Part shown: piece by piece, positions 1-38,544 of the stretch
How positions within the stretch are numbered: position 1 is the stretch's first letter
Layout: each line of letters opens with the position of its first letter
DNA from: a virus
Lineage: Duplodnaviria; Caudoviricetes
Virus record (IMG/VR): IMGVR_UViG_3300034008_000092
Location: 1 to 38,544 of that record
DNA length: 38,544 nucleotides
Strand: one strand, 5' to 3'
Program-made: the position numbers and the translations under genes
The notes under the pieces: generated by a model
What the model saw: only the letters and a program-made list of their open reading frames with translations
What the model was told of the DNA's origin: nothing
The model's database searches: none

Positions 1-127
1 TTTGGTCGAGCTTGCCGGCAATGGCCGGGCCGGTGGTGATGAGGGCCGAAACGCCGTCATCGGTGGGCTGTTGCCGGCCGAGCCCGCCCTGCCGTTTTTT
101 TAGTAAAATGTCGGGAAGTGCCATTTT
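1..127. repeat. Terminal direct repeat, copy 1 (circular assembly overlap)
   Basis: Bases 1-127 are identical to 38418-38544. It contains the 5' end of the tail sheath gene (ATG at 124 = 38541). 127 is a common assembler k-mer size. Confidence 0.95.
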
Positions 128-606
128 TAAAGTGCTGGTGAATCGGTGGGGGGAAGGGTTTCGCTGCCATCGATAGAGGGCAGCTGAGCCGCGGCGGCCA
201 GGCCGAGGAAAAAGAGGCCGGCACCTTTGAAGTAGGGCAGCCAGGGCTCCGGCACGTAGCCGCTGGCCAGCAGGCCGCCGATGCTGCCGGCGGTGGCCAC
301 CGCCCGGCCCTGCAGCCGTTTCCAAAAGGTGGGCTTTGGGCTGCTGAGGCGGCGGCCGATTTCGCGGAGCAGGGCCCCCTCTTTGCGGAGGGCCCTCAGC
401 AGCGGGCTCATGGTGGCCAGCGCCCCCAGCACCAGGCCCAGCAGGGCCCAATGCCACCAGAGCAGCGGCCAGGTGTCGGGCTGCAGCTGTAGCTGCAGCA
501 GCCCGGGCTGCGCGGGCCCGGTCGGGCAGGGGCAGGGCCCCAACACCCGGCAGCTGCTGGCCAGCAGGGCAAGGCAGGCCAGGCGGGTAAAGACTAGGAT
601 TCTCAT
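127..606 (-). CDS. Lysis-cassette membrane lipoprotein (spanin/holin-like candidate)
   Basis: The likely start MRILVF at 606 overlaps the upstream stop (ATGA). It has a lipobox-like LLASS-C, a central hydrophobic helix and two C-terminal hydrophobic segments, and lies downstream of the endolysin. Confidence 0.55.
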   Translation of the reverse strand: MRILVFTRLACLALLASSCRVLGPCPCPTGPAQPGLLQLQLQPDTWPLLWWHWALLGLVLGALATMSPLLRALRKEGALLREIGRRLSSPKPTFWKRLQGRAVATAGSIGGLLASGYVPEPWLPYFKGAGLFFLGLAAAAQLPSIDGSETLPPTDSPAL

Positions 607-908
607 GGTGCTGTAGGATTTTTGCGGCTGTCGATGTAGCCGTTTATTTTGGCTACTTCGACCTGCACCGCGGTTATGGCTGTTAGGATTCGCTGCCCAT
701 CGGTGCGCTGCAGGTCGAGCTGCGCCCGTATATCGGCCTCCGTTTTGGCTGAGCTGGTGGTGTGGCCCTCTTTCCAGGTTTCCAGGGCGGTGAGGCGGTG
801 CTCCTGACTGATGCCGTAGCCAACGCCTACCCCTATCACTGCCCAGCTGAGCATTATCCCCCATTTGAGCCAATCGGCCACGTTTTTGGTGCCTGTTACC
901 GTGGGCAT
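603..908 (-). CDS. Single-TM membrane protein with coiled-coil (holin or inner spanin candidate)
   Basis: TM segment WGIMLSWAVIGVGVGYGI followed by a heptad-like helix; immediately follows the endolysin. Confidence 0.55.
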   Translation of the reverse strand: MPTVTGTKNVADWLKWGIMLSWAVIGVGVGYGISQEHRLTALETWKEGHTTSSAKTEADIRAQLDLQRTDGQRILTAITAVQVEVAKINGYIDSRKNPTAP

Positions 909-911
909 GAG

Positions 912-1862
912 TTAGGCGCTGAGGTACAGGGCCGCTTCACGCTCCCGGCGGTGGGTGAGGCCGAGGGCTACCACTTTTTTACCGGTGGCCGGGTCGGTGA
1001 TTTTGTTCCACATTGCGAAAGCGGCCGTTATCTGCGCCGCGGTGGCGGTGCCGGCGTTGTGCAGCTTTAGCAGGGTGCTTTTGGCCAGGCCCGCGGGCCC
1101 GATGTTGAAGCACATCGATACCAGGGCGGCCAGCTGGTTAGCGGTGCAGGGCCTGGTGCAGAGCTTCAGCACCGCGGGGCCGAATCGCTCCGTTACATCT
1201 TGCTGCAGCAGCTGCATTGCCTGCAGGTTGCTGAGCTTAAAGCCAGGCGCTAAGTAGGTGCTTTCCTCCGCGGGCTGGATTACGTGCCCGATGCCGATGG
1301 TTTTATGGCCGGCCGGGCAGGTGTACCAGGTAGCCCGCAAACCTTCCTCACGCACCAGGCCAGCCAGGCCGGCCGGGGTGAGTTGTGTCGAGCCCGCCGG
1401 CTTGGGGGCCGGGGCCACCGGGGCCACCGGGTGCACTGGTGCCGCGGCCGGGTTGCTGACGGTGAGCCAAACCTGCCCGCCGGCGTTGGTGGTGAGCTCA
1501 ATCAAATAGATGAGCCGCTGCACCGCTTCGGGGCAGTCCCAAATGCGGGTTTTGTTCTGCTGATTGCCTACCAGGATGCAGCCGCGGGAATCTTCGGGGC
1601 CGTTGCCGCCATGCAGCAGGATGCCCTCAAAACCGGGCACCGCCTGCAGGCGCGGAAACCGCTTGCCGAAGCCCGGGGAGTATTCGACCGTAACCCGGTA
1701 GCGGCCGGCGGGAATGGCCGTTTTACCGGCCACCTTCACGCCGGCCGGGCGCACGGCATCCTCACAGGTGTAGCACTGGTGCACCCCGTTGCGGGTGATG
1801 CTGCCCAGCGCCCTATCAGCGAGTAGCGTATGCCGCTGCAGGTGCAGCTCTAAAATTGTCAT
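912..1862 (-). CDS. Two-domain endolysin: DUF5675 (L,D-transpeptidase-like) plus GH24 phage lysozyme
   Basis: N-domain TAIPAGRY...GILLHGGN..EDSRGCILVG; Pro/Ala linker; C-domain REEGLRATWYTCPAGHKTIGIGH...ALVSMCFNIG...GLTHRREREAALY. Start refined to ATG at 1862. Confidence 0.88.
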   Translation of the reverse strand: MTILELHLQRHTLLADRALGSITRNGVHQCYTCEDAVRPAGVKVAGKTAIPAGRYRVTVEYSPGFGKRFPRLQAVPGFEGILLHGGNGPEDSRGCILVGNQQNKTRIWDCPEAVQRLIYLIELTTNAGGQVWLTVSNPAAAPVHPVAPVAPAPKPAGSTQLTPAGLAGLVREEGLRATWYTCPAGHKTIGIGHVIQPAEESTYLAPGFKLSNLQAMQLLQQDVTERFGPAVLKLCTRPCTANQLAALVSMCFNIGPAGLAKSTLLKLHNAGTATAAQITAAFAMWNKITDPATGKKVVALGLTHRREREAALYLSA

Positions 1863-1893
1863 TGCAGAAAAGAGGTGAGCAGCCAGGCCGGGG

Positions 1894-2136
1894 CTAGGCT
1901 GCAGGGGCGGCAGTTTTGAGCTCCGTAGCATCGGGGCCGTAGGATTTGTATTCCACCTTGTTAAGGGTGATTTTGAGCTTGCCCTCTTTGGTTTCGCTTT
2001 TGTAGCCGTTGGCTTCTTTGGCGTATTGCTCATTGAAGAAGTGCCGGCCATCGGCCATAATGTGCACTTTTTCGAGGTCGGGGCGGGCGGCGAACGTTTC
2101 CACGATGCCGGTCAAGTTGTTGATTTTTTGAGCCAT
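1894..2136 (-). CDS. Hypothetical protein (80 aa) after the capsid gene
   Basis: ATG-started ORF in the operon direction, filling the gap between capsid and lysin. Confidence 0.65.
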   Translation of the reverse strand: MAQKINNLTGIVETFAARPDLEKVHIMADGRHFFNEQYAKEANGYKSETKEGKLKITLNKVEYKSYGPDATELKTAAPAA

Positions 2137-2245
2137 AACTAAGGGCGGGCTTCGAGGCCTGCAGCTGGTTTTTCGTCGATTCGATTTAGGATTTTTGCCG
2201 GTTTAGCGGGCACCAGCGGCTGCCGGTGCCCGCACGGTGGGCTGC

Positions 2246-3163
2246 CTACAGGGTGTAGAGGGCCAGCTCCGCGCCGAAACCGTAGTTGGTGTCTACTTTC
2301 ATCAGCATTTTGATGAAATAGAGCTCCGAATTGGCCTGCAGCTTGGCAAATTCCAGCTTTGCATCATCGACCGAATTCATGCCGAGCCAGAGGTTAGATT
2401 CCATGCTGGCCGAGCCCTTGCCGAGCAAAATCGTATCATCGGGCATCCCGTACAGGGGCACAATGGTGCGGCCGCTGTAGCGGTTAATGCCGGCCAGCGT
2501 GTTATCTACGCCCTTGTAGCCGGCATCTTGCTGAGCCTGCTCCCAGAGTTGGGCCGTTTTGTAGCTCACGAAGAATTTCAGCGTGCTATCGTAGAGCACA
2601 TCAGCGGCCACCCGGTTGAGGGTAGCGCGGAAAGCACCGCCGATATTGGCCGTAGTCAGCACCGCGGGGCTGGCCACTTTGGGCACCGTCACGTCCAATT
2701 TGGCGCGGGTGATGATGCCATTGAAGTACTTAAATACCCCGTTCGTGGTGGTGTCGCCCTGCAGGGCGGCTTTGCCGAGGTACTTGTTGTGCTGTTTCAG
2801 GAACTCCTGAATAATCACCGATTCAACCGTTACCGGCAGGCGGCGGTCGATGAGCGTCTGGTTGAGCTGCACAGCATACCAGTGGTCTTCAAAGTCACGC
2901 GGGTTAAACTCCGCGTAAACCATGTAATCGGCGGGCTCTAGCAGCTGGCCATCGACCGTAATAGTGCCCACCGATGAGGTAGGGGTTGCTTTACGGTCTT
3001 GAATGATGCCTTCCACCTGCAGGCGCGGGATGGTGTAGGCCTTTTTGATGCCATCTTTTACGAAGATGTGGCCACCGCTTACGATTTCGTTACCGACTAC
3101 CGATTTAACGATAAACGCGGAAGCGGCTTCGCCCGCGTAGGTAACATCATTGATTTGTAACAT
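2246..3163 (-). CDS. Major capsid protein
   Basis: 305 aa directly after the protease. N-terminal TYAGEAA and C-terminal YFIKMLMKVDTNYGFGAELALY resemble Bacteroidota phage capsid proteins (recalled, not searched). Confidence 0.8.
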   Translation of the reverse strand: MLQINDVTYAGEAASAFIVKSVVGNEIVSGGHIFVKDGIKKAYTIPRLQVEGIIQDRKATPTSSVGTITVDGQLLEPADYMVYAEFNPRDFEDHWYAVQLNQTLIDRRLPVTVESVIIQEFLKQHNKYLGKAALQGDTTTNGVFKYFNGIITRAKLDVTVPKVASPAVLTTANIGGAFRATLNRVAADVLYDSTLKFFVSYKTAQLWEQAQQDAGYKGVDNTLAGINRYSGRTIVPLYGMPDDTILLGKGSASMESNLWLGMNSVDDAKLEFAKLQANSELYFIKMLMKVDTNYGFGAELALYTL

Positions 3164-3219
3164 ACTGAAAATGTTTACTTAATGCAGAAAAAAGGTGAGA
3201 ATGAGCGGAGCGGGGGCGG

Positions 3220-4410
3220 TTAGTCGTTGCCCTTTGTGGTGCCCTTGGCGTTGATTTCAGCCATGGCCGCGGCGGCGGTGAGCTTGCCGATGCCGGCACC
3301 AGCGGCCGAGGCGGTTACTTCCGTTACCAGCGATTTGCGGGCGGGCAGCTTGTCGAGCAGCGCCGTGGTGCTGGCCAGGTTGGCCACCGCTAGGGTGGTG
3401 TAGTGCGGAGCCAGCTCCGCGGTGATTTTGCCCACCGTCACGGCGTTGGCTACCAGGTCGGAAACGGCCTTTTCGCCGGCGGCTTTTTCATCCTCAGCGG
3501 CTTTATCCTTGAAGGTTTTGAGCTCAGCCTCCGCGGTGGCTTTGTCGGCCTCCGCTTGCGTAGCCGCGGCCGTGGCCGTGGCCAGCGAGTCGGTGAGGGT
3601 GGTCACGGCCGCGGTGGCCGTGGCCAGGCCGGTGCGGGTGGTGGCCAGTTCGGTAAAGGCCGCGGTTACGGCACCGGTTACCTGCTCATCAGTCGAGGCG
3701 GCGGTGATGCCGGCCAGCAGTGAGGGGTGAGCTACTGCATTAGCCTGCAGAATCGGCAGCAATAAATTTTTCATGGTTGAGGTTTGGGAAGCGTTGGAAA
3801 GCTGCCCGCCGTAGAAGGCCTGCAGCTGTAAGAGGGAGGCCTCCGCGGTCGAGCTGGTGAGGTCGGCCGGGGGCGGGGTTGCGGATTTGGGCGCGTCGAT
3901 GATGCCGGTAGCGAAGCCCAGGCGCACGGCATCCTCCGCGCTCAGCCAGGTTTCGAGGGCCATCATTTCGCGGATTTTTTCAATCGGCAAGCCGGTGGCG
4001 TGGGTGTAGAGCAGGGCCATGCTTTCGTTTATGGCCCGCTGCCCTTCAATCGCTTTTTCTAAGTCGCCAATCTGCCCGGCCGCGGGGCCGCTGCAGTTGT
4101 GAATCATTAGCCGGGCGTGGGCCCTCATCAGGCGCTTGCGGCCGGCCATGAAAATCATCGATGCCGAGCTGGCCGCTATGCCATCGCAATAGGTATCGAT
4201 TTTGAGGGCTGAGGCCTTAATGAGGGCCACAATGCCCTGAGCCATTAGCCAGTTACCGCCCACCGAATTGAGGCGCACCTGCACCGCCCCGCTGCCGACC
4301 GAAACGGCCGCGGCGAGCTCACTCTGAAACCTATCCTGCGAAAAAGCGCAGTAGTCGTTCGGCTCCCCAGGGGTGCCGATGATGGAGTAAATGAGGATTA
4401 CGGGGGGCAT
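3220..4410 (-). CDS. ClpP-like head maturation protease with C-terminal scaffold
   Basis: VRLNSVGG, DGIAASSASMIFMAG (catalytic Ser), LMIHN and ETWLSAEDAVRLGFATGI are S14 family motifs; Ala-rich coiled-coil C-terminus. Confidence 0.9.
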   Translation of the reverse strand: MPPVILIYSIIGTPGEPNDYCAFSQDRFQSELAAAVSVGSGAVQVRLNSVGGNWLMAQGIVALIKASALKIDTYCDGIAASSASMIFMAGRKRLMRAHARLMIHNCSGPAAGQIGDLEKAIEGQRAINESMALLYTHATGLPIEKIREMMALETWLSAEDAVRLGFATGIIDAPKSATPPPADLTSSTAEASLLQLQAFYGGQLSNASQTSTMKNLLLPILQANAVAHPSLLAGITAASTDEQVTGAVTAAFTELATTRTGLATATAAVTTLTDSLATATAAATQAEADKATAEAELKTFKDKAAEDEKAAGEKAVSDLVANAVTVGKITAELAPHYTTLAVANLASTTALLDKLPARKSLVTEVTASAAGAGIGKLTAAAAMAEINAKGTTKGND

Positions 4411-4429
4411 AGGGTGCGATTCGAGTAGT

Positions 4430-4564
4430 CAAACCTACCGCCCGCCCGCACGTTTGCACTTTTCAAAGTTCAAACACCGGGTTTTTTAGCACCTTTTAAA
4501 GGGGAAAACCTTCCCTGAATGAAAACGGGAAAAGTGCCCCGCGCCCCCGCGGGCGGTAGTTTTC
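4430..4564. promoter_or_regulatory. Divergent late promoter pair sharing GAAAAGTGC-N10/11-GCGGGCGGTAGnTTT
   Basis: Inverted copies at 4430-4464 (- strand; includes TAGGTTTG, matching the Bacteroidota -7 box TAnnTTTG) and 4529-4563 (+ strand), between the two divergent structural operons. Confidence 0.6.
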
Positions 4565-4640
4565 GCTCCCGTTTCGCTCCTATTATGCCCTAGCCGCGCC
4601 CAAAAAGGCCGCGGCAGCGGCCCGGGGCCCCTTTTGCACT

Positions 4641-5267
4641 ATGGCCACCACCCCCCCCGATGATGAGCTGCTGCCCGATGAGCAGCCCGATGAGCAGCTG
4701 CCCGCTGATGAGCAGCCAGGCCCTGCCGAACGGGTAGCCATTAGCCGCGCTCAGCAGCGGCTGCTGCGCGAATTCATGGCCGGCGAAAAAGAAACCCGGC
4801 AGGACGTGGAAAGGAACCGGGCGAAGATTCGCCGGGTGATGCTGGACTTTATTAAAAACGAGCTCCGGAGCCCAACGGTGCAGGAGCTGGTGCAGCTCAC
4901 CGGGCTCTCCGATAAGACGGTAAAGGCCCACAAAAAGCACATCAAACTAGGGGACGGAAAGCCCAACATCTACCGGGATTTAACGCCCGATGTGGTGCTG
5001 AGCCTGTACAAGAAAGCGAAGGGCTTCACCTACACCGCGGAGAAACTGCTCACCGTGTCGGGCGGCGCGGGCATGGGCTCAGAGGTCGAGCGGCATGAGG
5101 TCGAGATGTATGTGCAGCCCGACACCGCGGCGGTAAAGCTCTGGTTTCAGCTAGTCGAGGGCTACAGCGATACCACCAAAACGGAGCACAGCGGCGAAGT
5201 AAAAACCGGGGGCGGGGCGGGCTTCTATTTCGAGTACGTAGTGCCGGAGGCTCCGAAAAATGACTAA
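4641..5267 (+). CDS. Terminase small subunit
   Basis: N-terminal HTH (PTVQELVQLTGLSDKTVKAH), then SLYKKAKGFTY...PDTAAVKLW...TEHSGEV; overlaps the start of TerL. Confidence 0.8.
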   Translation: MATTPPDDELLPDEQPDEQLPADEQPGPAERVAISRAQQRLLREFMAGEKETRQDVERNRAKIRRVMLDFIKNELRSPTVQELVQLTGLSDKTVKAHKKHIKLGDGKPNIYRDLTPDVVLSLYKKAKGFTYTAEKLLTVSGGAGMGSEVERHEVEMYVQPDTAAVKLWFQLVEGYSDTTKTEHSGEVKTGGGAGFYFEYVVPEAPKND

Positions 5268-6909
5268 GGCAGCCACCACCGCCAAACGGGCACCAGCGAA
5301 GCAAACCGCTACCAAACCGCGCACGGCCGCCAAGAAAGCCGCGCCCAAAAAACCCGCGCCCAAAAAGCAGGGCCCGCCGGCGGGGGCGAAGCGCCTGCAG
5401 TTTAAGCCGAGTTGGAAACAGCACCTTGCATGGTTGGCCCTGCAGGATAACGAAACGGAGGAATTGGTTTACGGCGGGGCTGCTGGCGGCGGCAAAAGCT
5501 GGCTAGGGGCTACGTGGAAAATTCATCGTCGACTGCGCTACCCGGGCAGCCGCGGGCTCACTGGCCGGACGGTGTTCAACGATTTGAAGGAGTCGACCCT
5601 CATCACCTATTTCGAGGTGCTGAGCAGTTGGGGCATGGTGGCCGGCCGTGATTATTTCTACCATGGCACCGACCACTATATACAATTTGCCAACGGCAGC
5701 CGCGAAGTATTCAAGGCCCTAGGCTGGCAGCCTTCCGACCCTGATTATCAGCGGTTGGGCTCTACTGAGTTTACAGATTTGTGGATTGAGGAAGCCGGGG
5801 ACGGGCTGCCCAAAAAAGCAATGATGATTGCTAAGAGCCGAATCCGGTGGAAACTGGATGAGTTCGACCTGATTCCCAAGGTTTTGATTACGTGCAATCC
5901 GGGTTACCATTGGATTAGAACGGCCTATTTCTATGATGATGAGGATAATCCGATTGTGCTCAAAGCACATCAAAAAGTAATTCGGGCCCTGGTGACGGAT
6001 AACCCGAAACCGGAATTTGTCAAGCGCTACAAAAAGAACCTTGAAGGCCTCAGCGATTACGACCGCGCCCGCCTCTTAGAGGGTGACTGGAACGCGGTCG
6101 AGAAAACGGGCGGGGAGTTCTACGCGGCATTTGATACGGAAAAGCACAGCGGGGACTATTCCAGCCGCTACGATAGTGAGCTGCCGCTGCACATCACCCT
6201 AGACTTTAACACAGCGCCCTATATGACGCTGAATGTGTGGCAAATATTCGAGGATGAGGCCGGCAACTACGAGGCGGTGCAGGTCGATGAGTTCACCCCC
6301 GAAGACCCGAATAATAACACCCCGGCGGTGGTGCGCCTGTTCGTGGCCAAATACGGGCCGGAGGGTTTCGACCATTCGGCCGAGGTGTTTGTGTACGGCG
6401 ACCCGGCCGGCAAACATGAGGACACCCGAAGCGAGAAAGGCCACAACGATTTTACGCTGGTGCTAAACGGTTTGGAGTGCTTTCACCAGGTCACGAAACG
6501 GGTAGGCCTCAGCGCCCCCTCTGTATCGATGCGCGGGCTCTGGCAAAATGCCGTGCTGAAAGGTGAGCAGCCAGGCCTCAAAATTCTCATCAGCAAAAAC
6601 TGCCGCAACACCCTGCAGGACTACCAGAAAGTTAAAAAGGGGGCCGACGGGGCGAAGGAAAAGCGCCGGGTGAAAAACGCGGCTACGGGGGTGAGCTATG
6701 AGCAGTACGGGCACTGCTCCGATGCGAACGATTACTTTCTATGCAAGGCGTTTGCAGCTATGTACAAGGCCTTTAAGAACCGCAAAAAGAAGCCGGGCGG
6801 CGGCCCCAAAGGGGAGGGCTCACTCAATCCAAATTTCACCGCGGCCGACAAGCCCGCCCGGCCAGTCCGGACGGAGCGCCCCGCCCGCAAATCAAAAACC
6901 AGCTACTAA
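5260..6909 (+). CDS. Terminase large subunit
   Basis: Walker A YGGAAGGGKS, Walker B LWIEEA, ITCNPG, nuclease motifs ITLDFN, YGDPAG and HCSDANDY. Confidence 0.95.
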   Translation: MTKAATTAKRAPAKQTATKPRTAAKKAAPKKPAPKKQGPPAGAKRLQFKPSWKQHLAWLALQDNETEELVYGGAAGGGKSWLGATWKIHRRLRYPGSRGLTGRTVFNDLKESTLITYFEVLSSWGMVAGRDYFYHGTDHYIQFANGSREVFKALGWQPSDPDYQRLGSTEFTDLWIEEAGDGLPKKAMMIAKSRIRWKLDEFDLIPKVLITCNPGYHWIRTAYFYDDEDNPIVLKAHQKVIRALVTDNPKPEFVKRYKKNLEGLSDYDRARLLEGDWNAVEKTGGEFYAAFDTEKHSGDYSSRYDSELPLHITLDFNTAPYMTLNVWQIFEDEAGNYEAVQVDEFTPEDPNNNTPAVVRLFVAKYGPEGFDHSAEVFVYGDPAGKHEDTRSEKGHNDFTLVLNGLECFHQVTKRVGLSAPSVSMRGLWQNAVLKGEQPGLKILISKNCRNTLQDYQKVKKGADGAKEKRRVKNAATGVSYEQYGHCSDANDYFLCKAFAAMYKAFKNRKKKPGGGPKGEGSLNPNFTAADKPARPVRTERPARKSKTSY

Positions 6910-7581
6910 ATGGGCTTTTTACTCCTATCCGATTACCCGCTGCAGATTAAACCCGACCTGCTCAGAGTCCTGACTGAGGGCATCGACTCTAATCGCACCG
7001 ATGCCGAGGAAGCAGCCACCGACGAAATGCAGGGCTACCTGCGCGGCCGTTTCAACCTGCCGGCCTGCTTTCCCGATGTGCACATTTACAGCGCGACGGA
7101 GCAATACCAGGCCGGTGATATTGTGCTGGTGCCAGGCACCGCCGGCGCACCTGGTGCACCGGGCAGCGCCGGCACCATGCCCACCCCGGCGCTCATCTAC
7201 GTGGCCAACCGCGAAACCGCCCCAGGGGAGGAACCAACGCCGGCCACCGCGGGCAAGGTGCCGCCCCCTGCAGCACCAGGTGCTGAGCAGCTGCCGGTGC
7301 CGGCGTGGCGCGTGTCCGACCCGCGGGCGAAGCTGCTAAAGATGTACCTCATCGATATGACGCTTTACCACCTGCACAGCCGGCAGAACCCGCAAACGGT
7401 GCCGGAGGTGCGGCAGCTGCGCTACGATACGGCGCTGCAGTGGTGCAAGGACTGCCGCACCGGCAAGGTGAGCCCGGGCCTGCCGCTGCTGGCCGACACC
7501 TCCGAAGATGGAACGCCCAACCGGGAAAGCATCCGGCCCCGCGGGGGCTCTGGTGCCAAAAAACTACAAAACAGCTTTTAG
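6910..7581 (+). CDS. Mu gp36-like (DUF1320) head-tail connector
   Basis: AEEAATDEMQGYLRGRFNL...IDMTLYHLH...RYDTALQW pattern, located between terminase and portal. Confidence 0.75.
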   Translation: MGFLLLSDYPLQIKPDLLRVLTEGIDSNRTDAEEAATDEMQGYLRGRFNLPACFPDVHIYSATEQYQAGDIVLVPGTAGAPGAPGSAGTMPTPALIYVANRETAPGEEPTPATAGKVPPPAAPGAEQLPVPAWRVSDPRAKLLKMYLIDMTLYHLHSRQNPQTVPEVRQLRYDTALQWCKDCRTGKVSPGLPLLADTSEDGTPNRESIRPRGGSGAKKLQNSF

Positions 7582-7587
7582 CCGATT

Positions 7588-9960
7588 ATGCAATTTCCGA
7601 CCAGCATCAGCCAGCTGAACCCGTTTAACTTTTTCGGGCGGGCTGCCAAGCAAAAGAGCATCCGAAACAAAATGTACCCGGTGCAGGTGCACCGGCTCCG
7701 GCAGGACGTGGGCCGGTGGCGGGCCGCGCTTGACCGGGCCGAAGGGGTGTATTTCCCCGACCGCACGGCCCTGCTGAACATTTACGCCGATTTGGTGCTA
7801 GACCCGCACCTCAGCACGGTGATGGAAACGCGCCTAATTAACGTGCTCAGCAAGCCCTTTAAGCTGCAGGACGCGAAAGGAGCAGAGCAGCCGGAGCTCA
7901 CCAAACTGCTGCGAAAGCCCTGGTTTCGCAAGTTTTGCGGGCTGGCTTTGGAGTCGATTTTTTACGGGCACACGCTTATCGAGTTTTCGGTGCCGGTGGC
8001 CGGCCAGTTCCCCGGCTGCGATTTGGTGCCGCGGCAATACGTTTCTCCCGAATTGGGAATTGTACGCACCATGCCCGGGCAAATCAATGGCACGGAGTAC
8101 CGGGATAATCCGGAGTTTTCGCCGTGGCTCATCGAAATAGGTGAGCTCACCAACCTAGGCCTACTCAATAAGGCCGCGCCTATGGCCCTCTACAAAAAGA
8201 ACGTAGTGAGCGCGTGGGCCGACTTTACCGAAATTTTCGGGATGCCCTACCGCGCCGTTACAACGGAGGCCGAGGGCGACGAATTAGAGCGCATTGAGGA
8301 AATTATTGCCAACATGGGGCAGGCCTCCTACGGGGTGTTTCCGGATGATGTAAAAATTGAGTGGATTAGCGCGGCCACCGGTAACGTGGGCCTCTATGAT
8401 ACGTTTGTAGAACGCGCCAATTCGGAGCTCAGCAAGCTGTTTTTGGGTCAAACAATGACCACCGACAACGGCAGCAGCAAAAGCCAGGGCGAAGTACATG
8501 AGCGGGTTTCGGCCAGCTACACCCGTTCCGATGCTGACCTGCTGGCCGGCATCATTAATGAGCAGCTGCTGCCCTTCATGGTGCAGCACGGCTACCAGGT
8601 GGCCGGGTGTGAATTTATCTACGATGAAACGGAGCAGCTAGGCAAGCTAGACCAATTCAAAATAGCCGAGGGCTTTATTAAAGCGGGCCTGCCCGTAAAA
8701 AAGACGTGGCTACAAACGACGTTCGGGGTTGAGTTTGAAGATGCCCCCGCGGCAGCTGGTGCAGCACCTGGTGCCGAGGGCGCGGCAGCAAAGCCCTACC
8801 TAGGCTATCACATCGAAACCGGCGTAGTGTCGAGGAATGAGGCCCGCGCTCAGCTGAGCCTGCCGGCCGAGGATGAAAGCGCGGATAAGGGGCGGGCGGT
8901 GCTCAAAGCTCAGCTGGCCATCGTAGCCGCGGCCACTACCGCCGGCGTTCCCTTAGAGGCGGCCCTGCAGCTGGCCGAGCTCAAAATTTCCCTACCCCCG
9001 GCCGATGCTGCCGGCGCGGGTGATGATGAGCCGGAGCCGCCGGAAGGTGATAAGCCCCGCCCGGGCGGTGCACCAGGTGAGCAGGGAGGCGGGCCGGGAA
9101 AGTCTGAGGGCTCACCGGCCGCGCCGGTGGGCCCTAACCCCGCGGCCGAGCTGCAGGCCCTCTACGGCAGCACCAGCTGCTGCACCGCGCACTCGCTGGC
9201 CGCGGCCAGCGCGGCCGGGGTGCCCGGCCCTGGTGATGATGCCGAGCTGGCCAGCCTTTGGGACAGGCTTGTAAATGTGGTGTACGCCGGCGCGGGTGAG
9301 GCGCTGCTCATCGACCTGCCTCTATTTGAGTTCATCGATAACGCGCTGCAGGGCGCGATAAATATCGCGTGGGAGGCCACCGACCCGGCCCTAAAAAAGT
9401 ACCTGTATAAAAATGTACAGCGCTTTTCGGGCTTCAAATCGCACAAGGTTTGCCAGCAGCTCACCCGGGCGCTCACCGATGCCGACGGGAAAATTATCGA
9501 TTTCGCGGCCTTCAAAGCGGAGGCCGAGAAAATCAATAATCTGTACAATGTCGCATACTTAAAAACAGAGTATGAGCAGGCGGTTGCCGCGGCGCAAATG
9601 GCCTCTAAGTGGGCCGAATTTGAGCCGGAGGGGCTGCTGCAGTACCGCACCGTAGGCGACGATTTAGTAAGGCCGGAGCACCGGAAATGGGATAACATCA
9701 CCCTGCCGGCCTCCCATCCATGGTGGGCCACTCACTACCCGCCCAACGATTGGAATTGTCGGTGTGATGCGGTCGAGCTGGTAGATGATGAGCACCCGCA
9801 AACCTCCGCTGAGGTGCTGGCCAGCGTGCCGGCCCCGCCGGCGCTGTTCGCGCACAACGTGGGCAAAGCCGGCGTGATTTTCGGGCCGGAGCACCCCTAT
9901 TTCGATGTGCCCGCGGCCACCGCGAAAGCCATCGATAAACAGCTAAAACTTAACTTATAA
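7588..9960 (+). CDS. Portal (Mu gp29/DUF935-like) fused to MuF minor head domain
   Basis: N-part DPHL...LGLLNKAAP...WADFTEIFGMP...SELSKLFLGQTMTT...SQGEVHE; C-part YLKTEYEQA...LQYRTVGDDLVRPEH...YPPNDWNCRC (MuF signature). Confidence 0.9.
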   Translation: MQFPTSISQLNPFNFFGRAAKQKSIRNKMYPVQVHRLRQDVGRWRAALDRAEGVYFPDRTALLNIYADLVLDPHLSTVMETRLINVLSKPFKLQDAKGAEQPELTKLLRKPWFRKFCGLALESIFYGHTLIEFSVPVAGQFPGCDLVPRQYVSPELGIVRTMPGQINGTEYRDNPEFSPWLIEIGELTNLGLLNKAAPMALYKKNVVSAWADFTEIFGMPYRAVTTEAEGDELERIEEIIANMGQASYGVFPDDVKIEWISAATGNVGLYDTFVERANSELSKLFLGQTMTTDNGSSKSQGEVHERVSASYTRSDADLLAGIINEQLLPFMVQHGYQVAGCEFIYDETEQLGKLDQFKIAEGFIKAGLPVKKTWLQTTFGVEFEDAPAAAGAAPGAEGAAAKPYLGYHIETGVVSRNEARAQLSLPAEDESADKGRAVLKAQLAIVAAATTAGVPLEAALQLAELKISLPPADAAGAGDDEPEPPEGDKPRPGGAPGEQGGGPGKSEGSPAAPVGPNPAAELQALYGSTSCCTAHSLAAASAAGVPGPGDDAELASLWDRLVNVVYAGAGEALLIDLPLFEFIDNALQGAINIAWEATDPALKKYLYKNVQRFSGFKSHKVCQQLTRALTDADGKIIDFAAFKAEAEKINNLYNVAYLKTEYEQAVAAAQMASKWAEFEPEGLLQYRTVGDDLVRPEHRKWDNITLPASHPWWATHYPPNDWNCRCDAVELVDDEHPQTSAEVLASVPAPPALFAHNVGKAGVIFGPEHPYFDVPAATAKAIDKQLKLNL
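9096..9135 (+). other. Putative -1 ribosomal frameshift signal in the portal-MuF linker
   Basis: In-phase G_GGA_AAG (9096-9102), 13-bp stem-loop at 9107-9135; the -1 frame reads GTC TGA. Confidence 0.6.
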
Positions 9961-9964
9961 GGTA

Positions 9965-10417
9965 ATGGCCAGTCGAAACGACTTTAAGCTATTCGCCAAG
10001 CAGGCGAAAATCGTAATCAAGGGGCTGCCGAAAATGATAGGCAAAGTAGCCCTATTGGAGGCCTCCGATAACTTTCGGCGCGGGGGCGCGGAGAATGAGG
10101 CCGGCCAGGTCGAGCCGTGGGCCCCGCGCAAAAACCAGAAAGCGCACGGCCGCACCCGGCAGGACGGGGCCCGGGATAGGCGCTTTAAGAATCCGCGGCA
10201 GCGGGCGCTGCTGGTGCAAACCGGCCGGCTCCGGCGTAGCCCGCGGATAGTGGCCACCACTAGCAACAGCGTTACGATTGGCACAGATGTGCCCTACGCT
10301 CAGCCGCTGCAGGAGGGGACTCCGCACATGGCTGCGCGGCCGTTCCTGACGCTAGGGCCGACTAGCCGGCAAACCATCATCCGGAAGGCCGCGGCCGACC
10401 TAGAAAAGCTCCTTTGA
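9965..10417 (+). CDS. Phage virion morphogenesis protein (Mu gpG-like tail completion)
   Basis: NFRRGG...PWAPRK...LLVQTGRLRRS...IGTDVPYAQPLQEGT...MAARPFL. Confidence 0.85.
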   Translation: MASRNDFKLFAKQAKIVIKGLPKMIGKVALLEASDNFRRGGAENEAGQVEPWAPRKNQKAHGRTRQDGARDRRFKNPRQRALLVQTGRLRRSPRIVATTSNSVTIGTDVPYAQPLQEGTPHMAARPFLTLGPTSRQTIIRKAAADLEKLL

Positions 10418-10419
10418 TT

Positions 10420-10653
10420 ATGGCCACCATCGACCTACCCAACGCCACCACCGCGGAGCTGCTGCAGCTGGCCAACTATCACGCTGGCCAGGCCTGCGAG
10501 CGCTGCGAGTTCTACCGCGCCAAAAGCACGGCCAGCTACCGGCAGCAGGCCGGGGACAATGCCCAGCAGTGGGCCGAGCTGTACAGCCGACTGGCTGAGA
10601 AACTAACCATTTTACTGCAGGCTGAGCAGGCCGGCCTCATCACCTCCGACTAA
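10420..10653 (+). CDS. Hypothetical protein
   Basis: Tightly packed in the operon; stop overlaps the next start. Confidence 0.6.
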   Translation: MATIDLPNATTAELLQLANYHAGQACERCEFYRAKSTASYRQQAGDNAQQWAELYSRLAEKLTILLQAEQAGLITSD

Positions 10654-11216
10654 TGAGCGATTGCTTTACCACCATTTACCCGGCGCTGGCCGACCGCCTG
10701 CAGGAAAAGCTGCCCGCCGGCGTATGGATAGATTTAGACCAAGACCAACTAAGCGCCGATGAGCAGGGCCTTGGCTACTCGCTGCCGTTTTATGAGGGCG
10801 TGGTGCTGATTTCGTTTGATGAGGTCGACTGGCAAGACCGCGGCGGCGGGGTGCAGGTGGGCGAGGCGGTGATACGTTTCACCCTAGCCCGGCAGGTGAT
10901 GCAGGACACCTACCAGCACAGCTCACAGCGGGCCGGCGCAATGCAGCAGCTGCAGCTGCTCACCTCCCTGCACCAGGCGCTGCAGCACTACGCCATCGGG
11001 GAGGTTTGCGGGGCCCTGGTGCGAACCTACAGCCGCAAGGAAGCCGGCAGCCGGCCCGGGCTTTGGGTTTACTCCATGGGCTACAAATGCCGGGTTTACG
11101 ATGCCGAGGGGCACCCGGTGGCACCAGCTGCTCAGCCGGTCGAGGTGGCCGCGGCCAGCGGGGTGCGGCCGGCGCGGCTGCAGCCGGCCGATTCCGCGGC
11201 CGTTATCTTAGAATAA
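10653..11216 (+). CDS. Putative tail terminator (Mu gp37-like)
   Basis: WIDLDQDQL...VLISFDEVDW...LHQALQ pattern and position after the neck gene. Confidence 0.55.
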   Translation: MSDCFTTIYPALADRLQEKLPAGVWIDLDQDQLSADEQGLGYSLPFYEGVVLISFDEVDWQDRGGGVQVGEAVIRFTLARQVMQDTYQHSSQRAGAMQQLQLLTSLHQALQHYAIGEVCGALVRTYSRKEAGSRPGLWVYSMGYKCRVYDAEGHPVAPAAQPVEVAAASGVRPARLQPADSAAVILE

Positions 11217-11238
11217 AGCAGTTACGCCCTCCCCTTGC

Positions 11239-11299
11239 CGCCGTATTAAAGAGCATAAAACCATCAAACTTTGATGGTTTTATGCTCTTTAATACGGCG
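11239..11299. repeat. Perfect 61-bp palindrome (30-bp arms, 1-nt centre)
   Basis: CGCCGTATTAAAGAGCATAAAACCATCAAA-C-TTTGATGGTTTTATGCTCTTTAATACGGCG. Confidence 0.97.
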
Positions 11300-11358
11300 T
11301 TGTGCGTTACTTGTGCCGCAATAGTGGCCAGTGAAACAGTGAGTTACCGCCAAAATAT

Positions 11359-11390
11359 AAAGGCCCGCTACACGTCTGTAGCGGGCCTTT
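11359..11390. terminator. Hairpin, probable bidirectional intrinsic terminator
   Basis: AAAGGCCCGCTACA-cgtc-TGTAGCGGGCCTTT between convergent operons. Confidence 0.65.
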
Positions 11391-11492
11391 CGGACATTTG
11401 CGCGGGTGGCATCGGTTTTTCAGCCCGGCCGGCGGCCTGCGGTAGCCCTATAAGAGGGGCCCGCTCAGCAGCTGCCGGCCCGCAAAGATGCA

Positions 11493-11531
11493 CAAAAAAG
11501 CCCCCCGGGGCAGTTACCGGGGGGCTTTTTG
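11493..11531. terminator. Bidirectional intrinsic terminator
   Basis: AAAAAAGCCCCCCGG-8 nt-CCGGGGGGCTTTTT, with T-tracts on both strands. Confidence 0.8.
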
Positions 11532-11595
11532 CTGGTGCTGAATTTCCCAACACAGCAGAGCAGCGGGGCCACTGACAGCGCGGCCGGGTGCAAAT

Positions 11596-12189
11596 CTACG
11601 ATAGGGGAGGGGCCTCAGCAGCACCAGGTGCTGCAGCAGCTGGTGCACCGGTGGCCGCCGGCAGCGGGGTGATGTGCGTAGCCACCCAGGGCGCGGCCCC
11701 GTCGTGCCGCTCAAAGGTTACGTGCCGAATGGCCAGGCGCTGCGCCTGCTGCTCCGGCGTGGGCTCCGGCGCGGTGATGCCGAGCCGCGGCACATCGGGC
11801 GCTACCGAAACGACTACTTTATTTTGCCCTTGCTGCTGGCCGTACTTGTTGAAGTGCTGCCGGGCAAGGGCAACGGTGCCGGCATCAGCGGGGCCGGTGC
11901 GGTCGAATCGAATCCAATCGGTGAAAGCCAGGCTGCCGGGCTGGTGCTTAAACCAGCTGGCCACCGCGGGCGGGGCATCGGGCCAATGGATATAAGCAGC
12001 GCCCGTTTCCCCTAGGATTTGCGGCATCAGTTCGCCGGTGGGTATCGAGGCCGGAAAGGTGCGCTGCTTCACGCCACCACCCCAAACCGGGTGCGCCGGC
12101 TCATCGGATGAGTAGAGCAGGGTAACAATGGTTTCGCGCTCCGGCGTGGTGTCGAGTAGCACCTTATCAAGCAAAATTCTAGTGTCCAT
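11596..12189 (-). CDS. Hypothetical protein
   Basis: Long ORF; ATG (MDTRILL) follows an AT-rich leader. No recognisable motif. Confidence 0.65.
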   Translation of the reverse strand: MDTRILLDKVLLDTTPERETIVTLLYSSDEPAHPVWGGGVKQRTFPASIPTGELMPQILGETGAAYIHWPDAPPAVASWFKHQPGSLAFTDWIRFDRTGPADAGTVALARQHFNKYGQQQGQNKVVVSVAPDVPRLGITAPEPTPEQQAQRLAIRHVTFERHDGAAPWVATHITPLPAATGAPAAAAPGAAEAPPLS

Positions 12190-12221
12190 TTTTAGGGGTT
12201 GGTGTAGGATTAAAGGCAAAA

Positions 12222-12467
12222 CTAGGCAACGCTGAGGCAGGCCACCGGCTTACGGGTGAGCAGGCTCTCACAGCTACGGTACAGGTAGAGGCTGCCGCTC
12301 CGGTGCTCAATCTGCCAGCGGTTGCCGCACAGGGGCCGGATATTGAAGCTAAAGGCCAGGGGGTCGGTTACCATCGGATTGCTGGCCAGCAGCTCATCGA
12401 TGCGGGCCTGCAGGTCGAGCTCCGCGGTGCTCTTAATCGGCCGGAAGTAGGTTATTTTTAGCGCCAT
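12222..12467 (-). CDS. Hypothetical protein
   Basis: Start overlaps the upstream gene end; operon packing. Confidence 0.55.
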   Translation of the reverse strand: MALKITYFRPIKSTAELDLQARIDELLASNPMVTDPLAFSFNIRPLCGNRWQIEHRSGSLYLYRSCESLLTRKPVACLSVA

Positions 12468-13042
12468 CCTACCAGGTTCTCATCTTCATCTTCGGGCTGC
12501 CAGAGGCCACCACCGCCCGGGGCCATTTCGTCGGGGCCGGGCGGGTGCTCTGCCAGGTTGAGCAGGCTCTGCAGGTCGGCATCGGCCAGGCAGTAGGGGC
12601 CCGGGCCCTGCAGCAGCCGGCCATCGACCTGCTTCATGGCCTCCGCGGGGCTCATGCCCGCCCAGCCGAGCACTATCGACTCGCTGCCGGCCGCGGTGGT
12701 GAGTTGGTGCCACACATCACGCCAGGCCTGCTCACGTTCGTAGCCGGGCAGCGCGAAGTAATTCAGCTGCAGCGGGGCCGGGGTGCGGCGGCGGCTGGTG
12801 TCGGGGGTGAGCTGAATCGGGCCGAGGTTGGGAAAGGCTTCGCGGAGGCGGTCGATAGCCTCCATTTCGGTAGTCGCGTAGAGCTCACCGTGCTGGCCGG
12901 TCGGGGTGCGGTCGGGCAGGGTGATGCCCTGCCAGCACCAGCACCAGGCCCGCTCTGAGGCCGGGCCGAATCGGCTCCGCGCCTCCATTTCGGGGGTGAG
13001 CACCAGGGCGGGGGTAGGGGTATTTTCGGGGGGTGATTGCAT
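12458..13042 (-). CDS. Hypothetical protein
   Basis: 194-aa ORF starting just downstream of the dif-like site. Confidence 0.6.
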   Translation of the reverse strand: MQSPPENTPTPALVLTPEMEARSRFGPASERAWCWCWQGITLPDRTPTGQHGELYATTEMEAIDRLREAFPNLGPIQLTPDTSRRRTPAPLQLNYFALPGYEREQAWRDVWHQLTTAAGSESIVLGWAGMSPAEAMKQVDGRLLQGPGPYCLADADLQSLLNLAEHPPGPDEMAPGGGGLWQPEDEDENLVGWR

Positions 13043-13083
13043 GAGTAGGAAGTGTTTTGTAACTTGCTGATTTACAAGATTCT

Positions 13084-13111
13084 ACTTAACATAAGGTAAA
13101 TTATAAGACAA
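13084..13111 (-). other. dif-like XerC/XerD recombination site
   Basis: The - strand reads TTGTCTTATAA-TTTACC-TTATGTTAAGT: 11-6-11 layout, XerD arm 10/11 identical to E. coli dif TTATGTTAAAT, left arm ends in ATAA. AT-rich island in a GC-rich genome. Confidence 0.85.
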
Positions 13112-13253
13112 ATAGCCAAAGTGCGGCCCCGGCCAGAATTACCAGGCAGCCGAGGCTGAGGCCAACCATGGCCCGGCGAAACCGGCGCTTTGTCCGTGCT
13201 ATTTCGGCTTTGATTTCGGCAATCAGCCGGAGTTCGTTCTCAAAAAGTGGCAT
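13101..13253 (-). CDS. Small membrane protein (50 aa), below ORF-track cutoff
   Basis: MPLFENELRLIAEIKAEIARTKRRFRRAMVGLSLGCLVILAGAALWLFVL*; its stop codon lies inside the XerC arm. Confidence 0.55.
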   Translation of the reverse strand: MPLFENELRLIAEIKAEIARTKRRFRRAMVGLSLGCLVILAGAALWLFVL

Positions 13254-13280
13254 TGCGGTGGGCTTATAAAAACTATCCTT

Positions 13281-13469
13281 TCACGGCAACGGGCCGAGGT
13301 GCCGCGGCCAGTTGGCCAGAAAAGCGAAGTAGCGGGCATCATTCAGGCGCAAGGTGCACCGGCCGCAAAAGTTGGCCCTCAGCGGCAGCTGAGCCGCGCA
13401 CCGCGGGCAGCTGAGGCCGCGGAGCTGCAGCAGCTGCTCAGAGGTTAGCAGGTCAAAGATTCCGGGCAT
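13281..13469 (-). CDS. Zinc-ribbon protein
   Basis: CPRC...NFCGRC. Confidence 0.6.
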   Translation of the reverse strand: MPGIFDLLTSEQLLQLRGLSCPRCAAQLPLRANFCGRCTLRLNDARYFAFLANWPRHLGPLP

Positions 13470-13905
13470 ATTCGGGGTCAAGTTTGGGGTATCGATACCA
13501 GCTAGGTATCGAATTGATGAAGAATTTCCGCTTTATCATCTGCCGGCAGCGGGCTAAATCATCCTGCCGGCGGTACCGGTTTTTCCGGAACCGGCCGCGG
13601 TCGGTCATAAACTGGCTGAATATGTAGGCAGCCTGCGCCCGCTCATGCTCCGGCCCGCCCGACCGCTTGCGGGCCTTGGCTTGGCCAAGGGCCCGGCGGC
13701 GCTGCTTTTCCAGGGCCCGGGCAGTGACTGGTGCCACCGGTGGCCGCGGCGGCGGGCCGATATCGGGGTGGTGCTGGTAGCGCTGCCAGTAGTCGAGGCG
13801 CACCAGGTGCAGGGCCTGCCAGTACGCCGGCAGCGTGGGCCCGCGGCCGGCCGCGGCCAGTAGCGCCCGGCCGGCCTGCTGCAGCTGCTCAGTGAGCCCG
13901 CTCAC
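13453..13905 (-). CDS. Basic hypothetical protein
   Basis: Start overlaps the ASCH gene stop; Arg-rich. Confidence 0.55.
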   Translation of the reverse strand: MSGLTEQLQQAGRALLAAAGRGPTLPAYWQALHLVRLDYWQRYQHHPDIGPPPRPPVAPVTARALEKQRRRALGQAKARKRSGGPEHERAQAAYIFSQFMTDRGRFRKNRYRRQDDLARCRQMIKRKFFINSIPSWYRYPKLDPEYARNL

Positions 13906-14498
13906 AGCAATCGGGTTATCGGGCGGGTGATGCCCTGCAGCCGCTGATTCACGGTGTCGAGCATGGCCTGCTGCTCATCGGTGGGCTGCACCAGATGCTG
14001 CCGGGTGGCCTGCTCAGCTTCGTGCACCTGCAGGGCGTTGGTGGCATCCCAAAGGCCGAGGGCCCCCTTTGCCTTCACCGGCTCCGGCAGGGCCTGCACA
14101 TCGGCCAGCAGCAGCCCGAAGCGGCCCGGGGCATACTCCCCTACTGCCTGCTCTAAGCTGCTCACCTGCGAAATAACGAGCTCCGGCCGGGGCTTCTTTT
14201 TGGTCGGTTTGGCAGGCGGCGGGGTGGGCTCCGCTACCATACGGGCCACTTCTTTGAGCTCACAGCGGCCGATAATCACGCCCCGCGGCAGCGTGTCATA
14301 GGTGAGGCCGTGCTTGGCTAGGATTTGCTTTATTACCGGCTGCTCACAGGCGGCGCGGCTCCAAGCGTTACGGGTAGCGCTGGCATGAATCAGCAGCGGC
14401 CCGCGGTAGCTGACGCGCCGGGGGCGGGTTTCTATCAGCTTATAGCCCAGCACCACCAACGTAGCAAAGGGCTGAGTATAGGAAAGCGTCTTTTTCAT
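13902..14498 (-). CDS. ASCH domain protein
   Basis: LSYTQPFATLVVLGYKLIETR...YRGPLLIHAS...G.IIG...PVKAKGALGLW. Confidence 0.88.
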   Translation of the reverse strand: MKKTLSYTQPFATLVVLGYKLIETRPRRVSYRGPLLIHASATRNAWSRAACEQPVIKQILAKHGLTYDTLPRGVIIGRCELKEVARMVAEPTPPPAKPTKKKPRPELVISQVSSLEQAVGEYAPGRFGLLLADVQALPEPVKAKGALGLWDATNALQVHEAEQATRQHLVQPTDEQQAMLDTVNQRLQGITRPITRLL

Positions 14499-14524
14499 TG
14501 CGGAGGTTTGCGGATTGTTGCGGT

Positions 14525-15034
14525 TTATATGATATCGGCTAACAGGTCGGATATATCGGGCACCCCGGCCTCCGCAATGGCAGCCAGCAGCCCGGCCGAG
14601 CCCTCTATGCAGTTTTGCCGCTGCCGCTTCATTTCGGCCACCTCAGCACCGCTCACCCCCTGCTCCTGCAGGTAGTCGATAAAGCTCTGCCAGGTGTCAA
14701 TACATAGCGGGCCGAGCTCAGCCAGCAGGTGCAGCTGCCCTACGTTGAGCTGCAGCTGCAGCACGGCATCATCGGCCGGCCGGCCCGGCACATGAGGCAG
14801 CCGCAAGCCCTGCCGAGTCATTTCTTTGAGCAACGGGGTGGCTACGTTCAGAATCGTAGCACTGGCCGCGCTGCACTGCTCTGCTAAATTGGGCCATACC
14901 AGCGTTAGGAGGCCTATCGATGCCAGGCGGTTAAATTCCGCGCTCTGCTCCGCTACGCTGGTGAGAAACTGCACTACTTCGCCGTAGGTAATCCGGATGC
15001 AGTAGCCGGCGGCGGTGTTGGGTTGTGGGCTCAT
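14525..15034 (-). CDS. Hypothetical protein
   Basis: Start overlaps the upstream stop; operon packing. Confidence 0.6.
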   Translation of the reverse strand: MSPQPNTAAGYCIRITYGEVVQFLTSVAEQSAEFNRLASIGLLTLVWPNLAEQCSAASATILNVATPLLKEMTRQGLRLPHVPGRPADDAVLQLQLNVGQLHLLAELGPLCIDTWQSFIDYLQEQGVSGAEVAEMKRQRQNCIEGSAGLLAAIAEAGVPDISDLLADII

Positions 15035-15627
15035 TTGGTGAGTTGCTTAATAAAGGCGGGTAAGTTTTCCGGAGTTTCGCGGTGGTGCCGGCAGCGCTGC
15101 AGCTCATCAAGGCCGTTCGCGGTGGGCTCAATCAGGCCCGGGCGGCTGCGCTGGTATGGCACCATGCCCGGGCGCACCGCGGCGGGCGCGGGCACCACTT
15201 CCTGCACCAGGCCCTCATCGTACAGCCCGGGCAAACAGGAATACTCAGACAGCTTATCCCGGTGCAGGTAGGCCTCCGCGGGGTGGTAGGTAATCCAGCG
15301 GAGCAGCATCAGCTCCGCGGTGGCCGCCGGCACCTCCGGCAGCGGTGGGCCCACTGGCCAGGCCAGGGCCTGCAGCAGCTGCTCAAAAAACTGCCGAGTA
15401 GGCAGCGGGTGGCAGGGCCATAGCTCATCGACCGTTTTCGCGTGTCGAGTCAGATATACCAGGCCGTTGAGCTCATTCACCTGCACCACCAACTCAGCCA
15501 CGTAGGGCAGCACCGGGGCCGGCACCTGCCGGCTGTAGCCTTTGAGCTGCCAAATGGTGTGCCGCTCATCGGGCGCGTAGCCGTAGCCGGCCAGGTGCTC
15601 AGCCGTTGGCGTGTAGTTGTTCGGCAT
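15031..15627 (-). CDS. Hypothetical protein
   Basis: Operon packing. Confidence 0.6.
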   Translation of the reverse strand: MPNNYTPTAEHLAGYGYAPDERHTIWQLKGYSRQVPAPVLPYVAELVVQVNELNGLVYLTRHAKTVDELWPCHPLPTRQFFEQLLQALAWPVGPPLPEVPAATAELMLLRWITYHPAEAYLHRDKLSEYSCLPGLYDEGLVQEVVPAPAAVRPGMVPYQRSRPGLIEPTANGLDELQRCRHHRETPENLPAFIKQLTK

Positions 15628-15796
15628 TGCGGAGCTGCTGCTGCAGGGAAAAAATGGTATCGAGGTGATTCGCTTCGCGGGCTACCTGCGAACGGTAGCG
15701 GCGGCGGTAATAGCGGAAGCGGTAGGCATACAGGGCAGCGGTGGCTCCGCTGGCCAGCGTGGCCAGTGTCATGGTGATGAGGGCGGCGGTTTGCAT
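15599..15796 (-). CDS. Small N-terminal TM protein
   Basis: Hydrophobic N-terminus followed by a basic patch; first gene after an AT-rich intergenic region. Confidence 0.55.
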   Translation of the reverse strand: MQTAALITMTLATLASGATAALYAYRFRYYRRRYRSQVAREANHLDTIFSLQQQLRNAEQLHANG

Positions 15797-15941
15797 GGTT
15801 ACAATAAAAATGTAAGTTTACATTAAACTAAACCGGGTAGTAAGCCACTGAAAAGCAGCCCACTACCGGCACGTTTGAAAATATAACAGGGAAATGCTGC
15901 AGCATTGCAGCAGCATTGCATCGGCAAATCGGGGGGCTACG

Positions 15942-17117
15942 CTAATAGCCCCCGCCGTTAGCCGCGTAGCGTTGGGACGCGGTGAGGTGCTGGTGTCGAC
16001 CCGCCCGCGGGGCCGGGGCCGGCAGTTCCGACTGCAGCAGCGCGGGCAGCATCGGCTGAAAGCCGGCGGCTAGCACCAGCTGCTCATCGGTGCACTGCAT
16101 CAGCAGCACTAACACATCGGCCGGGGTGCCGGGGGTGTCGGCCATATCGATGAGGGCCGACCGCTGCCAGGGCTCCAAACCGGCGCTGAGGCTGGCCGCG
16201 GCCAGGCCGGCAACGTCATGCTCAGCTGCACCAGCTGCTGCCAGCAGCTGCACCGTTTCGGTTTTGGTGCTGCCATCGCTGCCGCGGTACACCGTTACCT
16301 CCTTTTTGCCATCGGTGCCGCTCACCACCGGCGTAAACGTAACGGGCCCCTCCCCTGCCGGCGGCACCAGCGGCACCAGCTGCAGGGTGGCCCGCACCCC
16401 TCCGCGCACGGTGTAGGGCACCGGGTGGCCAGTGGCCAGGAACGCCGGCGCGGCCTCCCTATCTTCCATCAGGATGAGGGCACCGCACTCGCTCACATCA
16501 TCCAGCGCGGCCCCGATGCTCTCATGCCGGCGCTCAGTCGGTGCGCCGGTGTGGTGGTGGAACGTCACCAGGTAGGGGCCGGTGCCCACTTCCGCGGCCG
16601 GGGCAACCTCAACGGCGGCCAGCTTTTTGCGGGTGCCGTTGCATTTTTTGCAATCTGCGCCGTGCCGTGGCCCAACGCCCGAACCAAAACAGTACCCGCA
16701 AGATTCGTCGACAACCTGCACCTCAGCCGCGGCGGCCACCTTCGCGGCGGCGGCGGCCTCCGTGATGCCGGAGGCGGCCCACTCGTTATTTTTCTTTGCC
16801 TCAGCCCGGCGCTCCGGAGTCGAGTCGACTCGCTCAGCATTGGCATACACCCAAGGCAGGACAGTGCTACGCACATCAAACGAATAGTAGGCCGAGGCGC
16901 TGAGGGCGCTATTTATCGCGCTGGCACTGGTGCCCTGCTCTTTCACTTCGTAGGCATCGGTAGCCCACCCGGCCGTTAGCAGCTGCTGCATTATCAGAGC
17001 CCGCACGGCCGCGGCAGAACTGGCGTAGGTGGTGATTTCGGTCTTTGGCTTGCCGGCTCCTTCGATGCTGAGGTAAACCTGCAGGATTTGGGCGGTTTTG
17101 GTGGTTGTAGTGCTCAT
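15942..17117 (-). CDS. Early protein with DnaJ-type CxxCxGxG zinc finger
   Basis: CGYCFGSG...CKKCNGT. Start refined to MSTTTTK because the ORF-track start overlaps a TAGCTTTG promoter box. Confidence 0.65.
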   Translation of the reverse strand: MSTTTTKTAQILQVYLSIEGAGKPKTEITTYASSAAAVRALIMQQLLTAGWATDAYEVKEQGTSASAINSALSASAYYSFDVRSTVLPWVYANAERVDSTPERRAEAKKNNEWAASGITEAAAAAKVAAAAEVQVVDESCGYCFGSGVGPRHGADCKKCNGTRKKLAAVEVAPAAEVGTGPYLVTFHHHTGAPTERRHESIGAALDDVSECGALILMEDREAAPAFLATGHPVPYTVRGGVRATLQLVPLVPPAGEGPVTFTPVVSGTDGKKEVTVYRGSDGSTKTETVQLLAAAGAAEHDVAGLAAASLSAGLEPWQRSALIDMADTPGTPADVLVLLMQCTDEQLVLAAGFQPMLPALLQSELPAPAPRAGRHQHLTASQRYAANGGGY

Positions 17118-17146
17118 TTTGTCAGTGGTTTTGTGTTGGGATGCCA

Positions 17147-17192
17147 CAAAGCTAATGAAAACTTACACACTTTTACACAAACTATCACAAAA
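17147..17192 (-). promoter_or_regulatory. Early promoter with 34-bp operator repeat (copy 1)
   Basis: TAGCTTTG at 17147-17154 (- strand); 17159-17192 is identical to 27027-27060. Confidence 0.75.
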
Positions 17193-17219
17193 TAAGCAAG
17201 TGCCGAGGCCTTGAAACGC

Positions 17220-17246
17220 AAAAAGCCGCTGAAATTCAGCGGCTTT
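17220..17246 (-). terminator. Intrinsic terminator
   Basis: AAAGCCGCTGAA-a-TTCAGCGGCTTT with a T-tract on the - strand, after the 17269 gene. Confidence 0.7.
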
Positions 17247-17268
17247 AAGCACAAAAGGAGGTACAAAA

Positions 17269-17928
17269 TCAGGCAGGCGGTGCTCTGTACAGGCTTTCTA
17301 CGTCGATTTTGGCCGGTTGGTTTCCGTAGTGGAAACGGTCAAAATACGGCTGAGGCTCCGGCGCGGGCTCCGGCTCATCGGGAAACTTCACCTTGCCGAG
17401 CTCAAAAGCGAGGGCCTGCTGCCAGGTGAGCAGCGGCCGGGTGATTTGCAGCGGCCCGGGGCCCACCTGCACCAGGGGCTCACCGACTCCGAACAGCACC
17501 CGGCCCCGGGTAACGCCGGGCCCCTCCCCTATCGGTTTGGAGTCGAGGGCAACGATGAGCACCCCCTCCGGATAGCGTCGCATACTCAGCCGGCCGGCAT
17601 AGTCGGGCAGCGTGTCGGCCGAGGCCTCCGATTCCCCGGCCAGCTGCAGGGACTCTACCAGCAGCCGGGTAAACCAGGCCTGCTCATCTTCCTGCAGCTG
17701 CTGCTGCACCTGGTGCAGCGCGGCCTCCGGCGGCTCCGGTGCCCCGTCGATGAGCGAAGCGGCCGACGGGCGCGGCACTGGCCGGCGTTCCGGACGGTAG
17801 CGGCCCGCCGGCCGAAAGTCGAGGGGTGGCCAGGTGCTGCGCGGCAGCATCTGCTCATAGAGGCGCTGCACATCGGCCGCGTTAATCGGCTGGCAAAGGT
17901 TCGGGGTAGGGGTAGGGGTTGGCTCCAT
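17269..17928 (-). CDS. Hypothetical protein
   Basis: ATG at 17928 overlaps the upstream TGA. Confidence 0.6.
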   Translation of the reverse strand: MEPTPTPTPNLCQPINAADVQRLYEQMLPRSTWPPLDFRPAGRYRPERRPVPRPSAASLIDGAPEPPEAALHQVQQQLQEDEQAWFTRLLVESLQLAGESEASADTLPDYAGRLSMRRYPEGVLIVALDSKPIGEGPGVTRGRVLFGVGEPLVQVGPGPLQITRPLLTWQQALAFELGKVKFPDEPEPAPEPQPYFDRFHYGNQPAKIDVESLYRAPPA

Positions 17929-18275
17929 CAGGCAGCAGCAGAAAAGAAAATTTGATTGAGCTCCGAAACCAGGCCGCGGCCACCCTGCAGGGCGAAGGGC
18001 AGCACGTACCACTGCACAAACTGCTCCCAGGTGATAACCAGCTGCACCGACCACTGCAGCAGCTGCAGCAGCTGGTGCTCACTGAGCACGTAGCCGCACC
18101 GCACCAGGTGCAGGTACGGCCCGGCTAATTCTTCGTAGGGCAGGAACGTGGCCAGGTGGCAGCGGTCGATGATGAGCAGCTGCTCATCGACCTGCTCAGC
18201 CGTGGGCAGCACCGCCTGCAGCACCTTGCGGGTGTTGGCTTTTTGATAAATGTCGAGGTGCTTAAAAGCTGGCAT
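17928..18275 (-). CDS. Hypothetical protein
   Basis: Abuts neighbours on both sides. Confidence 0.6.
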   Translation of the reverse strand: MPAFKHLDIYQKANTRKVLQAVLPTAEQVDEQLLIIDRCHLATFLPYEELAGPYLHLVRCGYVLSEHQLLQLLQWSVQLVITWEQFVQWYVLPFALQGGRGLVSELNQIFFSAAA

Positions 18276-18887
18276 TTAGTTGGTTTCCTCCGCAAAAAAG
18301 AACTGGTGCCAATTCGAGGGACGAAATTCCCGGCTGAAAGGTGCCGCCACTAGCACCGGGTGCTCAGCCAGGTGCCCGGTAGCATCTTCGCGGGCCGACT
18401 CGTTACGTAGCACCCCCTCCGCGTGGGCCCACCGGTCGGCATCGCTGAGGGCCTGCCAGGCTTCAGCATCACCGGCGAAACCTTCAGCCGTTGGGAAGAA
18501 TTCGCCCGCGCTGCAGTAGATAAAAACCGGCTCATCATCGCGCTGCAGCAGCAGCATAGTTACCTCCGGCCAGCCGGCCTCAAATCGGAGCACATCGGTA
18601 TCGATGCCGCGGCGAATCAGCTCAGCCAGCCAGGGCCGGTTTGGGCCATCGACCCAAACAATGTTTTCAATCTGCCCGCTGAGGCGGGCCACTAGCACGG
18701 CCATATCGTTGCCCAGCTGCAGGCAGGCGTTAAGGTCGGCAACGGTCGGCAGCACCTGCCCACTGCTCCGCACCCGGCCGATAGTGAGCTGCCGGTGCAC
18801 CTCACTGCAGAGGCGGTAACGTTCGGAGCCCTGCACCACCGCCGGGGCCTCCGCGGTGCTGGCTGACTTGAAATAAATCCTGCTCAT
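18276..18887 (-). CDS. Hypothetical protein
   Basis: 203-aa ORF, first gene after a terminator. Confidence 0.65.
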   Translation of the reverse strand: MSRIYFKSASTAEAPAVVQGSERYRLCSEVHRQLTIGRVRSSGQVLPTVADLNACLQLGNDMAVLVARLSGQIENIVWVDGPNRPWLAELIRRGIDTDVLRFEAGWPEVTMLLLQRDDEPVFIYCSAGEFFPTAEGFAGDAEAWQALSDADRWAHAEGVLRNESAREDATGHLAEHPVLVAAPFSREFRPSNWHQFFFAEETN

Positions 18888-18948
18888 TGGTCTGTACCTG
18901 CTCTTTTTTTGATGTTAGGACAATGAAGGTACAGAATACGGGCCAACC

Positions 18949-18979
18949 AAAAAGCCCGGCCGCAATGCAGCCGGGCTTT
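18949..18979 (-). terminator. Intrinsic terminator
   Basis: AAAGCCCGGC-9 nt-GCCGGGCTTT with T5 on the - strand. Confidence 0.65.
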
Positions 18980-19003
18980 CCTGAATGAGGGCCCACCCCT
19001 CCC

Positions 19004-19342
19004 CTACCCTGCCGGGTTGGTGCAGATGTTTTGCAGCCAGCGGAGCTCATGCTGCTGCAGGTGCACGGTGCCGGTGAATTGGTAGCCGCCGGCCGGTATG
19101 TGCACCAGGTGCCGCGGCTGGCCGAGGCGCACCCCTAGCGCGGCCACCGCGGCCCCGATGCCGGCGGCGGCCCGCTCAATCGATAAGGCCACCCCGCGAA
19201 AGGCCTCCCCGCTCAGCATGATGCACCCCGACACATCGGCCAGGCCGTTGCCGAGGTGCAGGCGCACCGCCTGCCAGCTGAGGGGCGGCTTTTTGCGCTT
19301 CACCTTGCGAAACTGCAGCCGCTTAGGTTTCCTACGCTTCAC
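19004..19342 (-). CDS. Hypothetical protein with basic N-terminus
   Basis: GTG start overlapping the upstream small ORF. Confidence 0.5.
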   Translation of the reverse strand: MKRRKPKRLQFRKVKRKKPPLSWQAVRLHLGNGLADVSGCIMLSGEAFRGVALSIERAAAGIGAAVAALGVRLGQPRHLVHIPAGGYQFTGTVHLQQHELRWLQNICTNPAG

Positions 19343-19499
19343 AGATTACGGTAATAATGGCCCGGTTATGCTGAGGGCCCACCGGCACCACTTCCACCCG
19401 AACCCGTTCGGATTCCTTTATTGCGGTGGCATCATCACCCTCAAACTTTACGCTTTTCGCTCCGTCGATTTCGACAATTTTAATAATTACGGTATTCAT
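19332..19499 (-). CDS. Small hypothetical protein (55 aa), below ORF-track cutoff
   Basis: MNTVIIKIVEIDGAKSVKFEGDDATAIKESERVRVEVVPVGPQHNRAIITVICEA*; fills the gap and has the recurrent TGCA-ATG start context. Confidence 0.55.
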   Translation of the reverse strand: MNTVIIKIVEIDGAKSVKFEGDDATAIKESERVRVEVVPVGPQHNRAIITVICEA

Positions 19500-19550
19500 T
19501 GCAGTACAGTGCTTTACGTGTGGTGAATTGAATTAATTGATTTAAAGAAA

Positions 19551-19775
19551 TTATTTAAGGCAAATACCGCAAGCCCCGGCGCACTGCCGGGCATCGGGGC
19601 ACTCACCGGCCAGCGGCTCATCGGCCGCGGTGCCCTCATCGAAAGCCCGAAACAGCAGCAGCGCCGGCGCGGCCGGCAAGGTGCCGGCGGCGCGGTGTTT
19701 TACTACCAGGGCGGTGAGCTCATCGGCAAAGGCCTGGTGCTGCTCAGCCATCGGGCGCGGGCTACTCGTGCACAT
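19551..19775 (-). CDS. Small Cys-tailed hypothetical protein
   Basis: C-terminal C..C.GACGIC; start uncertain. Confidence 0.5.
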   Translation of the reverse strand: MCTSSPRPMAEQHQAFADELTALVVKHRAAGTLPAAPALLLFRAFDEGTAADEPLAGECPDARQCAGACGICLK

Positions 19776-20553
19776 CGGCCGGCAGCTGCAGGTGCTCCGC
19801 TACCAGGTCGGGCAGCGGCCCGGCGTGGCCGGCCTCATAGAGCTGGCCGAGTTGGCCAGCCAGTACCGGGCCCGACTCATCAAGCCAGGCCCCGACTACT
19901 GCAGCACCTGGTGCACCGGTGGCCGCGTCGGCCTCAGCCTCCCAACGCTGGCAGAGCTTCGTGAATTCGCGGGGCTCCGCGGGCGCGGGCACCTGCACCT
20001 CTGGCAGCAGGGCGGCCAGCTGCTTATCTACCGCGGCCACCGACTGAGCAATTAGCAGCTCAGCCTCCGGACTAATCGGGCCCTCAACCCCGGCGCTGAA
20101 AAACTCAGCCATCAGCGAGGGGCCGGCCGCGGGCTCACAGACGCGCTCAGCATCGGGCTGCTGCTCATCGATAGGGGGCAAGGCCCCGAACGGCTGCAGC
20201 TCCGCGGCCAGCGGGTGCAGGGCCTCATCGGCACCAGCGGCCCGCGCTGCGAGTTGCTTCGCTGCATACTCCGGAGTCATAAACGGCTGCAGGTACACCT
20301 CAACCGCTGGCCAGCCGCCGGCCGCGTAGGTCGACTGCAGCCGGCGCGTATGGTTCACCGCCGGCGGTGGTGCCAAATAGTAGGACTCCGTAGCCTTTAC
20401 CGGCTTACCGGCGCGGTCGGTGGTGTAGCCGCTGGCCTTTAGCTCCGCGGCGCTGATAGCGGTCGGCACCCCGGGCGCGTAGCCGGGGGTAGTGATTTTA
20501 GCCCCGTACTCAGCCAGGCGCTGTTTTACTTTTTTGGTGAGTTGGTGGCTCAT
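19762..20553 (-). CDS. Hypothetical protein
   Basis: ATGA overlap with the upstream gene. Confidence 0.6.
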   Translation of the reverse strand: MSHQLTKKVKQRLAEYGAKITTPGYAPGVPTAISAAELKASGYTTDRAGKPVKATESYYLAPPPAVNHTRRLQSTYAAGGWPAVEVYLQPFMTPEYAAKQLAARAAGADEALHPLAAELQPFGALPPIDEQQPDAERVCEPAAGPSLMAEFFSAGVEGPISPEAELLIAQSVAAVDKQLAALLPEVQVPAPAEPREFTKLCQRWEAEADAATGAPGAAVVGAWLDESGPVLAGQLGQLYEAGHAGPLPDLVAEHLQLPADVHE

Positions 20554-20810
20554 GCTGCTGCTGCCAGAGCCTCACCAGCAGCTGCAGCAGCTGCCGGCAG
20601 GGTGGCCGTTTTGGGTTTGGAGTAAATGATGTTTTCTATCTGCCTCAGACTCAAATAGTATTCCTCAGCCAGGCAGGCAATTACGTAGGCTGAGGTATAG
20701 ATGCGGGCACCGTTCACGCGCACCTGATTGGTGTAGCGCTGATTAAATAAGTCCCTGATTTTCTGGTGCTTTTTGGCCGTGCGGTCGCTCCGGCCTTTAC
20801 GTTGGCTCAT
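20550..20810 (-). CDS. Mor/C-like HTH transcription activator
   Basis: LAEEYYLSLRQIENII matches the C-terminal HTH pattern of the Mu Mor/C family; start refined to MSQRKG. Confidence 0.6.
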   Translation of the reverse strand: MSQRKGRSDRTAKKHQKIRDLFNQRYTNQVRVNGARIYTSAYVIACLAEEYYLSLRQIENIIYSKPKTATLPAAAAAAGEALAAAA

Positions 20811-20830
20811 TTGCAGAGTAGGGGAGTAGG

Positions 20831-21037
20831 TTATTGAGCGCGGCGGCGGCAGAAAAAGTAAATAATCAGGTAGCAAACGGCCAACGTGGGCAGGTGCGTG
20901 TGCAGGGCAAGCGCGGCCCAAATCAGAAACCAGGGGGCCATAAAGCCAAACCGGCCGCGGGCGGTGTCGAGGTCGAGCCATTGCAGCACCAGCAGCACCA
21001 GGTGCTGCAGCTGCACCAGGTAGGAGCGGAGCCTCAC
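20831..21037 (-). CDS. Small hydrophobic protein
   Basis: Overlaps the upstream stop; hydrophobic. Confidence 0.45.
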   Translation of the reverse strand: MRLRSYLVQLQHLVLLVLQWLDLDTARGRFGFMAPWFLIWAALALHTHLPTLAVCYLIIYFFCRRRAQ

Positions 21038-21330
21038 CGGTGCAGGTCGATGTACACCTGCACCGGCCGCGGGCGGGGTCGGCTGGCATAGCGGCAGCCG
21101 GCGCTCACCAGGTAGGCCAGCAGCAGCCAGGGCCGGGCGGGGGCCTCACTCACCACCGCGGCCAGCAGGCACCAGCTGGCCAGCCAATCAAAGCGGCCGT
21201 GCCAGGTGTGCAGGTCGAGGCGCTGCAGCCACCGCCGGCACCAGCCCGGGGCGCTGGCCTCCATAAATGCCAGCCAGGCAGCCCAGATTAACAGAGCAGC
21301 CAGGGAACAAAGCAGTAACGGTATTACCAT
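21034..21330 (-). CDS. Membrane protein
   Basis: Multiple hydrophobic Trp-rich segments; first gene after an AT-rich intergenic region. Confidence 0.55.
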   Translation of the reverse strand: MVIPLLLCSLAALLIWAAWLAFMEASAPGWCRRWLQRLDLHTWHGRFDWLASWCLLAAVVSEAPARPWLLLAYLVSAGCRYASRPRPRPVQVYIDLHR

Positions 21331-21530
21331 AAAAGGGACTTAATCAGTAATGTTATGTACTCTATTTATTTGGTGAAATTTTGGGACTACTAAGCTACTA
21401 CAGCCCCGGCAGATACTTTTTATAGTACAATTTTGAGGCCACTCCCCGGCCTGCCCAGGGTGCAACAAAATAGCCCCCGGCCGGGGCCGGAGGCTAGTCG
21501 AAGCATCTCTACCGCGGCAGCACCTGGTGC

Positions 21531-21941
21531 TCAGCTGCCGGCCGCTGCGCCGAACTCGTTCGGCACGGTGCCCAGCTGCGCGGCCACTAGCAGCAAACCC
21601 TGCCAAGCCTGCCGGTCGGCCGGGCCATAGAGCGGCTGCTGCATCGTATCGAGGGAAGGCCGGCCCGCGGCCACCGCGGCCCGCACGGAGTCTTTTCTCA
21701 GCCACTGGCCAACGTCCTGCACCAGCTGCTGCCGCACATCGGGCAAGATGTTGGGCAACGTCTTAGCCAGGGCAAAGCAGAACTGCCGCGCCGGCTCACC
21801 CGGGCGGCCGAGGTTGTAGCGCGTGGCATCGATGAGCAAAAAGCCGAGGCTGAGGTGCCCGACCTCATCAGCCAGGTAGGCCGTGGTAGGGCTGTAGGTT
21901 GGGTGCTGAGGCGCGGGGGTTGAGGGTTGAAGGGGCTCCAT
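21531..21941 (-). CDS. Hypothetical protein
   Basis: ATG ORF following the nuclease gene. Confidence 0.55.
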   Translation of the reverse strand: MEPLQPSTPAPQHPTYSPTTAYLADEVGHLSLGFLLIDATRYNLGRPGEPARQFCFALAKTLPNILPDVRQQLVQDVGQWLRKDSVRAAVAAGRPSLDTMQQPLYGPADRQAWQGLLLVAAQLGTVPNEFGAAAGS

Positions 21942-22260
21942 AAGTAGGGAAGTTTTTCGGAGTTTTGGGGGGCGTGGTGATGATTTTCAGCCCCTCATCA
22001 AAGGTTTCTATTACGTGATACTCACCACCGCGCCAAGTGTCTTTAAACGCTGTTTCTCCGGCGGTGAGCTTGCGGCCGCTTTTGGGCTGAGCCGGGTCTT
22101 TTATTTCAAAAATGAAGTTTAGGCCGCGGTAGCCCACCAAAATATCAAAGCCGTTCGGCACCTGGTGCACGTCGTGCACGGAGGCCCCGACCGCCTTAAA
22201 CTGCCGAACGATTGCGGCGTGATTCCCGTCCACCCGGGCGGCTGTTCTAACTTTTGCCAT
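21868..22260 (-). CDS. VRR-NUC-like PD-(D/E)XK nuclease (Holliday junction resolvase candidate)
   Basis: AARVDGNH..IV...GFDILVGYRG.NFIFEIKD...KLTAGE..F..TWRG; start refined to MAKVRT. Confidence 0.8.
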   Translation of the reverse strand: MAKVRTAARVDGNHAAIVRQFKAVGASVHDVHQVPNGFDILVGYRGLNFIFEIKDPAQPKSGRKLTAGETAFKDTWRGGEYHVIETFDEGLKIITTPPKTPKNFPTYGAPSTLNPRASAPNLQPYHGLPG

Positions 22261-22732
22261 CGCGCCGGGGGAATTTCTCAGCCATTGCCAGGCACTTTTT
22301 GCAGGTCGGGGCCGGCCAGTAGTAGCCCTGTGCGCCTCCGGTGCCATCGGAGTGCAGGATTTCGTGCGGGCTATCTTCCGGCTCATAGCGCACCTCTCCG
22401 GTGTCGGTGTCGAGGCTGGCCATACAGAGCCAGTCCCCGGGCTCCCTATCGTAGCCGCGGCCATCGATGAGCAGCTGCACCCGGTCGGTGGCCAGCATCT
22501 GAATGTGCAAGGCCAGCGGCCCGCGCTCCCAAACGGAGGGGCCCTGAAATTTGGGCCGCACCTTGCCCACTCCCCAGGGGAAGGGGAGGCGGGCGTTGAG
22601 CTCCGCGGTGGCCTGCTCATTCTGCCGGCGTAAGGCCGCGGCGTTGGCGCGTGATTCGTCGGCATCGGCCTGCCGGTGGGCTTGTTCCCGCGCCCGGTCG
22701 GCCGGGGTGTAGAAACCTAATAAAGTATCCAT
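22247..22732 (-). CDS. Hypothetical Cys-containing protein
   Basis: H...C...TCKKC, possible Zn site. Confidence 0.6.
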   Translation of the reverse strand: MDTLLGFYTPADRAREQAHRQADADESRANAAALRRQNEQATAELNARLPFPWGVGKVRPKFQGPSVWERGPLALHIQMLATDRVQLLIDGRGYDREPGDWLCMASLDTDTGEVRYEPEDSPHEILHSDGTGGAQGYYWPAPTCKKCLAMAEKFPRRDGKS

Positions 22733-22775
22733 TTTTGTAGGATTTGGGTACGTTTTGGGGTGATTTGATACGTTT

Positions 22776-23774
22776 TTAGTCGTTTTTCCGACTCAGCAGG
22801 GCAAGCTGCTGCAGCCAGGGCAGTAGGTCGGTGCCGGCGGCGGCGTGGTGCAGCAGCCACTGCCTCAGCTGCCGTTTCTGGCAGTTGGTGCGCCAATGTG
22901 CGGCCAGCGGGTGAGAACCCGGCACGGCACCGGTGCGGAGCAGCTGAGCAAAGGAGCGGTGCGAAGGGGTGCGCGGCAGCTCCCGACCGATGAGCAGCCC
23001 CTCTTTGACCATAATCCGAAACTGCCCGCCGTAGTAGGGCGAAATAGCGCCGATGTGGCGAAGCCAGCGAAACAGCAGCCCGCCATCATCATACTTTGCC
23101 GGCAGCTGGTAAGCCCCCGGCCCGGGGCGCTGGCCTCCCCGCGGCTCCGGTACTGGCTGCCGGCCGGCGGCCCGGGCGGTGGCCACCAACTCAGCCACCC
23201 GGGCCGGGTAGTCGGCCTGCACATCGGGCACCGGCAGGCTGAGCAGCTGCCGGTGCTCATCGGCCCGCTGCAGGGCCCGCAAGGCCTGCGCCCGGCTGCC
23301 CTGCGAGTAGGCCGCGCACCAGCTGCGAATCGTAGGCAGCGAAGCAAGCAGGCGCTCATCGGGCTTTCTCCATTCGCCCGAACAGCCCCGGCGCATGGCC
23401 GCGCACAACTCCGCAAGGGTGAGGCCGGGAAAATCGCGCTGCACCATTTCGGCCACCGCCGTAGCCATGGCCAGCAAATCATCACCGCCGAGCAAGGTCT
23501 GAGAATGGCCCAGCAGAAACGGCACCAGGGCCACCGGCTCCAATAAATCATCGATGAGGTCAGCGGTGGCCAGCTGCTTAACCGGGCGGGCCTCCGTATT
23601 GCAGAGCAGCAGCGCGGCCGACTCAACCGCCGGAGCCAGGCCCGCCGGCACCAGGTCGGCCGAGTAGCGCACCAGGCCCACCGCGGGCCGAACGGTGAGG
23701 CCGGTCGAGGCCGGTCGGGTAGGGGCCTGCAGCGCGGAACTCATCGCGGCCCCGATGTGCAGAATTTTACCCAT
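22776..23774 (-). CDS. Putative helicase loader (lambda P-position protein)
   Basis: Overlaps the Rep end; DFPGLTLAELCAAMRRGCSGEW...SLPTIRSW..AY resembles proteins following phage Rep genes in Bacteroidota (recalled). Confidence 0.5.
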   Translation of the reverse strand: MGKILHIGAAMSSALQAPTRPASTGLTVRPAVGLVRYSADLVPAGLAPAVESAALLLCNTEARPVKQLATADLIDDLLEPVALVPFLLGHSQTLLGGDDLLAMATAVAEMVQRDFPGLTLAELCAAMRRGCSGEWRKPDERLLASLPTIRSWCAAYSQGSRAQALRALQRADEHRQLLSLPVPDVQADYPARVAELVATARAAGRQPVPEPRGGQRPGPGAYQLPAKYDDGGLLFRWLRHIGAISPYYGGQFRIMVKEGLLIGRELPRTPSHRSFAQLLRTGAVPGSHPLAAHWRTNCQKRQLRQWLLHHAAAGTDLLPWLQQLALLSRKND

Positions 23775-24756
23775 CGGACTGCCCTCCCGAATTTTGGGCG
23801 CGGAGCTTGGCCCGGGCGGCATCGATGCCGACACTACGGGCCCCAAGCTGGCCACCGGTCGACTTGGCCACCTTCACGGCCTGCTCTGCTTCGCGGTCGG
23901 CCTTGTAATCGATGTACGAAAAGGCCCGGGCCGTAGCCCGCCAATTCGTTATCGGCCGGCCCCCTTTGGTGCACCAATTAAATTGGTCGTAATAATCAAA
24001 AAACAGCTTTCCGCGGCCGGCGTGTTTGCTAATTTCCGGGTCGGGGTGGCCGGCCAGGTAAGCATCGACCATGGCCACCGATTGCGGCCGGGCCTCCCAT
24101 TTGCGCGGGTCGGAGTCGGCCAGGCGCTCATCGACAAACCCACCGCGGAGGGTTTCGCCCTCAGCCAGCGGCAGCGGCACCTGCCGGCCCTCTGATGTAT
24201 CTACATCGTTCCGCGCCCTGGTGTGCGAAGCCGACGCGGTAGGGTTTTCAACCTCATCAGAGCCCCTTTTTTTTTCGGGCCCCGCCCCACCCGTTAGAAC
24301 GTCTTTAACAACTTTAACCTCTCTTATAGTATCATCAAAATTTGATGGTTTGTCTGATGGTTTTGTTGATGGTTTTACCGGGCCGACGTAGTTAAAACCT
24401 TCCGAAAAACCATCAGTTAAACCATCAAAATCTGATGGTTTTATTTCTTCAATCGGGGGCTTAATCCGGTACACTTTCAGCAGCCGGAGCTGCCCGACGT
24501 TGCCCCGCCCGCGTTTGGCTTCGATGTAGTGAATCACCCCGCGGGCCTGCAGCTCAGCCAGGCCTTTTCTAACGGTGCCCTCCGCGCTGCCGGTGAGCAG
24601 CTGCAGCATCGGCACGTTTACCGGCAGGCTGGCCTCCCATTGCCGTGATTTGTTGAAGTGGTAAAGAATCCGATGGAACAGCCCCCGGGCCGAGTCGGAA
24701 AAAAACTTCTCATTTTCGAGGGCGTTAAACTGATTTGCATAGCGGAGCCAATTCAT
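23767..24756 (-). CDS. Replication initiator (N-terminal wHTH, lambda O-like organisation)
   Basis: wHTH LQLLTGSAEGTVRKGLAELQARGVI, internal iterons, C-terminal FFDYYDQFNW..GGRPITNWRATAR. The start could be 24846. Confidence 0.8.
   Translation of the reverse strand: MNWLRYANQFNALENEKFFSDSARGLFHRILYHFNKSRQWEASLPVNVPMLQLLTGSAEGTVRKGLAELQARGVIHYIEAKRGRGNVGQLRLLKVYRIKPPIEEIKPSDFDGLTDGFSEGFNYVGPVKPSTKPSDKPSNFDDTIREVKVVKDVLTGGAGPEKKRGSDEVENPTASASHTRARNDVDTSEGRQVPLPLAEGETLRGGFVDERLADSDPRKWEARPQSVAMVDAYLAGHPDPEISKHAGRGKLFFDYYDQFNWCTKGGRPITNWRATARAFSYIDYKADREAEQAVKVAKSTGGQLGARSVGIDAARAKLRAQNSGGQSDG
24331..24444. repeat. Iteron cluster / probable replication origin inside rep
   Basis: TGATGGTTT at 24343, 24355, 24367 and 24433; its complement AAACCATCA at 24407 and 24419; 12-bp period; adjacent AT-rich stretch. 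Confidence 0.8.
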
Positions 24757-24848
24757 CGGCGGGGCCTCCGCGCCGGATTGGGCGGGTAGCTCTGGCCGGT
24801 CGGGCGCAATGCCCATCAGTGGCGGCAGTGGTGCAGTGGCTCCCATAC

Positions 24849-25079
24849 CTAAGCGGCGGCGCTAAGGGTGGCCACCGGCAGCGGGCGCATATCGGCCAGC
24901 TGCCCGCGGGTAAACTGTTTCTGCAGTTTGCGCTCACCGCGCTGCTTTGCTTTGAGCTCAACCCATTGCAGGCCCTCCGAATCGGGCAGGCTTATGGTGG
25001 TGCCGTATCGGTTTTTCCAGGTGCCGGAGCTGATTCGCACCGGGCACTCTGAGGGCAGAATTTCAGTAGTAATTTGCAT
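24849..25079 (-). CDS. Hypothetical protein
   Basis: MQITTEILP start, packed against rep. Confidence 0.55.
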   Translation of the reverse strand: MQITTEILPSECPVRISSGTWKNRYGTTISLPDSEGLQWVELKAKQRGERKLQKQFTRGQLADMRPLPVATLSAAA

Positions 25080-25143
25080 TTGGATAAACGGAAGGAAGGT
25101 AAATAAGGAAGCCCGGCCGGTGGCTGCCGGCCGGGCTCCGTTG

Positions 25144-26304
25144 CTAAGCGGCACTGCTGCCCACTTCGTTGAGGTAGCTAGTGCCCTGCTCCAATTCTTC
25201 GCGGAGCTTGGCGGTGTTATAGTCAGGGTTTACACAAATGGCCAGCAGGCGGGCTACCTCCTTTTTGCCCAGGGCCCCGCCGTTGGCGTTGGCTAAAAAC
25301 CTCAGCTGCGCCTCAACCTCTGCCCGGCTGCCCGGCACCTGCAGCTGCTCATATTCGGCCCCGATAGCGGCCGTTAGCTCCGCGTAGTTTGCCGGCAGGT
25401 CGGCCCCGGCCTCTGTGATGGTTTTCACCAGGCGGGTGATGCAGGTTTCTGCCCGTTCGTGCGTAAAGCGGAGGTAATTCAGCAGCGCCGTGCTGCGCGT
25501 GGTTTGCGGTATGGCCGGATTTTGCAGCAGGGCCCCGATGAGCTGATGCTGCAGGCCGGTGCTCAGCAGGATGCCGGCGGCCTGCACTCGTGCGTTACGG
25601 TCGGCCACCGCGGCAGCTGCCGAGCCCGGGGTTGGCACCCGGCGCGGCGGGGTGGTGCTGGCCACCATCACCGGCGGGGCCGAGGCGGGCACCTCCGGCT
25701 GCACCAGTGGCTCAGCCGGTGCCTCAGCCGGGGCCGGGGTGATGCGGGCCGCGGCCCCGGTTGGCGTTGCCACATTTGGAACAGCTGCCGGCGCGGTGCT
25801 GTAGTCCATTTCTTCCGCGGGGGTGGCTTCATAGCCCGCGGCGCGAATAATCCAGGCCAGAATATTGCGGTAGGCCTTGCCGATTGCCCGCGTCTGTGCC
25901 ATGCTCAAAATCGCAAATTCCTGGTTGGATTTCTGCCGCGGCTCCTTGTTTGAACAAATGGCAAAGCCCGCGCCAACCGTCACCCCTTGCTGCAGGCTAA
26001 AGAGCGTAACCTGAACCTCATACTTGATTTCTTCGCTAGTAGAGCGGTTTTTTACCTTTTGCACAATTGGCACAATGCCCAACCGGCTGCCGGCGTACTG
26101 CCAGCCTTCCACGTTCACAAACTCTTTGCCCTGTACGTTCGTGGTGAGCTTGTTCTCTTTGATGAATTTAGCCAGGTCGTTAGCCAGGCCGAGGGTATCA
26201 GCGCCGTAGTTGGTGCCGGGCACTGGTGCAGCCTGAACAGTAGTAAGGCCGGTAGATTTTGGCCGGCCGGGGCCGCGTTTTGTGGTTTTTACTGCAGGAG
26301 TCAT
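25144..26304 (-). CDS. Single-strand annealing recombinase (Rad52/Sak/ERF-like) with N-terminal AT-hook
   Basis: VQGKEFVNVEGW...GFAICS..E...ILSMAQTRAIGKAYRN...TPAEEM; KRGPGRPK AT-hook. Confidence 0.65.
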   Translation of the reverse strand: MTPAVKTTKRGPGRPKSTGLTTVQAAPVPGTNYGADTLGLANDLAKFIKENKLTTNVQGKEFVNVEGWQYAGSRLGIVPIVQKVKNRSTSEEIKYEVQVTLFSLQQGVTVGAGFAICSNKEPRQKSNQEFAILSMAQTRAIGKAYRNILAWIIRAAGYEATPAEEMDYSTAPAAVPNVATPTGAAARITPAPAEAPAEPLVQPEVPASAPPVMVASTTPPRRVPTPGSAAAAVADRNARVQAAGILLSTGLQHQLIGALLQNPAIPQTTRSTALLNYLRFTHERAETCITRLVKTITEAGADLPANYAELTAAIGAEYEQLQVPGSRAEVEAQLRFLANANGGALGKKEVARLLAICVNPDYNTAKLREELEQGTSYLNEVGSSAA

Positions 26305-26379
26305 TATCTTTGTGATGTAGGATTTAAAAAGTAGTTATTTGCACAAATGGCAGCCGGGCAAGGGCTGCCATTTGCCGTT

Positions 26380-26709
26380 TTAGGCGGCTACGGTTTCGGG
26401 CTCATCGGTGGCCAGCATCGGCACATCAAGCGCGGCCAGCTGAGCAGCCGAGCGCACCGCCTCCGGCCAGCGGCCACCGGGGCGCACTACCAGGGCGAAG
26501 CGGGGCACCGCGGCGCGGGCCCCGAGCCGGGCGTTGTCGAGGGGCTGCAGCGGGCCGGCCGCGGCCAGTACCGCGGCGTAGGCGCGGGCCTGCCGTTCGG
26601 CCAGCTGCTTATCGGTGCAGGTGGCCATGCCGGCGTAACAGCCACCGATAAAGGCGGCGGCGGTGAAAAAAGCGCCGTGCTGTTTGGTGATAACGGTAAT
26701 TTCTTCCAT
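26380..26709 (-). CDS. Hypothetical protein
   Basis: ATG after a T-rich leader. Confidence 0.55.
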   Translation of the reverse strand: MEEITVITKQHGAFFTAAAFIGGCYAGMATCTDKQLAERQARAYAAVLAAAGPLQPLDNARLGARAAVPRFALVVRPGGRWPEAVRSAAQLAALDVPMLATDEPETVAA

Positions 26710-26758
26710 CGGGCAAGTAGGAAAAAAGGGTTGAAAAAAAGGTTAAAAATACAGGGCC

Positions 26759-26995
26759 CTAGGCCTTGCCGAGCAGCTGCTGCTCTAATATTTCGGTGCA
26801 GAGTGCGGCAAGTGGCCATTTCTTCATTTTTGGCCCCCTTTTGCTATTGGTCGGGTAGGTTAGGCCCCGGTCGAGCTGCAGCTGAGCCAGGGCGCGGCCG
26901 GCCGGCCCGCTGATGATGGTGCGAACATCGTAGGGCGTATCATCCTCAGCGGTGGCCAGGTCAGGCGGGGCGGTGTCGGTCATGGTGTCGAGCAT
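26759..26995 (-). CDS. Small putative DNA-binding regulator (ribbon-helix-helix-like)
   Basis: First gene after the early promoter; strand-helix-helix pattern VRTIIS-GPAGRALAQLQL...PLAALCTEILEQQL. Confidence 0.45.
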   Translation of the reverse strand: MLDTMTDTAPPDLATAEDDTPYDVRTIISGPAGRALAQLQLDRGLTYPTNSKRGPKMKKWPLAALCTEILEQQLLGKA

Positions 26996-27025
26996 ATAGT
27001 TGGGGATTGTGTAGGTGAAGTGTGG

Positions 27026-27060
27026 CAAACTTACACACTTTTACACAAACTATCACAAAA
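27026..27060 (-). promoter_or_regulatory. Main early promoter with 34-bp operator repeat (copy 2)
   Basis: TAAGTTTG (-7 box) at 27026-27033, TTTG about 22 nt upstream, overlapping the repeat shared with 17159-17192. Confidence 0.78.
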
Positions 27061-27075
27061 AAGATGCAGGCCACG

Positions 27076-27107
27076 AAAAAGGGGCCGACCGCGCCGGCCG
27101 GCCCCTT
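27076..27107 (-). terminator. Terminator of the tail operon
   Basis: AAGGGGCCG...CGGCCCCTT stem with T5 on the - strand. Confidence 0.7.
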
Positions 27108-27137
27108 ACTCGCTGCAGCAGCTGGTGCACCTGGTGC

Positions 27138-28016
27138 TCAGTCGAGCCCTATCCACTGCCATACTACCGTAACGTAGTAGGGCGGCCGGTTTTCGTGGGC
27201 CTGGTTGCCGCCGGTGCTGCCCGTCGTTTTGTTATCGTTGCGCTCCTGATAGGGGCGGGCATTGCTGCCTGCGTCGGTGTCCCGCGTTTCGGCGTGATAC
27301 TTATCTACGTAGGGGTGCGTGTGGGCCGGCATTTGGGCAATGGTGAGCGTTACCGACTCCGCGCCCCCGGTTTTGCCTACCGTGTCGTAGTCCCCGCCCG
27401 CGTCGGTTGGGTTATCGGAGTAGGCCACCCGCCAGAGCTTGCGGAGGTCGGCCGTGCCGTTGGCCGCGTTGCCGTTGGCCAGGGCCCACCCGGCCCGCGG
27501 GCCATCGGCCAGGCCGCGGCCGGTCGGGTCGATGATATCAGCGGTCGGGGCCGGTGCTACGCTATCCTGCAAATCACCCAGCTGCCGGGTGAGGCTTTCG
27601 ACCCACTTCGCATAGGTGCGGGTAGCCCCGCGCTGAAAGAGCACCCGCTGAGTGCCGGCGGGGGCCGTGCCATCGGGCTGAGTAACGAGGGTGAGCTCAC
27701 TCATGCAGGCCTTGCTGCCGCCCGTTTGGTAGGGCCGAAAGTCGGTATCATCGGCCGGGCCGGCCACCACCTCAGCCGGAAACGTTACCCCGTTGGCTCC
27801 GAGGTAGCGGCAGATTTGGCCGGCTATCCAAATGTAGCCGGCCGAAATATCACCGGTGGCCGCGCCCGGGGCCCGGCTCACTACGCACCCGCTGAGCACC
27901 ATCGCGGGCGCTCCCTGCAGCGGGGACTCAATAGCATCGTGTGCCTCCGTTTGAAGGGTCAGAATATCATCGTTCGTAAACGGCCGGCCGCCGGTATCGA
28001 GTTGTAAAAGGTTCAT
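27138..28016 (-). CDS. Tail fibre / collar-domain baseplate protein
   Basis: VLSGC...GYIWIAG; GWALANG..GTADLR...KTGGAESVTLTIAQMPAHTH...AHENRPPYY. Confidence 0.8.
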   Translation of the reverse strand: MNLLQLDTGGRPFTNDDILTLQTEAHDAIESPLQGAPAMVLSGCVVSRAPGAATGDISAGYIWIAGQICRYLGANGVTFPAEVVAGPADDTDFRPYQTGGSKACMSELTLVTQPDGTAPAGTQRVLFQRGATRTYAKWVESLTRQLGDLQDSVAPAPTADIIDPTGRGLADGPRAGWALANGNAANGTADLRKLWRVAYSDNPTDAGGDYDTVGKTGGAESVTLTIAQMPAHTHPYVDKYHAETRDTDAGSNARPYQERNDNKTTGSTGGNQAHENRPPYYVTVVWQWIGLD

Positions 28017-28024
28017 TGCAGAAA

Positions 28025-28522
28025 TTAGATGTAAAGCAGTTTGTGTTTGATAAGAGCGAGTTTTAGCTGCCCGATGCGGGCCTGCACCGCGGCCTCAGCG
28101 GGCCGGAGGCTGCGCGGCAGCTGCACCGTAAAGCCGACCTGATTCACGTAGCCGGCCCAGTATTCGAAGTAGAGGGGGGGCTCACCCTCAGCCTCAAAAA
28201 ACACCGGCACCGCCGGCTGCTGCTCAGCCACGAAATTGAGGTAAATCGGCTGCAGGAACGTATCGGCGTTAATTATCCGGATGCGTCGAAAAACCGGGTC
28301 AAACTTATCATTAAGGGCTTTTTCGAGCATCAGCGTTTGCCCGTTATAGCTGAGCTCCGTTCGTGTGGCCGCGGCATAGGCCACAAACTGCGCGTAGAGC
28401 TCAGCCGCCGGCTGCAGCTGCGCCTGCAGCCAGGCCAGCGTTACCGGCTTTCGGAGCAGGGAGGGCAGCAGCGAATTAATGAGGGCCGGCAGGTTAAACC
28501 GGTAGCGGAGGGGTGCGGGCAT
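28025..28522 (-). CDS. Baseplate wedge protein (gp48/gpI-like position)
   Basis: LLPSLLRKP...YNGQTLMLEKALNDKFD; follows the J-like gene. Confidence 0.65.
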   Translation of the reverse strand: MPAPLRYRFNLPALINSLLPSLLRKPVTLAWLQAQLQPAAELYAQFVAYAAATRTELSYNGQTLMLEKALNDKFDPVFRRIRIINADTFLQPIYLNFVAEQQPAVPVFFEAEGEPPLYFEYWAGYVNQVGFTVQLPRSLRPAEAAVQARIGQLKLALIKHKLLYI

Positions 28523-29391
28523 TACTTGTAAGGCAGATAGGTGAGGGTGTCGGCCAGGGTCGAGCCCGCGGCGTTATCCAAAACGATATAGCCGGCCTCC
28601 GTTTCGTAGGTGCGGGTGATAACCTTCGGGGCGGTGGCCCCGGCCCGGGCGCTCACCTGCACCAGCTGCACATCTTTCACCTTGGCCACTGCCTGCAGGG
28701 CATCGACTATTTTCGACAAATACAGCGTTCCATCAAAATCAGGATTCAGGTCGGCCGCGGTTTTGGCCGGGTCGGTTGAGGTGCTGCTCAGCTCTGCGAG
28801 GTAGGCCTGCACCGCGGCCTCACTGGCCGCCTGCAGCAGGGGCACATCGGCCTGAGCATCGTAGTAAATGGTGCCGACTACTTTCAGTTTATCCGCGGCC
28901 CGGCTCACTACCTCTTTCCGCACCCCGGCGAAGCCTATCCGGTCGAAATAGGCCGTTACCTCCGTTCGCTCAGCCAGGCTCAGCGGGGCCAGGGTGCCCG
29001 GCTGAGGCCCGTCTTTGGCCACTTTGATAGTGAGCTTGCCGCTGAGGGCATCCTCAACGGCCGCGGCCCGGGTGATGATTTTCGCGCCGGTGCTGCCGGC
29101 GGGGTAGTGTATGCCCTCATCATCGGCAATAACGGAATCACCCGCCTGAAAGAGCAGCGCCTGCTGCGCGTACCAGGGCGCGGTGCCCGGCTTAGCCCTA
29201 GCCAGGGCTGCATCTACATCGGCTTTGTGCCGGTCGAAAATCGTTTCTAATACGTAGTGCGCCCCGGAAACTACGTAGGCCCACAGCCGATGCAGGGCCG
29301 TATCGGAGGGGCTATTTACATCGGCCAGCCGGGCATCAGCGGCCCGGGCCGCGTCGATGGAATCAAAAATTTCGGTTATGGTGCGGGCCAT
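28522..29391 (-). CDS. Baseplate J-like wedge protein
   Basis: MARTITEI...WY...FQAGD...FDGTLYLSKIVDALQAVAKVKDV. Confidence 0.75.
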   Translation of the reverse strand: MARTITEIFDSIDAARAADARLADVNSPSDTALHRLWAYVVSGAHYVLETIFDRHKADVDAALARAKPGTAPWYAQQALLFQAGDSVIADDEGIHYPAGSTGAKIITRAAAVEDALSGKLTIKVAKDGPQPGTLAPLSLAERTEVTAYFDRIGFAGVRKEVVSRAADKLKVVGTIYYDAQADVPLLQAASEAAVQAYLAELSSTSTDPAKTAADLNPDFDGTLYLSKIVDALQAVAKVKDVQLVQVSARAGATAPKVITRTYETEAGYIVLDNAAGSTLADTLTYLPYK

Positions 29392-29392
29392 T

Positions 29393-30475
29393 TTAATAAA
29401 TCAATTCGAGCGCGTTCAAAAAATTGGGGTTGGCATTGGTAGCGCGGAGGTAGAGCGTGGGGGAAACGCCGGCCGGGTTTATATCCAGGTTGGGGGCGAA
29501 TTGCGCCCGGCCCGCGGCATCAAAGGCCAGCGGCAGCCAGGCCGAACCGTCGAGGCTGTACTCCGCGGCCGTTAGGTCGGCATCGTAGCACGAAACGCCG
29601 GTGATGGTCACGCGCTCCGCGGGCGTGAAATGCCCGTTAACCGGGGCCTGCAGGACACTGCCGGCCGCAAAGGTTCGGATGCCGTCAATCTTAATAAACC
29701 CCTTCCCGGCCATCCAATCCGCGGTAAATTCCGCGGTGGCGTTGTTTTTCAGGCTGGTGCTATCAAACAGCACCCCGCCCGGTGCACTTACCTGATTGTA
29801 GTCCTGAATAAATTTGGCGCTCCGGTCGGTGCGCGTGGCCGGGTTGTCGAGCAACGCAATTTCGGTATCGGTCAGGCCGGCCGAATAAAAGGCCACACAG
29901 TCAAGATAGCCGCGAAAAAATCGGTTTGCGGTGCCCCCTATTTGTATTTCATTGTTCGTGTCAAAATCCACCATTCCGCCGTAATAAGTGAGGTCCGTAA
30001 TTCGCACCCCGTCAATAAAGAATCGGACGTTGTTCAGGTCCGACGCTTCCGCCACGGTGGACGTGCTGCGCGTGACACACAGCGTATGAAAGCGGCCATC
30101 AAGCGGCCACGGCGTATTAGCATAAAGGCCGCCATTGGCCCCGCCGGAGAAAAAGCCGAACTGAGCCCGCAACGGATTAGCAGCCGAGGGGCCCGCGTTG
30201 CCTTTGAGGTACATTACCCAGCCGGTGCCGCCTGCGTTGGCCTTATTCACAAAGGCCAGCTCATTCGAGCCGCCATCAAACACCTCATGCCCCAAAAAGC
30301 AGAACCGGGCGTAAATGGTAAACGGGCCGCTGCCGAAATTGTAAAAGGGAGAGTTCGGCTGGTGAATAAAAAGCCCGCCCCCAAAGGCAGCTTGCGAAAT
30401 TTTCAGGGCCCGCTGCCCCGCGGCCAGGTTGGGGTTAATGCCCCGAACGAGTTGGTAAGTGGTCAGGTCGAGCAT
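29393..30475 (-). CDS. LamG/concanavalin-like lectin domain virion protein
   Basis: DGRFHTLCVTR...FFIDG...IQIGG...FRGYLDCVAFYSAGLTDTEI. Confidence 0.75.
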   Translation of the reverse strand: MLDLTTYQLVRGINPNLAAGQRALKISQAAFGGGLFIHQPNSPFYNFGSGPFTIYARFCFLGHEVFDGGSNELAFVNKANAGGTGWVMYLKGNAGPSAANPLRAQFGFFSGGANGGLYANTPWPLDGRFHTLCVTRSTSTVAEASDLNNVRFFIDGVRITDLTYYGGMVDFDTNNEIQIGGTANRFFRGYLDCVAFYSAGLTDTEIALLDNPATRTDRSAKFIQDYNQVSAPGGVLFDSTSLKNNATAEFTADWMAGKGFIKIDGIRTFAAGSVLQAPVNGHFTPAERVTITGVSCYDADLTAAEYSLDGSAWLPLAFDAAGRAQFAPNLDINPAGVSPTLYLRATNANPNFLNALELIY

Positions 30476-31689
30476 TAGATGAGGGGCTGAATGAGCAGGG
30501 CACCCTCAGCCGAGCTTTTGCCGGGCTTTAGGGTATGGTCGGCGTACACGCTAAACCCGAAATTTGTCACAATGGAGGCCGTGAGGGCATTAATGGCACT
30601 GTTCAGGCCCTGACTGCCGCCGAAGCTGCTAAACGGGCCGAAGTTGGTCGCATCGCCGTTTTGGTCTTTGTAGGAGAGCACGTAGGCAACGCTGGCCACG
30701 TCGTAGTTATAATCATAAGCCATAAACAGCACCTTGCGCCGGAAATAAAGCGGCAGGCGCGTAGTGGTTTGCGTGACGCTCACCAGCAGCAGCTGATTAT
30801 TTACGGCCCCTTCTACGGCCGACCTCACCGCGGCCACCGAGGGCACCCCGGCGGCGCTGTTACTGCTCAAATCCTGCTCCGGCGTTAGGCTGCTGCCTAC
30901 TATCAGTTTGCTGCCATCGGAGCTGAGGGTGCCGCCCTGCACCACCGCCTGCAGGTCGGCCGCGGTTAGCGTCACGTCACCGGTGCGGGTGTTGAACTTG
31001 CTCACCCCGGCCGAGGTGCCGCCGTTGCCGGTTACAACGGTGGCCGCGGGGGCATCGGGCGAAGTGAAGCGGAGCCGCCACTGCCCGCCCCCGGCCAGGT
31101 CGGCCGCGGCCTGCGCGGCCGTGCGATAGCACTCATAAATCAGCACCTTGCTGGCCGACTGCGCGAAAAACCAGGTATCACCCACCGCGCCGGCATCGTT
31201 GGCGGTCGGGGCTACCGACTCCCAACGCATTTTATTGCCCGCGGCCCCGTCGGCTCCATCTTCGCCATGCAGCGAGGTGAGCCAGTCGGCTAGGTTCAGC
31301 TGCCCGCCGGCCAGCTGGTAGAGCTCAAAGTTGGTTTTTCCGTTGGTGCCGTTCGTGCCGTTCGTGCCGTTGGTGCCATTGGTGCCGTTTTTGCCGGCTT
31401 TGCCATCCTTGCCCTTGAAACTGCCCTTATACTGCCAGCCGCCGGCATCGTAGCCGTGCACATCACCGGTCAGCGTATCAATATAGGCATCACCCGGCAG
31501 CCCGATTGCAGCACCAGGTGCACCGGCCCCAAACTCAATTTGGGCCCCGCGCTGCAGGGTTTCCAGGTATTCAACGGCCGCGGCAATTTCGCCGGCTACG
31601 GCCTGCAGGTCGAGCGCGGAGGTGTCCTGTAGCCCCGGGCGGTAGTGGGCCACTGAGGCGGCCCGAATGTTATCAGCGTAGATACTCAT
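30475..31689 (-). CDS. Collagen-repeat tail fibre protein
   Basis: GAPGAAIGLPGDAYID, G-X-Y run (GKDGKAGKNGTNGTNGTNGTNG), WLTSLHG, VSKFNTRTGDVTLTAAD. Confidence 0.75.
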   Translation of the reverse strand: MSIYADNIRAASVAHYRPGLQDTSALDLQAVAGEIAAAVEYLETLQRGAQIEFGAGAPGAAIGLPGDAYIDTLTGDVHGYDAGGWQYKGSFKGKDGKAGKNGTNGTNGTNGTNGTNGKTNFELYQLAGGQLNLADWLTSLHGEDGADGAAGNKMRWESVAPTANDAGAVGDTWFFAQSASKVLIYECYRTAAQAAADLAGGGQWRLRFTSPDAPAATVVTGNGGTSAGVSKFNTRTGDVTLTAADLQAVVQGGTLSSDGSKLIVGSSLTPEQDLSSNSAAGVPSVAAVRSAVEGAVNNQLLLVSVTQTTTRLPLYFRRKVLFMAYDYNYDVASVAYVLSYKDQNGDATNFGPFSSFGGSQGLNSAINALTASIVTNFGFSVYADHTLKPGKSSAEGALLIQPLI

Positions 31690-31696
31690 TTGCAGT

Positions 31697-32014
31697 TTAA
31701 TAGAAGTCTGAGCGTTTTACATCGGCCGGCAGGAAGTCATGCAGCAGCTGCAGCACGGGCGGCACCACCGGCGCACCTTTTAGAATCGGGTCGGGCACAT
31801 TCACCCGGTAGGCCCGGGCGGCGTAGTAGCTGGCCACCTCCGGCGCTGCGAGCTGCGAGGCCTCCGGAATGAGGAGCAGCTGCCCGGGGGTGAGCAGGTC
31901 GGTTATGGCCAGGCCGTTCGCGTCGGCCAGGTCGAAAAGGGCGGCCGGGCTGCCCAGCTCCTGCAGGCACACATCGATGAGGCTCTGCCCGGCGCTTACT
32001 ACTACTTGCCTCAT
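31697..32014 (-). CDS. LysM-like baseplate protein
   Basis: GQSLIDVCLQELGSPAALFDLADANGLAITDLLTPGQLL. Confidence 0.8.
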   Translation of the reverse strand: MRQVVVSAGQSLIDVCLQELGSPAALFDLADANGLAITDLLTPGQLLLIPEASQLAAPEVASYYAARAYRVNVPDPILKGAPVVPPVLQLLHDFLPADVKRSDFY

Positions 32015-32322
32015 TGTCGATATGCGTCTAAATCAAGTTTGGAATCGGCCGACACCTTCACGGTGGCCACCGTGTACCCGTCACGCTCCAGCTGAATAGT
32101 GATGAGCCGCTGCAGCTCTGCCCGCCGGCGCTCATCCATCGGGCCGGCCAGCCAGCGGAGCAGGCCGATGCCGGTGAGCGGGCTCTGCCGCCATTCGCCG
32201 GGGTTGGTGAGCAGCAGCAGGGCCTGATGCTGTTCGTCGGCCTCAGCCAGCACAAAATCACCGCCGGCGGTGGCCAGGTCGTAATCGGCCGTAAGTTGAA
32301 AATCACCAGCTACCAGGCTCAT
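32011..32322 (-). CDS. Baseplate gp25/gp46-like protein
   Basis: GDFVL...HQALLL..PGEWRQSPLTGIGL...QLERDG. Confidence 0.7.
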   Translation of the reverse strand: MSLVAGDFQLTADYDLATAGGDFVLAEADEQHQALLLLTNPGEWRQSPLTGIGLLRWLAGPMDERRRAELQRLITIQLERDGYTVATVKVSADSKLDLDAYRQ

Positions 32323-32516
32323 ACTATTCGGCCGGTTTGCGAGGCGGCGCTGCCAGCAGTCTGCACCAGGCCCGCGGTTACAAAATCATAGATTGCCTGC
32401 GCCTGCCGTTGGGCGGCAGCCTGCCGGGCCGCGGCCGGGTCGGTTTCGGTGCTGAGGTCGAGCATCAGCTGCTCTAAATCCTGCACCAGCTTAGGGAGTG
32501 CGGTAGTGAGGGGCAT
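32319..32516 (-). CDS. Small tail/spike-associated protein
   Basis: Position after the spike; AIYDFV...QTGRI. Confidence 0.55.
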   Translation of the reverse strand: MPLTTALPKLVQDLEQLMLDLSTETDPAAARQAAAQRQAQAIYDFVTAGLVQTAGSAASQTGRIV

Positions 32517-32521
32517 CGGGG

Positions 32522-32983
32522 CTATGCAGTAAAAAGGTTAGGCAGGCGGGCAAACAGCTGCTGCACCGCCTGCAGCGAGTTGGGGGCAAGGCCCACCGTG
32601 GGCCCCTGGTTGGTGAGCAGCACCAGCTCCCCGATGAGCAGCTGGCCAAAGTCCTGCAGCCAGGTGAGCAGGCTCTCCTGCTCCGTGCTCAAAGTGAAGG
32701 TTTCGACCTCCGAAGCGGCCACCACAAAAGCGGTGTTTATATCGTTGCCGATGAGGCCCACCAGCACAACGCTGCCCTCCTTTGGCCACTGAATGAAGCC
32801 GGTCGCCTTGCCATCATCGACCGCCCTCAGCCGCACATCGAGCAACTTCGGGGCCGACTCGTCGAGGGGCTGCACATCGATGCAGGCCCCGGCCCGGTCG
32901 AGGCTCAGCACGGTGCCGGCAATCACCTGCACCGGCAGCTGCTCTATGATTAGTTGCTGCATCATTTCGCGGAAATTCATCAT
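32522..32983 (-). CDS. Baseplate spike (gpV/gp45-like OB fold)
   Basis: GTVLSLD...DVQPLD...DVRL...PKEGSVVLVG. Confidence 0.7.
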   Translation of the reverse strand: MMNFREMMQQLIIEQLPVQVIAGTVLSLDRAGACIDVQPLDESAPKLLDVRLRAVDDGKATGFIQWPKEGSVVLVGLIGNDINTAFVVAASEVETFTLSTEQESLLTWLQDFGQLLIGELVLLTNQGPTVGLAPNSLQAVQQLFARLPNLFTA

Positions 32984-34041
32984 AGCGCTTTGGGGCCGAT
33001 AAAGGACTGCCGGCGGCTGCCGCCCACTCCCCAGGTTTTTAAAACTTTGTCGATGCTGTAGGAGCCGGAGCGCTCCGGATAATCGGGGTCGACTATCTGC
33101 GCTATGTCGCCGTGCTCCGTCGCCGGCAGCCCGAAACCGGTCAGGCTGCCCCGATACCCGTCGAATCGGAGGCGTTTCGCTTCGCTGGCCACGTAGGCCC
33201 TCAGCTGCGCCTCATTCAGCCCGACCGCCGAAATGGTGCGGAGCTGGCCAGTGCCTTGCGGGCTGAATGAGTTCACCACCTGCGAGGCCGGCACCGCCGG
33301 GGCCCCTTTCTTGGCTTTTGGCTTGCCCTGCTTTGTGGCCCCGCCCTCATCGACTACAATCTTTTTGCCGCCGGGCAGGTAGCTGATGCCCTGAAAGTGC
33401 AGGGCCACATCTTGCGCCCTGGTGTAGGCCAAATCTGCGCTGATGATGTTTTGCCGAAACCCGAACTTGTGCACCACTGGCCGGCCGCGGAGCTGGTAGG
33501 GGTCACCCGCTACCAGGCTGCCGCCCCGAAAAAATACGCTGAGGCCAAACTGCTTTTTCAAGCTATCAAACACCTGCGCCCCGGTGGCCTTGTTAATGGT
33601 GTATTTGCCGAGCACCAGGCTGCCGAGCTCAATAATGGGAATTGAGCCGAGGCCGTTGGAGTCGAGCACGTACTGCAGCAGCTGGTGCAGGGTGACACTA
33701 CGCCAGGCGTTGCTGAGCTGCTTCCGTTTGAGCAGCCACATGGCATCCTCACACTCCACCACAAAGGGGGTGCCCGGCTTCACGGCCGACACATAGCCCG
33801 AAAATTCGGGCCTCAGCTGGCCATCGTAGCCGTAGCTCACCTGCACCGCGTCGCCTACGCTGATGAGGTCGGGCAGCGCGGCCACCGCGCCGGCGCGGAA
33901 GGCCTGCACATTCCGCGGCAGGGTGATGCTGCAGGTATCGGTGAAGCGCTGCCAGCTGCTCTCAATCTTCACCTCATGGCAGAACGTTATCGGCTTTAGG
34001 CTGCCTATCTGAATGAGCAGCGAGTTGGCGAGGCTGTACAT
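32980..34041 (-). CDS. Baseplate hub (gpD/gp44-like)
   Basis: SSWQRFTDTCSITLP...GYDG..EFSGYV...CEDAMWLLK...DGYRGSLTGFGLP. Confidence 0.8.
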   Translation of the reverse strand: MYSLANSLLIQIGSLKPITFCHEVKIESSWQRFTDTCSITLPRNVQAFRAGAVAALPDLISVGDAVQVSYGYDGQLRPEFSGYVSAVKPGTPFVVECEDAMWLLKRKQLSNAWRSVTLHQLLQYVLDSNGLGSIPIIELGSLVLGKYTINKATGAQVFDSLKKQFGLSVFFRGGSLVAGDPYQLRGRPVVHKFGFRQNIISADLAYTRAQDVALHFQGISYLPGGKKIVVDEGGATKQGKPKAKKGAPAVPASQVVNSFSPQGTGQLRTISAVGLNEAQLRAYVASEAKRLRFDGYRGSLTGFGLPATEHGDIAQIVDPDYPERSGSYSIDKVLKTWGVGGSRRQSFIGPKAL

Positions 34042-34637
34042 CAGAGTAGAAGCTCAATAGGTTCATCGGAAACGCATTGCAGCTCTACCGCCTGCAGGTT
34101 GGTGTAGCCGGGCAGGGCCTGGTAGGTCGGGTTTTCAATCACCAGGTTTTTGATGCCGAAAACAGTTTGCAAATGGCCCGACACCGGCAGGGCCACCCCG
34201 ACCGCTATCAAATCGCGGAGGGCCTGCACCAGCTGCAGCGGATAAGCAAACCGGTTTTCGCTGTAGGGGTCGGTAGCGAGTAGGGCCTGAATCGTTACCG
34301 CAAAATCACTCTGGCCGATGTACTCCTTTACCGTGCCATTGCGGCCCGCTATCGGGGTTTTTAGAACGATTTGGGGCTGCGCTACCGTAATAATCGGGTC
34401 GAGCAATTCCAGGCCGGCCGCGCCCCCGTTGGGGCCGTGGGCATCCCCGAAAATCACTTTGCAGAACAGCGGCAGGCCGAGCAAGCCCAGCCCGGCATCA
34501 CCGTGCAGCTCCGGCCCGGCCGGCTGCGCCCGGGGCCGGTCGGGGGTGCCCAGCGCCCCGGGCAGGCTGAGGCGCTTCGAGGCCAGGCCGTAGCCGAACG
34601 CCTCCAAAGTCAGGGCCTGTATATCGATGCTTCGCAT
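34041..34637 (-). CDS. DUF6046-like tail tube initiator
   Basis: IVLKTPIAGRNGTVKEYI...SDEPIEL; follows the tape measure gene. Confidence 0.75.
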   Translation of the reverse strand: MRSIDIQALTLEAFGYGLASKRLSLPGALGTPDRPRAQPAGPELHGDAGLGLLGLPLFCKVIFGDAHGPNGGAAGLELLDPIITVAQPQIVLKTPIAGRNGTVKEYIGQSDFAVTIQALLATDPYSENRFAYPLQLVQALRDLIAVGVALPVSGHLQTVFGIKNLVIENPTYQALPGYTNLQAVELQCVSDEPIELLL

Positions 34638-36289
34638 TAGTTGGCTGAGCTGAGGGTGTTCACGTCGTTTAAGCTGCTCATCAGGTTTCGGAGCACTATC
34701 TGCCCGATTTGCTCCGCTGATTCGGTCACGTTGGCCGCGGTCACGTTCAAATCTTTGATGAGCGTCCCGATGCTCAGCGTGATGTGCGTAATCTTGCTGC
34801 CGCCGGCCGCGCCGGCGGTGCCGGCTTTCTCTTTGAGGCTAGGAGCCAGGCTGGCCGGGGTTTTGCCCCCCTTCATCAGCGCGGCCGGGCCCGACTCGCC
34901 GGCACCGCCGGCACTGGTGCCCTTGGCCACGTCGAACAGCGTCGATTTTTTAAAGCCCTTTTGGTAGCCATCACCGAACGCGGCCCCGGCTTTTTCGGCA
35001 ATGCCCCCGCCATCGGCCAGGGCGTGCAGCGATTCTTTGAGGCCGTTCTTTAGCTTGCCCCAATTCAGGGTAAAAACCCCCTCTATTATATCGCTGAGGC
35101 CACCGAACGCCTTCACCGCGGCCTTTACGATTTCGGTAAACACCGTAACGGCCGCCTGCCAGAGGCCGGCAAAGAATTTCTGCAGGCGCGGGCTAGTGGC
35201 CACAAAGTGCCCGATTGCCTCAATCAGGTGAGCAAATTTGAGGTAAATAGCCCCTAGGCCGGCCGCGGCTACCTTAATCACCGGGCTGAGGTAATTGATT
35301 ACCGTAGCCAGGCCATTAAAAACGGTGGTGAGAAAATCGCCCCCGTCCCCGGCAATTCCGAGCTCAGTCCAGATTTGCTCAATGGCATCGATGAGGGGCT
35401 GAAAGGCCTCCTGCAGCGGCTTAAACATCTGCACTATTTGGCCCGACTTGCTTTGTGCCCAGGTGAGCAGGGCCGCGCCGGCATCCACAATTTTGCCCAG
35501 GCCCGGGGTGAGCGCTTCGCCCAACTTGCCGCCGATGTTTTGCGCGAAACCTACCAGGCTGCTGAGGCGGCCGGCAAAGGTTTTGCTCTGCTTATCCATC
35601 AGGCCGGCCCACTTGCCGCCGGCCCCGCCGAGCTCATCAAATGCTTTGTCGAGCATCCCGAACGAAATTTTCCCGTCGGCTCCCATTTTCCGCACTTGGC
35701 TGGTAGTCACCCCTAGCTGCTTCGCTAGGGAGTCCATCACCGGAATACCGGAATCTACCAGCTGATTGAGGTCTTCGCCCTGAATGATGCCGCTGAGCTT
35801 GTTCTTGCCCCACATCGATATCAGCTCATTGAAGTCCTTCCCGGTGGCGCTGCTGATGTTGCCCAGCTTGGTGAGAATCGGGTTGAGCGATTCGGCATTT
35901 TCGCCAAAGGCCAGCAGCTGCCGGCCCGCGCTAATTACTTGGTCGTCTTCGAAGGGGGTAATCTGCGCGAACTTCTGCAGGTCGGCTATTACCGCGTTTC
36001 CTTTCTCCGCGGAGCCGGTGAAGGTTTCAAACTGCACCCGCGTCTGCTCCAAATCGGAGCCCATTTTTACGATGCCCTTCACCGCTTCAAACACCCCAAA
36101 AGCGGCGAAGGCCTTCCCGGCCATGCCGGCCAGTGAGCTGAGCCCGCCCTCCGCTTTTGAGGTGTTTACTTTAACGTCGTGCGGCTTTTCTACCCGCCGG
36201 CCGAATTCGTCAACCTTCGCGGCCAGTGCGGCCAGTTTGGGCCCTAGCAGGTCTTCTAAGGTTAATCTAAAATTGAGCAGGCCCGCCAT
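34637..36289 (-). CDS. Tape measure protein
   Basis: LEQTRVQFETFTGSAEKG...FAQITPF...GEDLNQL...GIP...QSKTFAGRLSSL; start refined to MAGLL. Confidence 0.9.
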   Translation of the reverse strand: MAGLLNFRLTLEDLLGPKLAALAAKVDEFGRRVEKPHDVKVNTSKAEGGLSSLAGMAGKAFAAFGVFEAVKGIVKMGSDLEQTRVQFETFTGSAEKGNAVIADLQKFAQITPFEDDQVISAGRQLLAFGENAESLNPILTKLGNISSATGKDFNELISMWGKNKLSGIIQGEDLNQLVDSGIPVMDSLAKQLGVTTSQVRKMGADGKISFGMLDKAFDELGGAGGKWAGLMDKQSKTFAGRLSSLVGFAQNIGGKLGEALTPGLGKIVDAGAALLTWAQSKSGQIVQMFKPLQEAFQPLIDAIEQIWTELGIAGDGGDFLTTVFNGLATVINYLSPVIKVAAAGLGAIYLKFAHLIEAIGHFVATSPRLQKFFAGLWQAAVTVFTEIVKAAVKAFGGLSDIIEGVFTLNWGKLKNGLKESLHALADGGGIAEKAGAAFGDGYQKGFKKSTLFDVAKGTSAGGAGESGPAALMKGGKTPASLAPSLKEKAGTAGAAGGSKITHITLSIGTLIKDLNVTAANVTESAEQIGQIVLRNLMSSLNDVNTLSSAN

Positions 36290-36291
36290 TA

Positions 36292-36486
36292 CTAAATAAC
36301 TTTTACAGGGAATTTTTCGGGGTTGCGCCGAATCCAATCAGCTTGCTGAAACTTCGCCCCGAACTCCGTATCGGTCAGTTTATCGGGGTCGATGTGCAGA
36401 TACCGGCTGATGATGCCAGCCATTTTTTGCAGCTCATCGGCCCCGTCTTTATCACTGACTACCGGAGCCGAGGCTATAGCTTTTTT
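36292..36486 (-). CDS. -1 frameshift extension of tail assembly chaperone (gpGT-like)
   Basis: A_AAA_AAG at 36486-36480 just before the stop. The -1 frame is open (...ISRYLHIDPDKLTDTEFGAKFQQADWI...) to a TAG 2 nt before the tape measure ATG. Confidence 0.8.
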   Translation of the reverse strand, partial: KKAIASAPVVSDKDGADELQKMAGIISRYLHIDPDKLTDTEFGAKFQQADWIRRNPEKFPVKVI

Positions 36487-36932
36487 GAGCTGGCAGCCAG
36501 TAGCTCAATGGTGCCGGCGGCCTCCATGGCTGCCGCTATCACCAGGGCATCATCTTGCTGCTCACTGCCCGGGTTACACCGGGGGTCACCACCCAAAAAG
36601 CAGTTATTTAGAATCCATTCGCCGGCTTCCAATAGCTTTTTATTCATGGTGCAGGTCAGTGCGTAAGCAATAACATTGCGGTCGGGGTTGTGAATAAAGC
36701 AGCGCACCACCTCCCCGGCCGCGCCGGAAATGGTGATTTCGGTCACGGTCTTATGCTGCCGTTTCCAGAGCTCAATCTGCGGCGCGTAGGGGTCGGGGGC
36801 GGGCTGCTCACCCGGGGCTGCAGCGGCAGCACCTGGTGCACCAGGTGCGCCGGCCGGCGCGTAGGCAGCAACGGGTGCCGGGGCACCGGTGGCCGCGGGC
36901 GTGGTGCCCGCGGCGGTTGGGGTTAGTTCCAT
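36474..36932 (-). CDS. Tail assembly chaperone (gpG-like)
   Basis: Between tube and tape measure; QIELWKRQH...NCFLGGD; ends at the slippery site. Confidence 0.8.
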   Translation of the reverse strand: MELTPTAAGTTPAATGAPAPVAAYAPAGAPGAPGAAAAAPGEQPAPDPYAPQIELWKRQHKTVTEITISGAAGEVVRCFIHNPDRNVIAYALTCTMNKKLLEAGEWILNNCFLGGDPRCNPGSEQQDDALVIAAAMEAAGTIELLAASSKKL

Positions 36933-37348
36933 ACGATATCAGCTACAATCAGCTCAAGCTCTACCTCAATCGAGGTATCGCCCGCCTTTATTTGGCGTTT
37001 GTTGTTGGTGAATTCACAGCCGCGGATTTTGTGGGTAATGAGGCGGTTTGACTCATTGCGGTAGGCCACCACAATCGTAAAGGGGCCGATGTCCTGCAGG
37101 CGCTGGCCGGGTTTCAGGGCTCCCTGAATCCGCTCCAATTCCTTCATTTCAAGGGTAATTGAGGCCTTCGCCTCATATTTACCGTAGCCGCGGGAAGCGG
37201 CGAAGATGCCCGCGCCCGGGTTGTTGACCTTTTCTTGCGTGTCCTCATACATCACGGCTACAATGCCGATGAGGCTCAGGCCGAGCATCTGAACTTTGAT
37301 GCTGGCCCAATCGTAGGCCCGGCCGTTTAATAGCGGTTGCTCAACCAT
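36923..37348 (-). CDS. Tail tube protein
   Basis: LNGRAYDWASI...RGYGKYEAKASITL...CEFT. Confidence 0.8.
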   Translation of the reverse strand: MVEQPLLNGRAYDWASIKVQMLGLSLIGIVAVMYEDTQEKVNNPGAGIFAASRGYGKYEAKASITLEMKELERIQGALKPGQRLQDIGPFTIVVAYRNESNRLITHKIRGCEFTNNKRQIKAGDTSIEVELELIVADIVWN

Positions 37349-37350
37349 CG

Positions 37351-38541
37351 TTAAATTTTGGTTACGAGGCCAATAGTGGCCTCAATTGCGCGTGAAACCC
37401 CTACCGGAACCCCGGAAAAACCGACCTTTAGCGGGGTGTTGCCGGTGCTGCTGCTCAGCACCTGAGCCGGGTCGATGTACACTTCTAAGGCGCTGAGCTC
37501 ATTCGTGCGGCCCATGTTGACGGTGAGCGCGTTCGCGCCCTTTTCCTCCAATTCGCCCAGCACCTGCGGCTGCAGGGTGCCATCGGCCTGCAGCAGCAGG
37601 GGGCCTTTGAGCTGCGGCAGCAGGGCCTGCCGAACGAGGCGGGCCATCTTATTGATGGTTCGCACGTTCTCAATTTGGCAGTAGTCCGAATCTTTGCCGA
37701 TACAGGTCGGGGAGTCGGCAAAAAAGAACCCATCAGCGCCCGGGTGCTGAATCACTACGATGTAGCCCTTATCATTCAGCGCGGCCAAATCACCGGGCAG
37801 CAGGTCGGCATTAGCCACGCCGTTGCTGATGCCGGCATTTTCAAAGCTGCCATCACCGCGGAGCTGGCAGCCCTCAATCCAGCCGATGCAGATGTGCACC
37901 TGCACGGCCGAAACCATGCCCAGCAGCGCCCCAATAGCGGGCTCATCGGGCTGCAGCAGGTTATCGGTGCCCACCACAACGCCCACCGAGGGGGCTAGTT
38001 TGGTGGTGAGGTCGGGCAGGGTGGTGAGGTCGACCGGCAGGCCGTGGCCGGCCAGCAGGCAGAGGATAGGGCGGTGCTGCTCAAATTCCTCATCGGCCAG
38101 GGCCTGCGCTTTGGCAATGGCCGGCACCACGTCGGCCACAAAGCCGGCGGTAGCACCACCGGCGGCGGGGCTGAGGTAGAAACCGATTTGCTTCACCCGG
38201 CCATTAGCGCCCTGCAGCAACTTTTTGCCGTAGGCTTTGGTGCGGTCGGCCATGTCGGCCAGGCTTACCGCGTCGCTCACCATCAGCAGCAGCACCGCGC
38301 CCGGGCTGAGGCGGTAGAACTCGCTGAGCTGGTAGTGCAGGGCCGCGTAGGCCACTGAGGCCGCGGTGATGCCCAGCGCCTCAGCGGCTACCAGGCTCCG
38401 GAGCTCATACGCCCGATTTTGGTCGAGCTTGCCGGCAATGGCCGGGCCGGTGGTGATGAGGGCCGAAACGCCGTCATCGGTGGGCTGTTGCCGGCCGAGC
38501 CCGCCCTGCCGTTTTTTTAGTAAAATGTCGGGAAGTGCCAT
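37351..38541 (-). CDS. Tail sheath protein (DUF2586-like)
   Basis: GGLGR...DGVSAL...EFYR...LNDKGYI...G.FFADSPT...SDY..IEN.RTINK. Confidence 0.85.
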   Translation of the reverse strand: MALPDILLKKRQGGLGRQQPTDDGVSALITTGPAIAGKLDQNRAYELRSLVAAEALGITAASVAYAALHYQLSEFYRLSPGAVLLLMVSDAVSLADMADRTKAYGKKLLQGANGRVKQIGFYLSPAAGGATAGFVADVVPAIAKAQALADEEFEQHRPILCLLAGHGLPVDLTTLPDLTTKLAPSVGVVVGTDNLLQPDEPAIGALLGMVSAVQVHICIGWIEGCQLRGDGSFENAGISNGVANADLLPGDLAALNDKGYIVVIQHPGADGFFFADSPTCIGKDSDYCQIENVRTINKMARLVRQALLPQLKGPLLLQADGTLQPQVLGELEEKGANALTVNMGRTNELSALEVYIDPAQVLSSSTGNTPLKVGFSGVPVGVSRAIEATIGLVTKI

Positions 38542-38544
38542 TTT
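38418..38544. repeat. Terminal direct repeat, copy 2
   Basis: Identical to 1-127. Confidence 0.95.

Follow-up and report, generated by a model that had tools for sequence, protein, structure and literature searches.

A dif-type Xer site shared with plasmids in a tailed phage genome without a detectable integrase

The Xer site and its neighbourhood

The DNA analysed here (the window, 38,544 nucleotides) is a tailed-phage record that carries, on the minus strand and reading from 13111 to 13084, the 28-mer TTGTCTTATAA TTTACC TTATGTTAAGT (Table 1). The layout of this 28-mer, and arms that match the host dif, support its assignment as a dif-type XerCD site. A single match to the core pattern occurs in the window, against a mean of 0.00 in 100 shuffles, and thus the 11-6-11 dif-like site proposed in an earlier sequence-only reading is borne out as a single-copy element. 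The next-best place in the window has 8 arm mismatches; in CTX elements another dif-like site lies inverted about 90 nt from the first, and the phage has none.

One correction concerns the position of the site, which is partly genic: a 50-aa ORF has its stop codon inside the XerC arm. A weak terminator-like hairpin also overlaps the site. The site lies at the distal end of the early operon, which is not where the relatives have att, and it lies 11.3 kb from the likely origin in one direction and 27.1 kb in the other. Just downstream is a 194-aa orphan with four homologues, all on contigs of at most 39.5 kb; a search for its function gave no match, and its candidacy as a hidden Xer activator was dropped after searches gave nothing. 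A 203-aa gene (18276-18887) was considered for the same role. It is common to G002, a colinear relative, and to the unrelated phage G278, and is absent from the integrated relatives. Its product belongs to a large unannotated family (1,088 clusters) and has a confident model (pLDDT 87) with no match among PDB folds (best Z 4.1). This candidate was rejected on the size of the family, the lack of a fold match and the absence of the gene from G003, another unrelated phage that carries a site.

Table 1. Features of the window that bear on the Xer site (positions in the window; strand as reported)
Feature	Position	Strand	Basis or remark
28-bp Xer site, 11-6-11	13084..13111	-	pattern and arm comparison
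XerC-type arm	13111-13101	-	
Centre TTTACC	13100-13095	-	
XerD-type arm	13094-13084	-	
50-aa ORF, stop codon inside XerC arm; dispensable	13101..13253	-	deleted in X3 relative
194-aa orphan just downstream of Xer site	12458..13042	-	adjoins the site in G002 too
Predicted replication initiator with internal repeats	23767..24816	-	inferred lambda O-like
Iteron-like repeat cluster	24326..24444		repeats
Predicted Rad52/Sak-type single-strand annealing protein	25144..26304	-	model pLDDT 75
78-aa regulator-like ORF heading early operon	26759..26995	-	ribbon-helix-helix/Cro-like by eye only
Tail-fibre/early-operon junction	27028..27138		about 110 bp without integrase, prophage ends or CI
Perfect 61-bp palindrome with inverted pair of origin repeat	11239..11299		family-wide

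Genome structure and gene content

A terminal overlap of 127 nt, classed as direct terminal repeats, closes the record into a circle of 38,417 bp; this overlap confirms the closed circular genome that had been claimed. CheckV puts completeness at 78%, but G002 is colinear with the window, circularly permuted and 38.9 kb long. The virion module is of the contractile-tail, Mu-like type (Pfam, PHROGs). It resembles the module of the Bacteroidota phage Hankyphage p00 in its Mu-like portal, protease and sheath genes, and the capsid protein is 31% identical to that of Bacteroides phage p00. In contrast to Hankyphage p00, no transposase was found here, and the family of the phage uses a tyrosine integrase or, as in the window, none. 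The portal is fused to a Mu gpF-like head protein, and the terminase-portal operon is divergent from the protease-capsid-tail operon (7588-9960 and 4410-4641).

No recombinase was found by Pfam (124 of 243 ORFs, including those of at least 100 aa), by PHROGs (70 ORFs) or NCBIfam (35 ORFs), or in six-frame searches with PF00589, PF16684 and PF00239. The six-frame PF00589 search overlooked a real integrase in the relative G281, and for this reason an HMM built from 12 integrases of the phage's own relatives is the decisive test. This model recovers its training member G281 at 1e-124, gives a best E of 0.64 in the window, and finds nothing significant in G002, G003, G278 and G279. With DDE transposases covered through the ORF scans only, the earlier observation that no ORF on the circle shows tyrosine, serine or DDE recombinase motifs is borne out.

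Genes for ParA/ParB, toxin-antitoxin systems or CI were likewise not detected by Pfam, PHROGs and NCBIfam, many early ORFs being without annotation. Nothing therefore accounts for repression or segregation, which counts against persistence as a free circle. P1 has partition, addiction and repressor systems, and no counterpart of these was detected in the phage. The maintenance genes and repressor that define a P1-like phage-plasmid are thus not seen here, and a novel system might lie among the early unannotated ORFs.

Replication and early-region genes

The predicted initiator has no Pfam or NCBIfam match. Its homologues in G001, G002 and G004 each contain their own internal repeats, and the iteron-like cluster is likely to be the origin, as judged from its repeats. 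The structural model of the annealing protein superimposes on RAD52 with Z 9.2, rmsd 4.8 and 126 aligned residues; Foldseek also returns RAD52 (probability 1.00, E 1.5e-3), with one unrelated lipoprotein ranking higher, and sequence comparison with the PDB gave nothing significant. The predicted Rad52/Sak-type protein is a likely source of multimers. A gene 79% identical to its Rad52-like domain occurs outside the prophage of G061, among host housekeeping genes (G061:C1 70284-71084).

The 78-aa ORF at the head of the early operon has no family match; it aligns at 38% with its G002 equivalent and at 25% with the Cro-position gene of G282. At the tail-fibre/early-operon junction, relatives have an integrase, the prophage ends and a divergent CI-type gene.

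The perfect palindrome is family-wide and independent of the Xer site. Its inverted origin-repeat pair recurs at about 23630 in G002, at 10345-10367 in G001 and at region offset 33468 in G004; it lies about 13 kb from the origin, just past the late operon, and covaries with each phage's own iterons. This covariation suggests that the pair is likely to be a second initiator-binding site, kept in free and integrated members. A linear plasmid-prophage with a protelomerase, at which the palindrome might hint, was rejected, PF16684 and any tyrosine recombinase being absent and the dyad occurring also in integrated relatives. The latter observation also disposes of the palindrome as a plasmid copy-control locus of the free state. 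Circularisation by terminal redundancy in the manner of P1 was judged unlikely, as about 8 kb, more than one fifth of the genome, separates the site from terS.

The host and its chromosomal dif

Hymenobacter is most likely the host, as had been supposed: portal homologues at 47-65% occur in Hymenobacter assemblies, and the capsid gene is present in 9 of 274 Hymenobacteraceae genomes, all nine within the 165 of Hymenobacter. Genus-wide tallies take in one genome marked unpublished (G120). The dif pattern is found in 159 of the 165. Among the matches listed (150 of 396; by eye), the centre TTTATA is present in exactly one copy in each of 59 genomes, and two flanking genes are common to all five TTTATA loci that were opened. 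From consensus, single copy and synteny, we infer that the TTTATA locus is the chromosomal dif. Local skew around it is inconsistent. The FtsK-orienting octamer of E. coli (KOPS) is oriented 53 toward and 31 away near the host dif, and a reversed control is likewise skewed (27 vs 5). XerD scores above the cut-off in each of three Hymenobacter genomes tested, together with one paralogue.

The expected resemblance between the 28-mer and Hymenobacter dif is clear in the arms, where 22 of 22 bases are identical to the chromosomal dif L291. Over the whole site the identity is 26/28; the only differences, at positions 16-17 beside the XerD arm, give TTTACC in the phage and TTTATA in the chromosome, and the same two differences from the phage recur in all ten chromosomal sites that were retrieved. 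Extra perfect-arm sites in Hymenobacter begin with C or G in 19 of 19 cases among the matches listed (by eye). On some Hymenobacter contigs (G023:C14, G038:C6, G049:C68, G063:C6), dif-like sites with C/G-start centres occur two or more together, spaced by 1-12 kb and for the most part inverted, an arrangement that resembles Acinetobacter pdif modules.

Plasmid twins in sister genera

Centres with a TT start and a non-A end were found in 34 of 109 sister-genus genomes but in just one of the 165 from Hymenobacter, where the centre is TTGGGC and the contig 31 kb long. TTTACC is dominant in the latter, with 27 sites in 21 genomes, and is absent from all 165 Hymenobacter genomes; the plasmid twins come from sister genera. 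This, like the C/G start of the extra sites in Hymenobacter itself, counts against the reading favoured below, in which a plasmid-class site resolves multimers of the free circle. None of the 27 sites is on the same contig as TTTATA, and 19 of the 21 genomes show TTTATA elsewhere. For example, G203, G205, G224 and G246 have TTTATA on the large contig C1 and TTTACC on C2, with Rep3 on C2 in two of the four. By eye, the neighbours of TTTACC sites include plasmid-type genes (Rep, umuDC, defence genes). One TTTACC site ends a 462-kb contig, which likewise speaks against that reading, and the double site on G209:C6 stems from the duplication of a large block.

Complete plasmids in PLSDB carry one site each: the match is 30/30 in Pontibacter akesuensis and 29/29 in Rufibacter tibetensis, and the matches in the plasmids of P. 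kalidii and Adhaeribacter swui are at 96.7% and 93.3%. The phage 28-mer is identical to the site on plasmid NZ_CP014767.1, and 3 of 15 TTTACC loci of sister genera equal the phage site at 28/28. The sharing between phage and plasmids is confined to 28-30 bases, and PLSDB holds no close capsid or Rep relative of the phage. In the two of four plasmids examined for it, the annotation shows no recombinase gene in the 5-6 kb around the plasmid site. On sister-genus chromosomes, a second inverted dif-like site lies about 60-64 bp from the main dif (G205:C1 4483182/4483245; G209:C2 705931/705994; also G224:C1, G246:C1 and G259:C4).

Site or integrase among relatives

In all ten distinct integrated relatives (G001, G004-G008, G061, G098, G280, G282) the prophage is edged by a tyrosine integrase, and the fetched regions contain no dif-like site. 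The window (G000) and G002, both complete free genomes, show the opposite: the site is there, and neither integrase nor CI was found. The mutual exclusivity of site and integrase gives a Fisher p of 0.015, with tips that are not independent; the table excludes fragments (G110, G112, G279, L003, L058, L135, L137, L139) and G281, which is the same prophage as G061. A divergent HTH_3/CI-type gene occurs in all three relatives tested and in neither the window nor G002. In a tree of six structural proteins rooted on G282, the window groups with the integrase-bearing G001 and G004 (support 100), and the site-bearing genomes therefore appear not to be one clade.

Further sites occur in the fragment G279, in the opposite orientation, and in two unrelated GC-rich phages, G003 (TTAACC) and G278 (identical 28-mer); the TTTACC centre is kept in the window, X3, G279 and G278. 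No close copy was found in cultured tailed phages, and a Rep search in viral contigs found nothing. A broad viral survey with an 18-base pattern returned 43 records against 37 in the reversed control, a count so near chance that it was not used. Sixteen of the 43 are right at three unqueried arm bases (0.34 expected), and on inspection only these look real; PF00589 was found in none of the 16, a figure that has no baseline for comparison. Dif-like sites are also intergenic in AT-rich phage records (L457 8179-8206, L459 1903-1930, L460 12263-12290, L461 9675-9702), often between divergent gene blocks. The provirus G292 combines a weaker site in mid-record with an integrase at one edge.

In G001 (C1 14321-24167; L001 155-10001) an insert of about 9.8 kb lies in the start of the portal gene. 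It has its own integrase of 439-453 aa, a second tape-measure gene (72% to that of the window), an N-terminal piece of the portal and a palindrome with the prophage iteron; it is possibly a satellite integrating in its helper.

Selection on the site and the search for junctions

Conservation of the site in related phages had been named as a check, and the site is unchanged in the diverged X3 relative, which shows no changes in 13083-13112 and 22 in the neighbouring 143 bases (P 0.007). Six changes fall within 12 bases just outside the XerD arm, and the 50-aa ORF is lost with a joint at 13112, immediately outside the XerC arm. This pattern points to purifying selection on the Xer site.

No prophage or hybrid site was found beside the chromosomal dif in 165 Hymenobacter genomes, and no phage-chromosome junction in three metagenome runs (contigs only, low depth). 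In the likely source run, one unbranched unitig (11255-13250) runs across the site. A match to the Xer site only is also seen in four short low-depth contigs; these are foreign on both sides where the flank is seen, and hence are other dif copies rather than att junctions. Of the chromosomal prophages, the seven with full context are each either distant from dif or on a different contig; two more are short fragments. The free-type marker family is absent in any form from the 165 Hymenobacter assemblies, by a search run without a positive control.

How the site may be used

We give about an even chance to the reading that the 28-mer belongs to the dif-type class borne by Hymenobacteraceae plasmids and that host XerC and XerD recombine sister copies of the unintegrated circle there, thereby resolving multimers, and do not insert it at the chromosomal dif. 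It is the lack of integrase and CI, together with a site identical to that of a plasmid, that makes resolution of free circles likelier than insertion. The genome would circularise after entry and replicate from the iteron origin, and the Rad52-like protein together with host RecA would generate dimers. XerCD would split these at sister sites, since the sites have identical centres, and would probably be activated by FtsK, as no accessory sequence is common to the sites. The two-base difference beside the XerD arm would impede a full exchange with the chromosomal site, an effect also proposed for Vibrio dif1/dif2; divergent centres on co-resident replicons have been proposed to prevent fusion (Val et al., PMC2533119). 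The likely benefit would be inheritance of the free circle by daughter cells of a carrier, in place of the integrase-plus-CI cassette that the relatives use.

The sequence-only reading had offered two fates, lysogeny at the host dif through XerCD and a plasmid-prophage that resolves its dimers at this site. The former found no backing: no hybrid site is present in the 165 genomes, no junction in the three runs and no CI in the phage, and plasmids with the same centre stay separate from the chromosome. From the latter, multimer resolution on a free circle is kept as the best fit; a true plasmid-prophage is conjectural, as no partition or toxin-antitoxin gene was found and none of the 165 assemblies has a marker of the free type.

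Insertion in the manner of VGJphi nevertheless has to be weighed. Here XerC alone would swap one strand pair with the chromosomal dif, replication would resolve the junction, and the phage would sit at dif. The phage has no integrase, and the first four centre bases of its site equal those of the host with mismatches on the XerD side, as in the VGJphi attP (PMC5357621); because of this shared mismatch, sequence alone does not decide against integration. The three family sites that were found without bias all start with TT, as in the chromosome, which is also a VGJ-type signature and counts against the multimer-resolution reading. Mutual exclusivity of site and integrase also speaks for insertion, and Bacteroidetes microviruses have been inferred to integrate at dif (PMC3091885). 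The distribution of sites argues against integration at dif. A TT-start, non-A-end site is missing from 164 of 165 Hymenobacter genomes, the seven prophages with full context lie away from dif, and, within limited sampling, a phage integrated between hybrid attL and attR was seen in none of the genomes or runs, the low-depth source run giving an unbranched path across the site. Moreover, dif-type Vibrio prophages have a repressor beside attP (PMC12715192), and none was found in the window. Altogether, insertion of this kind appears distinctly unlikely.

A stronger contender, still rather unlikely, places the site in the lytic cycle of a virulent derivative, in which XerCD would act from copy to copy, decatenating theta products or building multimeric circles for headful packaging. 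It makes the same sequence-level predictions as multimer resolution in a carrier cell, and it accommodates the loss of both integrase and CI, the lack of maintenance genes, the absence of the free type from host assemblies and the presence of comparable sites in phages unrelated to this one, among them a large phage known from a fragment. However, the site falls in a class of stably kept plasmids, the Rad52-like protein could make multimers already, and Xer activity that depends on FtsK is coupled to division of the cell (PMC2533119), which suits a dividing carrier cell better. The site might instead be a decoy, hundreds of copies soaking up XerC/XerD or stalling FtsK and so blocking chromosome resolution and division of the host. 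Full consensus arms under selection and an obligately lytic gene set would fit, but Xer binding requires the arms only, and yet the centre is conserved too; with just one copy per genome besides, we regard a decoy as very improbable. About as improbable is a passenger, that is, a plasmid fragment gained by recombination or a terminator or promoter element with no Xer role. Overlap with a stop codon and a hairpin would suit it, whereas only 28-30 bases are common to plasmids, the site outlasted deletion of the ORF and divergence of its flanks in X3, it is seen in both orientations, and three unrelated phage types carry it.

Relation to known Xer systems

The closest likeness to the multimer-resolution reading is with the dif2-type sites of V. 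cholerae, on which host XerCD and FtsK act and which are also 28 bp and 11-6-11, with host-like arms, one copy per replicon and a centre that differs from that of the main chromosome (PMC2533119). The phage differs in that its replicon is a tailed-phage genome of 38 kb with no partition genes, and FtsK dependence of its site is putative. In cer (ColE1) and psi (pSC101) host XerCD also resolves multimers of an extrachromosomal circle, but these sites need about 200 bp of accessory sequence (PMC5357621, PMC2533119); flanks are not conserved among the phage or plasmid copies, and accessory proteins can bind loosely defined DNA. VGJphi, CTXphi, TLCphi, GGI, dif-type double-jelly-roll phages and Bacteroidetes microviruses resemble the phage in having no recombinase of their own, and VGJphi has a single dif-like site with XerD-side centre mismatches (PMC5357621). 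The phage differs from VGJphi-type elements in that no integrated copy or hybrid att was found and the virion is that of a tailed dsDNA phage. TLC and GGI pair a host-like centre with a degenerate XerD arm, whereas the phage pairs a consensus XerD arm with a differing centre. P1, with Cre/loxP, is a tailed phage with a site that resolves genome multimers (named in PMC2533119); the phage would be a functional parallel with borrowed enzymes, P1 encoding its own recombinase.

The literature found on dif use concerns filamentous, microvirus, double-jelly-roll and satellite elements and, among the titles and abstract openings listed by a search mostly of freely accessible papers, no tailed phage; the accessible parts of PMC3603311 and bioRxiv 633727 have nothing on tailed phages at dif. 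Nothing was found on a Hymenobacter phage at dif or on phage-plasmids with XerCD multimer resolution. New here are the exact plasmid twin and the exchange, within one family, of integrase plus CI for an Xer site.

Significance

When a phage lacks an integrase, it is as a rule classified as lytic. Here a conserved Xer site of the plasmid class is present precisely where integrase and CI are missing, which suggests that host enzymes handle the multimers of such a phage, and perhaps its persistence; nor should a dif-like site alone be taken for the attP of a phage. We tentatively propose, as a possibility that may well prove wrong, that one family swaps modules between integration through integrase and CI and a repressor-less, partition-less free circle that relies on host XerCD. 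If true, the swap would be a minimal and so far unrecognised mode of tailed-phage persistence in soil Bacteroidota, with the TTTACC site as a searchable marker, and the Xer site would offer, within 28 bases, a way into the carrier-state persistence of soil phages.
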